Shown: positions 1 to 64,000, numbered from the stretch's first letter. The stretch: 64,000 bases of DNA from an uncultured Chloroflexia bacterium (GCA_963809215.1 CAWEIJ010000002.1:1108201-1172200); one strand, 5' to 3'. Notes: generated by a model from the letters alone, not told the origin. Made by a program: numbers and translations.

Positions 1-594
1 CGTGAGCTGCGGCTTGAGGTTGAGGTGCGTCGCCACCTGGCCGAACTGGAGGTCGAAGTCGACGATCAGGACGCGGCCGGGCGCCTGGGCGGCAAGGGAC
101 GTCGCCACGCTGACCGCGATCAAGGTCGTGCCCACGCCGCCCTTCGGGCTGAAGCAGGCGATGATGTTGCGGCGGGCGGGACCCTCGTCGTCGGCATGCA
201 CGAGGGGGGCCAGGTCGCGCGACCGCTGGAAGCGGACCAGGAGCGCCTCGACGCGCGCCTCGAGCTCGCGGGCGTCGAACGGCTTCCCGACCACGTCGTC
301 CGCGCCGGCCTCGAGGTAACGGACGCGTTCCTCGACATCGGTCGACTGGCTCATGCACAGGACGGGAACGGCCGAGAGGGAGGCCGTCCGGCGCATCTCG
401 CGGCAGACATCGACCCCGCTGCGCGGACCGGCGCCGACGTCGACGATCACGAGCGCGAAGTCGGCTGCCCGCCGGATCGCGTCGTCCGGGTCGGCCGTCA
501 CCGTCACCTGGTACCCGACGCCGCTCAGCGGGCCCTCGACCGTCGCAGCGGCGACAGGATTCGTCTCGAGGACAAGGATGGTGCTCGACGGCAC
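1..594 (-). CDS. Response-regulator receiver (REC) domain fused to a ParA/MinD-type P-loop ATPase (CpaE/TadZ-like). Only the N-terminal 198 codons are in the window; the gene runs off the left edge.
   Basis: My own minus-strand translation from GTG at 594..592. REC features: TILVLETNPV...FALVIVDVGAG...VVGKPFDARELEARVEALL (acceptor Asp, conserved Lys). This is followed by NIIACFSPKGGVGTTLIAVSVA, the deviant Walker A KGGxGxT. It is absent from the ORF track because it is truncated by the window edge. Confidence 0.7.
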   Translation of the reverse strand, partial: MPSSTILVLETNPVAAATVEGPLSGVGYQVTVTADPDDAIRRAADFALVIVDVGAGPRSGVDVCREMRRTASLSAVPVLCMSQSTDVEERVRYLEAGADDVVGKPFDARELEARVEALLVRFQRSRDLAPLVHADDEGPARRNIIACFSPKGGVGTTLIAVSVATSLAAQAPGRVLIVDFDLQFGQVATHLNLKPQLT

Positions 595-670
595 GCCGGC
601 AGGGACCCTCGATGCGGGTGGTGGACGCCCGAAGGATACATGAGGCGCGCCCGGGCCCGCCCCGCGCCCG

Positions 671-679
671 TGGTAGACT
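671..679 (+). promoter_or_regulatory. Extended -10-like element TGGTAGACT upstream of rpsF
   Basis: An A/T-containing TGnTAnnnT motif in an otherwise GC-rich divergent spacer, about 85 nt before the rpsF ATG. The same 9-mer recurs upstream of rpsB (41197..41205). Confidence 0.35.
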
Positions 680-764
680 CCGCGAGCCCTTTCTGCTCCG
701 CCTGGCGGCCCGGGTTCCGGGGGCCACGAGCGGGGCATACCCCACAGGAAGGAGTCGAACGGCC

Positions 765-1187
765 ATGCGCCGCTACGAACTCATGCTCGTGATCCGGCCC
801 GACGCGCCGGACGACCGCGTCCAGGCGCTCCTGGAGAAGGTCACCCGGCAGATCGCCGGTGCCGGCGGCCAGATCGTCAAGGCGGCCCCGTGGGGCCGTC
901 GCCGCCTCGCCTACCAGATCGACCGGTACCGGGAGGCGTCGTACCACATCATCCACTTCGACGCCCCCGCGGACTCCATCGCCGACCTGGAGCGCACGCT
1001 CCTGATCACGGAGGACGTGATCAGGCATCTCGTCGTCCGGGTCGAGCGACCGCTCAAGGCGGCCCGCGGCAAGGGCGACGACATGGCGGACCTCGTTCCA
1101 GCACCCGACGTCGAGGAGGACGAGGAGCCCGCCGGCGAGCAGATCGACGAGTCCGAGAGCGAAGCCGCTCCCGCCGCGGTCGACTGA
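765..1187 (+). CDS. rpsF: 30S ribosomal protein S6
   Basis: ATG 765 is preceded by AGGAAGGAG (746..754). MRRYELMLVIRPD...WGRRRLAYQI is typical of S6, with an acidic C-tail. Canonical rpsF-ssb-rpsR order. Confidence 0.95.
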   Translation: MRRYELMLVIRPDAPDDRVQALLEKVTRQIAGAGGQIVKAAPWGRRRLAYQIDRYREASYHIIHFDAPADSIADLERTLLITEDVIRHLVVRVERPLKAARGKGDDMADLVPAPDVEEDEEPAGEQIDESESEAAPAAVD

Positions 1188-1211
1188 CCAGGGTCCAGGA
1201 GGTCGTTTCCC

Positions 1212-1676
1212 GTGTCCCTGAACAAGGTGATGATCATCGGGAACCTCGGGCGTGATCCCGAGATGCGGTACACGCCGGGCGGCCAGGCCGTGACGCAGTT
1301 CACGGTTGCCGTCAACCGGAACTACAAGGGCCAGGATGGCGCCTGGCAGGAAGAGACCGAGTGGTTCCGGGTGGTTGCCTGGGCCCAGCTGGCCGAGCGC
1401 ACCGCCGAGAACCTTCGCAAGGGCATGAAGGTCTACGTCGAGGGCCGTCTCCAGACCCGGCAGTGGGAAGACCAGCAGGGCCAGAAGCGGTACACGACGG
1501 AGCTCATCGCCAACCAGGTCACCAACCTCGACCGCCGCCCGCGCGAGGAGGGCGCCGATGCGCCGCCGTTCCCGGGCGAACCCCGCCCGGCGGGCGCGAC
1601 CGTCTCGCCGATCCGGCGACCCGAACCGGCCACCGGGGACGACGCCCCGTCCGACATCGACGACCTCCCGTTCTGA
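1212..1676 (+). CDS. ssb: Single-stranded DNA-binding protein
   Basis: OB-fold N-terminus MSLNKVMIIGNLGRDPEMRYTPGG...WFRVVAW, a Pro/Gly-rich linker, and the acidic C-terminal tip DIDDLPF. GTG start. Confidence 0.95.
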   Translation: MSLNKVMIIGNLGRDPEMRYTPGGQAVTQFTVAVNRNYKGQDGAWQEETEWFRVVAWAQLAERTAENLRKGMKVYVEGRLQTRQWEDQQGQKRYTTELIANQVTNLDRRPREEGADAPPFPGEPRPAGATVSPIRRPEPATGDDAPSDIDDLPF

Positions 1677-1748
1677 CAGACGACCCGGGCCCATGTCGCA
1701 CCGGCTGGGCCCGCGACCACAGGACCCGCGACCACAGGAGTTGACAGC

Positions 1749-2015
1749 ATGCCTCCCGTAGCCCGCAAGAAGCGTGACGACTACTACCGCGACCGACGCC
1801 GCAGGAAGGTCTGTGCCTTCTGCGCGGACAAGACGGTCCAGATCGACTACAAGGAGGTCAGCCGCCTTCGACGCTACCTTTCCGAGCGAGCGAAGATCGA
1901 GCCGCGCCGAAAGACGGGCACCTGCGCCGCGCACCAGCGAGAGCTGTCGGTCGCGCTGAAGCGAGCCCGCCTGGTCGCCCTGCTGCCGTACGCGCCCCAG
2001 CACCTTCGCCCCTGA
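1749..2015 (+). CDS. rpsR: 30S ribosomal protein S18
   Basis: [47 protein letters not shown] matches the S18 core. It follows ssb. Confidence 0.95.
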
Positions 2016-2170
2016 CCCGGGCGCCATGACGGAGCAGGGGACGGCCGCGTCGTCGTAGAGGCGCTCACCGCCCGGGCTGGCCGACGGCACGGTCCGGCCG
2101 AGCCGGGGGCGCCACGAGCCACGATCGGCCGGCATCGAGCGCGATCGGCCGGCGCCGGTGGGACGGACGG

Positions 2171-2176
2171 TATACT
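2171..2176 (+). promoter_or_regulatory. -10-like hexamer TATACT upstream of ilvE
   Basis: An isolated TATACT(CG) about 60 nt before the ilvE ATG. RBS AGGGAG at 2222..2227. Confidence 0.3.
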
Positions 2177-2237
2177 CGGGTGCGTCCGCGGGCCCGCCGG
2201 GTCGCCGCGGCGACCACCCTGCAGGGAGCCCGATCGG

Positions 2238-3224
2238 ATGATCACCGAGAAGCCCGCCGCCGTGGCGGCGCCCGCCGCGCGGGCCGCCGGCGTGCCCGCC
2301 GACCCCACCACGCTCGTCTGCCTGTTCGAGGGCCGCTACGTCCCGCTCGCAGAGGCGAACGTCAGCATCATGACCCACGCGTTCATGTACGGAACGGCGG
2401 TCTTCGAGGGGATCCGGGCGTACTGGAACGAGGACCAGGGCCAGCTCTACGCGCTCAAGGTTCGGGAGCACATGGAGCGGATCCGGAACTCCTGCAAGAT
2501 CATGCTCATGGACGACGTGCCGTCCGTGGACCAGCTCACGGCCGAGGTCGTGGAGGTCCTTCGGCGGAACGCGTTCCGCGAGGATGCGTACATCCGGCCT
2601 TCGTTCTACAAGAGCACCCAGGCGATCGGGGTGAAGCTCCACGGGCTGGAGCATCGCTACTACATCCTGGCGATCCCGTTCGGCGACTACGTGGACACGA
2701 ACGTGGGCGTGAAGATCGGGACGGTCTCCTGGCGGCGGACCGCGGATCCGGCCATCCCGTCGCGCGCAAAGATCGTCGGCTCGTACGTCAACCCCGCCTT
2801 CAGCAAGAGCGAGGCGATGCTCAACGGCTTCGACGAGGCGCTGGTCCTGTCCGACGACGGCCACGTGTCCGAAGGCTCCGCGGAGAACATCTTCGTCGTC
2901 CGGGACGGCGTCCTGGTCACGCCACCGGTCTCCGACGACATCCTCGAGGGCATCACGCGGGCGGGCATCATGGAGGTCTGCGCCGATCTCGGCCTGCGCG
3001 TCGTGGAGCGCTCGATCGACCGGTCCGAGGTCTACATCGCGGACGAGGCCTTCTTCTGCGGCACCGGCGCCCAGATCAGCCCGATCATCGAGGTCGATCA
3101 CCGGAAGGTTGGCGCGGGAGCCGTCGGCCCGATCACGGCGCGGGTCAAGGACCGCTACTTCGAGATCGTCCGCGGCAACGTGCCGGCCTACCGGCACTGG
3201 GTCACGCCGATCTACCCGCGCTGA
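2238..3224 (+). CDS. ilvE: Branched-chain amino acid aminotransferase (class IV)
   Basis: 328 aa. YGTAVFEGIRAY, SYVNPAFSKSEA and EGSAENIFVV...GITR blocks are typical of IlvE. Confidence 0.9.
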   Translation: MITEKPAAVAAPAARAAGVPADPTTLVCLFEGRYVPLAEANVSIMTHAFMYGTAVFEGIRAYWNEDQGQLYALKVREHMERIRNSCKIMLMDDVPSVDQLTAEVVEVLRRNAFREDAYIRPSFYKSTQAIGVKLHGLEHRYYILAIPFGDYVDTNVGVKIGTVSWRRTADPAIPSRAKIVGSYVNPAFSKSEAMLNGFDEALVLSDDGHVSEGSAENIFVVRDGVLVTPPVSDDILEGITRAGIMEVCADLGLRVVERSIDRSEVYIADEAFFCGTGAQISPIIEVDHRKVGAGAVGPITARVKDRYFEIVRGNVPAYRHWVTPIYPR

Positions 3225-3255
3225 GCCCTCGCGCCCGGGCGGGCGCGCCTCGCCC

Positions 3256-5051
3256 TCACGGGATGGCCGGCGCCTCGAGCGTCGGTGTCCTGGCTCCGGT
3301 CGTGATGATCACGTCAACCTTCACGGCGGGGTCCGTCACCGGCACGACGGGGACGCCGAACACGTTCGCCAAGAGGGCCATGGTCAGCGGCATCTTTGCT
3401 GCGGCGCCGTTGTAGACGCGAATGACGGTGTCATTCGGGACCTTTCCCGGCGGGGGCGCCTGGTTGGGCGCCGATGCCGCCACGCCCCGGAAGTCCAGGT
3501 AGCCCGCGACGGCGGCGGCTGTCCCGTTCGCGCCCGTCCCGTTGAGGACCCAGACCCCCGCGCCCTCCTGGGCCACTGCCTGGCGCTGTGCCTCCACGCG
3601 CGGGTCGAAGTCGAACGCGCCCGCCACGGCGGCGCGGATGCGGGGGACATTCGGGCTCAGCTGGTAGATGCCGCCGGGGTAGCCCTCGACCCCGTAGTAG
3701 GGCGGCGAGAAGACGAACGACCGGACGTTGGCGATGTCGATCTTGCTCGCGAGGTCGATCAGCTGGGGGAGCTTGCCGATCGGGAAGTCGGTCTTGACCG
3801 CCTGCGACGTGCTCTGGACGAGATCGGGGAGGCGCTGGATCAGGGTCGCGAAGTCGGCCTGCTGGCGCAGCGACAGGAGGACGCGCTGCTGACGGGACGC
3901 GCGGTCGAAGTCGCTCGAGCCGTGGCGCGAGCGCGCGTAGACGAGCGCCTGGCTGCCCGTCATGTGCTGGACCCCGGTCTGGATGTAGACCCGGATCGTC
4001 CCCTTCTCGCCGGGGTAGTAGTCGTCGACGACCGGCACCTGCACGTTCACCGTGACGCCGCCGAGGGCGTCCACGACGGTCTTGAAGCCGGTGAAGTCGA
4101 CCTCCACGAAGTAGCTGATCGGGATCCCGTAGAGATACCCGAGGGTGTCCTTGAGCGCCTCGTAGCCGCCACCGGGGAACAGGTCAGGGCGGGCCCGCGC
4201 CTGCAGGAAGAGGGAGTTGATCTTCAGGTTGTAGGTCGCCCCGAACGTCGGCGCGGGCCGGGATCGGCGGGAGCGGGACGCCCACGGTGTCGCGCGGGAG
4301 GCTGAACATCGCCACCTGGTGGGAGGCGGGATCGATGCTCGCCACGATCAGCGTGTCGGTGTTCCAGGTCCCCTCGTTCGGCCGCTTGTCGGTCCCGATG
4401 AGCAGGACGTTGAGGCGCCCGGTCCCGTTCCAGGGGACGAGCGATGGCGCCGCGGTCGCGCCGCCCGTCGCGTCCGTCGCCGACGGCGACGGGATGGCCG
4501 AGGCGCCGGGGCCGATCGACGAATCCGGTGACGCCGACGCCGCGATCGCCGGCTCCCGTGTCGGTCGGGTTGAAGATGTTCTGGACCGCGGTCAGGGCCT
4601 GGAGGTCGTAGTAGGCGACCGCGGCGTGGGCGCCGCCCATGACGAGGATGACCGACAGGAGGCCCGCCACGGAGATCGGGGCCAGCGTCGCGCGAGCCGG
4701 CCCGAGCCGGCCCGCGCCGCCCTCCGACACCCGGTTCAGGTACCGCACGACCCGGTACGCGTCGACCGCGGCGACGATCCGGTACCCGTAGGCGACGACG
4801 TTGCCGACCAGGATCGCGATGAGGACGGGCGGCTGGAGCGCAACGCCGAGGATCTCGATGTTGTAGCTGATCATCGCGCCCGCGAGCAGGGCGAGGAGCA
4901 GGAACGGCGCTGCCGCGAACGCCACGGCGCGATACCACGCCCGGGCGTAGGCGTGGCCGAGGCCGGGGAAGATCAGGCTGAGGAACGCCGCCGTGAACGC
5001 CGATCGTGCGCGCGGGCGCGGTCGCGGGCGTGCTTCCTGCTGCTGCTGCAT
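3256..5051 (-). CDS. LytR-CpsA-Psr (LCP) family cell-envelope phosphotransferase with a multi-TM N-terminus. The reading frame is broken twice in this sequence.
   Basis: Three consecutive minus-strand frames. (a) MQQQQEARPR...TM helices...AVQNIFNPTD (frame of ORF 4224..5174). (b) ...LVPWNGTGRLNVLLIGTDKRPNEGTWNTDTLIVASIDPASHQVAMFSLPRDTVGVP. (c) FGATYNLKINSLF...YFVEVDFTGFKTVVDALGG... plus a LytR_C-like tail (ORF 3256..4107). Length is 3n+2, consistent with two extra bases. Confidence 0.8.
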
Positions 5052-5164
5052 CGCGGGTAGGATACGGGGAACCTCCGTGGGGCGTGTCCGCAGCCGTGTG
5101 ACGGCCATCCGGGCCGGCACGACGCTCGTGCTCCCGCGGCCCACAGACCCGCATCCGAGGCCAG

Positions 5165-8100
5165 ATGTTCGCACCCGTCGCCAGCAAGCCCGATCTCGTC
5201 GCCCAGGAGCACGAGATCCTCGCCCTCTGGCGCGAGCGCCGGACGTTCGCCCGCCTGCGCGCCCAGAACGCCGGTGGGCCGCGCTGGAGCTTCCTCGACG
5301 GGCCGATCACGGCCAACAACCCCATGGGCGTCCACCACGCCTGGGGCCGCACCTACAAGGACGTCTTCCAGCGGTTCCACGCCATGCGCGGCGAGGACCA
5401 GCGCTGGCAGAACGGCTTCGACTGCCAGGGCCTCTGGGTGGAGGTCAACGTCGAGCGTGACCTCGGCTTCACCTCCAAGCGCGACATCGAGGAGCACGGC
5501 ATCGCGGAGTTCGTGCGCCTCTGCAAGCAGCGGGTGCTCACCTTCGCGGCGCGCCAGACGGAGCAGTCGATCCGGCTGGGCTACTGGATGGACTGGAACG
5601 ACCCGGACGAGCTCCTCCGGCTGCGCGACCTGCTCGGCGCCGACCCGGCGGCGGAGGCGACCCTGGCCGGCCCGCTGGGTCCCGTGACCGACCGCGTGGA
5701 GATGCTCGTCGGCCGGCTCGGGATGCCGGAGCTCGGCGGGTCCTACTTCACGTTCAGCAACGAGAACAACGACCTGATCTGGGGGTTCCTTGCCGAGTGC
5801 CACCGGCGCGGCTGGCTCTACAAGGGCCACGACACGATGCCGTGGTGCGCCCGCTGCGGGACCGGGATCAGCCAGCACGAGATGACCGAGGGGTACGCGG
5901 ACCGTACCGACCCCGGCCTCACGGTCCGCCTCCCGCTTCTCGACCGGCCCGGCGAGGCCCTGCTCGCATGGACGACGACCCCCTGGACGCTCACCTCCAA
6001 CGTCGCGGCCGCGGTGGGGCCCGGGCTTCGCTACGTGAAGGTGCGCCAGGGGGACAGCGTCTTCTGGCTGGGCCGGGGGACGCTGCGCCAGGCCCTCGTG
6101 GGCCCGTTCGAGATCCTCGAGGAGCGCCCCGGCTCGGACCTGGTCGGGTGGCGCTATCGCGGCCCGTTCGACGAGCTGCCGGCCGTCCGGGCCGCGTTCG
6201 CCGGCCACGGTCCCGACGGGGCCCCGTACGAGCACCGGGTGATCCCGTGGGACGAGGTCGGCGAGGACGAGGGGACCGGGATCGTCCACATCGCGCCGGG
6301 CTGCGGGGCCGAGGACTTCGCCCTCGGGAAGGCGCTCGGACTGCCGATGCTCGCCCCGCTGGACGAGAGCGGGATCTTCATCGACGGCTTCGGGTTCCTG
6401 GCCGGACGTGACGTCCGGGACAGCGCCGACCCGGTCGTGGAGCACCTGCGCCATCACGGGCTCTTCTACCGGCTGGAGCCGATCGTCCACCGCTACCCGC
6501 ACTGCTGGCGCTGCGGCACGCCCCTCGTCTTCCGGCTGGTCGACGAGTGGTTCGTGAGCATGGGACCGGTCTACGACGTGCCGCGGGACCAGCTCACGCG
6601 GGAGCAGGTCGACGCGAGCCTGCGCTACCAGATCATGGACGTCGTGGATCGCATCCGCTGGCTGCCGTCCTTCGGATACGAGCGGGAGCTCGACTGGCTC
6701 CTCAACATGCACGACTGGATGATCAGCAAGAAGCGCTACTGGGGGCTGGCGCTGCCGATCTACGACTGTGCCGCCTGCGGCCACTTCGACGTGGTCGGGG
6801 GACGCGAGGAGCTGCGCGCGCGTGCCGTTGATGGCTGGGACCAGCTCGATGGGCACACCGCCCACCGCCCCTACGTCGACGCGGTCCGGATCGCCTGCTC
6901 CGGCTGCGGCGCGCCGGTCTCGCGGATCCTCGACGTCGGCAATCCCTGGCTCGACGCCGGGATCGTCCCGTTCTCGACGCTCCACTACCGCGAGGACCCG
7001 GCGTTCTGGCAACAATGGTTCCCGGCCGACTTCATCACCGAGAGCTTCCCCGGCCAGTTCCGGAACTGGTTCTACTCGATGCTCGCCATGAGCACGGTGC
7101 TGCGCCGCGAGCCGCCGTTCACCACGATCTTCGGCTACGCGACGCTCTTCGGCGAGGACGGGCGCCCCATGCACAAGAGCTGGGGCAACGCCATCGAGTT
7201 CGACGAGGCGGCCGAGCGGATGGGCGTCGACGTCATGCGCTGGATGTATGCGAAGGCCCGCCCGGACGACAACATCCTCTTCGGCTGGCACGCGGCCGAC
7301 GAGGCGCGACGCGAGCTGCTGGTGCTGTGGAACGTCTATGCATTCCTGGTCACGTACGCGCGGCTGGCGGGCTGGTCGCCGGGCGCCGATGCGGCGACGG
7401 CTCCCGACCCGTCGCGCGTCGCGGGCCGGCCCCCGCTCGACCGCTGGATCCTCTCGCGGCTTGCCGGTGTCGCCGCCCGGGTCGAGGATCGGCTGGCCAA
7501 CTACGACCCGGACGCCGCCGCGGGCGCGATCTCCGGCTTCATCGACGACCTCTCGACGTGGTACCTCCGACGCAACCGGAAGCGGTTCTCGCGCTCGGAT
7601 GACCTCGCCGACCGCGACGCGGCCTTCTCGACGCTCCACGCCGCGCTGTCCGGGCTGTCGCGGGTGATGGCGCCGCTCCTCCCGTTCCTGACCGAGGCGA
7701 TCCACCAGAATCTTGTCGTGGCGGCGGGGCTGGACGCACCCGCATCCGTCCACCTCACGCGCTGGCCGGCAGCGGAGCTGGCGCCCCTCCGGGATGCGGC
7801 CCTGGAGGCCGCGACCGCCCTCGCCAAGCGCGCGGTCGAGCTGGCACGCACGCTCCGTTCGCAGGCCGGCCTCAGGACGCGCCAGCCGCTGGCTCGGCTG
7901 TGGATCGCGCTCCCCGGGGACGCGCACCCGGAGCTGGACCTGCTCCTCGACGTGGTCGCTGACGAGGTCAACGTCAAGGAGGTCATCCGGATCGGCGACG
8001 AATCGGATCTCGTCGAGCGGCGAATCAAGCCGCTCCTGCCGAAGATCGGCCGGAAGCTCGGCAGCGCGATCCCCGCCGTGATGGCCGCGGCACGCGCGGG

Positions 8101-8551
8101 CGACTTCGAGGTCCGCAAAGACGGCAGCGTCGCCCTCGCGGGCGTCGTGCTGGCGCCGGACGAGGTGGAGATCATGGCCTCCCCACGACCTGGCACCGCC
8201 GTTGCGCACGACGAGGGGCTCGTGGTCGTGATCGATACCGAGCTCACGGACGCGCTGCGCGCCGAGGGCGATGCCCGGGAGCTGCAGCGGGCGGTCCAGG
8301 ACCTGCGTCGCGACGCGGCCCTCGAGCTCGACGACCGGATCGAGCTGGTCGCGGACCTCGGCCCGGATGCCGCGCGGATCCGCCCGTATCTCGACGCGAT
8401 TGCCTCCGAGACGCTCGCGGACGCGGTCAGCCTCGGCGCCCTCCCGGCCGGATGGGCCCAGGCGAGCCTGAAGCTGTCCGGAGGCGGCGAGGCCACGATC
8501 GCGCTCCGCCGCATCGTCCGCGTGGAGCGCCCGGAACCGGCGAATGCCTGA
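5165..8551 (+). CDS. ileS: Isoleucine--tRNA ligase (long, type-2-like form)
   Basis: 1128 aa, intact. HIGH region PMGVHHAWGRT, KMSKS-like region RPMHKSWGN, and a CP1 editing insertion. Confidence 0.96.
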   Translation: MFAPVASKPDLVAQEHEILALWRERRTFARLRAQNAGGPRWSFLDGPITANNPMGVHHAWGRTYKDVFQRFHAMRGEDQRWQNGFDCQGLWVEVNVERDLGFTSKRDIEEHGIAEFVRLCKQRVLTFAARQTEQSIRLGYWMDWNDPDELLRLRDLLGADPAAEATLAGPLGPVTDRVEMLVGRLGMPELGGSYFTFSNENNDLIWGFLAECHRRGWLYKGHDTMPWCARCGTGISQHEMTEGYADRTDPGLTVRLPLLDRPGEALLAWTTTPWTLTSNVAAAVGPGLRYVKVRQGDSVFWLGRGTLRQALVGPFEILEERPGSDLVGWRYRGPFDELPAVRAAFAGHGPDGAPYEHRVIPWDEVGEDEGTGIVHIAPGCGAEDFALGKALGLPMLAPLDESGIFIDGFGFLAGRDVRDSADPVVEHLRHHGLFYRLEPIVHRYPHCWRCGTPLVFRLVDEWFVSMGPVYDVPRDQLTREQVDASLRYQIMDVVDRIRWLPSFGYERELDWLLNMHDWMISKKRYWGLALPIYDCAACGHFDVVGGREELRARAVDGWDQLDGHTAHRPYVDAVRIACSGCGAPVSRILDVGNPWLDAGIVPFSTLHYREDPAFWQQWFPADFITESFPGQFRNWFYSMLAMSTVLRREPPFTTIFGYATLFGEDGRPMHKSWGNAIEFDEAAERMGVDVMRWMYAKARPDDNILFGWHAADEARRELLVLWNVYAFLVTYARLAGWSPGADAATAPDPSRVAGRPPLDRWILSRLAGVAARVEDRLANYDPDAAAGAISGFIDDLSTWYLRRNRKRFSRSDDLADRDAAFSTLHAALSGLSRVMAPLLPFLTEAIHQNLVVAAGLDAPASVHLTRWPAAELAPLRDAALEAATALAKRAVELARTLRSQAGLRTRQPLARLWIALPGDAHPELDLLLDVVADEVNVKEVIRIGDESDLVERRIKPLLPKIGRKLGSAIPAVMAAARAGDFEVRKDGSVALAGVVLAPDEVEIMASPRPGTAVAHDEGLVVVIDTELTDALRAEGDARELQRAVQDLRRDAALELDDRIELVADLGPDAARIRPYLDAIASETLADAVSLGALPAGWAQASLKLSGGGEATIALRRIVRVERPEPANA

Positions 8552-9089
8552 CGCGGTCTCGTCCGCTGCGCCGGGCCAGGTCCCGGACCGGACGCCGCTC
8601 CGAACGTCGCACCACTGGGTGGCGTTCCTGGCCCTCGCCGGCGGGATCGTCGTCGTCGACCAGGTCGTGAAGCAGTGGGTGCTCGCCACCGTCGCGTTCG
8701 GGACGCGGATGGCGATCGTGGGCGACTATGTCCGCATCGAGCCCGTCCAGAACAGCGGCGCCCTCTTCGGGCTTTTCGGGAACCAGGCCTACCTCTTCGC
8801 GGCGCTCAGCATCGGCGTCGTCGGCCTGATCATCTGGTTCCACGGGCGGTCGGTCGTCACGAACGGCTGGTTCGCGACGCTGGCCCTCGGCCTCCTGCTG
8901 GGGGGAGCGGTCGGCAACCTCGCGGACCGGCTCCGGCTCGGCTACGTCGTCGACTTCGTCAACATGGGAATCGGCGACCTGCGCTTCTACACGTACAACG
9001 TGGCCGACGCTGCGATCAGCAGCGCGCTCGTCCTGCTGATCCTGATGGCCTTCTGGCCGTCGCCCCGCCGCCCCTGGCTCGCCGGATGA
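8544..9089 (+). CDS. lspA: Lipoprotein signal peptidase (signal peptidase II)
   Basis: A four-TM protein with NSGALFGLF and GYVVDFV...NVADAAI blocks. Overlaps the ileS stop by 8 nt. Conserved ileS-lspA-rluD order. Confidence 0.9.
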   Translation: MPDAVSSAAPGQVPDRTPLRTSHHWVAFLALAGGIVVVDQVVKQWVLATVAFGTRMAIVGDYVRIEPVQNSGALFGLFGNQAYLFAALSIGVVGLIIWFHGRSVVTNGWFATLALGLLLGGAVGNLADRLRLGYVVDFVNMGIGDLRFYTYNVADAAISSALVLLILMAFWPSPRRPWLAG

Positions 9090-10048
9090 CGGAGCTCCGC
9101 CTGGTCGTCCCGGATGGCTCGGGAGGGCGCGTGGACCGCGTCGCCTCGGACCTGTCGGGCCTCTCGCGGAGCCGGGTCCAGCGCCTGATCACCGAGGGGC
9201 ACCTCACGGTCGACGGGCTGACCCTGAAGGCTCGATCCGTCGTGCGGGCCGGCGCAACGCTCGACCTGTTCGTCCCGGCGGTCGAGCCGGCCGACGTCGA
9301 ACCCGAGGCGATCCCGCTCGAGGTCCTCTACGAGGACGAGGACGTCCTCGTCGTCAACAAGCCGGCCGGCCTCGTGGTCCACCCGTCGCCGGGCCACTGG
9401 AGCGGGACGATGGTCAACGCGCTCCTGGCCCGCGACACCGAGTACGGAGGAATCGCGGGCGTCGCCCGGCCCGGGATCGTGCATCGCCTCGACCGCGACA
9501 CGTCCGGCCTGATCATGGTCGCCAAGACCGACAGCGCGCAGGCGAGCCTCATGGCGCAGCTCAAGGCGCGCCGCGTGAAGAAGACCTACCTGGCGCTCGT
9601 CCACGGGAACGTGGAGGCCGCCGCCGGCCGGATCGAGGCGCCGATCGGGCGCGACCCGCGGCAGCGGACCCGGATGGCCGTGGTCCCCGACGGCCGTCCA
9701 TCGGTGACCGGGTACCGCGTCCGCGAGCGCTTCCGAGGCTGGACGCTGCTCGACGTGGACCTCGTGACCGGCCGCACGCACCAGATCCGCGTCCACCTGG
9801 CCGCGCTTGGCCACGGGGTTGCGGGCGACCCGGTCTACGGGACGGGGACGTCGCGGCGCGGCCCGGACGGCCTGGAGCGGCTCTTCCTCCACGCCTGGCG
9901 GATCGTCTTCGCGTCACCCGGGACGGGCGACCTCGTGCGGGTGGAGGCGCCGCTCCCGGCGGCGCTCGACGGCGTCCTGGACCGACTCCGCGCGATCGCG
10001 ACCGGCGCGCCGGGGACCGCAGGACCCGACCCCGGTCACGCGCGATGA
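9086..10048 (+). CDS. rluD: 23S rRNA pseudouridine synthase, RluA/RluD family
   Basis: ATGA overlap with the lspA stop. S4-like N-terminus, catalytic HRLDRDTSGLIMVAK, and GRTHQIRVHL. Confidence 0.9.
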   Translation: MTELRLVVPDGSGGRVDRVASDLSGLSRSRVQRLITEGHLTVDGLTLKARSVVRAGATLDLFVPAVEPADVEPEAIPLEVLYEDEDVLVVNKPAGLVVHPSPGHWSGTMVNALLARDTEYGGIAGVARPGIVHRLDRDTSGLIMVAKTDSAQASLMAQLKARRVKKTYLALVHGNVEAAAGRIEAPIGRDPRQRTRMAVVPDGRPSVTGYRVRERFRGWTLLDVDLVTGRTHQIRVHLAALGHGVAGDPVYGTGTSRRGPDGLERLFLHAWRIVFASPGTGDLVRVEAPLPAALDGVLDRLRAIATGAPGTAGPDPGHAR

Positions 10049-10713
10049 CGGAGCGGCGCCTGGGGTCTGCCCCGGACACCGACGACCCGATGTTCGGCGC
10101 GCCGAGCGAGGGCGCCCCGGGAGCGCTGCTCGTGGTGGTCTCGGGACCATCGGGCGTCGGAAAGGACACGATCATCGACGCCCTGCGGGCCCGGCCCGGC
10201 GGACGCGACCACCATTACGTCGTGACGTGCACGACCAGGCTGCCACGCCCTGGCGAGACGGACAGGCTCAGCTATCACTTCATGTCCCGCGAGCGATTCG
10301 CGGCGCTGCGCGACGCCGGTGCGTTCCTCGAGTGGGCCGAGGTCCACGGGAACCTCTACGCGACGCCGCGGGCCGAGGTCCGCCGGGCGCTGGCGGCGGG
10401 CCACGACGTGATCCTCAAGATCGACGTGCAGGGCGCAGCCGCGGTCAAGGCCAGCGTCCCGGATGCCCTCCTCGTCTTCGTGGTGCCGCCGTCCCTCGAG
10501 GCGCTCTTCCGGCGCCTGCGGGCCCGGGCCACCGAGTCGGCGGGCGAGCTGGAGATCCGCCAGCGCAACGCGGCGATCGAGCTCGCGCGGCAGGGTGACT
10601 ACGACGAGGTCGTCGTCAACGAGGACGGCCAGGTGGAGCGCACGGCCGAGCAGATCGACGCGATCATCCGCGCGGAACGGGCGAAGCACGCCGATCGCCG
10701 CGTCGTCGTCTAG
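10045..10713 (+). CDS. gmk: Guanylate kinase
   Basis: ATGA overlap with rluD. P-loop SGPSGVGKDT, YHFMSRERF...EWAEVHGNLYATP. Confidence 0.93.
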   Translation: MTERRLGSAPDTDDPMFGAPSEGAPGALLVVVSGPSGVGKDTIIDALRARPGGRDHHYVVTCTTRLPRPGETDRLSYHFMSRERFAALRDAGAFLEWAEVHGNLYATPRAEVRRALAAGHDVILKIDVQGAAAVKASVPDALLVFVVPPSLEALFRRLRARATESAGELEIRQRNAAIELARQGDYDEVVVNEDGQVERTAEQIDAIIRAERAKHADRRVVV

Positions 10714-10717
10714 GGCG

Positions 10718-13246
10718 ATGGTCAGGGTCGTGCCGCGCGACGCGGCGATCGACCGGGCCGACCTCGGGCTGCTCGACGCGCCCGGCCCCGGGCGTCACGT
10801 GGAGGTCGCCGTCGACGCCGCCGGCGCGGCCGGCACCCGTACCTGGACGTATCTCGTGCCCGACGGGCTCGCCGACATCGGGGCCGGCGAGCCGGTCCTC
10901 GTCGAGTGGGGACGCCGGCAGGCGGTGGGGATCGTCCTGGGCGACGTCCCCGCCCCGAGCGGCATCACGGCGCGCCCGCTCGGGGCTCGGGTCCGCGCCG
11001 ATGGGCCGCTCCTGCCGCCCCTGGCCCTGGCGCTCGCCCGCGAGATCACGAACCACTACCTCACACCCCCGGCCCTGGCGATCCGGGCGATGCTGCCGCC
11101 AGGGCTGCTCGAGAAGCTCGAGCTGATCGCGACGCCGCTCGACGCCCCGGCCGCCGCGATCGCGTCCGCCGGGGTGGTCGCGGCCGGACGAGACCAGCTG
11201 GCCGCCGATCTGCTCGACGCTCTCGCCGGAGGCCCGCGGGCGGTCCGGGACCTGCCCGCGCCCGAGGGCCGTGCCGCGCTCCTGCGGCGCCTGCGAGCGC
11301 TCGCGGACGACGGACGGGTCCACCTCGAATGGACGCTCACCGCGGCGGGCGCGGGGCCGCGCCACGAGCGCCTCGCATCCCTGACCGACGCCGGACGGGC
11401 GGTGGCGGGTGGGTCGAGGGCGCCGGACGGGCGGCCCGTCGGGCCGCGCCAGCGGGCGCTCCTCGACGAGCTTGCTGCCCTCGCGCCGGGCGATCCCGGC
11501 GTCCCCGTGCCCGACCTCGCCAGCCGCCACGGACCTGGCGCCGCCTCGGCCCTGTCGAGGCGTGGCCTCGTGTCGTTCGCGACGCGCGAGATCCTCCGCG
11601 ACCCGCTCGCCGCTCGCCACCGGGCCGGACGCCGCGGGGCGCGCCCGGCCGGGAGCGACCTCACGCCGAGCCAGGCCGACGCGCTGCGCATCATCGTCGC
11701 GGCCATCGATGCGCGCGACCCGATGCCGCTCCTCGTCGACGGTCCGACCGGCTCGGGCCGGACGGCGGTCTACGCCGAGGCGATCTCCGCGTCGCTGGAG
11801 GCCGGGCGCCCCGCCCTGATCCTCGTGCCCGAGATCGCGCTGGCCCTGCCGCTCGTGGATCGGCTTCGGTCGGACCTCCGGGCCGACGTGGTCATGCTCC
11901 ATTCGGGCCTCGGCGAGGGCGAGCGCGCGGACGCCTGGCGGCGGATCCGTGGGGGCGCCGCTGAGGTGATCGTCGGGACGCGCGTCGCGGTCCTCGCCCC
12001 GCTCCCCGAGGTGGGCCTCGTGATCGTCGACGAGGAGCACGACGCCGCCTTCAAGAGCGACCGGACGCCGCGGATCCAGGCGCGCGACCTGGCCATCGTC
12101 CTGGGCCGGCTTGCGGGCGCGGCCGTCGTCCTGGGAAGCGCGACGCCGTCGGTCGAGACGTACGGGCTCGCCCGAGAGGGCGTCTACCGACGTCGCACGC
12201 TGACCGAGCGCGCCGCCGGAGCGGCCCCGCTCGTGGAGCTCGTGGACCTGCGGGCCGAGCTGGCGGCCGGCAACCGGGGCCTCGTCTCCGGCCGGCTGGC
12301 GGAGCTGATCGCGGCCCTGGACCCGGCCGGCGGGGAGCGGGCGATCCTCGTCATCAACCGTCGCGGTGCGGCCTCGGCCGTTCTCTGCCGCGACTGCGGC
12401 CACGTCCAGGCCTGCCCGGAGTGCACCCGCCCGCTCGTCTACCACCAGGCCGGCATGACGCTCCGGTGCCACCACTGCGGCGCCGCGGCGCCGATGGTCG
12501 CGCGATGCCCGGCCTGCGGCTCGCCGCGGATCCGGTTCCTCGGCGGCGGGACGGAGCGCCTCGAGGGGGAGGTGCGGGCGCGCTTCCCGGCGCTGCGCGT
12601 GGGGAGGCTCGACCGGGACGTCGTGGAGCGCCGGGGTGCCGCCGAGCGTCTCATCGACGCGTTCAGCGAGGGGCGTCTCGACGTCCTCGTGGGCACCAGC
12701 CTCGTGACCAAGGGGCTCGACGTGCCCGAGGTCACCCTCGTGGGGATCGTCTCGGCCGACGTCGCGCTGACGCTGCCCGACGAGCGCGCCGCGGAGCGGA
12801 CCTACCAGCTCATGGTCCAGGCCATCGGGCGCGCGGGCCGCGGGGAGCGTCGCGGACGGGCCGTGATCCAGACGTACCAGCCGGATCACCCCGCGATCCA
12901 GGCCGTCGTGGCGGGCGACGCGGACGCCTTCTACCGCGCCGAGCTCGCCCTCCGCAGGCAATTCGCGGCGCCGCCCTTCGGGCGGACGGTCAAGCTGACG
13001 GTGGGCGCCGAGGATCGCGACGTGGCGCTCGCGGAGGGCCGCGCGATGGCGGATCGTCTCCGGGCACGGGCCGCGAGCACGCCCTCGCCCGTCTCGATCG
13101 CGGGGCCTGCCCCGGCCTACGTGCCCCGCCGAGGGGGACGCTGGCGCTTCAACCTGGTGCTCCGTGGCGCCGATCCGGTGGCGCTGCTCGGGGGAGACCC
13201 GGGGCCGCCCTGGTCCGTGGATGTCGACCCGGAAAGCCTCCTTTGA
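10718..13246 (+). CDS. priA: Primosomal protein N' (replication restart helicase PriA)
   Basis: ATG 10718 lies inside ORF 10463..13246. Walker A GPTGSGRT, DEEHD, and a Cys-rich zinc module CRDCGHVQACPECTRPLVYH...LRCHHCG...CPACGS. Confidence 0.9.
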   Translation: MVRVVPRDAAIDRADLGLLDAPGPGRHVEVAVDAAGAAGTRTWTYLVPDGLADIGAGEPVLVEWGRRQAVGIVLGDVPAPSGITARPLGARVRADGPLLPPLALALAREITNHYLTPPALAIRAMLPPGLLEKLELIATPLDAPAAAIASAGVVAAGRDQLAADLLDALAGGPRAVRDLPAPEGRAALLRRLRALADDGRVHLEWTLTAAGAGPRHERLASLTDAGRAVAGGSRAPDGRPVGPRQRALLDELAALAPGDPGVPVPDLASRHGPGAASALSRRGLVSFATREILRDPLAARHRAGRRGARPAGSDLTPSQADALRIIVAAIDARDPMPLLVDGPTGSGRTAVYAEAISASLEAGRPALILVPEIALALPLVDRLRSDLRADVVMLHSGLGEGERADAWRRIRGGAAEVIVGTRVAVLAPLPEVGLVIVDEEHDAAFKSDRTPRIQARDLAIVLGRLAGAAVVLGSATPSVETYGLAREGVYRRRTLTERAAGAAPLVELVDLRAELAAGNRGLVSGRLAELIAALDPAGGERAILVINRRGAASAVLCRDCGHVQACPECTRPLVYHQAGMTLRCHHCGAAAPMVARCPACGSPRIRFLGGGTERLEGEVRARFPALRVGRLDRDVVERRGAAERLIDAFSEGRLDVLVGTSLVTKGLDVPEVTLVGIVSADVALTLPDERAAERTYQLMVQAIGRAGRGERRGRAVIQTYQPDHPAIQAVVAGDADAFYRAELALRRQFAAPPFGRTVKLTVGAEDRDVALAEGRAMADRLRARAASTPSPVSIAGPAPAYVPRRGGRWRFNLVLRGADPVALLGGDPGPPWSVDVDPESLL

Positions 13247-13284
13247 CCAGGCGGAGGCGGGACCCGCACGGCGGCGTGACCAAC

Positions 13285-13306
13285 GGTCGCGGGCCTGGGC
13301 GCGACC
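13285..13306 (+). terminator. GC hairpin downstream of priA (no U-tract)
   Basis: GGTCGCG - 8-nt loop - CGCGACC, 39 nt after the priA stop. Confidence 0.25.
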
Positions 13307-13438
13307 CGGGCGGAGGCGCGACCAGCGCTCGCGGGATCGTGCGGTCGCGAGGATATGCGCGCAAGGTTGCGGACGGCACTTGGCCGGCACCCGGCCGAGG
13401 GCGGAGAATAGCCGGAACTCGATGCAAGGAGACCCCCA

Positions 13439-13816
13439 ATGACCGACGAGCAGATCCCGCCGACCGAGCCCGCACCCGAGCCGCCCGCCGCCGATGACGG
13501 TGCGCCGCCGGATGGGAGCACGACGTCGCAGGGCCGCGAGTGGCTCGCCCAGCTCCAGCAGATGATCGACCAGATCGCCGCGCACGCCGCGCCCGTCGCC
13601 CGGGACGTGGCCGCCAAGGCGGCCGAGCTGGCTGCCGTCGCAGGCGAGAAGGCCGGCCCGCTCGCCAAGCGAGCGGCCGAGAAGACCGAGGAGGTCGGTG
13701 CGCGCGTCGCGGACCGCTCGCGCCGGTTCGCGGAGGAGATCCGGCATCGCGCGGACCCCGACGAGCCCCCGGCGGACCCGGGAGCCCCGGGCGGCGACGA
13801 GGGCGCCGGCGTCTGA
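13439..13816 (+). CDS. Hypothetical small Ala/Glu-rich helical protein
   Basis: ATG 13439 has a good RBS (AAGGAGA, 6 nt upstream). The central part, AAHAAPVARDVAAKAAELAAVAGEKAGPLAKRAAEKTEEVGARVA, looks amphipathic-helical. I recognise no family. Confidence 0.5.
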   Translation: MTDEQIPPTEPAPEPPAADDGAPPDGSTTSQGREWLAQLQQMIDQIAAHAAPVARDVAAKAAELAAVAGEKAGPLAKRAAEKTEEVGARVADRSRRFAEEIRHRADPDEPPADPGAPGGDEGAGV

Positions 13817-13888
13817 TCCTGCGCCGGGAATTGACGCGGACGAGGCGCGGCCCGGGCGACCGCAGGAGGGCCGCGCCCACGCCTCTCG

Positions 13889-13894
13889 TATACT
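13889..13894 (+). promoter_or_regulatory. -10 hexamer TATACT placed exactly 6 nt before the def ATG (leaderless geometry)
   Basis: TATACT at 13889..13894, spacer cgcgcc, ATG at 13901. No RBS is possible in this spacing. Confidence 0.45.
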
Positions 13895-13900
13895 CGCGCC

Positions 13901-14462
13901 ATGAGTGTCCTGCCGATCCTCACGCTCGGCGATCCGCGGCTCCGGCTGCGCGGACAGCCGGTCGAATCGCTTCAACAAGTTCCTGCACGGGCTCATCGAC
14001 GACCTGACCGACACCATGCGCCACGCTCCGGGCGTCGGCCTCGCGGCGCCCCAGCTCGGCGAGGCGCTCAACGTCGCGGTCGTGGAGGTCGAGGACCGGC
14101 TCTTCGAGCTGGTGAACCCGCGGATCGTCCGCGAGGACGGCGAGGATCGCGACCTCGAAGGATGTCTCTCGATCCCGGGCTACGTCGCCTACGTCACGCG
14201 CAAGGAGAAGGTCTGGGTCGTCGCCCAGAACCGCGTCGGACGGAGGTACAAGGTCGCCGGATCGGGTTTCCTGGGACGCGCGTTCCAGCACGAGCTGGAC
14301 CACCTGCAGGGGAAGCTCTACGTCGACTACCTCGCCTCGCCGGACGAGCTGATCCCCGTCGGGCGCGGGGGAATGGACGACGAGGAGGATCGTGCCGCGG
14401 ACGCGGCGCTCGAGGAGCGCGGGATCGACCCCGAGCGGGCCAAGGCGGCCTCCCGCGGCTGA
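13901..14462 (+). CDS. def: Peptide deformylase; one +1 frame break near 13960..13972
   Basis: The N-terminus MSVLPILTLGDPRLRLRGQPVE (frame of ORF 13901) joins FNKFLHGLIDDLTDTMRHAPGVGLAAPQLG...EGCLSIPG...QHELDHLQG (ORF 13905..14462). All three Def metal-site motifs are present. Length is 3n+1. Confidence 0.9.
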
Positions 14463-15400
14463 ACCCGCGCGGACGATCTTCTTCGGCTCCGGGACGTTCG
14501 CGGTCCCGGTCCTCGAGGCCCTCGCCGCCGCGCCGGAGGTCACGCTCGTCGCCGTCGTGACCGCGCCGCCGCGGCCGGCCGGCCGGTCCGCGGAGCTCGC
14601 GCCGACCCCGGTGGGGGAGCGGGCGGCGCGGCTCGGGGTGCCCGATCCTCACCCCGGCCCGGCCGCGGGACCCGTCGTTCGTCGCGCAGCTCGCGTCGCT
14701 CCACCCGGAGCTCGGGATCCTTGCCGACTACGGCAAGCTCCTCCCTCCCGTGATCCTGGACGTTGCCCCGCGCGGCATCCTGAACCTCCATCCGTCCCTG
14801 CTGCCGCGCCATCGGGGTGCCACGCCGGTCCCGGCCGCGATCACCGAGGGCGACGCGGAGACCGGGGTCACCGTGTTCCGGATGGACGCCGGGATGGACA
14901 CCGGGCCGGTGGTGGCGAGCGAGAGGTTCGCCGTGCCCGGCGATGCGGACGCCCCGTGGCTGGAGGCCAGGCTCGCCATCCTGGCGGCCGGCCTGCTCGG
15001 GAGGACGCTGGGACCGTGGCTCGGGGGGACGCTGGCGGCGGTCGCCCAGCCCGTCGACGGGGTCAGCCTGACGCGGCCCTTCCGCCGAGAGGACGGTCGG
15101 CTGGACGCCACGCGCCCGGCGACGTCCCTGGAGCGCCAGGTCCGGGCGCTTCGGCCCTGGCCGGGCACGTTCGTGGAGACGACGGGCGGCCGGATCGCGG
15201 TCCTGCGCGTCGCGGTCGCGCCGTCACGGGGTGACGACGAGCCTGGCCTTCTCGTCGGCGACGGCGAGGGGGGCATCGCGCTTGCGACGTCCGATGGTCG
15301 CCTGCAGCTGCTCGAGGTCCGGCCGGCCGGCGGGCGCCCCATGGATGGCAGCGCCCTCGTGCGCGGGCGTCCGCGGCTCATCGGCACCCGGGTGGGATAA
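14392..15400 (+). CDS. fmt: Methionyl-tRNA formyltransferase; one +1 frame break near 14641..14645; start uncertain
   Basis: ARTIFFGSGTFAVPVLEAL...AARLGVP (ORF 14392 frame) continues as ILTPARPRDPSFVAQL...LNLHPSLLPRHRGATPV... (ORF 14750..15400). There is no canonical start between the def stop and IFFGSG. GTG 14392 is the nearest in-frame start and overlaps def by 71 nt. Confidence 0.85.
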
Positions 15401-15401
15401 T
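15393..15401 (+). promoter_or_regulatory. Extended -10-like element TGGGATAAT just upstream of rlmN
   Basis: It overlaps the fmt stop codon. The rlmN ATG is 9 nt downstream of the hexamer, giving a very short leader or none. Confidence 0.3.
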
Positions 15402-15410
15402 CGCGCCTCG

Positions 15411-17300
15411 ATGACCGAGCCCTCCGTCCCGTCGTCCGGGCTGCCCGTGGCGCCCCCTGCCCGCGATCCTCGTCCCGGGGTGTCCGGCGTCGATCCGGCG
15501 AAGCTCGACGCGCTCCTCGCCGAGATGGGGGAGCCGCCCTTCCGGGCCCGGCAGGTCGGCGATGCCGTGTGGCGCTCGGACGCGGCGTCGTGGGACGCCG
15601 TGACGACGCTCGCCCGCCCGCTTCGGACTCGCCTCGCCGAGCGCCTTCGCTTCGACACGGTCGCGGAGACGGACCTCCGGCTCGCCGACGACGACGCGAC
15701 CGAGAAGGCGCTCCACCGGCTCTCGGACGGCCGCCTCGTCGAGAGCGTGCTCATGCATTACCCGGCACGCGGCGAGCGACGCGAGCGGAACACGCTCTGC
15801 ATCAGCAGCCAGGCCGGCTGTGCCGTGGGTTGCCCGTTCTGCGCCACGGGCGAGCTTGGCTTCGAGCGCGACCTCGACGTGGCCGAGATCGTGGACCAGG
15901 TCCGGCATGCGCGACGCCGGCTCGCGGCCCGGGGACGGCATCTCACGAACCTCGTCTTCATGGGAATGGGCGAGCCCCTCCTCAACCTCGACGCGGTGAT
16001 CGACGCGGCGCTGGTCCTGACCGACGGCGATCGCTTCGGCCTGGGCTCGCGCCACATCACGATCTCGACGTCCGGCGTCGTACCCGGGATCGAGCGCCTG
16101 ACCGCCCTCGGCCCGCAATGGACGCTCGCGGTGAGCCTCCACGCGGCCCGCGATTCCCTGCGCGATCTCCTCGTCCCGCTCAACCGGCGCTGGCCGGTCC
16201 GGGCGGTCGTCGCCGCGGCCGCGGGCTACGCGTCGGCGACGGGCAGGCGGGTCAGCTACGAGTACGTGATGATCGACGGCCTGAACGACACGGCCGCGGA
16301 CGCGGACGCGCTGGCGCGGCTGCTCGCCGGCAGCGGCAGCCACGTGAACTGCATCCCGATGAACCCGGTCGCCCACACGCCCTGGCAGGCCAGCGGACCT
16401 GATCGGATCGAGGCGTTCGCGGGCCGTCTCCGGGCCGCGGGCATCGGCGTCACGATCCGGCGGAACCGGGGCCAGGAGGTGGGGGCCGCCTGCGGCCAGC
16501 TCGCGGCCGAGCGCTCCGCGGAGCCGACCGCCGTCGCGGTCGCGCGGCGTCGCGAGCGGCTCGTCGCCGCGTCGGCGGCTGCGCTCGCCGGGGAGCGGAG
16601 CCAGGAGCCCCCGATCGAGGGCATGGCGTCCGTTGCCGGGCGGCCGCCGACGGAGCGCGTCCGCCCCGAGCTGCGGCGCCGCAGGCTCGGGCATTCGAGA
16701 ACGACGCGCATCGCCCGGACGCGGCGCGAACAGCCACGGCGCGCGGCGCCGCAGCGCGCGCGCAGGCGCCGCGCGGGATCGCGCCGGGCCCGAACGTCAC
16801 CCGCCCCACGCCGCGACGCCACGGCGCGCCGCCCCCGGCCGGGGAGCGGCCAACCCGAGTACACGCGGCGGCGGAGCGCCCGGCCACGGGGCGGCCATCG
16901 TCCCGGCCACGCCCCGAGGCGCAGCGGACAGCGGCGGAGCGGCCATCGTCCCGGCCACGCCCCGGGGAGCAGCGGACAACGGCCGAGCGGCCATCGTCCC
17001 GGCCACGCCCCGAGGCGCAGCGGACAGCGGCGGAGCGGCCAACCCCCGCGCGCCCGTCGTCGCAGCTCCCGGAGGTGCCTCGTTCCACGCCGCCGCGTCC
17101 TGGCACGACGTCGCACGCTCGTGCAGCGCGCCCTGCGTCCGGCCGCCGGCCCCCCGGTCCGCCCCGGCGGGACGGGCGCTGATGGGCGACGGACGCGCCC
17201 GGATCGCCGCCATCGATCCTCAACGCGAACCTTGGCAACCTCGCCTACGAGGTGCGGAGGGTCATCCGGGCCGGGGCGGACCGGATCCATCTCGACGTGA
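15411..17300 (+). CDS. rlmN: 23S rRNA/tRNA (adenine-C2)-methyltransferase RlmN (radical SAM). The recognisable core ends near 16520 and the 3' end is unresolved.
   Basis: ATG 15411 lies inside ORF 15231..17300. Radical-SAM CAVGCPFC, GMGEPLLN and C-terminal ACGQLAAE. Beyond about 16520 the frame stays open as Arg-rich low complexity through a tandem repeat and into rpe, which is implausible (see findings). Confidence 0.8.
   Translation: MTEPSVPSSGLPVAPPARDPRPGVSGVDPAKLDALLAEMGEPPFRARQVGDAVWRSDAASWDAVTTLARPLRTRLAERLRFDTVAETDLRLADDDATEKALHRLSDGRLVESVLMHYPARGERRERNTLCISSQAGCAVGCPFCATGELGFERDLDVAEIVDQVRHARRRLAARGRHLTNLVFMGMGEPLLNLDAVIDAALVLTDGDRFGLGSRHITISTSGVVPGIERLTALGPQWTLAVSLHAARDSLRDLLVPLNRRWPVRAVVAAAAGYASATGRRVSYEYVMIDGLNDTAADADALARLLAGSGSHVNCIPMNPVAHTPWQASGPDRIEAFAGRLRAAGIGVTIRRNRGQEVGAACGQLAAERSAEPTAVAVARRRERLVAASAAALAGERSQEPPIEGMASVAGRPPTERVRPELRRRRLGHSRTTRIARTRREQPRRAAPQRARRRRAGSRRARTSPAPRRDATARRPRPGSGQPEYTRRRSARPRGGHRPGHAPRRSGQRRSGHRPGHAPGSSGQRPSGHRPGHAPRRSGQRRSGQPPRARRRSSRRCLVPRRRVLARRRTLVQRALRPAAGPPVRPGGTGADGRRTRPDRRHRSSTRTLATSPTRCGGSSGPGRTGSIST
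16893..17041. repeat. Tandem repeat of three complete 48-bp units plus degenerate partial copies on both flanks
   Basis: Unit: GGCCATCGTCCCGGCCACGCCCCGAGGCGCAGCGGACAGCGGCGGAGC. Copies at 16893..16940 and 16989..17036 are identical. The middle copy (16941..16988) has 4 substitutions and no indels. GAGCGGCCAACCC flanks the block on both sides (about 16845 and 17033). Confidence 0.9.
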
Positions 17301-17874
17301 TGGACGCCCATTTCGTGCCGAACCTGACGTTCGGTGCCGGCACGATCCGGGCACTGCGACCCATCACGAAGGTGCCGTTCGACGCGCACCTGATGATCGC
17401 CGAGCCGGGCCGATGGCTCGACGGGTTCCTCGAGGCGGGCTGCGACTCGATCACCATCCACGTCGAGATCTCGGAGCCGCTCGAGCCCATCCTGCGGCGG
17501 ATCCGGGCGGCCGGCCGGGCCGCGGGGCTCGCAGTCCGCCCTGGCACGCCGCTCGCGTCGCTCGCGCCGTACCGCGAGCTCCTCGACATCGTGATGGTCA
17601 TGACCGTGGAGCCCGGCTTCGGCGGCCAGATCGTTCATGGCCGATGTCGCGCGGGCGAAGCTCCTGCCGGCCCGCGACCTCCTCTCGCACAAGCCGTGGG
17701 GCGGCGAGGTCCACGTGGATGGCGGCGTGAACCGCGAGACCGCCGAGCTCGTGGGCGGCCTGGGAGCCGACGTGCTCGTCGTGGGGACCGCCCTCTTCAC
17801 GAAGGGCCGCGACCAGGCCCGCGAGGTCCGCCTGGTTCGGTCGCTCGCGGACGAGGGGTTCGCGAATGAGCTGA
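17182..17874 (+). CDS. rpe: Ribulose-phosphate 3-epimerase; two clear +1 frame breaks, a probable third near the 3' end
   Basis: MGDGRARIA (ATG 17182), then PSILNANLGNLAYEVRRVIRAGADRIHLDVMDAHFVPNLTFG...MTVEPGFGGQ (ORF 17252 frame), then FMADVARAKL...VHVDGGVN...VVGTALF...LADEG (ORF 17637 frame). There is no in-frame stop at the expected end. TGA codons lie in the other two frames at 17867 and 17872. Confidence 0.85.
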
Positions 17875-17906
17875 ACCATGGCGTGCCACCACGACCGCGC
17901 GACGAG

Positions 17907-18180
17907 ATGGTCCGCTTCGCGCAGCTGCCGAAGCACCTGGCCGGGCCACTGCGGGACGCGATCGAGAAGCTCGACGTTCCCGTGCTGATGCTGCGCGGCG
18001 ACGGCCAGATCAACCCGGACGGCGTCCGCGACTACGACCTGCTCGTCCCGCGCAGCGCCGAGGGCTGGGCCCGCGACCACTTCTCCGATGCGCGCGATGA
18101 CTGCGACCGCGGAGGCCGATGCGTGGCGGGCGCGGCTCGTGGCCGCGGGCGGGGGTGCGCGGCCGGATCCCGGGACCTGA
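17907..18180 (+). CDS. Hypothetical small protein (or unexplained extension of rpe); probable +1 frame break near 18085..18095
   Basis: A coding-like stretch MVRFAQLPKHLAGPLRDAIEKLDVPVLMLRGDGQINPDGVRDYDLLVPRSAEGWARDHF lies in frame with the last rpe segment. The +1 frame then reads ...AMTATAEADAWRARLVAAGG...* and stops at 18178..18180, 3 nt before the dtd GTG. Confidence 0.35.
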
Positions 18181-18183
18181 CCG

Positions 18184-18630
18184 GTGCGGGCGCTCCTCCA
18201 GCGCGTCAGCCGCGCGGAGGTCCGGGTCTCGGGTGAGCGGGTCGGCGCGATCGGCCGCGGATTGCTCGTCCTGCTGGGCGTCGCTCCCGACGACGACGAA
18301 GCGACGGCGGACGCGCTTGCCCGCCGGGTCGTCGAGCTTCGGATCCACGAGGACGCCGCCGGCCGGACGAACCTCGCGCTCGGCGACGTCGGGGGCGCCG
18401 TGCTCGCCGTGAGCCAGTTCACGCTCTACGCGGACACGCGGCGCGGGCGCCGGCCCGGCTTCGTCGGTGCCGCGCGGCCGGCCCACGCGGAGGCGCTCTA
18501 TCACCGCTTCTGCGAGGCGCTCGAGGCGACCGGCACGCAGGTCGAGCGGGGACGCTTCGGCGCGCCCATGGCGGTGGAGCTGGTCAACGACGGGCCGTTC
18601 ACCATCTGGCTCGACAGCGCGGATCGCTGA
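18184..18630 (+). CDS. dtd: D-aminoacyl-tRNA deacylase
   Basis: 148 aa. MRALLQRV...GLLVLLGV...SQFTLYAD...NDGPFTIWL is typical of Dtd. Confidence 0.93.
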   Translation: MRALLQRVSRAEVRVSGERVGAIGRGLLVLLGVAPDDDEATADALARRVVELRIHEDAAGRTNLALGDVGGAVLAVSQFTLYADTRRGRRPGFVGAARPAHAEALYHRFCEALEATGTQVERGRFGAPMAVELVNDGPFTIWLDSADR

Positions 18631-18647
18631 TCGCGCCGGACATGCAA

Positions 18648-18670
18648 CGACCCGGCGGGCGGCCGGGTCG
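18648..18670. terminator. GC-rich hairpin between convergent dtd and rpmB (candidate bidirectional terminator, no U-tract)
   Basis: CGACCCGGC-GGGCG-GCCGGGTCG, a 9-bp perfect stem. A second 7-bp hairpin, GCCGGGG...CCCCGGC, lies at about 18683..18702. Confidence 0.35.
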
Positions 18671-18708
18671 GGCAGTGGCGGCGCCGGGGTCACGGCCCCG
18701 GCGGCTGG

Positions 18709-18906
18709 TCAGCGGCTCTTCTTCGTCTGCGTGCGCCTGCAGCGAGTGCAGACGAGCTTGCGGGTCGAGATGCCGCCTTCGACGACGGCGAGCGGCTGCA
18801 GGTTCGGCTGGTAGCGGCGGTGTGCACGGACGCGGTTCATCCCGCTCGACTGCGGATTGAAGCCGCCCATGGAGACCTTGCCGCAGATCGCGCAGCTCCG
18901 GGCCAT
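18709..18906 (-). CDS. rpmB: 50S ribosomal protein L28
   Basis: The C-terminal 65 aa of minus ORF 18709..19536: MARSCAICGKVSMGGFNPQSSGMNRVRAHRRYQPNLQ...KLVCTRCRRT. Divergent from asp23-yloV, as in Bacillus. Confidence 0.93.
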   Translation of the reverse strand: MARSCAICGKVSMGGFNPQSSGMNRVRAHRRYQPNLQPLAVVEGGISTRKLVCTRCRRTQTKKSR

Positions 18907-19006
18907 CGGGTTCCTCAGGTGCGGGTGTCCGGTCGGCGGGCAGCCCGCCGCCCCATGCGCCCCCTCGGCACGCGAAAGCGCCGCCGGGGAAGGGGTCCGG
19001 GGAGGC

Positions 19007-19018
19007 TGTATGCTAGCA
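19007..19018. promoter_or_regulatory. Overlapping divergent -10-like elements (plus TATGCT toward asp23; minus TGcTAGCAT toward rpmB)
   Basis: The near-palindromic CTGTATGCTAGCACA is the only A/T-rich patch in the rpmB/asp23 divergent spacer. Confidence 0.25.
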
Positions 19019-19059
19019 CATCGTCCGCGTCCAGCCGTCGAATCGCGAGGAGATCTCCG

Positions 19060-19552
19060 ATGCCCGAGCAGCCGACACGAGCCGTGCCGGGCCGGGCCGT
19101 CGTGGCGCGCCGGGCCCTTCGCGAGATCGTGCGCGACGCCGCACTGGGCAGCTACGGCGTGACGGGCCTCGCCGAGCCGACCCTGCTGGCGCGCTGCCGC
19201 GCCCGGCTGGGGATGGGGAGCCGGGCCATCCGGATGACGCTCCACCCGACCGTCGCGACCGAGCTCTGGCTCACCGTCGCCTACGGCGTCCCGGTGGCGG
19301 AGGTCGCGCGACAGGTCGACTCGGCCGTCCGCTACCGGCTGGAGCGAGCGCTCGCGCGCGACCGTGGGGCCGGTGACGATCCACGTCCAGGGCCTGGGCA
19401 GCCGGGGCGCCCTCACGCGCCCGCCGACGCCGACGCCGCAGCCCGCGGCGGAGGCCACGCGAGTCGACCGGTCGGCGGTGCTGGCGGGAGCCGGCGACGG
19501 ACTGGCTTCCCCTGGACCCGTCCATTCGAGCTCCACGGCGGGGGCTGCCTAG
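19060..19552 (+). CDS. Asp23/Gls24 (alkaline shock protein, YloU-like); one +1 frame break near 19360..19364
   Basis: ATG 19060 (RBS GAGGAG). ...ALREIVRDAALGSYGVTGL...VAEVARQVDSAVRYRLERALARD (ORF 18820 frame) joins VGPVTIHVQGLG... (ORF 19364..19552). Length is 3n+1. Confidence 0.8.
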
Positions 19553-19553
19553 C

Positions 19554-21230
19554 GTGGTCCGACTCGCCTGCGACGGGGCCGGCCTGCTGGAGGCGGTCCG
19601 GGCGGCAGTCGCGAACCTGGAGCGCCACGCGGACGAGATCAACGCCCTCAACGTCTTCCCGGTCCCCGACGGCGATACGGGCTCCAACATGCTGGCAACC
19701 TGCACGGAGATGCTGCGCTACGTCCGCGACGACGCGAGCGTGGACGGCGTGGCGGATCGGCTTCGCGAAGGCGCGCTCTTCGGGGCTCGCGGCAACTCCG
19801 GGGTGATCCTGAGCCAGGTCGTGCGCGGGCTCGCGGAGGGCTTCGCCGGGCGGCGTCGATTCAACGGGCTCGACCTCGCCCACGCGCTCGCGTCGGCCAG
19901 CACCGCCGCGTACGGCGCTGTCCCGCGCCCGGTCGAGGGCACGATGCTGACGGTGATCCGCGAGGCCGCGGCGGCGGCGGTCGCGACCGCGGAGCGCGAG
20001 AACGACATCGACGCGGTCCTCGCCGGTGCCACGGCCGCCGCCGAGAAGGCGCTCGCCAAGACGCCGAGCCTGCTGCCGGTGCTCCGCGATGCCGGCGTCG
20101 TCGACTCCGGCGGGGCGGGTCTCGTTCGACTGTTCGAGGGGGCGCTCGGGTACCTGCGCGGCGAGGCGCCCGCGCCAGCCCCCCGCGCCCCTGCGTATCC
20201 CAGCCCCGTGCCGGTCGGCGTCGCCGTCGGCGAGACGGCCCATGGCTACGAGACCGTCTACCTCATCCACCCGTTTCCCGGCCAGCTCCTCGACCTCGAC
20301 CGGATCACCGGGTACCTCGTGCGCACCGGCGAGTCGGTCAACGTCGCGGGCGACGCGAAGGCGGCCAAGATCCACGTCCACAACGGCAGGCCGGACCTGG
20401 TCATGCGCCAGGCGCTCCGGCTCGGCCGGGTGGTCAATGCCACCGTGGTCGACCTCGACCACCAGGCGGACGAGGTTCGCGAGGGCCGCGTCGACGGAAC
20501 CACGCCGACTCTCGCGGCCACGAACGCGTCGGGCGCGGGCGCCGATGTGACCCGCGTGCCGCTGGGCATCATCGCGGTCGTCCCCGGCGACGGCTTCCGG
20601 CCGTACTTCGAGGAGGTCGCCCTCAGCGGCGAGGTCGCCGTGGAGATCGTGCGCGGCGGCCAGGCCGAGAATCCCAGCGCCGGCCAGATCCTCGAGGCGA
20701 TCCGCCGCTCCCCGGCGGAGGAGATCCTGATCCTGCCGAACAACCCGAACGTCAAGCTGGCCGCCGGCCAGGCCGCGGAGATGTCCGACCGCCCGACCCG
20801 CGTCGTGCCCACCCGCAACGCCGCCGAGGGGCTCGCGGCCGTCCTGGCCCTCCAGGCTGCCGACGGCGCGAGCGGCAACGCCGAGCGGATGCTTCGGGCG
20901 AGCCGGGAGGTCCAGACGTTGCTCGTGGCTGCGGCAGTGCGCGACGCGCGGGTCGGGGGCCGCCAGGTCCGCGAGGGGCAGACGATGGCGCTCGATCCTG
21001 ACGACGGCCTCCTGGCCGTCGGCGACGACCGCGACGCCGCGGTCATCGAGGGGTTGTGCTCGTTCACGCCGGGCTTCGGCCTCGTGACGCTCTGGTACGG
21101 CGAGGACGCCACGCTCGCCGAGGCGGAGGGCCTCGCCCGGCGGATCCACGCGCGCTGGCCTGCCCTCGATGATGTCGAGGTGCGGACCGGCCTCCAGCCC
21201 TATTACCGCTACCTGATCAGCGCGGAGTAG
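19554..21230 (+). CDS. DAK2 domain-containing protein (YloV family)
   Basis: 558 aa. N-terminal DhaL/DAK2 motifs VFPVPDGDTGSNM...GARGNSGVILSQ. Conserved asp23-yloV-recG order. Confidence 0.88.
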   Translation: MVRLACDGAGLLEAVRAAVANLERHADEINALNVFPVPDGDTGSNMLATCTEMLRYVRDDASVDGVADRLREGALFGARGNSGVILSQVVRGLAEGFAGRRRFNGLDLAHALASASTAAYGAVPRPVEGTMLTVIREAAAAAVATAERENDIDAVLAGATAAAEKALAKTPSLLPVLRDAGVVDSGGAGLVRLFEGALGYLRGEAPAPAPRAPAYPSPVPVGVAVGETAHGYETVYLIHPFPGQLLDLDRITGYLVRTGESVNVAGDAKAAKIHVHNGRPDLVMRQALRLGRVVNATVVDLDHQADEVREGRVDGTTPTLAATNASGAGADVTRVPLGIIAVVPGDGFRPYFEEVALSGEVAVEIVRGGQAENPSAGQILEAIRRSPAEEILILPNNPNVKLAAGQAAEMSDRPTRVVPTRNAAEGLAAVLALQAADGASGNAERMLRASREVQTLLVAAAVRDARVGGRQVREGQTMALDPDDGLLAVGDDRDAAVIEGLCSFTPGFGLVTLWYGEDATLAEAEGLARRIHARWPALDDVEVRTGLQPYYRYLISAE

Positions 21231-21236
21231 GGAAGC

Positions 21237-23519
21237 GTGGGGACCGCCCGGCCGCGTCCCGCCATCGCCCCGCCCACCGACCCGTTCGGCGCTCCGCTGG
21301 GGACGAGCGGGCTGCCCGGCGCCACCGTCCTCCGGCGCGTGGGGCCGCGGATCGGCCTGCGCACCGTCCGCGACCTCCTCCTGTGGCTGCCCCGCCGGTA
21401 CGACGACCTGCGGGTCCTCCACGACCTCCAGTCGCTCCGCTTCGTGGCGCCGGACACCGTCGTCAGCGCACGCGCGACGGTCCTGCGCGTTCGGGCGGGC
21501 CGAACCGCTCGCCGCGGCATCCAGGTCGTCACGGCAGACCTTGCGGATGGGACGGGCGCGGCCGAGGCCCAGTGGTACGGCCGGCAGTTCGTGGAGCGGC
21601 GCCTCCACGAAGGCGACGACCTGCTCTTCTCGGGCAAGCTCCGCAAGCGCGGCGCGAGCGTCCTCCTCGACAACCCCGTCTTCCAGCCGCCGGACGGCGA
21701 CCTCGTCCATGTCGGCCGCATCGTGCCGGTGTACCGGCTCACGGCCGGCCTTCCGATCCGGACGCTGCGCGCCGCGATCCGCGCTGCGCTCGATCGCCTG
21801 CCCCCGTACCCCGAGTACCTGGGCCCCGGGATTCGCGACGAGCTCGGGCTCGTCGGGATCGGCGAAGCGCTGGCCCAGGTCCACTTCCCGGAGTCGTTCG
21901 CCCGTCGGGACGCCGCCCTCCGGCGACTGGCCTTCGACGAGCTGCTCGCCCTCCAGGTCGGCATGGTGGGACGACGCCGGGAGCGTGCAGTGGCAGCCTC
22001 GGTCTCGATCGCGACGGCGCCGTCCCGCGATGCCGAGATCCGCCGCGAGATCGCGGCCGCGCTGGGCCGACGGCTCGGGCGCGAGGTCTCCCTCACCGAC
22101 GACCAGGCCCGCGCGATGGACGTGATCCGCGACGACGTCCGGGGACCGCACCCGATGCTCCGCCTGCTCCAGGGTGACGTCGGCTCGGGCAAGACCGCCG
22201 TCGCCGCGTACGCGCTCGCGCTCGCCGTGGACGCGGGCGTGCAGGGCGCGCTCCTGGCCCCGACTGACCTCCTGGCGCGCCAGCACGCCGTGACGCTCGA
22301 CGACCTGCTCCGGCCGCTGGGAATCGCGGTCGAGCTGCTGACGGGCTCCCTGGCGGGCGCGGAATCGCGGCGCGTCCTGGACGCGCTGGGCGACGGACGC
22401 GCGAACGTCGTCGTCGGAACCCATGCGCTCTTCTCGGAGAAGGTCGCCTACGCACGGCTGGGCCTCGTGGTCGTCGATGAGCAGCACCGCTTCGGCGTCG
22501 AGCAGCGGGGCGCTCTCGAGGCGAAGACGCGGGGCGGGGCCGCCCACGTCCTCCTGATGACGGCTACACCGATCCCGCGGACGATCGGGCAGGTGCTCTA
22601 CGCCGACCTCGACGTCACCGACCTGCGCACCGTCCCGACCGGACGCCTCCCCATCCGGACGGGATTGCGGCACCCGCTCCATCTCGAGCGCCTCTGGAGC
22701 TTCGTGGCACGCGAGGCCGCCGCGGGCCGCCAGACATTCGTGGTCGTCCCGCACATCGACGACGCGGAGGGGACGGAGGACGCGCCGGGCAACGCGCCGG
22801 GCGACGCGCCTGACGACGTGGCAGGCGCCGAGGCGGAGGTCGTGCGCCTCCGCGCCCTCCTCAACGATCCGGCCCGGGTCGCGGCGGCCGGCCTCGAACG
22901 GGAGCTCGTCCTGGGGCTCGTGCACGGCCGCCTCCGGCCGGCGGACCGGGACGCGACGATGGGACGCTTTCGCGACGGCGCGGTGGACGTCCTCGTCGGG
23001 ACGACGGTCGTCGAGGTGGGGGTCGACGTCCCCGCGGCCAGCGTGATGGTGATCGAGGGCGCGGACCGTTTCGGCCTGGCCCAGCTCCACCAGCTCCGGG
23101 GTCGGGTGGGACGCGCGAACGACCAGGGCTGGTGCGTCCTCGTGAGCGACCGCCTGCCGGTCGACGAGCGTCGCGCCGCGGCGCTCGAGCGGGGCGAGAT
23201 CGAGCCCGACGGGCCCGAGCAGGTGCGGCTGGCCGCGGTCGCTCGGCTGAACGACGGCTTCGCGCTGGCCGAGGTCGACTTCGAGCAGCGCCGCGAGGGC
23301 GACGTCCTCGGGTACGTCCAGCACGGCCTGCCGCGCCTCCGGGTGGCGACGCTGGCGAAGGCCGAGCACCGGGAGCTCGCCGTGGCCGCGCGCCGGCACG
23401 CCGAGGCGATCGTGCTGCCACGCGGCGGGCTGGGCAGCGCCGGCGCCGCGTTCGCGGACGAGCTCGACCACGGCTGGCTGCGCGACGTCGCGGCCGGCGA
23501 GCCGGCCACGGGCGCCTGA
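21237..23519 (+). CDS. recG: ATP-dependent DNA helicase RecG
   Basis: 760 aa. Wedge/OB N-terminus, Walker A GDVGSGKT, DEQHRFGV, helicase C motifs, RGRVGR. Confidence 0.93.
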   Translation: MGTARPRPAIAPPTDPFGAPLGTSGLPGATVLRRVGPRIGLRTVRDLLLWLPRRYDDLRVLHDLQSLRFVAPDTVVSARATVLRVRAGRTARRGIQVVTADLADGTGAAEAQWYGRQFVERRLHEGDDLLFSGKLRKRGASVLLDNPVFQPPDGDLVHVGRIVPVYRLTAGLPIRTLRAAIRAALDRLPPYPEYLGPGIRDELGLVGIGEALAQVHFPESFARRDAALRRLAFDELLALQVGMVGRRRERAVAASVSIATAPSRDAEIRREIAAALGRRLGREVSLTDDQARAMDVIRDDVRGPHPMLRLLQGDVGSGKTAVAAYALALAVDAGVQGALLAPTDLLARQHAVTLDDLLRPLGIAVELLTGSLAGAESRRVLDALGDGRANVVVGTHALFSEKVAYARLGLVVVDEQHRFGVEQRGALEAKTRGGAAHVLLMTATPIPRTIGQVLYADLDVTDLRTVPTGRLPIRTGLRHPLHLERLWSFVAREAAAGRQTFVVVPHIDDAEGTEDAPGNAPGDAPDDVAGAEAEVVRLRALLNDPARVAAAGLERELVLGLVHGRLRPADRDATMGRFRDGAVDVLVGTTVVEVGVDVPAASVMVIEGADRFGLAQLHQLRGRVGRANDQGWCVLVSDRLPVDERRAAALERGEIEPDGPEQVRLAAVARLNDGFALAEVDFEQRREGDVLGYVQHGLPRLRVATLAKAEHRELAVAARRHAEAIVLPRGGLGSAGAAFADELDHGWLRDVAAGEPATGA

Positions 23520-23522
23520 CGG

Positions 23523-24122
23523 GTGGCCGACGCCGGCCGCGTCATCGCCGGCGCCGCCCGCGGGGTCCGCCTGGCCGCCCCGGGCAGAGGGACGCGGCCT
23601 CTCGGCGATCGCGTCAAGCAGGCCGTCTTCGGGGCCCTGGAGCCGGATCTCCCCGGGGCGGCCGTCCTCGACCTCTGTGCCGGGAGCGGCGGCGCGGCGA
23701 TCGAGGCGCTCTCGCGCGGATCCGCGCGTGCCGTCCTCGTGGAGCGCGACGCGGCGACCTGCCGGGTGATCGCCGAGAACCTGCGCCGTGCGGCCGTCGC
23801 CGACCGGGCCCGGGTCGTGCGCGCCGACGCGCTGACGTACCTGGGCGGGCCGGGGATCCTCGACGGACCGTTCGACCTCGTCATCCTCGACCCGCCATAC
23901 GTGGAGGTCGCGCTCCGCGAGGCGTGCCTGATCGCCCTCGGGGCGGCGAACGGGCCGCTTCGCCCGGCCGGCGTCGTCGTGGTCACGGCGCACGGCAAGC
24001 GGCCCCCGCCGGCCATGGCGGGGCTGCTACGATCGACCCGGGAACGCCGCTTCGGCGAGACCCTGGTCGTCTTCTACCGGCGCGGCGCCCCGGAGGACGA
24101 GCCACCGCGGTCCGGCGCCTGA
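23523..24122 (+). CDS. rsmD: 16S rRNA (guanine966-N2)-methyltransferase RsmD
   Basis: RPLGDRVKQAVFG, SAM motif LDLCAGSGG, and DPPY (ILDPPY). Confidence 0.88.
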   Translation: MADAGRVIAGAARGVRLAAPGRGTRPLGDRVKQAVFGALEPDLPGAAVLDLCAGSGGAAIEALSRGSARAVLVERDAATCRVIAENLRRAAVADRARVVRADALTYLGGPGILDGPFDLVILDPPYVEVALREACLIALGAANGPLRPAGVVVVTAHGKRPPPAMAGLLRSTRERRFGETLVVFYRRGAPEDEPPRSGA

Positions 24123-24135
24123 GGCGGAGCGTGCG

Positions 24136-24654
24136 ATGCGCGTCGCGGTCTATCCGGGCTCGTTCGATCCGATCACGTTCGGGCACCTGGACGTGCTGCG
24201 TCGCTCGCTGGACGTCTTCGACCGCGTCGTCGTCGCCGTGCTCGTCAACCCGAAGAAGGCGCCCATGCTCGACGTCGCCGCGAGGGTCGACACGATCGTC
24301 TCGGGCGTCCGCGAGGCGCTCCCGGACCGCGCCGATCGCGTCGACGTCCGCCCGTTCGCCGGCCTGACGGTCGACGCGTGTCGCGAGCTCGGAGCGGGCC
24401 ACATCATCCGCGGGCTGCGCGCCGTGAGCGATTTCGAGGCGGAGCTCCAGATGGCCCACATGAACCACCGGCTGGCGCCGGAGATCGACACGATCTTCTT
24501 CATGACGGCCCTCGAGCACGGCTATCTCTCGTCAAGCCTCGTCCGCGAGATCGTCCGATTCGGAGGCGACCCGGCCGGGATGGTCCCGCCATCCGTCGCC
24601 GCGCGCCTCCTGGCAGCAGCGGCGGCCGAGGGGGCGCCCGTTCGCGTGCGATAA
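24136..24654 (+). CDS. coaD: Phosphopantetheine adenylyltransferase
   Basis: MRVAVYPGSFDPITFGHLDV (T/HxGH) and ...YLSSSLVREI (ISSS-type motif). Confidence 0.95.
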   Translation: MRVAVYPGSFDPITFGHLDVLRRSLDVFDRVVVAVLVNPKKAPMLDVAARVDTIVSGVREALPDRADRVDVRPFAGLTVDACRELGAGHIIRGLRAVSDFEAELQMAHMNHRLAPEIDTIFFMTALEHGYLSSSLVREIVRFGGDPAGMVPPSVAARLLAAAAAEGAPVRVR

Positions 24655-24734
24655 TCCGGCCCGGGCCGGGCACGATCCGGTCCCGGACCGGGCGACCTCC
24701 ACGCCCGTGCTCGGAGGGCGGTCCCATCGACATC

Positions 24735-25253
24735 ATGTTCTTCGTCGAGCGCCTCGAGGCGATGATCGCCAACGGGAGGAAGCTGCCCCTGACGTCGAAC
24801 GTCGTCGTGGACCAGGCCGCGGCACTCGATCTGGTGGACGAGCTGCGCCATGCCGTGCCGGAGGAGGTCCAGTCCGCGCGCCGCATCAACGCCGAGGGGG
24901 AGCGGATCCTGGAGCGGGCGCAGCAGGAGTCCGACCGGATCGTCGCGAAGGCGCAGGAGCAGGCCGCGTTCCTGATCGACGAGCGGGGCCTGACCGAGGC
25001 CGCGGAGGCCGACGGGCGACGGATCGTGGACGAGGCGCTCGCCGAGGCCGCGGAGATCCGGCGCGGATCGGACGAGTACGCCGCGGATGTCCTGGTCCAC
25101 CTCGAGGGCGAGGTCGTCAAGGCGCTCCAGAGCATCCGCCGCGGGATCGAGCTGCTCGACGAGCGACGCGCACCGGCGCCCGACGCGGAGGATGACCAGG
25201 CCTACGACGAGGATCGGGACGCGGTCGCCGCCGACCGCGGCGCCGCTCGGTGA
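24735..25253 (+). CDS. Hypothetical coiled-coil protein (family often annotated as ATPase or ATP-synthase-b-like); start uncertain
   Basis: MFFVERLEAMIANGRKLPLTSNVVVDQ... is followed by long Glu/Ala/Arg heptad-like helices. It sits immediately upstream of yceD, with a GTGA overlap. Confidence 0.65.
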   Translation: MFFVERLEAMIANGRKLPLTSNVVVDQAAALDLVDELRHAVPEEVQSARRINAEGERILERAQQESDRIVAKAQEQAAFLIDERGLTEAAEADGRRIVDEALAEAAEIRRGSDEYAADVLVHLEGEVVKALQSIRRGIELLDERRAPAPDAEDDQAYDEDRDAVAADRGAAR

Positions 25254-25807
25254 CGCTGGCACACCTGGATCGGCCGCTCCTCTTCAACGTCGCCGGACTG
25301 CTGGGCGACCCGCCCGGTGCGTTCCGCGACCTCGTGTTCGTGGACGTGGCCATCTCGCTCGGGGAGGACCTCGTCCAGGCAGACCCCATCGCGGGCGGTG
25401 CGCACGTCCGGCGGACCAACCGCGGCCTCCTGGTGACCGGCCACGTCGCCACGGCGCTCGCGGACACGTGCGGCCGGTGCCTGGCGCCGGTGCGCGTGCC
25501 GCTCGATCTCGCGTTCGACGAGGAGTTCCTGCCGGGCCTCGACATCGGGACGGGGCAGCCGCTGGACCGGACGCTCGAGCCCGAGGTCCCGCGTCTCTCC
25601 GACCACCACGAGATGGACCTCGAGACGCCGGTCCGCGAGGCCATCCAGCTTGCCGCCCCGATCGTGCCGCTCTGCCGCCCGGACTGCCAGGGCCTGTGCC
25701 CGGTCTGCGGCGCGGATCGGAACCTCGGCCCGCACACCCACGCGGACGACCCGGTCGATCCGCGCCTCGAAGGGCTGCGCGACTTCCATCCAGACGCGGA
25801 GGCCTGA
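25250..25807 (+). CDS. yceD: YceD family (DUF177) 23S rRNA accumulation protein
   Basis: CGRCLAPV ... CRPDCQGLCPVCG Cys motifs. Directly upstream of rpmF, as is usual. Confidence 0.88.
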   Translation: MTLAHLDRPLLFNVAGLLGDPPGAFRDLVFVDVAISLGEDLVQADPIAGGAHVRRTNRGLLVTGHVATALADTCGRCLAPVRVPLDLAFDEEFLPGLDIGTGQPLDRTLEPEVPRLSDHHEMDLETPVREAIQLAAPIVPLCRPDCQGLCPVCGADRNLGPHTHADDPVDPRLEGLRDFHPDAEA

Positions 25808-25923
25808 AACCCGCTACACTCCGCCTTCGGCCCGTCACGCGGCTGCGGCGACGCGCCCGGAATCCGACGCCCCAGGCGGTCCTCGCGACCGCGCCGCCCA
25901 ACACCAGAGGAGCGACCACCCCG

Positions 25924-26124
25924 ATGGGTCTCCCGAAGCGCAAGGTCTCGCACGCCCGGCAGGGCGACCGCCGCGCCCACCTCGCGCTCACCGTGCCCAG
26001 CCTTGTCGAGTGCCCGCATTGCCACCAGATGCGGCGCTCCCATCACGCCTGCCCGAATTGCGGCTTCTACCGCGGCCGCCAGGTCGTGGAGCTCAAGAAG
26101 AAGGGCGGCGAGGCCGCCTCCTGA
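25924..26124 (+). CDS. rpmF: 50S ribosomal protein L32
   Basis: MGLPKRKVSHARQGDRRAH...CPHC...CPNCGFYRGRQV. Confidence 0.93.
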   Translation: MGLPKRKVSHARQGDRRAHLALTVPSLVECPHCHQMRRSHHACPNCGFYRGRQVVELKKKGGEAAS

Positions 26125-26173
26125 CGGCAGGGCCGGCGTCACGTCCCAGGCGCCCCCGCAACGGAGCCCGCCG

Positions 26174-27283
26174 ATGGATCTCTCGACCGTCCGCGGCGTC
26201 GAGCACGCTCGGAAGGTTCGCCTCGCGATCGATGCGATGGGAGGCGATCACGCGCCGGACGAGGTCGTCGCGGGCAGCCTGCTCTACGCGGCCGAACATC
26301 CCGACGACGAGCTGATCCTGGTCGGCGACGAGCGTCGCGTGCGGGCGCTTGCCGGCGCCACGCTGCCGGCCAACGTCACGCTCCACCACGCGAGCCAGGC
26401 CATCGAGATGGACGAGCATCCCGCCATGGCACTGCGCGAGAAGCGCGACGCGTCGATCCTCGTGGCCTGTGACCTTGTCAAGCGCGGCGGCGCGGAGGGC
26501 GTGGTCACCGCCGGGCACACCGGCGCCGCGATGGCGGCGGCGGTGCTGCGACTCGGGCGCGTGCCGGGCGTCGACCGCCCGGCGCTGGCCGTCCAGCTCA
26601 TCACGGACGCTGGCCCCTTCGTCCTGCTCGACATCGGGGCCAACCCGGATTCGACGGCCGAGAACCTGCTCCAGTACGCCCACATGGGATCGCTGTTCGC
26701 CGAGCGTGCGCTCGGGGTTGCCCGTCCACGGGTCGCCCTCCTCTCGATCGGTGAGGAGAAGGGGAAGGGTGACGCCCGGATCCAGGGCGCCAGCGAGCTT
26801 CTCGACGTCTCGGGGCTCAACTTCACGGGCAACGTGGAGGGCAAGGACCTGGTCCATCATCCGGCCGATGTCGTGGTCTGCGACGCGGTCCTGGGGAACG
26901 TGGTGATCAAGTTCTTCGAGGGCCTCTCCGGGTTCATCTTCGACCTCTGGCGCAAGGAGTTCGCGACCGGCCTTCGCGGCCGGCTTGCCTATCTCCTCAT
27001 GCGGCCGGGGATCGACCGGATCCGGGCCACGTTCGACTACGAGGTCCTCGGGGGATCGCCCCTGCTCGGGGTGCGGGGCACCGTGATCATCACCCACGGC
27101 CGGGCCCGGCGACGGATGATCAACCACGCCATCGCGGTCGGCGCGGCCTCGGCCCGGGGCCGCCTGCCGCAGCTCATCGGCGAGACGTTCCGGCGGTCCG
27201 CCGCCGTGGAGACCTCGAACGAAGCGTCCGCCCCGGCGCCCGTCGGGCCGGCGCAACCGCCAGCGGCCGGGGCCCCCGCATGA
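26174..27283 (+). CDS. plsX: Phosphate acyltransferase PlsX
   Basis: ATG 26174 lies inside ORF 26003..27283. AIDAMGGDHAP, VTAGHTGAAMA, LLSIGEEKGKG, GNV(V)IK blocks. Confidence 0.93.
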   Translation: MDLSTVRGVEHARKVRLAIDAMGGDHAPDEVVAGSLLYAAEHPDDELILVGDERRVRALAGATLPANVTLHHASQAIEMDEHPAMALREKRDASILVACDLVKRGGAEGVVTAGHTGAAMAAAVLRLGRVPGVDRPALAVQLITDAGPFVLLDIGANPDSTAENLLQYAHMGSLFAERALGVARPRVALLSIGEEKGKGDARIQGASELLDVSGLNFTGNVEGKDLVHHPADVVVCDAVLGNVVIKFFEGLSGFIFDLWRKEFATGLRGRLAYLLMRPGIDRIRATFDYEVLGGSPLLGVRGTVIITHGRARRRMINHAIAVGAASARGRLPQLIGETFRRSAAVETSNEASAPAPVGPAQPPAAGAPA

Positions 27284-27594
27284 GCGCGCCCGGCCTGGCC
27301 GTCAGCCATCCCGTCGTCCGCGATGTGATCCGGCGGGCGGCCCTCGAGGTCCCGGGCGTCCTGCGAGTCGGACGCGGGGGCCCGGCGTGGCGCCGCGCCC
27401 TGTCCGGACGCGCGGTCGGGATCCGGCTCCACGACGGCATGGTGGATGCGCGGGTCGTGGTCGTCGCCCGCGCCGCCCAGCCCCTCCCGGACCTTGCGGC
27501 CGACGTGCGGATGGCGGTTGCCACCGCGATCGTTCGTCTCCTCGGTCTCGAGCTCGGTGCCGTCAGCGTCGTCGTCGACGGCGTCGGTGCCTGA
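27280..27594 (+). CDS. Asp23/Gls24 family protein (YqhY-like, paired with nusB)
   Basis: 104 aa. VIRRAALEVPGVLRV...VATAIVRLLGLELGAVSVVVDGV. ATGA overlap with plsX. Confidence 0.75.
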   Translation: MSAPGLAVSHPVVRDVIRRAALEVPGVLRVGRGGPAWRRALSGRAVGIRLHDGMVDARVVVVARAAQPLPDLAADVRMAVATAIVRLLGLELGAVSVVVDGVGA

Positions 27595-28153
27595 GCCCCG
27601 CCTCGATCGCGCCGCTCACGGGACGGCGCGGACCGGCGGCCGGGGTGAGCTGGCGCGCGCCCGTCACGCGGCACGTCGCCTCGCGCTCGCCTCCCTGTTC
27701 GAGGCGGAGTTCGGCCAGCGGACCGCGGGCGCCGTCCTCGAGCGCCACCTCGCCGAGACCGGGGGTGACCCGGAGACGGCCGTCCATGCCCGCCTGCTCG
27801 TGCGTGCCGTCGCCGAGAACCGGGACCGCGTGGACGCCCGAATCGAGGCGGCCGCGCCGCAGTACCCGGTGGTGACGCTCGCCCGGATGGACCGCGTCCT
27901 GCTCCGTCTGGGCATTACCGAGGTGCTACACTCGCCCGCGACGCCGGCCCGCGTGGCGATCGCCGAATGGGTCGAGCTGGCAAGGGTGTACGGAGGAGAC
28001 CCGGCCCGGCGCCTGGTGAACGGGGTCCTCGGACGCGTCGCCAGGGAGACCACGGCCCATGGCTCCGATGAGCCCAACCGCAACCCAGACCCCGACGAAC
28101 CCGCAGGACTCCAGGAGGGTGCAGGCAAGTGGCGACCACCTACGAGCGGCTGA
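27587..28153 (+). CDS. nusB: Transcription antitermination factor NusB (start uncertain)
   Basis: [18 protein letters not shown]...[17 protein letters not shown]...[29 protein letters not shown] 27587 is the first canonical in-frame start. The 3' end overlaps acpP by 25 nt. Confidence 0.82.
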
Positions 28154-28365
28154 AGAAGATTGTCGTCGAGCAGCTCGGCGTCGACGAGACGGAGGTCACG
28201 CCCGAGGCCTCGTTCGTGGACGATCTGAACGCGGATTCGCTCGACCTCGTCGAGCTCATCATGAGCCTCGAGGAGGAGTTCGGGATCGAGATCTCGGACG
28301 AGGAAGCCGAGAAGATCCGGACCGTGCAGGACGCCTCCGACTACATCGACGAGCACGCCAGCTGA
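28129..28365 (+). CDS. acpP: Acyl carrier protein
   Basis: GTG start with [32 protein letters not shown] carries the phosphopantetheine Ser in DSLD. Confidence 0.95.
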
Positions 28366-28378
28366 CCGCGCCCGGCGA

Positions 28379-29146
28379 TTGCCGGGAGGCGCTCCGCCCG
28401 CATCGCGCACGTCGGCGGCATTCGGCGCGCGACTGGGCATCGCATTCGACGACCCCGGCCTGCTCGAGCGCGCGCTGGTCCACGGAAGCTGGCTTCACGA
28501 GCATCCGGACGGGGCGCCCGGCCACAACGAGCGACTGGAGTTCCTCGGCGACTCGGTGATCAGCCTCGTCATCTCCGAGGCGCTGCACGCGCGCCATCCG
28601 GACGACGACGAGGGCTTCCTGTCGACACGCCGCGCGGCGATCGTGAGCGCGAGCGGGCTTGCGCGCCTTGCCCGTCGCATCGACCTTGGCGAGGCGATCC
28701 TCCTCGGCGAGGGCGAGGCGCTGCAGCGCGGCGGGCGCGCCCGGGAGGCGCTGCTGGCGTCCGCGTTCGAGGCGCTGGCCGGCGCGATCTTCCTCGACCG
28801 GGGATGGGACCGGGTTCGCGCCTGGCTCCTGGCGCTCGCCGCGCCCGAGCTCGAGGCCGACGCGCCGGCCGGGACCCTCAAGAGCCCGAAGAACCGGCTG
28901 CAGGAGCTGACGCAGCGCTCCGGCGAGCGGCCGGACTATCGCGTGGTGCAGTCGTCCGGGCCGGACCACGCCCGTGAGTTCGTGATCGAGGTCGCCGTGG
29001 GCGGCGAGGTGGTCGGGACCGGGACCGGGAGCTCGCTCCGCGCCGCGCAGACGGCGGCCGCGGAGGCCGGACTCGAGGCCCTCGGCCGGCGCGCCGCCCG
29101 GGACACCCCGGCAGGGGCGATCCCACCGGAGCTCGCCGGGACGTGA
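28379..29146 (+). CDS. rnc: Ribonuclease III
   Basis: Signature NERLEFLGDSV, EALAGAIFLD, and a C-terminal dsRBD (KSPKNRLQEL...GSSLRAAQTAAAEAGLEAL). TTG 28379 is the only canonical start. Confidence 0.92.
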   Translation: MPGGAPPASRTSAAFGARLGIAFDDPGLLERALVHGSWLHEHPDGAPGHNERLEFLGDSVISLVISEALHARHPDDDEGFLSTRRAAIVSASGLARLARRIDLGEAILLGEGEALQRGGRAREALLASAFEALAGAIFLDRGWDRVRAWLLALAAPELEADAPAGTLKSPKNRLQELTQRSGERPDYRVVQSSGPDHAREFVIEVAVGGEVVGTGTGSSLRAAQTAAAEAGLEALGRRAARDTPAGAIPPELAGT

Positions 29147-32100
29147 GCGGGAACGCACGCCTCGTCGCGCTCCGGCTCCACGGCTTCAAGTCGTTCGCCG
29201 AGCGGACCGTCGTGGAGTTTGCGCCGGGCATCAACGCCGTCGTCGGTCCCAATGGCTCGGGCAAGAGCAACCTCGCCGACGCGCTCCGCTGGGCGCTGGG
29301 TGAGCAGGGCCGGGCAATCCGTTCGCGCAAGTCGGAGGACGTGGTCTTCGCCGGGTCGGAGCGCCGGCCGGCGCTCGGGATGGCGGACGTCACCCTCGTC
29401 CTCGACAACGCCGACGGCCTCGTCCCGGTCGACTTCGTCCAGATCGAGCTGGGGCGGCGTCTGTATCGCTCGGGCGAGAACGACTACATGGTGAACCGCC
29501 AGCGCGTGCGCCTCCGCGACCTGGTCGACCTCCTGGACGCCGCGCATCTCGCGGAGAACGCCTTCCTCTTCATCGGGCAGGGAATGGTCGACCAGGCCCT
29601 CGCGCTGCGCCCCGAGGAGCGGCGGCCGCTCTTCGAGGAGGTGGCCGGCGTCCGGCGCCACGAGCGACGGCGCCGCAAGGCCGAGGAGCAGCTGGAAGAG
29701 GCGACGACCAACATCGCTCGCGTCGAGGACATCCTGGGCGAGCTGCGCCCGCAGGCGCGGCGCCTGGCGGCCCAGGCCGAGCAGCAGGCGTCGCGCGCCC
29801 GCGCCGGCGAGGAGCTCGCGACGGCGCTCGTCGCGGCGCTGGGGACGCGCTGGCACGTGGCGGCAACGGGTCATCGCGCGGCCCGCCTCGAGCTCGAGCG
29901 GGCGCGACGCGGCGCTTCCGGCGCGCTCGACGCGCTCCAGGCCGCGGAGGGCGCGGCCGCAGACGCGGCCCGCGATCTCGGCGCCCGCGCGGAGGTGGAG
30001 CGCGCCGCCCGTGTGGCGCACGAGGACGCACGTGCGTCGCTCGCCGTGCTCCAGCTCGACGCGGCGCGGGCGTCGGCAGAGGCCGCCGGGATCGCGCGCG
30101 ACCGCGACCGGCTCGCGGCCGAGCGCACGGCCGCCGAGGCCGAGCTGGCTGCTCGCCGGCGTGAGCTCTCGCTCCCCGTGCCGGAGCCGGATCGGGCGCT
30201 CGACGCGGAGCTCGCGGAGATCGACCGCGCGCTCGCAGAGGCACGAGGCGAGGCCCAGGCCCTCCGGGTGGCGACGGTCGCCCGCTCGGAGGCGGCCGCG
30301 GCGCTGCAACGAGCTCGCCTCACGCGGGCCGCCGAGCGCGACGGCCTGCGGTCACGGCTGGTCGAGGTCGACCGCCGCCTTGCCGACGAGGAGGCGGCGG
30401 CAGAGGCCGCCACGGCGCGATCGGGCGGCCTCGGCGTCGAGGCAGCGTCGCAGCGCGCAGCAGCCGAGGCCGCGCGCATCGACGAGGCCACCGCGGCCGA
30501 GCACCGGGACCGCGCGCGCACGGTTGCGGCGACGACGGAGGCCGCGCGACTCGCCGCAGCCGACGCGGCGGCCGGCGCCGGCGCCGGCGCGGCCACGCTC
30601 CGCGGGCGCCTCGCGGCGCTCCAGTCGGCGCTCGCCGAGGACGAGACGAGGGGCATCGGCCGTGCGGCTCGACGGCTCGGCGGCCGCGCCATGGCCGCGG
30701 GGCTCGACGTCGACCCGGCGCTTCGGGTGGCGGTCGCGGCCGCGCTGGGGGAGCTTGCCCGGTCATACGTGGTCCGGCGCGACAGCCTCGAGGCGTTGAG
30801 CGCCGAGCGCGGTCTCCTGGTCCTGGGCGACGCTGCCGGGCCCGGTGCGACGCGGCCGCCGGCCACGGAGACCGCCGTCGCGCGCGCCGCGGTAGCTCGG
30901 ACGGGTGGCGGCCTCCTCGGGGACGCGGTCCGCTCGGATGGCGCGGGGACCGCCTCGCGGATCCTGGCCCGCTGCGCCTGGGTCCCGACGCTGACGGACG
31001 CCCTCGAGGTCGCGGCGGCGCTTCCCGCCGGCTGGCGTGTCGCTGCCCGCACGGGCGCGGTGGTCACCGCCGATGGGACGGTTGGCCTCGGGATCGCCGA
31101 CGCCGGGCTCGAGCGGCGCGCCGAGGCCGACTCGCTCGGCCGTGACGTGGCCGCCGCCGAGGCCGTGCGAATGGAGGTCAACGCGCGCCTCTCCGCCGCG
31201 GAGACTGACGCCGCTGCGGCGCGCGCCGGTCATGACGAGGCACGGCGCGCCGAGGCCGATGCGGCCGCGCGGCGGAGGGCGGCCGAGGAGACGGAGCGCC
31301 GCGCCTCGCGCGACGTCGAGCAGGCGACGCGAGAGGCTGGCTGGCACACGTCGCGGGCGTCCGCCCTGCGCGCCGAACGGATTGCCCTCGCCGAGCGCCT
31401 GGCGGCTCTCGATGCGGGATCGTCCGGCGACGACGGCACGTCCGCCGGTGATTCGGGCAGTGGCACGGACGCGGGGGCCGCACCGCGCGATACGGGGAGC
31501 GCGCTCGATGCATGGGAGGCCCGCGTCGCCCACCTCCACGGCCGGCAGGAGCACCTCTCGGCGGACCGTGCGGCGCGCGAGGCCGAACGGCGGGCGGCCG
31601 ACGATCGACGCGCCAGGGCAGACGCGTCAGCCACGCTCGCCGAGGAGCGGATCTCTCGCGCCGACACGGAGGCGACGGCGCTCGCCGTGCGTGAGGAGGC
31701 GCTCGAGGCACGGCGCACGGCACGCGAGGTCGATCTCGCGGGCGCGTCCGCGCGCGAGGAGGCAGCACGGAGCGCCCTCGACCGCTGCCTTGCCGACGAT
31801 GCCGTGGATCGCGACCGGCTGCGTCGGGCCGAGACGGCCGTGGCCGCGGCGCGCGACGCCCTGCGACGCGCGGAGGAGGTCGCCGGCGCCGCGACCGTTC
31901 GCGAGCTGGAGGCGCGGCTCGGCCTCGACGCCGTCCGCGAGCAGGCCCTCGTCGAGCTGGCGGGGCTTGGCGATCTCGGGGTGCGTGCGCTCGCTGCGGC
32001 CGATGACGGCCCGGCCGACCCGGAGAAGGATGCGCGAGCGGAGATTGGCCCGTTCTCGGATGCCGTCGACGACGACGGCGCGCGGCTCGCCGGGGCCCTG

Positions 32101-32883
32101 GCCCGGGCGGGCGAGCGCTGGGAGATCGCCGCTCCGTCTGCCGAGGGCTCGTCGCCCGGTCGCCTCGCGGGGCTCAGGCGACGGTTCCACGAGATGGGCG
32201 CGGCGAACCCGTTCGCGCTCGAGGAGCACGCCGCGGTCCGCGCCCGCCTCGACGAGCTCGAGGGCCAGCGAAGGGACCTCGACCGCGCGATCGATCGAAC
32301 GCGGGCGCTCATCGGCGAGCTCGACGCCCTCATCTCGGCGCAGTTCCGGGCGACCTTCGTCGCCCTCGAGGCGGCATTCGACCGGCGCTTCCAGCAGCTC
32401 TTCGGCGGCGGGTTCGCCCGCCTCAGCCTGACCGACCCGACCGACCTGGCGGCGACCGGCGTGGAGATCGTCGCCCGCCCGCCCGGCAAGAAGGCGCAGG
32501 CGCTCTCGATGCTCTCCGGGGGCGAGCGCGCCCTGACGGCCGTCGCGCTCCTCTTCGCGATGCTCGAGGTGCGGCCGGTCCCGTTCTGCGTCCTCGACGA
32601 GGTGGACGCGGCGCTCGACGAGGCGAATGTCGGCCGGTTCGTCGAGGCCCTGCAGGAGCTCGCCGAGTCGACACAGTTCGTGGTCATCACGCACAATCGC
32701 GGCACGATCGAGGCGGCCGACGCACTCTTCGGGGTCACGGTGGGGGTCGACGCGGTGAGCCGGGTGATCAGCCTCCGTCTCGACGAGGCGACGGCCATCG
32801 CGGACCGTGTCGCGCACGCCGGCGGACGGACTGCGCGCGCGACCGTGGACCCGGCGTTCGCGGACCGGGCGCCAGCCGGCTGA
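29143..32883 (+). CDS. smc: Chromosome segregation protein SMC
   Basis: 1246 aa. Walker A GPNGSGKSN, very long Ala/Arg/Glu coiled coils, signature LSGGERAL, Walker B FCVLDEVDAALD. GTGA overlap with rnc. Confidence 0.95.
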   Translation: MSGNARLVALRLHGFKSFAERTVVEFAPGINAVVGPNGSGKSNLADALRWALGEQGRAIRSRKSEDVVFAGSERRPALGMADVTLVLDNADGLVPVDFVQIELGRRLYRSGENDYMVNRQRVRLRDLVDLLDAAHLAENAFLFIGQGMVDQALALRPEERRPLFEEVAGVRRHERRRRKAEEQLEEATTNIARVEDILGELRPQARRLAAQAEQQASRARAGEELATALVAALGTRWHVAATGHRAARLELERARRGASGALDALQAAEGAAADAARDLGARAEVERAARVAHEDARASLAVLQLDAARASAEAAGIARDRDRLAAERTAAEAELAARRRELSLPVPEPDRALDAELAEIDRALAEARGEAQALRVATVARSEAAAALQRARLTRAAERDGLRSRLVEVDRRLADEEAAAEAATARSGGLGVEAASQRAAAEAARIDEATAAEHRDRARTVAATTEAARLAAADAAAGAGAGAATLRGRLAALQSALAEDETRGIGRAARRLGGRAMAAGLDVDPALRVAVAAALGELARSYVVRRDSLEALSAERGLLVLGDAAGPGATRPPATETAVARAAVARTGGGLLGDAVRSDGAGTASRILARCAWVPTLTDALEVAAALPAGWRVAARTGAVVTADGTVGLGIADAGLERRAEADSLGRDVAAAEAVRMEVNARLSAAETDAAAARAGHDEARRAEADAAARRRAAEETERRASRDVEQATREAGWHTSRASALRAERIALAERLAALDAGSSGDDGTSAGDSGSGTDAGAAPRDTGSALDAWEARVAHLHGRQEHLSADRAAREAERRAADDRRARADASATLAEERISRADTEATALAVREEALEARRTAREVDLAGASAREEAARSALDRCLADDAVDRDRLRRAETAVAAARDALRRAEEVAGAATVRELEARLGLDAVREQALVELAGLGDLGVRALAAADDGPADPEKDARAEIGPFSDAVDDDGARLAGALARAGERWEIAAPSAEGSSPGRLAGLRRRFHEMGAANPFALEEHAAVRARLDELEGQRRDLDRAIDRTRALIGELDALISAQFRATFVALEAAFDRRFQQLFGGGFARLSLTDPTDLAATGVEIVARPPGKKAQALSMLSGGERALTAVALLFAMLEVRPVPFCVLDEVDAALDEANVGRFVEALQELAESTQFVVITHNRGTIEAADALFGVTVGVDAVSRVISLRLDEATAIADRVAHAGGRTARATVDPAFADRAPAG

Positions 32884-32898
32884 CGAGCGAGACGACCG

Positions 32899-34020
32899 AT
32901 GTTCTGGCGCCGCCGACCAACCCAGCCCGACGTCCCCGTCGAGGACGGACCGGTCTCGGACGCCCAGATCGAGGCCGAGCTCGAGGCGGAGCTCACGGCG
33001 CCCGCGCCGGTGCCGTCGACCCCGACGGAGAGCGCCCCGGAGGCGTCGGAAACGGCCGCGGCGGAGACGGCCGGGGCAGGGATCGCCGGAGGCGGCGAGG
33101 AGATGCCCGCGAACACGGCCATGCCCGTCGAAGAACCGCTGGCGGCGGGCGTCGAGCGGAGCCGGGGCGGCTTCATGGCGCGCCTCAAGGGGATCCTCGG
33201 GCGCGGAGACCCGGACGCGGGGACGTGGGAGGAGGTCGAGGAGACCCTCATCGCGGGCGACGTCGGCGCGGCGCTCGCGCTCGAGGTCGTCGATCGCGCG
33301 AGGCGACGCAGGGACGGCGGCGGTCCGGTCGCGGCGGTCCGGGCGGAGCTCGCGTCGCTGCTGGTCGATCGCGAGCCAGGCTGGGAACCGCACCGCGCCG
33401 GACCAGGCTTCCCCGCGATCATCCTGGTCGTCGGCGTCAACGGGACGGGCAAGACGACGACGATCGGGAAGCTCGCGTTCCGCTTCCGCGCCGAGGGCGA
33501 GACGGTCCTCCTCGCGGCGGGCGACACGTTCCGGGCGGCGGCGATCGAGCAGCTCCGGGCCTGGGGCGAGCGAGCGGGGGCACAGGTGGTCGCCCACGCG
33601 CCCGGCGCGGACCCGTCCGCCGTCGTCTACGACGCCGTCGACGCGGCGATCGCGCGGCATGTCGACGTGCTCATCGCCGACACCGCCGGCCGGCTCCACA
33701 CCAAGTCGAACCTCATGGACGAGCTCGCCAAGATGCGCCGCGTGATCGATCGCCGCCTCCCCGGCGCGGTCCCGGAGGTCCTCTTCGTGCTCGACGCGAC
33801 GACCGGGCAGAACGGCCTCGCCCAGGCGAAGGCCTTCCACGTTTCGACGGGCCTCACCGGGATCATCCTGACGAAGCTTGATTCGACCGCGAAGGGCGGG
33901 ATCGTCTTCGCGATCGAGCAGGCGCTCGGCGTCCCGGTCCGGTTCGTCGGGGTGGGGGAGCACGTGGGGGACCTGCTCCCGTTCGACCCGGCCGCGTTCG
34001 TTGGGGCGCTCTTCGGCTGA
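32899..34020 (+). CDS. ftsY: Signal recognition particle receptor FtsY
   Basis: Acidic N-terminal region, then the NG domain: GVNGTGKTTTIGK, DTAGRLH, TKLDSTAKGG. Confidence 0.95.
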   Translation: MFWRRRPTQPDVPVEDGPVSDAQIEAELEAELTAPAPVPSTPTESAPEASETAAAETAGAGIAGGGEEMPANTAMPVEEPLAAGVERSRGGFMARLKGILGRGDPDAGTWEEVEETLIAGDVGAALALEVVDRARRRRDGGGPVAAVRAELASLLVDREPGWEPHRAGPGFPAIILVVGVNGTGKTTTIGKLAFRFRAEGETVLLAAGDTFRAAAIEQLRAWGERAGAQVVAHAPGADPSAVVYDAVDAAIARHVDVLIADTAGRLHTKSNLMDELAKMRRVIDRRLPGAVPEVLFVLDATTGQNGLAQAKAFHVSTGLTGIILTKLDSTAKGGIVFAIEQALGVPVRFVGVGEHVGDLLPFDPAAFVGALFG

Positions 34021-34174
34021 CAGCGCCGCGGCCGCTCGCCGCGAGGGTCCGCCGGGCGTGCCAGCCGATCAATGGCGTACACTCCCGGTTGCCTCGGTGT
34101 CGCCAGAACCCGCGCACCGCCTGGCGTCGCATCCGCGGCGCCACCTCTCCGGTCCACAGGAGCCCCGCCCGGCC

Positions 34175-35494
34175 ATGTTCGACGCCCTCTCGGAGCGCCT
34201 CCGACGCACGCTCGGCTCGCTCACCGGTCGTGGCCGGGTCAGCGAGGCCGACGTCGAGACGGCGATGCGCGAGGTCCGGCTCGCCCTGCTCGAGGCCGAC
34301 GTCAACTTCAAGGTCGTGAAGGACTTCACGGCCCGCGTACGCGAGCGCGCGATCGGCGCGGACGTGCTGGCGTCCCTGAACGCGGGCCAGCAGGTCGTCA
34401 AGATCGTCAACGAGGAGCTGACCGCCCTCCTCTCGGCCGGCGATCGGACGCTTCACTTCTCGGGCAACCCGGCCGTCATCGCCCTCGTCGGGCTCCAGGG
34501 GTCGGGCAAGACGACGACCGCGGCCAAGCTCGCCCGCCACATCGTCAAGATCGGCCGGCGGCCCCTGCTCGTGGCCGCGGACCCGTACCGCCCGGCCGCG
34601 ATCGAGCAGCTCATGACGCTCGGTGCCTCGCTGGACCTGCCGGTCTTCGCGGCACCGCCCGGGACGCCCGTCCCCGAGATCGGACGGCTCGGGATCGAGC
34701 ACGCCCGGCACGAGGTGCGCGACACGGTCATCCTGGACACGGCGGGCCGGCTCACCCTCGACGAGGTCCTGATGGCCGAGGTGACCGACCTCGTGCGGAC
34801 GGCCCGACCGGTCGAGACGCTGCTCGTGATCGACGCGATGGTGGGGCAGGAAGCGGTGTCGGTGGCGCAGGCCTTCGCCGCGGCCGTCCCGCTCACCGGC
34901 CTCGTCCTCACGAAGATCGACGGCGACGCCCGCGGCGGCGCCGCGCTCTCGATCAGCGCGGTCACGGGGCTGCCCGTGAAGTTCCTCGGCACCGGCGAGA
35001 AGACCGACGCCCTCGAGCCCTTCCACCCCGACCGCCTGGCCGGCCGGATCCTCGGCATGGGCGACGTCCTGACCCTGATCGAGCGTGCCCAGGACGCCTT
35101 CGACGCGAGCGCGGCCGAGAAGGCTGCCGCCAAGATGCAGTCGGGCAGCTTCACCCTGGAGGACATGCTGGAGCAGCTCCAGCAGGTCAAGAAGATGGGG
35201 CCGCTCGGGCAGGTCATGGAGATGATCCCGGGGTTCGGGGGGATGGCCCGCGAGGCGCAGGATTCGGTCGACCGCGGCGACCTCCGGCGGACCGAGGCGA
35301 TCATCCGCTCGATGACCCGCGTCGAGCGACGCGATCCCACGATCCTGAACGGGAGCCGGCGCCGCAGGATCGCGACCGGCTCCGGGACTTCGATCGTCGA
35401 GGTCAATCGTCTCGTCAAGCAGTTCGGCGAGATGCAGAAGCTCATGAAGCAGCTCCGCGGGGGCCGCCGGCTCCCCGGGCTCTTCGGCCGCTGA
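34175..35494 (+). CDS. ffh: Signal recognition particle protein Ffh
   Basis: ATG 34175 lies inside ORF 33878..35494. GLQGSGKTTTAAKLA, DTAGRL, TKIDGDARGG, and a Met-rich M domain (MGPLGQVMEMIPGFGGM). Confidence 0.96.
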   Translation: MFDALSERLRRTLGSLTGRGRVSEADVETAMREVRLALLEADVNFKVVKDFTARVRERAIGADVLASLNAGQQVVKIVNEELTALLSAGDRTLHFSGNPAVIALVGLQGSGKTTTAAKLARHIVKIGRRPLLVAADPYRPAAIEQLMTLGASLDLPVFAAPPGTPVPEIGRLGIEHARHEVRDTVILDTAGRLTLDEVLMAEVTDLVRTARPVETLLVIDAMVGQEAVSVAQAFAAAVPLTGLVLTKIDGDARGGAALSISAVTGLPVKFLGTGEKTDALEPFHPDRLAGRILGMGDVLTLIERAQDAFDASAAEKAAAKMQSGSFTLEDMLEQLQQVKKMGPLGQVMEMIPGFGGMAREAQDSVDRGDLRRTEAIIRSMTRVERRDPTILNGSRRRRIATGSGTSIVEVNRLVKQFGEMQKLMKQLRGGRRLPGLFGR

Positions 35495-35512
35495 GGCCAA
35501 GGGAGACACGCG

Positions 35513-37258
35513 ATGGCCGAGTTCACGCCCGCCCCGGTCATGTCCGGGGCACCGCAGCAGGACGGCGCCTCCGCGACTGGCGCGCGTTCGCGGCGCGCGA
35601 CGGGCCTGCTCCGCTGGGGCATCGCGCTCGTCGTGCTCGCGCTGGTCGTCGGCACCGTCTCGGTCGGCACGATCCTCCTGACCGCGGGCGGCGCGACGTC
35701 GACGGTCGAGGGCTGGATCCCGGCCGGCACGGTCGTCTACCTCGAGGGACGAGCCGACCTCCCGGGTGACCAGCGCCAGAACGTGGGGAACATCATCGCC
35801 AGGTTCCCCGGCTTCAAGGACCAGGCCTCGCTCGACTCCAAGATCGACCAGGCGCTCGACCAGGCCCTCCAGAAGTCGGGGATCAGCTGGACCACGGACC
35901 TCAAGCCGTGGGTCGCCGGCGAGGTCGGCGTGGCCGTGACGCGCGACATGCTCGACCTGGCCGCTTCGGCCCAGAAGGACCCGAACACGGTCGCGGCGCC
36001 CGACCGCGGTGCGGTCGTGCTGGTGAGCGTCAAGGACGCGGCGGCCGCCGCGGCGTGGGTTGCCGGGCAGGCCGGCGGCACGCCGACCACCGCCACGTAC
36101 GGTGACGGGCAGATCACGACCGTCACCAGGGCCGGCGTCAGCGTGGCCTGGGCCACCCGCGGAACGGTCCTGCTGCTCGGGCCCGAGGTGTCGGTCAAGG
36201 CCGCCCTCGATACGAAGGGCGCCAGCCCGGTCGCGGCCTCCAGCGCGTTCGTCGCGGCGCGGAAGGCCGCGCCGGGCTCGTACCTCGGCTTCGGCTGGGT
36301 CGACACACGGTCGATCTTCGACGCCGTCCTCGGGATGGCCGGCAGCTCGGCGAGCATCCCGCAGGCCTGCAAGGACAGCGCGGCGGCTGCCGTCCCGGAC
36401 TGGTCGGCGGGATTCGCGCACGCCGCGGATTCGGCGCTCGTGATGGACCTCGTTGCGCCGGTCACGTCCGCGGCGCCGGCATCCGGCCCCGCCGCGCGGG
36501 ACACGCCGAGCGCGATCGCGGCGCACCTTCCTGCGGCCACGCTCGTGGCCTTCGAGGGCCGCCAGGCCGGACCCGCGCTCGTGGCCTTCTGGGCCGGCTT
36601 CAAGGCCAGCCTCGCCTGCGACCCGTCCGTCAAGGACACGCTCGGCCAGGTGGACACCGCGCTCGCCGCGATCGGCGGCCTCGACTCGCTCTTCGGCTGG
36701 GCGGGCGATTCCGCCGTTGCCGTCGAGTTCGCCGGCGGCACGTTCGACGGGGGCGTGGCGGCGATCGCCACGGACCAGGCGGCAGCCTCGCGCACGCTCG
36801 GCCAGGTCCAGGCGGCCCTCGCGCTCGCCGGGACGGGCGCCGGCATCTCCACCCGGACCGAGTCCTACGGAGGCGGCAGCCTGTTCATCGTGACCGTGCC
36901 CGGGCAGGCATCGGGAATGGCCATCCCGGAGATCGCGGCGACCGTCCAGAACGGGGTCTTCGTCCTCGGGACGCTCGACTTCGTCAAGCACGTCGTCGAC
37001 ACGACGGCGGCAACCTCGCTCTCCGCGGCGCCGGCCTACACGACCGCGATCTCGGCGGCGGGCGGGGACGGCGTGAGCGACCTCTTCGTCGACATCTCCG
37101 GCATTCGCGCCGCGGCCGAGGCGATGATGCCCGCGGCGGAGAAGACCAGCTACGAGACGAACGTGCAGCCGTTCCTCGTGCCGTTCGACGCGTTCGCGAG
37201 CGTGACGAAGGCGCCGGGCGCCAACCGGACCAGTCGCCAGGTGCTCGTGTTCAAGTAG
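35513..37258 (+). CDS. Membrane-anchored hypothetical protein, probably DUF3352 family
   Basis: 581 aa, intact. One N-terminal TM helix ([25 protein letters not shown]), then an Ala/Gly/Thr-rich extracytoplasmic region. The family call is from memory of DUF3352 size and topology and has not been verified. Confidence 0.6.
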
Positions 37259-37326
37259 CGACCACTCGCGGGAAGACGGCCCGGTCGGGCCCATCGCCCA
37301 CCAAGCAGGAGGAGAAGGACCAGGAC

Positions 37327-37581
37327 ATGGCAGCTCGAATTCGACTCACACGTGTCGGCGCCACGAAGCAGCCGGCGTATCGCGTCGTCGTCGCCGACAG
37401 CCGGAGCCCGCGCGACGGCCGCACGATCGAGATCCTCGGCCACTACAACCCGCGGACCGAGCCGGTGGACTTCGCCGTCGACGTCGAGAAGACCAGGGCC
37501 TGGATCGCCAAGGGCGCCCTGCCGACCGAGACGGTTCAGCGCCTCCTCCGCAACGCCGGCGTCCTGCCGGCCGCGAAGTAG
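37327..37581 (+). CDS. rpsP: 30S ribosomal protein S16
   Basis: [53 protein letters not shown]. Confidence 0.95.
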
Positions 37582-37592
37582 AGGAGCCCGCG

Positions 37593-37826
37593 ATGGCAGC
37601 CCCGCAGCTCGTCGAGTTCGTCGCGAAGGCGCTCGTCGACCATCCCGAGCAGGTCCAGGTCGTGGTCACCCAGGAGGCCGGCGCGACCGTCATCGAGCTT
37701 CGCGTCGCCGAGGACGACATGGGCAAGGTGATCGGGAGGAACGGGAGCGTCGCCAAGGCGCTCCGGACGCTCCTCAAGGTCGTCGGCGCCCGGGACGGCG
37801 AGCTGTTCCAGCTGGAGATCGTCTGA
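37593..37826 (+). CDS. KH domain RNA-binding protein (YlqC family)
   Basis: 77 aa. LVEFVAKALVDHPEQV...DDMGKVIGRNGSVAKALRTLL (GxxG KH motif). Lies between rpsP and rimM. Confidence 0.9.
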   Translation: MAAPQLVEFVAKALVDHPEQVQVVVTQEAGATVIELRVAEDDMGKVIGRNGSVAKALRTLLKVVGARDGELFQLEIV

Positions 37827-38521
37827 TCTCCGGCCAGGCGGACGCGGGCCCCGAGCGACTTGTCGTCGCGCTCGTCCGCGGCTTCCACGGCGTCAAGGGA
37901 GGGCTCCGGGTCGAGGTGCTGACCGACGACCCGGGTGCCCGGTTCGCGCCGGGCGGGCGGCTCTATCCCGAGGGCGCCACCGAGCCGCTGACGATCGCAG
38001 AGTCGTGGGCCGCGGCGCCCGGCTGGATCATCCGGTTCCGCGAGGTCCCGACGCGGAACGCCGCCGCGGCGTACCTCTCGGTCTACCTGGAGGCGGATGC
38101 GGGCATCGTCCCGCCGCTGCCCCGCGGCAGCTACTACTGGCACGAGCTGGTGGGCTGCCCGGTCGTCGATACCGACGGCGAGCCGCTCGGCACGGTGCGT
38201 GACGTCTATCGCTCCGGGGGCGCCGAGATGCTCGTCGTCGAGGGCGGCCCGCGGGGCCCGTTCGACCTGCCGGTGGCGCGCCCGTTCGTCCGGATCCTGG
38301 CACCCCGGCGCGGCGAGATCGTGGCGGACCCAGAGGCCCTGGATCTGCCGCGACCCGAGGAGATCCGGCCGCCGCGACCACCGCGAGCGCCCCGGGCGCG
38401 CAAGGGCGATCCACAGGTCGGCCGGCAACCCGCCGCGGCCGGCGATGCCGGGCTCCCGGGGCCGGAGGCCGCGGCCGTCCCCGCCTCGCCTTCGGGCGAC
38501 GCTCGCACCACCGCGGACTGA
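37823..38521 (+). CDS. rimM: 16S rRNA processing protein RimM (apparent CTG start; long Pro/Arg/Ala C-terminal tail)
   Basis: [25 protein letters not shown]...[25 protein letters not shown] (PRC barrel). There is no ATG/GTG/TTG upstream of the conserved N-terminus. CTG 37823 forms a CTGA overlap with the KH-protein stop. Confidence 0.85.
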
Positions 38522-38532
38522 GCGCCGTCCGG

Positions 38533-39318
38533 GTGCCGCTCGAGATCGAGATCCTGACGCTCTTTCCCGAGATGCTGACCGGGCCGCTGGCGGCGAGCAT
38601 CCCGGCCCGGATCCAGGAGGAAGGCCTCGCCACGATCCGGGTCCACGACCTGCGGGCCTGGGGCCTGGGCCGGCACCGGAGCGTGGACGACGCCCCGTAC
38701 GGCGGCGGCGCCGGGATGGTGCTCCGGCCCGAGCCCGTGGCGGCGGCGCTGGCGGCGCTGCGCCGCCCGGACAGCACGGTCGTCCTGTTCGATGCCGCGG
38801 GCGAGCCGTTCCGACAGCGACGCGCGGAGGACCTCGCCGCCCGGTCCCACCTCGTGCTCCTGTGCCCACGCTACGAGGGCGTCGACGACCGGATCCGGGG
38901 GATGGTCGACCTCGAGCTGTCGATCGGCGACGTTGTCCTGACGGGTGGCGAGCTGCCCGCGCTGGTCGTCTGCGACGCGATCCTGCGGCTGCTGCCCGGC
39001 GCGATCGAGCCGGGCTCGCTCGTCGACGAGTCGTTCACGAGCGGCCTCCTCGAATACCCGCAGTACACCCGGCCGGCCGTCTTCGAGGGCGTCGGCGTCC
39101 CGGAGATCCTGACCTCGGGTGACCACGCCGCGGTCCGCCGCTGGCGGCTGCGCGAATCGCTGCGGCGGACGCTCGCGCGGCGCCCGGACCTCCTCGAGGG
39201 TCGGTCGTTCAGCGCCGAGGAGGCGCGCCTCATCGGCGAGATCGTCGACGAACGGGAGGGAGCGAGCGTCGACGACCCGGCCGGAGAACGTCGACGGGAC
39301 CCGGCGGCCCATCCGTGA
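38533..39318 (+). CDS. trmD: tRNA (guanine37-N1)-methyltransferase
   Basis: EILTLFPEM...[13 protein letters not shown]...[12 protein letters not shown]...[13 protein letters not shown]...YPQYTRP. Confidence 0.95.
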
Positions 39319-39332
39319 GCGCCGGCGGCGCG

Positions 39333-39341
39333 TGCTATACT
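39333..39341 (+). promoter_or_regulatory. Extended -10-like element TGCTATACT upstream of rplS
   Basis: Lies in the trmD-rplS spacer, about 95 nt before the rplS GTG. Confidence 0.4.
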
Positions 39342-39436
39342 CCGCCGTCGGTCGCCCTCCCGCGACCGTTCGATCGTGCCCAGAATCGCGGCTCGCGGGA
39401 CCATCCCGGCCGCCCAGTGCAGCAGGGGTCGACCCG

Positions 39437-39784
39437 GTGAACGTACTCGACGAGATCGTCAAGGACCAGATTCGCACCGACATCCCGGCCCTCGCGCCCG
39501 GCGACACCGTCAAGGTCAGCGCCAAGGTCGTCGAGGGCAACCGGGAGCGGGTGCAGGTCTTCGAAGGCACCATCCTCCGCCTCACGGGCGGCGGGATCAC
39601 GCGCTCGCTGACCGTTCGGCGGATCGCCTCCGGCGTGGGCGTCGAGCGGACGTTCAAGGTGAACAGCCCCCGGATCGAGAAGATCGAGGTGGTCCGGCAC
39701 GGCGTGGCACGCCGCGCGAAGCTCTACTTCCTTCGACGCCGGGTCGGCAAGGCCGCGACGCTGCGCGAGCGCCGCACGAGCTGA
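39437..39784 (+). CDS. rplS: 50S ribosomal protein L19
   Basis: GTG 39437 lies inside ORF 39119..39784. [30 protein letters not shown]...[13 protein letters not shown]...[10 protein letters not shown]. Confidence 0.93.
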
Positions 39785-39893
39785 CCGGCGGCGCCGCGGA
39801 TCGGCGCAACTGGCATCCACGGCTCCGCCCCGGCGGGGCCGTCCCGATTCCGGGGTCCGGCGGCGCCGTGATGACTGGGCTACGCTTCCCGCG

Positions 39894-40622
39894 ATGGCCC
39901 CACCCGTGCCGACCCTCCGCCGCGAGCGGCAGCTCTGGAAGAGCGGGGCCCGCCGCGTCGCCGGCGTCGACGAGGTCGGGGTCGCACCGACCTGCGGGCC
40001 GGTCGTGGCGGCGGCCGTGATCGTGCGCCCGAACTGCCGCCAGGTGCGGGGCGTCCGGGATTCCAAGACGCTCTCGGCGGCACAGCGCGAGGCGCTTGCC
40101 CCCGAGATCCGGCGGCGTGCGGTGGCGATCGGCGTGGGTGCCGCCTCCGTGGCCGAGATCGACCGCCTCAACATCTACCACGCCACCCACCTCGCGATGC
40201 GCCGCGCCATCGCCCGGCTCGGGGGCCACGACCACGTCCTCGTCGATGGGCTCCGCATCGCCGGCTTCGAGGCGGACGTGGGCCCATACGATGCGATCGT
40301 CGATGGCGACTCGTCGGTCTACTCCATCGCCTGCGCCTCGGTCGTGGCCAAGGTCGTGCGCGACCGGCTGATGGCGCGGCTCTCGATCCGCTATCCGGGC
40401 TACGGCTGGGAACACAACGCGGGCTACGCGACCGCGGAGCACCGGGCTGCCCTCCGCGCGCTCGGCGTGACGCCGTTCCACCGGCGCTCGTTCGCCCCAG
40501 TCCGCGAGGCGCTCGCCGGGATCGAGCAGCTGGAGCTCAGCTTCGAGTCGCTCGTGCCGACATTCGATGGCGCCCCCGACCCGGATCCCGACGCGGAGGC
40601 CCTCGCGGCGCTCGCCTGGTAA
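39894..40622 (+). CDS. rnhB: Ribonuclease HII (atypical sequence at the GRG motif)
   Basis: VAGVDEVGVAPTCGPVVAAAVIV...DSKTLS...IYHATHLAM...VDG...DSSVYSIACASVVAKV...GYGWEHNAGY. Confidence 0.88.
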   Translation: MAPPVPTLRRERQLWKSGARRVAGVDEVGVAPTCGPVVAAAVIVRPNCRQVRGVRDSKTLSAAQREALAPEIRRRAVAIGVGAASVAEIDRLNIYHATHLAMRRAIARLGGHDHVLVDGLRIAGFEADVGPYDAIVDGDSSVYSIACASVVAKVVRDRLMARLSIRYPGYGWEHNAGYATAEHRAALRALGVTPFHRRSFAPVREALAGIEQLELSFESLVPTFDGAPDPDPDAEALAALAW

Positions 40623-40657
40623 GTCGGCGATGATGCGGGCCACCTACGGTTGGGGGC

Positions 40658-41074
40658 ATGGGCAGCCCCGGCTCGACCGCGTCCCGCACGCCCTCGCAGC
40701 GTGCCGGCGACGCCGCGGAGGATGACGTCGCGGCACGGCTGGACGCCCTCGGCTGGGCGGTGCTCGCCCGGCGAGTTCGTGCGGGCCGATCGGAGCTCGA
40801 CCTCGTGGCGCTGGATCCGGGGCCGCCGCCCGCCCTCGTCGTCGTGGAGGTTCGCTGGCGCCGAACGCGCGCCTTCGGGCTGCCCGAGGAGACCGTCGAT
40901 CGTCGGAAGCTGGGCCACCTCCGGGCAGGGCTCGGCCGCCTGATGGAGTTGGGCAGGCTTCCCGATGGGCAGATCCTGCCGGAGCTCCCGGTTCGCCTCG
41001 ACCTCGTGGTCGTCGAGCCGCCGGCGGCCCCGGGCCAGCCGCGCCGCGTCCGCCATCACCGGGGGATCGGCTGA
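40658..41074 (+). CDS. YraN family (UPF0102) predicted endonuclease
   Basis: GDAAEDDVAARLDALGWAVLARRVRAGRSELDLVALD...LVVVEVRWRR matches the UPF0102 core. Lies downstream of rnhB, as in many genomes. Confidence 0.8.
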   Translation: MGSPGSTASRTPSQRAGDAAEDDVAARLDALGWAVLARRVRAGRSELDLVALDPGPPPALVVVEVRWRRTRAFGLPEETVDRRKLGHLRAGLGRLMELGRLPDGQILPELPVRLDLVVVEPPAAPGQPRRVRHHRGIG

Positions 41075-41196
41075 GGCGCTCGCCGCGAACGGCCGCGCGA
41101 TGGGCCTCGGACCGTGCGTGGCCGCGATGGGCCTGACGACCCCCTGTCGGGTGACGACGTCCTGCCCTGTGACGCTGTCCCGCCCGGTCGGGGGCG

Positions 41197-41205
41197 TGGT
41201 AGACT
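41197..41205 (+). promoter_or_regulatory. Extended -10-like element TGGTAGACT upstream of rpsB
   Basis: The same 9-mer occurs upstream of rpsF. It is followed by a leader of about 165 nt before the rpsB GTG. Confidence 0.4.
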
Positions 41206-41373
41206 CCCCCGGCTGCCGGATCGCCCGGTGGCGTGCCGCCGCGCCGAGAACACGGCCGGCGAGATCACACGCGGTGCCAGACCACGCTTCGGGTCGGTGC
41301 CGGGAGGCGGAAGCGTCGCCCGGTCCCGGGGCAGGGCCCGCGGAGGTACAACCGAAACAGGAGGTCCATCCCC

Positions 41374-42276
41374 GTGCCCACCGTCTCCATGCGGCAGCTC
41401 CTCGAGGCCGGCGTTCACTTCGGCCACCAGACGCGCCGCTGGAATCCCAAGATGCGCCCGTTCATCTTCGCCGAGCGCAACGGGATTCACATCATCGACC
41501 TGGCCCAGACGGTCAAGCGCCTCGACCTCGCCCTCGACGCGATCCGCGAGACGACGGCCCGCGGCGAGCAGGTCCTCTTCGTCGGCACGAAGAAGCAGGC
41601 CCAGGAGCCCATCATCCAGGAATCGGAGCGGGCGGGCCAGCCCTACGTGACCAGCCGCTGGCTCGGCGGCATGCTCACCAACTTCGTGACGATCAAGAAG
41701 CGCCTCGGCCTCCTCGAGCAGCTCGAGGCTCGCCAGCTCAACGGCGACTTCGAGCGGATGTCGAAGAAGGAAGCCGCCGTGCTCACCGAGGAGCTTCGGA
41801 AGCTGAAGCTCTCGCTTGGCGGCATCCGGAAGATGCGGCGGCTGCCCGGGGCGGTCTTCATCATCGACCCGGCCCGGGAGCGGATCGCCGTGGCCGAGTG
41901 CATCAAGCTGGAGATCCCGATCATCGGGACCGGGGATACGAACGTCGACCCGGACGAGCTCGACTACATCATCCCCGGCAACGACGATGCGATCCGCGCC
42001 ATCCGCCTGCTCTGCTCGCTCATCGCCGACGCGGCGATCGAGGGGAGCCGCGAGCGTGCCGCCCGGAGCGATCGTGAGCCGGAGCCCGAGCCCGAGATGG
42101 CCGCCGCCTTCGAGACCGACGAGCTGGCCTCGGCCGACGACCTGGTCGCGCAGCTCGCGGCCGGGGGAGCCCTCACGTTCGAGCCGGACCTCGATGAGGA
42201 CGCCCTCCTGCCCGGAGCGGCGAACGCCGCCGCGGAGGCGGGCTCGGGGATCGACCCGTCCATCCCGACCGACTGA
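41374..42276 (+). CDS. rpsB: 30S ribosomal protein S2 (acidic C-terminal extension)
   Basis: GTG 41374 is 10 nt after [28 protein letters not shown]...HIIDL...FVGTKKQA...RWLGGMLTN. Confidence 0.94.
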
Positions 42277-42347
42277 TCCACCCGGAGCCCGGCCCGGCGA
42301 TCCGCACGCTCCCGGCCGGGCGAACCTGACAGGAGACGCACGCACCA

Positions 42348-42947
42348 ATGGCCAACATCTCCGCGAGCGACGTCAAGGAGCTGCGCGAGCGCACCGGCGC
42401 CGGCTTCATGGACTGCAAGCGCGCCCTCGAGGAGTCGGACGGCGACCTCGAGAAGGCGATCGCCCTCCTCCGCTCGCGGGGGCTCGCCGCCGCGGCCAAG
42501 CGGGCCGGGCGCGAGGCGCGCGAGGGCCTCGTCGCGAGCTACATCCATCCGGGCGGCCGCGTCGGCGTCCTGATCGAGGTGAACTGCGAGACCGACTTCG
42601 TGGCCCGCACCGACGAGTTCCAGAAGCTCGTCCACGACCTCGCGGTGCAGGTCGCCGGCCTGGCCCCCACCTGGGTGGACGCCGACGGGATCCCCGCCGC
42701 GGAGCTCGAGGCGCGACGGGCCGCGCTGCTGGCCGACGAGGCGACCCAGAAGAAGCCCGAGCACATCCGGCCGCAGATCGTCGACGGCCAGCTCAAGAAG
42801 TGGTACGCCGAGGTCTGCCTGATGGAGCAGCCCTTCCGCGACACCGACCTGAGCGTCCGCGACCTCGTCACCGCGGCGATCGCGACGACCGGCGAGAACA
42901 TCCGGGTCCGTCGCTTCGACCGCTACGCGCTCGGCGAGGAGCTGTGA
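42348..42947 (+). CDS. tsf: Elongation factor Ts (short form, about 200 aa)
   Basis: [30 protein letters not shown] (UBA-like), [24 protein letters not shown]. Confidence 0.94.
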
Positions 42948-43711
42948 GCCAGGCCGCTGCCGGGACCGCGACGGCCGGCGCCGTGCCGGTGCCCCGCTAC
43001 GGCCGGATCCTGCTCAAGATCTCCGGCGAGGCGCTGCTCGGCGAGCGCCAGTACGGCGTGGACCCGGCCTTCTGCGCGTTCATCGCGGGACAGATCGGGG
43101 CCGCCCGGGCCGCCGGTGTCCAGGTCGGCATCGTCGTGGGGGGCGGCAACATCTTCCGCGGGATGGCCGCCGCCGCCCGGGGGATGGACCGCGCCACCGG
43201 CGACTACATCGGGATGCTGGCCACGGTGATGAACGGCCTCGCGCTGCAGGACGCGCTCGAGCGGGTGGGCGTGCCGACGCGCGTGATGACCGCGATCGCC
43301 ATGAACGAGGTGGCCGAGCCGTACATACGGCGCCGGGCCATCCGCCACCTCGAGAAGGGCCGCGTCGCGATCTTCGTGGCGGGCACCGGGAACCCGTACT
43401 TCACGACCGACACGGCCGCCGCCCTCCGGGCGGTGGAGATCGGGGCGTCCGTCCTGCTCAAGGCCACCCGGGTCGACGGCGTCTACGAGGCCGACCCGCT
43501 GACCCACCCGGACGCCCGGCGCTACACGGAGCTGACGTTCGGCGACGTCCTGACCGAGCGCCTCGCGGTGCTCGACGCGACGGCCGTCTCGCTGTGCATG
43601 GAGAATGATCTTCCGATCATCGTCTTCGACCTGAATCAGCCCGACAACGTCCGCCGGGCCGCGATGGGGGAACAGGTCGGGACTCGCATCGCCGGAGGTA
43701 CGCCCGCATGA
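42944..43711 (+). CDS. pyrH: UMP kinase
   Basis: GTGA overlap with tsf. [11 protein letters not shown]...[10 protein letters not shown]...[16 protein letters not shown]...[17 protein letters not shown]. Confidence 0.94.
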
Positions 43712-44265
43712 GCAGCCAGGTCCTCGGGACCATCGAGCCGAAGATGACGCGGGCCGTCGAGATCCTGGAGCGAGATCTCCAGGGGATCCGCACGGGCCGG
43801 GCCTCCACGGCGCTGGTCGAGCGGATCCTCGTGGAGTACTACGGCGCCGCGACGCCCCTCAACCAGCTGGCCGGCATCAGCGTCCCGGAGCCGCACCAGA
43901 TCGTGATCCAGCCGTGGGATCGCAGCGTCCTCGGCGCGATCGAGAAGGCGATCCTCAGGAGCGACGTCGGGCTGACCCCGAACGTCGACGGGACCGCGGT
44001 CCGGCTCAACATCCCGCAGTTGACCGAGGAGCGACGACGCGACATCGTGAAGGTGGTCCATCGGCGGATGGAGGAGGCACGGGTCGAGATCCGGAACCTT
44101 CGCCGCGAGGCCGCCGACGCGATCAAGAGGGAGGAGCGCGACGGCGTCCTGGGCACGGACGACGCGCATCGCGAGCTCGAGGTCCTCCAGCGCGTGACCG
44201 ACCGCGAGATCGCCGAGGTCGACAAGGTCGGCGGGGCGAAGGAGCGCGAGGTCCTCGAGGTCTAG
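43708..44265 (+). CDS. frr: Ribosome recycling factor
   Basis: ATGA overlap with pyr[21 protein letters not shown]...PLNQLA.ISVPEP..IVIQPWD. Confidence 0.95.
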
Positions 44266-45045
44266 GTGAGCCGCGCCCAGGTCGCCCGGCCGATGGATGC
44301 GCGACACGCCGCCCCTGCCGCGGAGCCGGTCGCGCCCGCGACCGACGGCACGCCGGACGCCGGCCCGCGGCCGGTTCACGTCGCGATCATCATGGACGGC
44401 AATCGCCGCTGGGCCCGCGCTCGCGGCCTGCCTGAGCTCGAGGGCCACGCGGCCGGGGTCGACAAGATCCGCTGGCTCGTGGAGCACGCGATCCGGCGCG
44501 GCATCGCCGTGCTCTCCCTGTACGCCTTCAGCCGCGAGAACTGGGCGCGCTCGGACGCAGAGGTGTCCGGCCTCTTCTCGCTCCTCGACCAGGCGATCCG
44601 GGCCGAGACGCCGGAGCTCGTCCGGCAGGGCGTCCGGGTCCGCGTGTCGGGCCGCCTCGCCGAGGTGCCCGCCGACGTCCGGGGCTCGATCACGGAAGCC
44701 ATGGCGGCCACCGGGGCCGGCACGCGCCTGGTCCTCAACATCGCCTTCAACTACGCGGGCCGGACCGAGATCGTGGACGCCGTCCGGGCGATCGTGACTG
44801 CCGGCACGCCGGCCGATGCGATCGACGAGGCCGCCGTCGAGGCGCACCTGTACACGGCCGGGCTGCCGGACCCGGACCTCGTGATCCGGACCGGCGGCGA
44901 GCAGCGCCTCTCGAACTTCCTCATCTGGCAATCGGCCTATGCCGAGTTCCACTCGTGCCCGGAACTCTGGCCGGACTTCGACGCGGAGGCGTTCGACACC
45001 GCCCTCGAGGAGTTCGCTCGTCGCGGGCGCCGGTTCGGGCGCTGA
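44266..45045 (+). CDS. uppS: Isoprenyl transferase (undecaprenyl diphosphate synthase)
   Basis: HVAIIMDGNRRWA...LSLYAFSRENW.R...NYAGR...IRTGGEQRLSNFLIWQSAYAEF. Confidence 0.94.
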   Translation: MSRAQVARPMDARHAAPAAEPVAPATDGTPDAGPRPVHVAIIMDGNRRWARARGLPELEGHAAGVDKIRWLVEHAIRRGIAVLSLYAFSRENWARSDAEVSGLFSLLDQAIRAETPELVRQGVRVRVSGRLAEVPADVRGSITEAMAATGAGTRLVLNIAFNYAGRTEIVDAVRAIVTAGTPADAIDEAAVEAHLYTAGLPDPDLVIRTGGEQRLSNFLIWQSAYAEFHSCPELWPDFDAEAFDTALEEFARRGRRFGR

Positions 45046-45056
45046 CCGGGGCCGCG

Positions 45057-45932
45057 GTGCGCGAGCGGACGACCAGCGCGCTCGTGATCGTGCCGGTCGT
45101 CGTCCTCGCGGCGGCGGCGGGCGGGCTCGGGATCGGCATCCTGGCCGTGGCCCTCGCGATCGCGGCCGCGGGCGAGGCCGAGCGGCTGCTGCCCCTCGCG
45201 GGTCAGCCGGTCATCCACCGCGGGGTCGTCGTCGGGGCCGCGCTCCTCGTCGCCGTCGCGGCGGTCCCGGCAGGCCTCGACAGCCAGCTGCTTGGCAGGC
45301 CCGCTGCGGCCGTCGAGCTCGCTGGACGCGTGCAGGCCTTCGACGGTGTCGCGGCCGTCGGGATCGTCGCCGTCGGCCTGGCCGTTGCGGCGTTCGCCCG
45401 CCGCGACGCGAGCGCGGGGTTCGCGGCGTGGTCGGCCACGCTCTTCGGCGCGATCTACGTCGGCCTCCTGGGCGCGCTCGCGGTCCTCACCACCGAGGTG
45501 TCGGACCGCGGCCCGCTCGACGGGTTCTGGCTCGAGCGGCGCTGGGTCCTGGTCCTCATCGCCGGCGTCTGGAGCTTCGACACGGGCGCCTATCTCGTGG
45601 GACGGGCCATCGGACGGCGCCCGTTCATGTCGCGGATCTCTCCGAGGAAGACCCTCGAGGGCGTCGTCGGCGGGCTGGTCGTGGCCGTGGTGGGCGTCGC
45701 CGTCGTCCTCGCGCTGAGCGGTCGCTCGCCGCTGGAGTCGCTCGTGCTCGGGCCGCTGATCGGCGGCGCCGCACAGGCGGGAGATCTCGCCGAGAGCATG
45801 CTCAAGCGCGCCGCGGGTGCCAAGGACTCCGGGCACGCGATCCCGGGCCACGGCGGGGTCCTCGACCGAATCGATTCGTTCCTCTTCGCCGCGCCCGTCC
45901 TCGTGGCGTATGTCGTCCTCGTCGGTGCGTGA
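45057..45932 (+). CDS. cdsA: Phosphatidate cytidylyltransferase
   Basis: A polytopic membrane protein with the C-terminal signature SMLKRAAGAKDSGHAIPGHGGVLDRIDS. GTG 45057 is the first start after the uppS stop. Confidence 0.88.
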   Translation: MRERTTSALVIVPVVVLAAAAGGLGIGILAVALAIAAAGEAERLLPLAGQPVIHRGVVVGAALLVAVAAVPAGLDSQLLGRPAAAVELAGRVQAFDGVAAVGIVAVGLAVAAFARRDASAGFAAWSATLFGAIYVGLLGALAVLTTEVSDRGPLDGFWLERRWVLVLIAGVWSFDTGAYLVGRAIGRRPFMSRISPRKTLEGVVGGLVVAVVGVAVVLALSGRSPLESLVLGPLIGGAAQAGDLAESMLKRAAGAKDSGHAIPGHGGVLDRIDSFLFAAPVLVAYVVLVGA

Positions 45933-47139
45933 CCGGCCGCGCGGCGTCGCGCTGCTCGGTTCCGGCGGCTCCATCGGGCGCCAATCGCTCGACGTGCTTT
46001 CGGGGCTTGCCCCGGACTGGCGCGTCGTGGCGCTGGCCACGGGCTCGCAGGCGGCGCTCCTCGAGGCCCAGGCCCGCGAGCACCGGCCCGCGGTGGTCGC
46101 CCTCGCGAGCTCGGCGCGGCTCGAGCTTCCAGCGGGGACGCGGCGCGCCGATGGCCCGGACGCGCTTGTCGAGCTCGCGACCCGGGACGACGTCGACCTC
46201 GTCATCGTCGCGACCGGCGGCGTCGTGAGCCTCCGTCCGGTCCTCGCCGCGCTGGGCGCCGGGAAGGTGGTCGCAACCGCGAACAAGGAGACGCTCGTGG
46301 CCGGTGGCCACCTGGTCATGCGGGAGGCCCGTGCCCGCGCCGCCGAACGCGCGGCGACCGACCCGCGCGACCCGCTCGCGAGCGTGCTCGGCTGGCTCCG
46401 GCCGATCGACTCGGAGCATTCGGCGATCTGGCAGTGCCTGGCCGGCGAGGCGCTCTCCGGCGTCGCCGCGCTCATCCTGACGGCGTCGGGCGGCCCGTTC
46501 CTCGACATGCCTGCCGAGGCCTTCGGCGGGGTCACCCCGGCGATGGCGCTCCGCCATCCCACCTGGAGCATGGGCGCCAAGATCACGATCGACTCGGCGA
46601 CGCTCGCCAACAAGGGCCTCGAGGTCATCGAGGCGCACTGGCTCTACGGCGTTGCGTACCCGGCCATCGAGGTCGTCGTCCACCCCCAGTCGATGGTGCA
46701 CTCGGCCGTGCGGTTCGTGGACGGGTCGATGAAGGCGCAGCTGGGCACCCCGGACATGCGGCTGCCGATCCAGTACGCGATCACGTACCCGTCCCGCCGG
46801 CCGTCGCCCGCGGCCGCCCCGGATCTTCTGGCCGCCGGGCGCCTCGAGTTCCGCGCTCCCGACGAGACGCGCTTCCCGGCCCTGCGGATCGCCCGCGAGG
46901 CCGGCCTGCTCGGCTCCCGGGCGACGGCGGCGCTGATCGCGGCCGACGAGGTGGCCGTCACCCGGTTCCTCGCCGGCAGCCTCGATTTCCCGGGGATCCC
47001 GCACCTCCTCGAGGCGGCCATCGACCGCTTCGGGACGGGTCCCGGGCAGGCGCCGGGGTACGATGAGCTGGTCGCGCTCGACCGCGAGGTCCGGGACGCG
47101 TTCACGTCGTGGGGAACCGCCGGCAGGCGGCCCGCGTAG
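45910..47139 (+). CDS. dxr: 1-deoxy-D-xylulose 5-phosphate reductoisomerase
   Basis: LLGSGGSIG, ATANKETLV, PIDSEHSAIWQC, LTASGGPF, HP.WSMG.KITIDSATL.NKGLEVIEA. The start is ATG 45910 or GTG 45925. Confidence 0.93.
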   Translation: MSSSSVRDRPRGVALLGSGGSIGRQSLDVLSGLAPDWRVVALATGSQAALLEAQAREHRPAVVALASSARLELPAGTRRADGPDALVELATRDDVDLVIVATGGVVSLRPVLAALGAGKVVATANKETLVAGGHLVMREARARAAERAATDPRDPLASVLGWLRPIDSEHSAIWQCLAGEALSGVAALILTASGGPFLDMPAEAFGGVTPAMALRHPTWSMGAKITIDSATLANKGLEVIEAHWLYGVAYPAIEVVVHPQSMVHSAVRFVDGSMKAQLGTPDMRLPIQYAITYPSRRPSPAAAPDLLAAGRLEFRAPDETRFPALRIAREAGLLGSRATAALIAADEVAVTRFLAGSLDFPGIPHLLEAAIDRFGTGPGQAPGYDELVALDREVRDAFTSWGTAGRRPA

Positions 47140-47147
47140 GAGGAGAC

Positions 47148-48302
47148 ATGGCGATCTTCCAGGGGGCGATCACGATCCTCCTATTCGTCTTCATCCTGTG
47201 CTCGCTGGTCGTGATCCACGAGCTCGGCCACTTCGTGCTTGCGCGCATCTTCGGGATCCGCGTCCACGAGTTCGGGATCGGCTTCCCGCCCCGCGCCAAG
47301 GTCCTGCGTGACCGCGGCGAGACCCTCTACACCCTGAACTGGCTGCCGGTCGGCGGGTTCGTGCGGCTCGAAGGCGAGGACGGCGACTCGGACGACCCGC
47401 GCTCGTTCACCGTCGCGCGCCTCCCCAGGAAGGTCCTGGTCCTGCTCGCCGGGGTGGGCATGAACCTCCTGCTCGCCTTCGTGGTCTTCACGGGCATCGC
47501 CTGGCTGGCGACGCCGCAGGGCGGCCTCACGTTCGGCGAGGTCGTGGCAGGCTCGCCGGCGGATCTCGCCGGGCTCCGGGCGGGCGAGACGATCCTCGCC
47601 GTCGACGGGACGACCTTCGACCTCCTGCCGAGCCCGCAGGCGGGGGAAGCCGCGATCGCGGCCCTCCGCGACCGGGCCGGGCAGCCGGTCACGCTCCTCG
47701 TTCGCGGCGTCGATGGCACCGAGCGGAATGTCGCGGTCACGCTGCGACCCCCCGAGGCGGCGGCGACGCAGGGCGCGCTCGGGATCCGCGGGGCCGGCCT
47801 GAGCTTCTCCGGCGCCTACGCGGGGCGTGATCCCGTGGCCGCGATCGCGGCGGGCGCATCGTGGACCGTGAGCGCGTTCCGCCTGATCATCGACGGCCTC
47901 GGGTCGCTCGTCTCGTCGATCGCCTCGAACCCGACCCAGGCGCCGCCCGTCACGGGGCCGGTCGGCATCGCGGTCCAGGTCGGCGACGTCTTCTGGCAGC
48001 TCGGGCCGATCTTCACCCTCTACCTGGCCGGCCTGCTCTCGGCGAACCTCGCCCTCGTGAACATCCTGCCCTTCCCGCCCCTCGACGGCGGCCGCATCCT
48101 CGTCCTCGTGCTCAAGTCCCTCCTGTCGCGCGGCGCCGCGCTCATGCGGCGCGCCGGCGTGCGCGGCCGGGGCGTGTCTTCCCAGACGGCCATCTCGGTC
48201 GAGCGCCTGACCTACCTCGTCGGGTTCGTCTTCCTGTTCGGATTCCTGATCTGGATCACGTACTTCGACATCGCCCGCCAGGTCGGCGGCGGCACGCCGT
48301 GA
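47148..48302 (+). CDS. rseP: RIP metalloprotease RseP (site-2 protease, M50) with PDZ domain
   Basis: ATG 47148 follows [18 protein letters not shown] (HExxH), a PDZ-like [20 protein letters not shown], and [11 protein letters not shown]. Confidence 0.92.
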
Positions 48303-49574
48303 CGGATCCGGAGCCGCTTCGACCGCGCCGCCGACCCACTCCGACCGTCGATGTCGGGGGCGTGCTGGTCGGAAGCGCCCATCCCGTGGTCGTCCAGTCG
48401 ATGACGAACACCGACACGGCAGATGCCGACGCAACCGCGCTCCAGGTTGTCCGGCTGGCCGCGGCGGGGTCGCAGCTGGTGCGGGTCACCGTCAACACGG
48501 AGGCCGCAGCGGCGGCCGTTCCGGAGATGGTGCGCAAGGTCCGCGACCTCGGCTTCGAGACGCCCATCGTGGGCGACTTCCACTACAACGGCCACCAGCT
48601 CCTCGTGGACTATCCCGGAGACCGCCCGAGCGCTGGCGAAGTACCGGATCAACCCGGGCAACGTGGGCGGGAAGCGCCATGACGACAACTTCGCGACGAT
48701 CGTGCGGGTCGCGATCGAGAACGACCGGCCCGTCAGGATCGGCGTGAACTGGGGATCCCTCGACCCCGCCCTGCTGACCTCGATGATGGAAGCGAACGCG
48801 GCCCTTGCCGAGCCGCGCGACAGCCGCGACGTGACGATCGAGGCGATGCTCGCGTCGGCGCTGCGCTCAGCCGAGCTGGCGGAGGAGACCGGGCTGGCCC
48901 ACGACCGGATCATCCTGAGCGCGAAGGTGTCGGGCGTCCGCGACCTGGTGGACGTCTACCGGCGCCTTGCCGCGCAGTGCGACTACCCGCTCCACCTTGG
49001 CCTCACCGAGGCCGGCATGGGCATGAAGGGGATCGTCGCCTCGACCGCCGGCCTCAGCGTTCTCCTCAGCGAGGGGATCGGGGACACGATCCGGGTCTCC
49101 CTGACGCCGGAGCCGGGCGCGGGCCGCGAGCTCGAGGTCGAGGTCGCGCAGCAGGTGCTGCAGTCGCTGGGCCTGCGGAGCTTCATGCCCCAGGTGAGCG
49201 CGTGCCCGGGCTGCGGCCGCACGACCTCGGTCTTCTTCCAGGAGATGGCGCGCGACATCACGGCCCATCTCAGGGAGCGCATGCCGGGCTGGCGGGAGCT
49301 GCATCCTGGCGTGGAGGATCTCCGCGTGGCGGTCATGGGCTGCGTGGTGAATGGGCCGGGCGAGAGCAAGCACGCCGACATCGGGATCAGCCTCCCCGGC
49401 ACGTTCGAGGAGCCCGTGGCGCCGGTCTTCGTCGACGGGAGGCTCTTCGCGACGTTTCGCGGGGAGGACATCGTGGCCCGTTTCATCGGGCTGCTGGACG
49501 AGTACGTCGAGCGGCGCTACCCGGCCCCGGGCGGCGTAGCGGCCGCGGCCGGGGCCGGCGCGCCCGGCGAATAG
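48299..49574 (+). CDS. ispG: 4-hydroxy-3-methylbut-2-en-1-yl diphosphate synthase (flavodoxin); one +1 frame break near 48614..48620
   Basis: GTGA overlap with rseP. ...[13 protein letters not shown]...VRVTVN...[17 protein letters not shown] (ORF 47861 frame) joins [17 protein letters not shown]...HLGLTEAG...ACPGCGRT...GCVVNGPGE (ORF 48423..49574). Length is 3n+1. Confidence 0.92.
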
Positions 49575-49686
49575 CCGCCCGCGCCGAGCGCGGCGCCACG
49601 CCCGGTGCCCGTGCGCACCGGGCCGGTGCCCGGCCGCAACGGCCCCGCGTCACGTCTCCCGCACGGGGAGGTCTGCCCGCGTGCGG

Positions 49687-49692
49687 TATACT
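49687..49692 (+). promoter_or_regulatory. -10-like hexamer TATACT in the ispG-nusA spacer
   Basis: GGTATACTCGCG has the same flavour as the other TATACTCG elements in the window. It lies upstream of the terminator-like structure at 49722..49748. Confidence 0.3.
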
Positions 49693-49721
49693 CGCGCAAT
49701 CTTCGACCGCGCCGCTCCATG

Positions 49722-49748
49722 ACGTGGGTGACCCCCACGTTTTTCTTT
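49722..49748 (+). terminator. Intrinsic terminator or leader attenuator: 7-bp GC-rich stem plus U-tract
   Basis: ACGTGGG-TGACC-CCCACGT is followed directly by TTTTCTTT. This is one of very few T-runs in the window, 55 nt before the nusA ATG. Confidence 0.6.
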
Positions 49749-49802
49749 CGGTCAGCCCGGTCGGCTGCCGATGGTCGAACATGATTGTGGGAGGTGGACC
49801 GC

Positions 49803-50963
49803 ATGAGCCGCGATTTCGTGGGCGCCCTCCTGCAGCTCAACGCCGAGAAGGGCGTTCCCCGGGAGCACCTGATCCTCACGATCTCGGACGCGATCGAGTC
49901 CGCGTACCGCCGAATCCCCGGCAACGAGGACGTTCGGGTGCGGATCGACCCGGAGCGCGGCGAGATGCTGGTCACTCGCGAGCGCCTCGTCGTCGCGGTC
50001 GTCGAGGACCCGCTGACCGAGCTCACGCTCGAGGATGCGCGGTCGATCAAGCCCGACGCGACCATCGGCGAGGAGATCGTCACGGAGCAGCTGGGCCAGG
50101 ACGCATTCGGACGGATCGGCGCGCAGACGGCGAAGCAGGTCGTCCTGCAGCGCCTCCGCGAGGCCGAGCGCGACGTGGTCTACGACCAGTTCGCGAGCCG
50201 CGAGGGCGACCTCATCACCGGGACGGTCAACCGGGTCGAGCCGCGCGCGATCATCCTCGACCTGGGCAAGGCGGAGGCGATCCTCGCCACGACCGAGCAG
50301 TCGCCGGTGGAGCACTACCGGATCGGCCAGAACGTCAAGGCGTTCGTGCTGGAGGTGCGCCGCGGCCCGAAGGGCCCGCAGGTGCTGGTCAGCCGGACGC
50401 ACAAGGGGTTCCTGCGCCGGCTCTTCGAGCTCGAGGTCCCCGAGATCCATGCCGGGACGGTGGAGATCAAGGCGATCGCGCGCGAGCCCGGCAGCCGCTC
50501 GAAGGTCGCCGTCGCCTCGCGCCAGGAAGGCCTCGACCCCGTCGGGGCGACCGTGGGCCAGCGTGGCGCGCGCGTCCAGGCCGTGGTCGCGGAGCTGGCC
50601 GGCGAGAAGATCGACGTGATCGAGTGGCACGAGGACCCGGCGGTCTTCGTGGCGAAGGCGCTCAGCCCGGCCCAGGTCGTGGCCGTGCGCATCGACGAGG
50701 AGCACCGGATCGCGAGCGTCACCGTCCCCGAGAAGATGCTCTCGCTCGCGATCGGCCGCGAGGGCCAGAATGCGCGGCTCGCTGCGAAGATGACCGGCTG
50801 GCGGATCGACATCCGCAGCGACGTGCAGGCTCCCGAAGCCGCGGTACCTCCGCCCGCGGCGCCGGTTGCCGGCCCCCTTACCGAAACCGTGGCGGTCGGT
50901 GGGGTGCTGCCCGCGGACGGGCCGGCTCCGGCCGCCGCTCCCGCGGCGGAGGTGACACCGTAG
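49803..50963 (+). CDS. nusA: Transcription termination/antitermination factor NusA
   Basis: ATG 49803 follows GGGAGGTGG. S1 domain (GDLITGTVNRVEPRAIILDLG), KH1/KH2 (VGQRGARVQAVVAEL, AIGREGQNARLAAKMTGWRIDI). Confidence 0.94.
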   Translation: MSRDFVGALLQLNAEKGVPREHLILTISDAIESAYRRIPGNEDVRVRIDPERGEMLVTRERLVVAVVEDPLTELTLEDARSIKPDATIGEEIVTEQLGQDAFGRIGAQTAKQVVLQRLREAERDVVYDQFASREGDLITGTVNRVEPRAIILDLGKAEAILATTEQSPVEHYRIGQNVKAFVLEVRRGPKGPQVLVSRTHKGFLRRLFELEVPEIHAGTVEIKAIAREPGSRSKVAVASRQEGLDPVGATVGQRGARVQAVVAELAGEKIDVIEWHEDPAVFVAKALSPAQVVAVRIDEEHRIASVTVPEKMLSLAIGREGQNARLAAKMTGWRIDIRSDVQAPEAAVPPPAAPVAGPLTETVAVGGVLPADGPAPAAAPAAEVTP

Positions 50964-50998
50964 CGGGGCGGGCCGGCGGCGGCCCCCTTCGGAGGCAG

Positions 50999-51286
50999 CA
51001 TCCAACCCGGACCTGCGTCGCCTGCCGGACGCCGCGCCCGAAGCGCGAGCTGCTCCGGGTCGTGCGGACGCCTTCCGGCGCGATCACGCTCGACGCAACC
51101 GGGCGGGCGCCCGGGCGCGGCGCCTACGTCTGCGTCGACGCCGCCTGCCAGGACCTGGCGATCGCGAAGGGCACGCTGCGGCGAGCGCTCGCCGTCCCGA
51201 TTCCCATTGGGCTCTTTGACGCGACGCGGGCCGTCGCCTCGCCACCCCTGAACCAGAACCACGACGACCAAGAAGGAGGGGCCTGA
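50999..51286 (+). CDS. ylxR: YlxR family (DUF448) RNA-binding protein; start codon not identifiable
   Basis: [19 protein letters not shown]...GRGAYVC is the DUF448 core. Conserved nusA-ylxR-infB order. The stop overlaps the infB ATG (TGATG). There is no ATG/GTG/TTG in frame within 20 codons upstream, and the 5' coordinate is nominal. Confidence 0.75.
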
Positions 51287-53184
51287 TGGCCAGGAGCAGG
51301 AGCGGGACCCGCGGGCGCCGCGGGCCCCGCAAACCGCAGCGACGCGAGGGCGGCGCATTCACGCCGGTCTCGGTTGCCGAGCCGCGCGAGCGCAGCGCCG
51401 TCGTGCTGCCCTCGACGATCACGGTCAAGGAGCTCGCCGAGGTTCTCGAGGTCAACCCCGCGGACGTGATCCGCGAGCTCATCAAGAGCGGGATCTTCGC
51501 GACGATCAACCAGCTCATCGACCGGGACACGGCGTCGCTCGTCGCGACGGAGCTCGGCTTCGAGACGGACGAGGCGGAGGCGCCGGTCACCGCGGCCGAG
51601 GACGAGCGCACCGAAGCGCCCGCGCCGGCCACGAAGGAGACGCTCTTCGTCGACGAGGACCCGGCGCTGCTCGTGCCGCGGGCGCCGATCGTCACCGTCA
51701 TGGGCCACGTCGACCACGGGAAGACGAGCCTGCTCGACGCGATCCGGAGCACCGCCGTGGCGGCGGGTGAGCGCGGCGGGATCACCCAGCACATCGGCGC
51801 CTCGGAGATCGTCCGGGACGGCAGGAAGGTCGTCTTCCTCGACACGCCGGGCCACGAGGCCTTCACCGCGATGCGCGCCCGCGGCGCCAAGGTCACCGAC
51901 ATCGCGATCATCGTGGTGGCGGCGGACGACGGCGTCATGCCCCAGACGCTCGAGGCCATCAGCCACGCGCGCGCCGCGAAGGTGCCGATCATCATCGCGC
52001 TCAACAAGATCGACAAGCCGGACGCGAACCCGGACCGCGTCAAGACCGAGCTGACCGAGGCGAACGTCGTCATCGAGGAGTACGGCGGCGACGTCCCGCT
52101 CGTGCAGGTCTCGGCCAAGACGGGGCAGGGCCTCGACGACCTGTTCGACATGGTGAACCTCGTCGCCGACCTCCAGGAGCTCAAGGCGGATCCCAAGCGC
52201 CCGGCGGTCGGGACGATCATCGAGGCGGAGCTCGACAAGGGCCGCGGCCCCGTGGCGACCGTCGTGGTCCAGACGGGCACGCTCCGGATCGGCAACGTCG
52301 TCGTCGTGGGCAAGACCTACGGCAAGATCAAGGCGCTCGAGAACGCGGCCGGCAAGCGAATCCAGAAGGCAGGCCCCTCGTCCGCGGCGCTCGTGCTGGG
52401 GCTCGACGACGTCCCGGAGGCCGGCGACATCCTGCGCGTCGTGGCGGACGAGAAGATCGCCCGGTCGATGGTGCAGCAGACGCGGATCGCGGCCACCGCG
52501 CAGGCCGGGACCAGCCAGAAGGCGACCCTCGAGGACCTCTTCAACCAGTTCCAGGAGGGCCAGTCGAAGGAGCTCCGGATCATCCTGAAGTCGGACGTGT
52601 CCGGCTCGCTCGGGGCGATCACGCACGCGCTGGGCCAGATCGTCTCCGACGAGGTCCGGATCAGCGTCCTCCACGAGGGCACCGGCGACATCACGGACAA
52701 CGACATCCTCCTCGCCTCGGCGTCAAACGCCATCGTCGTCGGCTTCAACACGAAGCTCGACCCGCAGGCCCGCCGCACCGCGGAGGCCGAGAAGGTCGAT
52801 GTCCGCCTGTACGACATCATCTACAAGCTCACCGACGACATCGAGGCCGCCCTCAAGGGCATGCTCGAGCCGGAGATCGTGGAGCAGGTCGAGGGTCGAG
52901 CGGAGGTTCGCCAGATCTTCCGGGTGGGCAAGAGCACCGTGATCGCCGGGTCGTTCGTGACCGACGGCCACATCCCCCGGACCGCTGGCGTCCGCGTCTA
53001 CCGCAACGGCAAGCTCATCGCCACGGACAAGCTGGACTCGCTCCGGCGCTTCCGGGACGACGTGCGCGACGTGGCGCAGGGCTACGAATGCGGCATCGGC
53101 CTCGCCGGGTTCCACGACCTCGCCGAGGGCGACATCATCGAGGCGTTCACCCAGCAGTCGGTCAGTCGCTCGAACCTCCGGTAG
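51286..53184 (+). CDS. infB: Translation initiation factor IF-2
   Basis: 632 aa. G domain [24 protein letters not shown], followed by the C-terminal beta-barrels. Confidence 0.96.
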
Positions 53185-53193
53185 GGGCGCCGC

Positions 53194-53808
53194 ATGAGCC
53201 AGCGCACGGATCGCGTGGACGAGCTCCTTCGCCAGGAGATCGGCGCGATCCTCGCCCGCGAGGTCGCGGACCCGCGGATCGGGTTCGCGACGGTGACCGA
53301 CGTCGAGACGACGCGGGACCTCTCGCATGCGAAGGTCTGGGTGAGCGTCATCGGCGACACGGCCGAGCGGCGCGAGACGCTCGAGGCCCTCGAGCGGGCG
53401 ATGGGCTTCGTCCGGCGCGAGCTGGGCGTGCGGCTTCGCCTGCGCCGGATCCCGGCGCTCCACGTGGAGCTCGACGCGTCGATGGAGCACGGCACCCGCG
53501 TGCTGCAGATCCTCGACGAGCTGGAGCGCGGTGATGCGCCGCGGGCGGCCTCGATCGCCGACGCGCCGGTGCGGGAGTCGCTGCCGACACCCGTCGCTCG
53601 CCTTCCCCGCGAGGGGGACACGCCTGCCACGGAGCCCGACGCCGACGCCGCGACCCGCGCACCGGAGGCCTTCCCGGCCGGCGACCGCGGCGCGCTCGCA
53701 GGCACGCCGCCGGCACGCAGCCGGCGTGCTGCCGGAACGGCCAAGGGCCCCGCGACGTCGAAGCGGCGGCCGACATCCGGGCCACGCCGCCGCCGCGGGA
53801 CGCCCTGA
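53194..53808 (+). CDS. rbfA: Ribosome-binding factor A (with a disordered C-terminal extension of about 90 aa)
   Basis: RVDELLRQEIGAILAREV.DPRIGF.TVT.VE.T.DL..AKVWVSV...IP.L.VE.D, followed by a Pro/Ala/Arg-rich tail. Confidence 0.9.
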   Translation: MSQRTDRVDELLRQEIGAILAREVADPRIGFATVTDVETTRDLSHAKVWVSVIGDTAERRETLEALERAMGFVRRELGVRLRLRRIPALHVELDASMEHGTRVLQILDELERGDAPRAASIADAPVRESLPTPVARLPREGDTPATEPDADAATRAPEAFPAGDRGALAGTPPARSRRAAGTAKGPATSKRRPTSGPRRRRGTP

Positions 53809-54828
53809 ATGCCCATCGACCTGGGGCCGCTCGCCGCGGCCGTGCCCGAGACAGTCGTCCAGCGCGTCCGCGGTGCCCGCTGCGTCCTGGCTGTCGGTCA
53901 CGAGAACCCGGACGCCGACGCCCTGGGTGCCGCGCTCGCGATCGCGATCCTCGTCGAGGCTCTCGGCGGGCGCGCCACGGTCGCCGCGTCGGATGCCGTG
54001 CCGGACCTCTACGGGTTCCTCGAGGGCAGCGGAGCGGTGCGGACCGACCCGGAGCCGGACATCGCGTACGACCTCGTCGTCCTGTGCGACTGCGGCGACC
54101 TGTCGCGAGCCGGCGCGATCCGCGAGAGGAACGCCGCCCTCTTCGCCGCCACGCCGCTCCTCACGATCGACCATCACGCCAGCAACGATGCGTCCGGCGA
54201 CCTCGTCTGGATCGACGCGGACGCAGCGGCGACCTGCGAGATGGTCGCCCTCCTCGCGACGCGGCTCGGGGTGCCGCTGGCCGTCGGGCAGGGACGGCTC
54301 GCCGCCGCGCTCACCGCCGGCATCGTCATGGACACCGCGACATTCGCCCACCCGAACGCGACACCCAGGACGCTCCAGGTCGCGGCCGCGCTCGTGGAGG
54401 CGGGAGCGCCGCTCTCCGAGATCAGCCGTCGTCTCTATCGCACGAAGCCGGATGCGCAGCTCGCCCTCTTCGGGCGCGTGCTCGCGCGGCTCGAGTCCCA
54501 CGCCGATGGGCTGGTGATCGCCTCGACGATGGAGCTCGAGGACCTGCGGGCGACCGGCGCGCGCTCGGAGCACTCGGAGGGGATCATCGATCTCCTGGCG
54601 CAGTCGGAGACCGCTGAGGTGGCGCTCCTTCTCAAGGAGAGGGATGACGCGACACGGGTATCCGTCCGCACGAAGCCGGGCGGCGTCGACGCGACCGCGC
54701 TCTGCGGGACGTGGGGCGGCGGAGGGCACGCCCGGGCCGCCGGCGCGTCGCTCGACCTCCCGCTCGCGGCGTCCGCCGCGGTCGTCCTCCCGGTGGCGAT
54801 CCGGTTCGCCCGGGACGTGGTCCGATGA
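53809..54828 (+). CDS. nrnA: DHH/DHHA1 phosphoesterase, NrnA-type nanoRNase / pAp phosphatase
   Basis: GHENPDADALGAALA (DHH motifs I-II), DCGD, TIDHH, and C-terminal GGGGHARAAG (DHHA1). Confidence 0.88.
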   Translation: MPIDLGPLAAAVPETVVQRVRGARCVLAVGHENPDADALGAALAIAILVEALGGRATVAASDAVPDLYGFLEGSGAVRTDPEPDIAYDLVVLCDCGDLSRAGAIRERNAALFAATPLLTIDHHASNDASGDLVWIDADAAATCEMVALLATRLGVPLAVGQGRLAAALTAGIVMDTATFAHPNATPRTLQVAAALVEAGAPLSEISRRLYRTKPDAQLALFGRVLARLESHADGLVIASTMELEDLRATGARSEHSEGIIDLLAQSETAEVALLLKERDDATRVSVRTKPGGVDATALCGTWGGGGHARAAGASLDLPLAASAAVVLPVAIRFARDVVR

Positions 54829-55946
54829 CCGAGGAGCTGCCGGCGACGGACTCCTCCCAGGGCCCCGGGGAGCGCCCGGAGGGAGGCGAGACCCCGGGTA
54901 GGCCCGGGAGCCTGCCGGAGGGACAGGCGGGTTCCGCCGACCCGATCCGCGAGCGACGGCCGCGCCGCGTCGACGCTGGGCTGGACGGCATCCTCGTGGT
55001 CGACAAGCCGGTCGGACCCACGTCGCATGACGTCGTCGCGCTGGTCCGGCGCCTCGCCGGGACGAAGCGGATCGGTCACGGCGGGACGCTCGACCCGTTC
55101 GCGTCCGGTGTGCTCCCGCTCTACCTTGGCCTTGGGACGCGCGTCGTCGAGTTCCATCTCGGCGCCCGGAAGGCGTACCGCGCGACCGTCTGCTTCGGCG
55201 CCTCGTCCACGACCGACGACCTGGAGGGTGAGCTGACGCCCAGCGAGGGGCCGGCCCCGTCGCGCGAGGCGGTCGAGGCCGCGCTGGCCGGATTCCTGGG
55301 GACGCACCTCCAGCTCCCGCCGGCGTTCTCGGCGCGCAAGGTCGGCGGGCGGCGGGCGTACGCTCTCGCCCGCGCCGGGCACGCAACGGAGCTGCCGTCG
55401 CGCCAGACGACGTTCGATGCGCTCTCCCTGGAGCGCTGGGACGCGACGGACCCGGAGCGCCCGCTCGCGGTCATCGACGTGACCTGTTCGGCGGGCACCT
55501 ACGTCCGGGCGCTGGCCCGCGATCTCGGGACGGCCCTCGGCAATGCCGCATACCTGGGCGCGCTCCGGCGCACCGCTGCAGGTCCGTTCACGCTCTCGGA
55601 CGCGATCAGCCTCGAGGCAGCCCGCGAGGCCGCCGCGAACGGACGCTTCGCGGACCTGCTCCGGCCCGTCGGGACAGGCCTCGACGACCTTCCCGGCGTG
55701 ACGCTCGGTCCCGACGAGCTCGCCATCGTCGCGCACGGCGGATGGATCGGCGAGGCCGGTCGTCTGCCGGCGCCGTCGAGCGCTCCGCGGGACGCCGCTG
55801 GGGTCGCGGCACCGACGGACGCCCAGACCCGGGTCCGGCTCCTCTTCGAGGATGGATCGCTCGCCGCGATCGCGAGGCGCGTGGGTGGCCGCCTGGTGCC
55901 CGACAAGGTCCTGGTGCCGCGAGCCGGCGCCGTCCCGCGTGGCTGA
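54825..55946 (+). CDS. truB: tRNA pseudouridine55 synthase TruB (N-terminal extension of about 50 aa)
   Basis: ATGA overlap with nrnA. GILVVDKPVGPTSHDVV, catalytic GHGGTLDPFASGVL, and SAGTYVRALARDLG. Confidence 0.93.
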   Translation: MTEELPATDSSQGPGERPEGGETPGRPGSLPEGQAGSADPIRERRPRRVDAGLDGILVVDKPVGPTSHDVVALVRRLAGTKRIGHGGTLDPFASGVLPLYLGLGTRVVEFHLGARKAYRATVCFGASSTTDDLEGELTPSEGPAPSREAVEAALAGFLGTHLQLPPAFSARKVGGRRAYALARAGHATELPSRQTTFDALSLERWDATDPERPLAVIDVTCSAGTYVRALARDLGTALGNAAYLGALRRTAAGPFTLSDAISLEAAREAAANGRFADLLRPVGTGLDDLPGVTLGPDELAIVAHGGWIGEAGRLPAPSSAPRDAAGVAAPTDAQTRVRLLFEDGSLAAIARRVGGRLVPDKVLVPRAGAVPRG

Positions 55947-56808
55947 GACGGCCCGCGCGCTCACCGGCGGGACACCGGGCCACGCGGCGGAACCGGCGTC
56001 GGTGCTCCACGGCATCGGCGCGCTCCGTCCCGACGACGGCCCGCTCCTGGTGGTCGTGGGCGTCTTCGACGGGCTCCACCGCGGCCATGCCTACCTGCTC
56101 CGCGAGCTGCGCAGGGCTGCCGCCCGCCTCGGCGCCGTTCCGGCCGTGCTGACCTTCGACCACCACCCGGACGAGATCATGGCGGGCGCTGCGCCGCCGC
56201 TCCTGTGCGATCCCGGCGAACGCCTCGTACGGCTGGCGCGGGCGGGCGTCGGCGTGACCATCGTCCAGCATTTCGACGAGGCGCTCCGCCGGACGCCCTA
56301 CGACGCGTTCGTCGCGTCGATCGCGTCGCGGACCGCCCTCACGGGCTTCCTCATGACGCCGGACGCCGCGTTCGGCCACGAGCGACGGGGGACGCCGGAG
56401 GCGCTGGCCGCGCTCGGCGCGCGCGAGGGGTTCTCGGTGGTGGTCGTCCCGCCGTTCGACCTCGCGGGCCGGCAGGTGCGCAGCACCGAGATCCGCACGG
56501 CGATCGCGACGGGCGACCTCGCGACCGCCAGGGCGCTCCTTGGGCGCCGTGTCGCCGTGACCGGTGAGATCGTCGAGCGCCCGATCGACGGCCGCGAGGC
56601 GACGCTGGCGTTCGAGGTCCCTGTCGCGCTCCCACCGCCCGGGCCGTACCGGGCCACGCTCGAGCCGCCGATCGCGCCGGGCAGCGTCGCGGACCGCGCG
56701 CGGCGGGCCGTCGTGCGGGTCGGCGCGGATGGCACGCTTCGGGTGGACGCCCGGAGCGGGATCCCGGCGGGGGGCCGGTTGCGCATCTCGTTCGTCCGTC
56801 CAGCGTAG
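55939..56808 (+). CDS. ribF: RibF-like FAD synthetase (FMN adenylyltransferase domain intact; C-terminal riboflavin-kinase-like domain degenerate)
   Basis: [17 protein letters not shown]...LTFDHHP...FGHERRGT... Conserved truB-ribF-rpsO order. The C-terminal 90 aa lack the GFPTAN/GVY-type kinase motifs. Confidence 0.8.
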
Positions 56809-56851
56809 CGGAGCGTCGGGCATCGAGCCAGGTTTCGGGGCTGGGTCGCGT

Positions 56852-56880
56852 TTGCGCGAACAGCCGGCCCCTGTTACGCT
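56852..56880 (+). promoter_or_regulatory. Candidate rpsO promoter: TTGCGC - 17 nt - TACGCT, with TGT as the extended -10
   Basis: The -35-like TTGCGC (56852..56857) and TGTTACGCT (56872..56880) have consensus spacing. An unusually AT-rich leader of about 45 nt follows. Confidence 0.4.
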
Positions 56881-56930
56881 CCGCAGGTTTGCAAGAACGT
56901 TTAGTACAAGTTTTCGTGTCGGAGGACCGA

Positions 56931-57200
56931 GTGCCGCTCGTGCGGGAAACCAAGGACCGGATCGTCGCTGACTTTGCGACAAGGGAAGGCGATACCGGCT
57001 CCCCCGAGGTTCAGATCGCGCTCCTGACAGAGCGAGTCAAGGATCTCACGGGGCATCTGAGACAGTACCCCAAGGACAACCACTCCCGCCGCGGCCTCCT
57101 CAAGCTGGTTGGCCAGCGCAGGCGCCTTCTCGCGTACCTCGTCAAGAAGGACGCGCCGCGCTACCGCGCCGTCATCGCACGGCTCGGCCTGCGCCGCTGA
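56931..57200 (+). CDS. rpsO: 30S ribosomal protein S15
   Basis: GTG 56931 follows [55 protein letters not shown]. Confidence 0.94.
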
Positions 57201-57303
57201 GCACACGCTGAAGTCGGGGTAGACCCCCGCCTTCGCGCATCCGGAGGTCGGCGCGAAACGCCGGCAGCGGTCCGTCCCCGACGCGAGCGAGAAAGGAACG
57301 CTC

Positions 57304-59883
57304 GTGTCCCTCACCTTCTCCGTCGAGTTCGGCGGACGCCCCCTCACCATCGAGACGGGCAAGCTCGCCCGCCTGGCCGGCGGTGCCGTCACCGTCACCT
57401 ACGGGCAGACGGTCCTGCTCGGCACGGCCAACCGGTCCGAACCCCGCCCGGGCCTCGACTTCTTCCCGCTCACCGTGGACTTCGAGGAGCGGATGTATGC
57501 CGCCGGCAAGATCCCGGGCGGCTTCATCAAGCGCGAGTCGCGGCCGTCGGAGGCCGCCATCCTGGCCGCCCGCCTGACCGACCGGCCCATCCGGCCGCTC
57601 TTCCCCGAGGGCTACAAGGACGACGTCCAGGTCGTCCTGACCGTCCTCTCGACGGACCAGGAGAACAACCCGGACGTCCTCGGCACGATCGCCGCGTCCG
57701 CCGCGCTGACGATCAGCGAGATCCCGTTCCTCGGCCCGATCGGCGCCGTGCGCATCGGCCGGATCAACGGCGAGCTCGTGATCAACCCCACGATGCCCGA
57801 GCTGGCCGAGTCGGACCTCGACCTCATCGTGTCCGGCACGCGCGACGCGATCATGATGGTGGAGGCCGGCGCGAAGATCCTGCCCGAGTCCGTGATGGCC
57901 GAGGCGATCCTCTTCGGTCATCGCGCCCTGCAGCCGCTCGTCGACATCCAGCTCCAGCTCCAGGAGGCGGTCGGCAAGACCAAGCGGATCCCGTTCCTCG
58001 AGGCCGGGACCGGCTCCGTGCTCGACTTCGCCGAGAAGGCCAAGGCCGGCGCCGAGTTCGTCGTCCTCGACGTCGAGACGACGGGCACGAATCCCGAGAT
58101 GGCCGATCTCGTCGAGATCGCCGCCGTCCGAGTCAAGAAGGGCAAGGTCGCCGACCGCTGGTCGACGTTCGTCAACCCGGGCCGCGCGATCTTTGGCAAC
58201 CAGATGCACGGGATCACCGACAAGGACGTCGCCGGCGCGCCGAGCCCCGCGGACGCCGCCAGGCAGGCGCTGGCGTTCATCGGCGACGCGACCCTCGTCG
58301 GTCACTCGGTCGGGTTCGACATCGCGTTCGTCGAGGCTGCGCTCGCCGACGGGACCCGGGTCCGTCCGGGCACCTACCTCGACACGCTCACGCTGGCCCG
58401 GGATGGCTACCCGGACCTTCCCAGCTACACGCTGGGCGAGCTCTCGCGCTTCTTCGGGATCGAGCTGAAGCAGGCCCACCGCGCCCTCCCCGACGCGGAG
58501 GCCACGGCTGCGCTCCTCCTCGCGATCGCGGCGGACCTGCCGGGCCGCCTCGCGGCCCTCTCGGACGGCGTCGCGGACTCGATCCGGGCCAGCCGGACGT
58601 CGAAGGACGACGCGAAGGCGAAGCTCGAGGCGGCGCGGCGAACGGCACGCGTCTCGAAGTCGCTCTTCGGCCTGGTCCACAAGAAGACCGCCCGCAGGCT
58701 GACCCTCACCGAGGGGATCCGCATGGACGGGCGCGGCGTCGACGAGCTGCGGACCATCACGGTCGAGGTCGGCGTGCTGCCTCGCGCGCACGGCTCGGGC
58801 CTCTTCACCCGCGGCGAGACGCAGGCGCTCACGATCGCGACCCTCGGCCCGTCCTCGGACGTCCAGCGGATCGACACGATCAGCCCGGAGACCGAGAAGC
58901 GCTACATCCACCACTACAACATGCCGCCGTACAGCACCGGCGAGAACAAGATGATGCGGGGCCCCGGCCGGCGCGAGATCGGCCACGGCCACCTCGCGGA
59001 GCGGGCGCTCCTCCCGGTGCTCCCCAGCCCGGACGAGTTCCCCTACGTCATCCGCCTCGTCTCGGAGTGCGTCACGTCGAACGGCTCCACCTCGATGGCC
59101 TCCACGTGCGGCTCCACGCTGGCGCTCATGGACGCCGGCGTGCCGATCACGGCGCCGGTCGCCGGCGCGGCGATGGGCCTGATGTCCGAGGCGGACGGGA
59201 CGTTCACCGTCCTCACCGACATCCTCGGCAAGGAGGACTCGTTCGGCGACATGGACTTCAAGGTCACCGGGACCCGGGACGGCATCACGGCCCTCCAGAT
59301 GGACATCAAGGTGACCGGCATCAGCGAGGCGATCATCCGGCAGGGGCTCGAGAAGGCCCACGCCGCGCGGATGACGATCCTCGACAAGATGCTCGAGGTC
59401 ATGCCATCCGCCCGCGACACGATGAGCGACTTCGCCCCGCGCATCACCAAGATCAAGATCAACCCGGAGAAGATCCGCGACATCATCGGCAAGGGCGGCT
59501 CCATGATCCGGAAGATCCAGGAGGAGACCGGCACGGAGATCAACGTCGAGGACGACGGCACCGTCGAGATCGCGGCGGTCTCCGGAGAGAACGCCCGCAA
59601 GGCGATCCACTGGATCGAATCTCTCACCCGCGAGGTGGAGATCGGCGCGTTGTACCTGGGCACCGTGACCCGCCTGATGACCTTCGGCGCATTCGTCGAG
59701 ATCCTCCCGGGCAAGGAGGGCCTCGTCCGCATCGGCGAGCTCGCCGACTACCACGTCCCCTCGGTCGAGGACGTGGTCTCGGTGGGCGACGAGGTGATGG
59801 TGGTCGTGACCGAGGTCGACCGCCAGGGCCGGGTCAACCTGTCCCGCAAGGCCGCGATGCAGCGCCACCTCGCGAAGGGCTGA
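57304..59883 (+). CDS. pnp: Polyribonucleotide nucleotidyltransferase (PNPase) with an inserted DEDDh exonuclease domain
   Basis: 859 aa, intact. PH1 (FPLTVDFEERMYAAGKIPGGF.KRE), PH2 (RREIGHGHLAERAL...FKVTGTRDGITALQMDIK), KH (IIGKGGSMIRKIQEETG) and S1 (GTVTRLMTFGAFVEI), plus an insertion of about 165 aa between PH1 and PH2. Confidence 0.95.
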   Translation: MSLTFSVEFGGRPLTIETGKLARLAGGAVTVTYGQTVLLGTANRSEPRPGLDFFPLTVDFEERMYAAGKIPGGFIKRESRPSEAAILAARLTDRPIRPLFPEGYKDDVQVVLTVLSTDQENNPDVLGTIAASAALTISEIPFLGPIGAVRIGRINGELVINPTMPELAESDLDLIVSGTRDAIMMVEAGAKILPESVMAEAILFGHRALQPLVDIQLQLQEAVGKTKRIPFLEAGTGSVLDFAEKAKAGAEFVVLDVETTGTNPEMADLVEIAAVRVKKGKVADRWSTFVNPGRAIFGNQMHGITDKDVAGAPSPADAARQALAFIGDATLVGHSVGFDIAFVEAALADGTRVRPGTYLDTLTLARDGYPDLPSYTLGELSRFFGIELKQAHRALPDAEATAALLLAIAADLPGRLAALSDGVADSIRASRTSKDDAKAKLEAARRTARVSKSLFGLVHKKTARRLTLTEGIRMDGRGVDELRTITVEVGVLPRAHGSGLFTRGETQALTIATLGPSSDVQRIDTISPETEKRYIHHYNMPPYSTGENKMMRGPGRREIGHGHLAERALLPVLPSPDEFPYVIRLVSECVTSNGSTSMASTCGSTLALMDAGVPITAPVAGAAMGLMSEADGTFTVLTDILGKEDSFGDMDFKVTGTRDGITALQMDIKVTGISEAIIRQGLEKAHAARMTILDKMLEVMPSARDTMSDFAPRITKIKINPEKIRDIIGKGGSMIRKIQEETGTEINVEDDGTVEIAAVSGENARKAIHWIESLTREVEIGALYLGTVTRLMTFGAFVEILPGKEGLVRIGELADYHVPSVEDVVSVGDEVMVVVTEVDRQGRVNLSRKAAMQRHLAKG
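58051..58545 (+). other. DnaQ/RNase T-like DEDDh 3'-5' exonuclease domain embedded in PNPase (about aa 250-414)
   Basis: Exo I FVVLDVETTG (D256/E258), Exo II LVGHSVGFDIAFV (D339), Exo III HRALPDAEATAALL (H392/D397). In frame with pnp on both sides. Confidence 0.85.
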
Positions 59884-59932
59884 CCCCGCCGCGGGCCGTC
59901 CGCCGGCCGGCCGGCAGCTCGTCGACACTCGC

Positions 59933-59956
59933 GTGCCCCCGGGAGACCGGGGGCAC
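59933..59956 (+). terminator. Perfect 10-bp GC hairpin after pnp (no clear U-tract)
   Basis: GTGCCCCCGG-GAGA-CCGGGGGCAC, 50 nt after the pnp stop. It abuts the asd -10 element. Confidence 0.45.
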
Positions 59957-59958
59957 GC

Positions 59959-59967
59959 TGGTATACT
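59959..59967 (+). promoter_or_regulatory. Extended -10 element TGGTATACT, 6 nt before GTG 59974 (leaderless geometry for asd)
   Basis: TATACT at 59962..59967, spacer cgggcc, GTG at 59974. This is identical to the geometry at def. Confidence 0.45.
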
Positions 59968-59973
59968 CGGGCC

Positions 59974-61089
59974 GTGCCCGCCAGTCCATCCACGAGCAGC
60001 GGAGCCATGTCCTTCACCACCACCCGACCCCTCACGGTTGCGGTCGTCGGCGCCACCGGCGTCGTCGGGCGCACGATGATCTCGGTCCTGCTCGAGCGGG
60101 CCTTCCCGATGGGCGAGCTCCGGCTCCTGGCGTCGGGCCGCTCCGCCGGCATGACCGTGCCCGTCGCGGGCCGGCCTCTCTCCGTCATGGAGGCGACGGC
60201 GGAAGCCTTCGAGGGCGTGGACATCGCGCTCTTCTCGGCCGGGGCGGACATCTCGCGCGAGCTCGCGCCGCAGGCGGTCGCCCGCGGCTGCACCGTGATC
60301 GACAACTCGAACGCCTGGCGGATGGACCCGGGGATCCCGCTCGTGGTCAGCCAGGTCAACCCCTCGGACCTCGCGGCTCACGAGGGCATCATCGCGAACC
60401 CGAACTGCAGCACGATGCAGCTCGTGCCGCTGCTGATGGCACTGCGGGACGGACCCGGCCTGGAGCGCGTCGTCGTGGACACGTACCAGGCGGTGTCGGG
60501 GACCGGCGCGGACGCGATCGCGGAGCTGGAGACGCAGATCCGGGCGCACGCGGCGGGCGTCCCCAAGGAGGCCAGGGTCTACCCGCACCCCATCGCGTTC
60601 AACGCGCTGCCCGAGATCGACGTCTTCCTTGAGAACGGCTACACGAAGGAAGAGTGGAAGGTCGTCTCCGAGAGCCGCAAGATCCTCCATCTGCCCGACC
60701 TGCGCGTCTCCTGCACCGCCGTCCGGGTCCCGGTCTTCGTCGGGCACTCGGAGGCCGTCCACGTCGAGACCAGCCTGCCGGTCACGCCTGCCGCCGCCCG
60801 TGCCCTCTTCGCGCGCGTGCCGGGCGTGGAGGTGCGGGACGATCCGGTCGCCCACGTGTACCCGCTCGCGACCGAGGCGGCGGGCAGGGACGAGGTCTTC
60901 GTCGGCCGCGTCCGGCAGGACCCGTCGATCCCGGACGGGCGCGGCCTCGCGTTCTGGTGCGTCTCCGACAACGTGCGCAAGGGTGCGGCAACCAATGCCG
61001 TCGAGCTCGCCGAGCTGCTGGTCGCGCGCGGTTGGGTCGCGCCCGCATCGCGCCGCGCACGACCCGCGGAGGCGGAGACGCTCGCGTGA
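59974..61089 (+). CDS. asd: Aspartate-semialdehyde dehydrogenase
   Basis: VAVVGATGVVG, NPNCSTMQ (active-site Cys), YQAVSGTG, and CVSDNVRKGAATNAVE. An alternative start is ATG 60007. Confidence 0.93.
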   Translation: MPASPSTSSGAMSFTTTRPLTVAVVGATGVVGRTMISVLLERAFPMGELRLLASGRSAGMTVPVAGRPLSVMEATAEAFEGVDIALFSAGADISRELAPQAVARGCTVIDNSNAWRMDPGIPLVVSQVNPSDLAAHEGIIANPNCSTMQLVPLLMALRDGPGLERVVVDTYQAVSGTGADAIAELETQIRAHAAGVPKEARVYPHPIAFNALPEIDVFLENGYTKEEWKVVSESRKILHLPDLRVSCTAVRVPVFVGHSEAVHVETSLPVTPAAARALFARVPGVEVRDDPVAHVYPLATEAAGRDEVFVGRVRQDPSIPDGRGLAFWCVSDNVRKGAATNAVELAELLVARGWVAPASRRARPAEAETLA

Positions 61090-61823
61090 CCGCCCCCGAA
61101 CGCCGCGCGGCGCTCGATGCGATCGCGGCGGAGGTTCGGGCCTGCACTGCCTGTCGACTGCACGCCGGCCGCACGAACGCGGTGCCGGGCGAGGGAGATC
61201 CGATGACGGAGGTGGTCCTGGTCGGCGAAGGTCCCGGCGTCAACGAGGACCGCCTGGGCCGGCCATTCGTCGGGCGCGCCGGTGATCTCCTCGTGCGCCT
61301 GCTCGCGTCCATCGGCTGGAAGCGCGGCGACGTCTTCATCACGAACGTCGTCAAGTGCCGTCCTCCGGACAACCGCGACCCTGAGCCGGACGAGGTCGCG
61401 GCGTGCGCCCCATATCTCCGGCGCCAGCTCGAGGTGCTCGATCCGGCCCTTGTCGTGACGCTTGGCCGGCACTCGCTCGGTCGCTTCATGCCGGGGACCA
61501 CGATCAGCCGGGCGCACGGAACGGTTGCCGACGTGGATCCCGTGACCGGCGCCCGGCACGCGCGCGTCTTCGCCCTGTACCACCCGGCGGCCGCGCTGCG
61601 TGCGGCCGCGGTCGAGACCGCCAGCTTCGCGGATGTCGCGCGGATCCCCGACGCGCTCGTCGAGGCGCGCGAGCTCCGGGAGCTCCACGACGCGCCGCCG
61701 CCGACCCAGGAAACGGCCGGCGCCGCGGAACCCCGCGTTGGTGCCGCCGTTGCGGCCAGCGACGAGCGGCACGACGCGCAACCCCAACAAGCCGACATCG
61801 ATCAGCTGACACTCTTCACGTGA
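61086..61823 (+). CDS. Uracil-DNA glycosylase, family 4 (Fe-S type) with a C-terminal extension
   Basis: GTGA overlap with asd. CTACRL...VPGEG...VVLVGEGPG..ED..GRPFVGRAG.LL...F.TNVVKCRPP.NR.P...E...C..YL...HP. Confidence 0.88.
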   Translation: MTAPERRAALDAIAAEVRACTACRLHAGRTNAVPGEGDPMTEVVLVGEGPGVNEDRLGRPFVGRAGDLLVRLLASIGWKRGDVFITNVVKCRPPDNRDPEPDEVAACAPYLRRQLEVLDPALVVTLGRHSLGRFMPGTTISRAHGTVADVDPVTGARHARVFALYHPAAALRAAAVETASFADVARIPDALVEARELRELHDAPPPTQETAGAAEPRVGAAVAASDERHDAQPQQADIDQLTLFT

Positions 61824-61827
61824 GGCC

Positions 61828-63510
61828 ATGACCAACCAGAGTCCCGCGACCAACGACACGCCGCTCCGCATCATCCCGCTCGGCGGGGTGGGGGAGATCG
61901 GCAAGAACATGTACGTGTTCGAATATGACGACGACATCGTCGTGATCGACTGCGGCCTGATGTTCCCCGACGAGGAGATGTTCGGGATCGACCTGGTCAT
62001 CCCCGACATCTCGTACCTCAAGGAGCATCGCGCCAAGGTCCGCGCGTTCCTCATCACGCACGCCCACGAGGATCACGTCGGCGCGCTGCCCTACGTCCTG
62101 CCGGAGTTCCCGGGCGTCCCCGTGTACGCCTCCACGCTGGCGCGCGGGCTCCTGGGCAACAAGATCAAGGAGCACAAGCTCCACAACAACCCGCTGATCG
62201 GGCTCGAGCCGGGCGACGAGATCCGGATCGGGCCGTTCACGGTCGTCCCGTTCCGGATCGGGCACTCGATCCCGGACGCGATGGGGATCGCGCTCCGCAC
62301 GCCGGTCGGCACGGTCGTCCACACGGGCGACTTCAAGTTCGACCACACGCCCGTCGACGGCAGGCTGTCGGACTTCCACATCCTCGCCAAGCTCGGCGCG
62401 GAAGGCGTGATCTGCCTGCTCTCGGACTCGACGCGCGCCGAGAACCCCGGCTACACGCCGTCCGAACGGACCGTCGGGGAGGCGTTCCGCGAGATCATGG
62501 AGCCGCTCGACGGCCGGGTCATCGTGGCCACCTTCGCGAGCAACATCGCCCGCGTCCAGCAGGTCCTCGACGCCGCGGCAAGCTTCAACCGCAAGGTGGC
62601 CGTCATCGGCCGCTCGATGGAGCAGAACTTCCGGATCGCCAGCGACCTGGGCTACCTGACCTACGACGCGGATCGGATCGTGGCCAAGGACCGGATCAGC
62701 GACATCGAGCCCAACAAGCTCGTCATCTGCACGACGGGCGCCCAGGGCGAGCCCATGGCCGGCCTCGCCCGGATGGCCAACCGCGACCACCGGTTCGTGG
62801 AGATCCAGCCGGGCGACACGGTGATCGTCTCGGCGAGCCCGATCCCCGGCAACGAGGAATACGTCTCGCGCACGATCGACAACCTCTTCAAGGCCGGCGC
62901 CAACGTGTACTACCACGCCATCAAGCGGGCGCACGTCTCCGGGCACGCCAGCCAGGAGGAGCTCAAGCTGATGCTCGGCCTGACGAAGCCGCGCTACTTC
63001 ATCCCGATGCACGGCGAGTTCCGGATGCAGGTGCAGCACGGACGGCTGGCGATCGAGACCGGCGTCGCGCCGGAGAACGTCTTCATCATCGAGAACGGGA
63101 TGCCGATCGAGATCCTCGCCGACGGCAGCGCCCGACGCGGCGCGCCCGTCACGGCGGGCTACGTCTACGTCGACGGCCTCTCGGTGGGCGAGGTCGGGGA
63201 GATCGTGCTGCGCGATCGCCGCGCGCTCGCGAACGACGGCATGTTCATGGTCGTCGTCACGGTCGACAAGCAGACCGGGTCCGTCATCGGGCAGCCGGAG
63301 GTGATCACGCGCGGCTTCGTCCACCTCAACGAGAAGGACCCGATCATGGCCGAGGCGATCCGCCGGGTCGTGAGCTCCATCGAGAACCCGGGCAGCCACA
63401 TCAGCGAGGTCGCGCTCCTCAAGAGCCAGATCAAGGATGGCGTCTCGCGGTACCTCTACGAGCAGACGAAGCGGCGGCCGATGGTCTTCCCGGTCGTCGT
63501 CGAGGTCTAG
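61828..63510 (+). CDS. rnj: Ribonuclease J
   Basis: 560 aa. Metallo-beta-lactamase HAHEDHVGALP, beta-CASP, HVSGHASQEEL, and a C-terminal domain. Confidence 0.94.
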   Translation: MTNQSPATNDTPLRIIPLGGVGEIGKNMYVFEYDDDIVVIDCGLMFPDEEMFGIDLVIPDISYLKEHRAKVRAFLITHAHEDHVGALPYVLPEFPGVPVYASTLARGLLGNKIKEHKLHNNPLIGLEPGDEIRIGPFTVVPFRIGHSIPDAMGIALRTPVGTVVHTGDFKFDHTPVDGRLSDFHILAKLGAEGVICLLSDSTRAENPGYTPSERTVGEAFREIMEPLDGRVIVATFASNIARVQQVLDAAASFNRKVAVIGRSMEQNFRIASDLGYLTYDADRIVAKDRISDIEPNKLVICTTGAQGEPMAGLARMANRDHRFVEIQPGDTVIVSASPIPGNEEYVSRTIDNLFKAGANVYYHAIKRAHVSGHASQEELKLMLGLTKPRYFIPMHGEFRMQVQHGRLAIETGVAPENVFIIENGMPIEILADGSARRGAPVTAGYVYVDGLSVGEVGEIVLRDRRALANDGMFMVVVTVDKQTGSVIGQPEVITRGFVHLNEKDPIMAEAIRRVVSSIENPGSHISEVALLKSQIKDGVSRYLYEQTKRRPMVFPVVVEV

Positions 63511-64000
63511 GTGGCGACCCGCCGCCGCCCACCCGCCGCACGCCCCCGGACGCGGGCGCCCCGCCGCCGGTCCCCCGGCGCGCGACTCCCGCGGCTCTCG
63601 CCGGACGTCACGCGCTCGCTCGTGGCGGTGGTCCTGCTCGTGCTCGGCGCCGTGATCCTCATCGGCCTGGTGCTTCCAGGGCCGTGGTGCGCTCACCGAC
63701 TGGATCCTCAACGTGATCGCACCGTGGTTCGGGTCGGGGCGCTGGCTCCTGCCGCTGGTCCTCATCGGCCTGGGGGTGTGGCTCGAGCGGGCGGGGGGCG
63801 TCCGCGCCGGCTGGCTCCGGACGCTCGTCGGCTCGGGCATCGCCTACGCGGCAGCCCTCGCCCTGATCGCGCTGTTCGTGGACGGCGGCATGCTCGATGG
63901 GCGATCGGGCGGCCGGATCGGCTCGGGTCTCGCCTCCTTCGTCAGCCGCCTCGTGAGCCCGCTCGGCGCCTTCATCGTCTTCGTCGGCATCCTTCTCGCC
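63511..64000 (+). CDS. ftsK: DNA translocase FtsK/SpoIIIE, N-terminal membrane region (partial, runs off the right edge); one +1 frame break near 63679..63681
   Basis: GTG 63511 gives a basic N-terminus plus TM helix LVAVVLLVLGAVILIGLVLPG. The next frame gives GALTDWILNVIAPWFGSGRWLLPLVLIGLGVWL...GGRIGSGLASFVSRLVSPLGAFIVFVGILLA, a typical FtsK N-terminal pattern. Position after rnj matches Bacillus rnjB...spoIIIE. Confidence 0.6.
   Translation, partial: MATRRRPPAARPRTRAPRRRSPGARLPRLSPDVTRSLVAVVLLVLGAVILIGLVLPGPWCAHRLDPQRDRTVVRVGALAPAAGPHRPGGVARAGGGRPRRLAPDARRLGHRLRGSPRPDRAVRGRRHARWAIGRPDRLGSRLLRQPPREPARRLHRLRRHPSR

Follow-up and report, generated by a model that had tools for sequence, protein, structure and literature searches.

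PNPase is among the most conserved and most studied enzymes of RNA decay, and the arrangement of its domains is considered invariable all the way from bacteria to human mitochondria; in the published structures its all-α domain lies on the face opposite the KH and S1 domains. The canonical bacterial enzymes (TIGR03591), exemplified by those solved from E. coli (3CDI/7OGK) and S. epidermidis (5YJJ), are built in the order PH1, all-α, PH2, KH and S1, PH1 and PH2 being RNase PH domains, and the solved ones comprise about 700–785 amino acids.

The eukaryotic RNA exosome, made of the Exo9 PH ring plus the hydrolytic exonucleases Rrp6 (DEDDy) and Rrp44, likewise combines an RNase PH ring and S1/KH domains with a hydrolytic 3′–5′ exonuclease of the DEDD superfamily, but the association is non-covalent and the PH ring is catalytically dead. 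The same coupling of a phosphorolytic PNPase with a hydrolytic enzyme of the DEDD family occurs in human mitochondria, where decay proceeds in two steps, first by the PNPase-SUV3 degradosome and then by the separate DEDDh enzyme REXO2 (PMC7261184), and in Caulobacter, whose degradosome contains PNPase and RNase D (PMC4245959). REXO2 (Orn-type DEDDh) and RNase D (DEDDy) are nevertheless separate polypeptides and represent DEDD subfamilies other than that of the domain described below. In PolC-type polymerase III, on the other hand, a DEDDh domain is inserted into the PHP domain and lies inside a host that acts on 3′ ends; yet this host is a templated DNA polymerase and not a phosphorolytic ribonuclease, and PNPase has nothing that obviously corresponds to its proofreading logic.

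The PNPase considered here is encoded within a stretch of 64,000 nucleotides from an uncultured Chloroflexia bacterium (GCA_963809215.1), referred to as the window. It shares with the canonical enzymes the order of the domains, the phosphorolytic motifs and the rpsO-pnp synteny, but it has 859 amino acids and contains a 161-aa cassette that they lack, namely a DEDDh exonuclease domain. Unlike the exosome, the fused PNPase owes its exonuclease to covalent insertion and retains its phosphorolytic site; as in PolC, the DEDDh domain is internal, whereas in DinG and in the DNA repair fusions (GIY-YIG, BRCT, FAN1/VRR_NUC) it is terminal and the partner domains act on DNA.

The pnp locus and the inserted domain

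The pnp reading frame begins with GTG and contains neither a stop codon nor a change of frame, as an earlier note on this DNA had stated. The protein scores 930 bits with the PNPase model TIGR03591 (NCBIfam; cut-off 525), the match being divided into two stretches on either side of the insert, and a Pfam scan of its 859 residues yields RNase_PH and RNase_PH_C (twice each), KH, S1 and RNase_T/PF00929, the PNPase order of two RNase PH domains followed by KH and then S1 being kept (Table 1). The adjacency of rpsO marks the fused gene as the orthologous, housekeeping rpsO-pnp locus. Furthermore, infB, an NrnA-like gene (also announced by the earlier note), truB, ribF, rpsO, pnp and the gene of RNase J lie together within 12 kb; the neighborhood is an RNA-processing and translation cluster, with no repair genes nearby. 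An Rfam scan of the whole 64-kb window and folding of the rpsO-pnp intergenic region (z = -0.95) gave nothing notable.

Table 1. Position of the features of the pnp locus, counted from the first nucleotide of the window.
Feature	Position	Strand	Evidence or remark
DHH/DHHA1 (NrnA-like) ORF	53809-54828		2.5 kb upstream of pnp
rpsO (ribosomal protein S15)	56889..57200	+	Pfam Ribosomal_S15, E = 4e-34; immediately upstream of pnp
pnp, PNPase with inserted DEDDh exonuclease, 859 aa	57304..59883	+	TIGR03591, Pfam
RNase PH domain 1, aa 1-226	57304..57981	+	Pfam RNase_PH, RNase_PH_C; PDB PNPases align over aa 4-226
All-α domain, N-terminal part, aa 227-249	57982..58050	+	flexible stretch, then short helix into the insert
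Inserted DEDDh (DnaQ-like) 3′–5′ exonuclease, aa 250-410	58051..58533	+	PF00929, PDB matches, Foldseek
Exo I, D256/E258 (within FVVLDVETTG)	58069-58077	+	catalytic motif of the insert
Exo II, D339 (within GHSVGFD)	58318-58320	+	catalytic motif of the insert
Exo III, H392/D397, HRALPD	58477-58494	+	catalytic motif of the insert
All-α domain, C-terminal part, aa 411-465, helical	58534..58698	+	AF2/DSSP; aligns to 8zaw residues 276 onward
RNase PH domain 2, phosphorolytic catalytic, aa 466-700	58699..59403	+	Pfam RNase_PH aa 481-614
PH2 motif RREIGHG	58969-58989	+	phosphorolytic site
PH2 motif NGSTSMAS	59080-59103	+	phosphorolytic site
PH2 motif GDMDFK	59245-59262	+	phosphorolytic site; longer form EDSFGDMDFK
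KH domain, aa 713-772	59440..59619	+	Pfam KH_1, E = 1.2e-12 (Pfam match aa 715-772)
S1 domain, aa 778-849	59635..59850	+	Pfam S1, E = 7e-18

The main claim of the earlier note, that a complete DEDDh domain resides in frame within PNPase, is borne out: PF00929 matches aa 253-405 over the entire length of its profile (positions 1-164/164) with E = 2.5e-27, and this exonuclease-family match, on which the claim had been made to depend, reaches 96.9 bits against a cut-off of 24. The five catalytic residues D256, E258, D339, H392 and D397 are where the note had placed them. Of the span originally proposed (58051-58545, aa 250-414), the start holds while the end has been refined to 58533 (aa 410). 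The location at the helical linker was likewise correct, but the exonuclease apparently does not take the place of the linker, the all-α domain being split with its length intact. Indeed, in silico excision of aa 250-410 leaves a 698-aa protein that matches TIGR03591 in a single stretch (positions 2-688/689, 941.6 bits) and, since this protein fits the PNPase model from end to end, the insert appears to be a clean 161-aa cassette that splits the all-α domain instead of replacing it.

The cassette enters the all-α domain after its first helix and before its second, 23 + 55 aa (78 aa) of the domain surrounding the insert. The corresponding Pfam model, PF03726, is unmatched on the native protein and gives a weak match after excision (E = 0.018, 15.9 bits vs a cut-off of 24.6, profile positions 49-80); length, predicted helices and the end-to-end match to TIGR03591 together point to an all-α domain that is there, though in two pieces. 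The alternative suggested by the PDB alignment, namely that the insert replaces ~37 residues of the α-domain, is rejected on the basis of the excision test.

An AF2 sub-model of aa 221-470 (pLDDT 88.8, pTM 0.86) and Foldseek support an RNase H-like α/β fold for the insert. In the AF2 models the stretch aa 228-237 has pLDDT < 50 and is followed by a helix (aa 239-247) leading into the insert, whereas on the other side DSSP assigns helices to aa 394-429, 434-448 and 452-470, with pLDDT > 90, the first of which is the last helix of the exonuclease continuing as a single helix into the all-α domain. The full-length AF2 model, calculated from an alignment of 33 sequences of 81–92% identity, is poor (mean pLDDT 59.8, with PH2, KH and S1 poorly modelled) and has been left out of the geometry arguments.

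The composition of the insert resembles that of its flanks, as previously remarked, GC3 being 0.94 compared with 0.96-1.00 in the flanking domains of pnp; because this value is close to that of the rest of the gene, the insert is apparently old and ameliorated. The remark that the insertion is not intein-like also stands, in that Pfam finds no Hint or homing-endonuclease domain.

Conservation and affinity of the exonuclease

The fused architecture is common to at least 120 protein clusters of 81–96% identity, each with PF00929 and PNPase domains, which come from NCBI, ENA and JGI and in part from contigs of up to 2 Mb; it is also carried by 16 GTDB species-representative loci (71–81% identity, at least 16 species-level genomes), in 16/16 of which the S15 gene is directly upstream of the fused pnp, and by a divergent full-length member (P0122, 68% identity). 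Insertion point and junctions are identical across the orthologues. The size of the E-value and the conservation in independent assemblies exclude chance, and it is by this conservation, rather than by the read mapping that had been proposed, that a misassembly is excluded.

The named genomes with the fusion are those of Ca. Limnocylindrales or other Chloroflexota and, as seen among the matches listed, the fusion is restricted to this one lineage. No independent PNPase-DEDDh fusion in other lineages appears among the best 150 representatives and the 80 genome loci listed, every non-family match in these listings being a DEDDh-only protein. The 50%-identity representative search also returned many matches of 33–50% identity (such as P0157, P0159, P0195, P0201 and P0265), whose interpretation as divergent or degenerate inserts is rejected by alignment: the gene is very GC-rich, and these are Arg/Pro-rich pieces of it, frameshifted in assemblies of low quality, and no evidence for decay of the exonuclease domain.

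The five DEDDh residues show no variation in 121/121 full-length homologues or throughout the 16 sequences of the species-locus alignment (15 of the 16 loci plus the window), and their HGITD and GHxxxFD surroundings are equally invariant over 121 or more sequences whose overall divergence reaches 32%. As to the phosphorolytic site, the PH2 motifs RR[DE]IGHG, NGSTSMAS and GDMDFK are invariant in 12/12 full-length sequences (the window and 11 species loci) and correspond to R398/R399/H403, S437-439 and D486/D492/K494 of E. coli; they align with the same motifs in 5YJJ and 8ZAW. The dN/dS ratio, which amounts to 0.34 for the insert, 0.17 for PH1, 0.18 for PH2 and 0.48-0.56 for the linkers, indicates that the insert is under purifying selection, even though its evolution is ~2x faster than that of the PH cores.

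By sequence and by predicted fold, the insert comes closest to the exonucleases of PolC, DinG and DnaQ-epsilon. In the PDB its closest solved relative is PolC (9QPC, 2P1J; E = 1e-24, 36% identity, rmsd 2.0 Å), followed by DinG (about 1e-16), epsilon (about 1e-9) and RNase T (2F96, 1e-4), whereas no Orn/REXO2 chain is matched at E <= 1e-3 although the PDB contains both. The order given by Foldseek agrees, with DinG, PolC, DnaQ and epsilon (probability 1.00, rmsd 2.0-2.5 Å) ahead of RNase T and with S. aureus DinG, which has an N-terminal DEDDh domain (8ZEF), as the top match (1.6e-11). The best NCBIfam matches are also to PolC, DinG and epsilon, a single domain being unable to reach the whole-protein cut-offs, and Orn or RNase T models are absent among the 25 families listed. 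The nearest free-standing relatives among the matches listed (43–47% identity) are all proteins of DNA metabolism, namely FAN1-like VRR_NUC proteins, DinG helicases, PolC and BRCT or GIY-YIG fusions. The designation "RNase T-type" used in the earlier note is therefore acceptable as the name of the Pfam family but not as a statement of affinity.

Possible functions of the fused enzyme

Our preferred explanation, which we consider probable, is that the housekeeping PNPase of the Ca. Limnocylindria type is a bifunctional, phosphorolytic and hydrolytic 3′-end enzyme whose DEDDh cassette is presumed to be competent; the intact DEDDh residues and their conservation suggest that the insert is catalytically active. 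PH2 would retain its Pi-dependent, reversible reaction with release of NDP, and a module of the DnaQ/PolC/DinG clade of DEDDh exonucleases would provide a second, metal-dependent and irreversible hydrolytic site releasing NMP, presumably one per protomer and three per trimer. Since the last exonuclease helix is predicted to run into the all-α domain, which lies beside the phosphorolytic site and probably controls the access of Pi/NDP (PMC6181284, PMC12685370), this site would be rigidly held near the catalytic face of the ring instead of dangling on a tether. The bifunctional enzyme could then hydrolyze single-stranded 3′ ends that are bound by PNPase but cannot be finished by phosphorolysis, candidate substrates being short limit oligonucleotides, 3′ tails, blocked or stalled ends and any end when Pi is scarce. 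The roles put forward in the earlier note, namely nanoRNA finishing, tail trimming or structure clearing, are speculative.

That the substrate would mainly be RNA is suggested only by the host enzyme and its RNA-processing neighborhood. Sequence does not reveal which sugar a DEDDh domain prefers, and a role at DNA 3′ ends would be at least as compatible with the ancestry of the domain as the RNA roles. It is possible, if somewhat unlikely, that the insert is a DNA 3′-end processing module serving PNPase in repair or recombination, general RNA decay being left to the phosphorolytic site alone; such a module might, for example, resect or clean the 3′ ends of single-stranded DNA or process the ends of R-loops or RNA-DNA hybrids. 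The closest relatives of the insert, to which Cas2-DEDDh may be added, are indeed DNA-metabolism exonucleases, and in B. subtilis and E. coli PNPase itself is documented to act as a 3′–5′ exonuclease on ssDNA and to take part in DNA repair (PMC2709576, PMC3241651, PMC5379764). On the other hand, the KH and S1 domains of the host are intact and the surrounding cluster contains no repair genes. Furthermore, DEDDh domains often discriminate poorly between sugars, so that ancestry does not fix the substrate: RNase T is active on DNA (PMC3942315) and REXO2 displays no preference for RNA or DNA dinucleotides (PMC6900737).

A more ambitious version of the bifunctional enzyme, which must be regarded as doubtful, is one in which the two sites are mechanically coupled through the channel, so that a 3′ end, having passed the KH/S1 pore and the PH ring, could be delivered to either of them, as in a single-polypeptide bacterial "exosome". 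In PolC the end of the primer moves back and forth between the polymerase and the exonuclease site, and the exosome ring feeds Rrp44; since here too the DEDDh domain is internal to a host acting on 3′ ends, as in PolC, 3′ ends could in principle shuttle between the two sites. If true, such a coupling would allow decay to alternate between a reversible, Pi-dependent mode that conserves energy and an irreversible, Pi-independent one, for instance where phosphate is scarce, as is typical of oligotrophic soils and lakes.

That the insert is specialized as an Orn/REXO2-like nanoRNase (dinuclease), finishing the 2-5-nt products of PNPase and replacing a missing Orn, appears unlikely. PNPase releases short oligonucleotides, and in other systems their degradation is completed by a DEDDh enzyme (PMC9779919, PMC7261184); a location beside the phosphorolytic site would also suit the capture of such products. 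The PolC/DinG/epsilon-like rather than RNase T/Orn-like character of the insert, documented above by the PDB and NCBIfam comparisons, weakens the notion of a built-in nanoRNase. Orn is a homodimer with a 5′-phosphate cap, of which no counterpart is detectable in the insert, and oligonucleotide finishing represents no obvious unmet need because an NrnA-like nanoRNase is encoded in the same cluster.

It is more improbable still that the insert is a catalytically dead structural, regulatory or interaction module, for instance for Pi/NDP gating or the docking of a partner; its grafting onto a regulatory domain (the all-α domain; PMC6181284) and its faster evolution compared with the PH cores could be adduced in favor, but the invariance of the five catalytic residues and of their surroundings is unexpected for a dead domain. 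Finally, the possibilities of a chimeric assembly and of a recently inserted mobile element or intein, for which only the unusual length of the protein would speak, can be dismissed as next to impossible in view of the shared insertion point and junctions, the flank-like GC3, the dN/dS and the Pfam result, the chimera being already refuted by conservation.

Implications for PNPase and for RNA decay

A literature search found no description or test of a PNPase with a built-in DEDDh exonuclease, in keeping with the earlier note, which knew of no characterised PNPase with this architecture. Annotation is also a problem: public databases call some of the fused proteins simply PNPase and others "DNA polymerase III epsilon subunit family exonuclease", names from which the fused architecture cannot be recognized.

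In this analysis the Limnocylindria-type Chloroflexota are represented only by MAGs of uncultured bacteria, for which soil and freshwater are frequent sources, and to our knowledge their core RNA metabolism is otherwise unstudied. The lineage-wide variant of PNPase that they possess would represent a natural experiment on the keeping of both phosphorolytic and hydrolytic 3′–5′ decay and a covalent bacterial counterpart of the association between ring and DEDD exonuclease in the exosome; in view of the ancestry of the insert among DNA enzymes, the variant may also reveal a link between PNPase and the processing of DNA 3′ ends.

Architecture of the fused PNPase and anatomy of the insertion

The pnp product of the window scores as a member of two families, PNPase (TIGR03591) and DEDDh exonuclease (PF00929). 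The NCBIfam model TIGR03591 is matched with 930 bits (cut-off 525) in two stretches flanking the insert, a DnaQ-like 3'-5' exonuclease domain at aa 250–410, and PF00929 is covered from end to end (164 positions; E = 2.5e-27; 96.9 bits, gathering score 24). These matches bear out the claim of an earlier, sequence-only note that a complete exonuclease domain lies inside this PNPase, and the catalytic residues that it had named, D256, E258, D339, H392 and D397 (Exo I, II and III), are all in place. Its remark that the insert resembles its flanks in codon usage and GC content likewise holds, GC3 being 0.94 vs 0.96–1.00 in the other PNPase domains and the codon usage cosine between the insert and the rest of pnp being 0.88, about the likeness of the two RNase PH domains, PH1 and PH2, to each other (0.92); base composition is uniform across the insert and the other domains.

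Features of the rpsO-pnp region and domains of the window PNPase
Feature	Position	Strand	Remarks
DHH/DHHA1 (NrnA-like) ORF	53809-54828	+	within infB...truB-ribF-rpsO-pnp cluster
rpsO	56889-57200	+	Pfam S15; pnp directly downstream
pnp ORF	57304..59883	+	859 aa, GTG start
RNase_PH x2 + RNase_PH_C x2			window PNPase; Pfam
RNase_T/PF00929	aa 253-405		between the two PH halves; Pfam
KH_1	aa 715-772		Pfam
S1	aa 778-849		Pfam
asd	59974-61089		between pnp and RNase J gene
RNase J gene	61828-63510	+	beta-CASP, RMMBL, RNase_J_C domains; ~2 kb downstream of pnp

Alignment to solved PNPases places the end of PH1 at ~aa 226 and the restart of PNPase homology at aa 412–458. When aa 250–410 are excised in silico, the remaining 698 aa match TIGR03591 in a single stretch (positions 2–688 of 689, 941.6 bits) and the exonuclease therefore appears to be a clean 161-aa cassette that has split, and not replaced, the all-alpha domain, i.e., the helical linker between PH1 and PH2 in whose stead it had previously been placed. 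This domain persists as 23 aa ahead of the insert and 55 aa behind it and seems too diverged for the Pfam threshold, the excised protein giving a weak, sub-threshold match to PF03726 (E = 0.018).

An AlphaFold2 sub-model of aa 221–470 is confident (pLDDT 88.8, pTM 0.86) and predicts one unbroken helix (aa 394–429) running from the last exonuclease helix, the one bearing H392 and D397, into the all-alpha domain, the next predicted helices being aa 434–448 and 452–470. The N-terminal connection (aa 228–237) has low model confidence and is probably flexible. The full-length model is poor (pLDDT 59.8) because the alignment is shallow, and no geometry was drawn from it.

Proposed function and ancestry of the insert

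In PNPase crystal structures the all-alpha domain lies on the ring face opposite KH/S1. This domain adjoins the PH2 active site (PMC6181284, PMC12685370) and in the human enzyme a lysine of the domain contacts RNA near this site (PMC12685370). Since the predicted continuous helix ties the insert to the all-alpha domain, the DEDDh domain would be fixed in place close to the catalytic, distal face of the ring, in three copies per trimer. The enzyme would be bifunctional, with PH2 carrying out reversible, Pi-dependent phosphorolysis and the insert irreversible, metal-dependent hydrolysis of single-stranded 3' ends which PNPase binds but is unable to finish; limit oligonucleotides, tails and stalled ends are candidate substrates, as is any end at low Pi. 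That the insert is an active hydrolytic module complementing phosphorolysis, with RNA favored over DNA as its substrate, is the reading that we consider reasonably probable. A bolder version, in which the 3' end is switched between the two sites through the channel as in a single-chain bacterial “exosome”, is speculative and rather improbable.

The ancestry of the domain speaks for a different substrate. The best NCBIfam matches of the insert are PRK07883 DEDD exonuclease proteins and the DinG, PolC and epsilon exonucleases, and against the PDB by sequence the ranking is PolC (E 1e-24), DinG (1e-16), DnaQ, epsilon and Cas2-DEDDh (~1e-9) and RNase T (1e-4). With the confident sub-model as query, Foldseek yields DinG, PolC, DnaQ and epsilon, then RNase T, ExoI and ExoX, so that the ranking by predicted structure agrees with that by sequence, and the “RNase T-type” label of the earlier note survives only as a Pfam family name. 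Among the representative-library matches listed, the nearest free-standing relatives (43–47% identity) are FAN1_HTH + VRR_NUC + DEDDh proteins, DinG-like helicases, PolC, DEDDh + BRCT and DEDDh + GIY-YIG(+UVR), all of which are architectures of DNA metabolism. The insert probably derives from the promiscuous DnaQ/PolC/DinG clade, whose members recur as fusions with other enzymes or as insertions in them; the exonuclease domain of PolC is also an internal insertion.

This ancestry, together with the documented action of PNPase as an ssDNA exonuclease and in repair (PMC2709576, PMC3241651, PMC5379764), favors a role primarily in DNA 3'-end repair. On the other hand, both the host enzyme and the gene neighborhood (infB, NrnA-like, truB, ribF, rpsO, pnp, RNase J) speak for RNA, and we regard the DNA role as a serious though unlikely alternative. 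Sequence cannot decide between the two substrates because DEDDh domains often discriminate poorly between sugars (PMC3942315, PMC6900737). A dedicated, Orn-like nanoRNase is more doubtful still: neither Orn nor REXO2 matched the insert at E ≤ 1e-3 in the PDB sequence search, and the cluster that encodes the PNPase-DEDDh fusion also holds a candidate nanoRNase (the NrnA-like ORF).

All five DEDDh residues are unchanged throughout the 121/121 full-length homologues and all 16 species-locus sequences (the window and 15 of 16 loci, the alignment leaving out the frameshifted, unalignable L016), the surrounding motifs ETTG, QMHGITD, GHxxGFD and HRAxxDAE being also conserved; that the insert is an inactive scaffold is very improbable. 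The median pairwise dN/dS (Nei-Gojobori; window and 11 full-length species loci) is 0.34 for the insert, 0.17 for PH1, 0.18 for PH2, 0.15 for KH-S1 and 0.48–0.56 for the linkers, values that are inflated in absolute terms because GC3 of ~0.97 constrains synonymous sites while their ranking holds; the insert is under purifying selection, of a strength between that on the linkers (weaker) and that on the PH cores (stronger). In the same 12 sequences the phosphorolytic motifs RR[DE]IGHG, NGSTSMAS and GDMDFK are invariant and align with those of solved PNPases, so that the phosphorolytic site is apparently maintained; unlike the ring of the eukaryotic exosome, which has lost its own chemistry, the fused PNPase ring is predicted to have kept it.

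Distribution and genomic setting

Homologues fall into at least 120 clusters (81–96% identity) from NCBI, ENA and JGI, some on 0.5–2 Mb contigs, all with PF00929 and PNPase domains and with lengths of 839–865 aa save for one 796-aa entry. Scanning one genome per GTDB species with the insert and its junctions gave at least 16 loci with a full-length match, in records titled Candidatus Limnocylindrales, Chloroflexia or Chloroflexota, apart from three short contigs in otherwise-labelled bins. By tblastn all 16 encode an insert-bearing PNPase (71–81% identity; 12 full-length, four cut by a contig end) with S15 directly upstream; the window itself has the classical rpsO-pnp arrangement, and the fused gene appears to be the orthologous housekeeping pnp and not a paralogue. 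PNPase flanks were found in none of the 64 other listed loci with DEDDh domains (≤46% identity). When 1.84 billion representatives clustered at 50% identity were searched exhaustively by HMMER with a junction-spanning query (aa 181–500), only 61 proteins reached E ≤ 1e-30. Nearly all are fragments of this family; one is a divergent full-length member of the same architecture (P0122, 864 aa, 68% identity). These searches indicate that the architecture is real, of single origin and confined to one Chloroflexota lineage; the chance that it is an artefact is negligible.

Several seemingly divergent representatives proved on alignment to be frameshifted, Arg/Pro-rich mistranslations (P0129, P0131, P0150, P0153, P0157, P0159, P0195, P0201 and P0265), alternating true PNPase sequence with out-of-frame Arg/Pro-rich text; frameshifted copies of GC-rich pnp thus swell apparent diversity in clustered protein databases. 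L016 (CAVZTA010000016.1, MAG MFD00392.bin.2.297) carries the fused pnp in two reading frames (tblastn segments 5350–6216 and 6279–7910), the break at 6217–6278 interrupting the exonuclease domain (between aa 293 and 314); it is probably an assembly indel error rather than a pseudogene. Three contigs of 2–16 kb with Limnocylindria-type rpsO-pnp(DEDDh), L005 (DATLVO010000031.1), L013 (DATNFQ010000235.1) and L015 (DASRJS010000073.1), come from MAGs that bear the labels Verrucomicrobiia, Patescibacteria group and Polarisedimenticolia, and are most simply explained by binning contamination.

In the window, three RNA-decay genes lie within ~10 kb. The long Arg/Pro/Gly-rich ORFs on the opposite strand or in other frames over 55600–61000, e.g., 57172–60855 (−), 1227 aa antisense to pnp, are spurious, their great length being due to GC3 of ~0.97. 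A 769-aa ORF (48977–51286, +) has as its sole match a C-terminal YlxR/DUF448 (aa 678–748), its N-terminal part being probably a spurious extension over a putative nusA frame (49785–50963).

Novelty and meaning of the fusion

Full-text literature searches found no paper describing a PNPase-DEDD fusion, in keeping with the earlier note, which knew of no characterised PNPase of this kind. In the only related cases found, REXO2 acting after PNPase-SUV3 (PMC7261184) and RNase D in the Caulobacter degradosome (PMC4245959), the exonuclease and PNPase are separate polypeptides, whereas here a single chain carries both activities' domains. Public annotation splits the fused proteins between “polyribonucleotide nucleotidyltransferase” and “DNA polymerase III epsilon subunit family exonuclease”, and the architecture has therefore been visible in databases yet unremarked. 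Each of the two families is familiar by itself, the novelty residing in their combination and in the position of the insert; though a domain fusion of familiar parts, PNPase-DEDDh would surprise a specialist in RNA decay.
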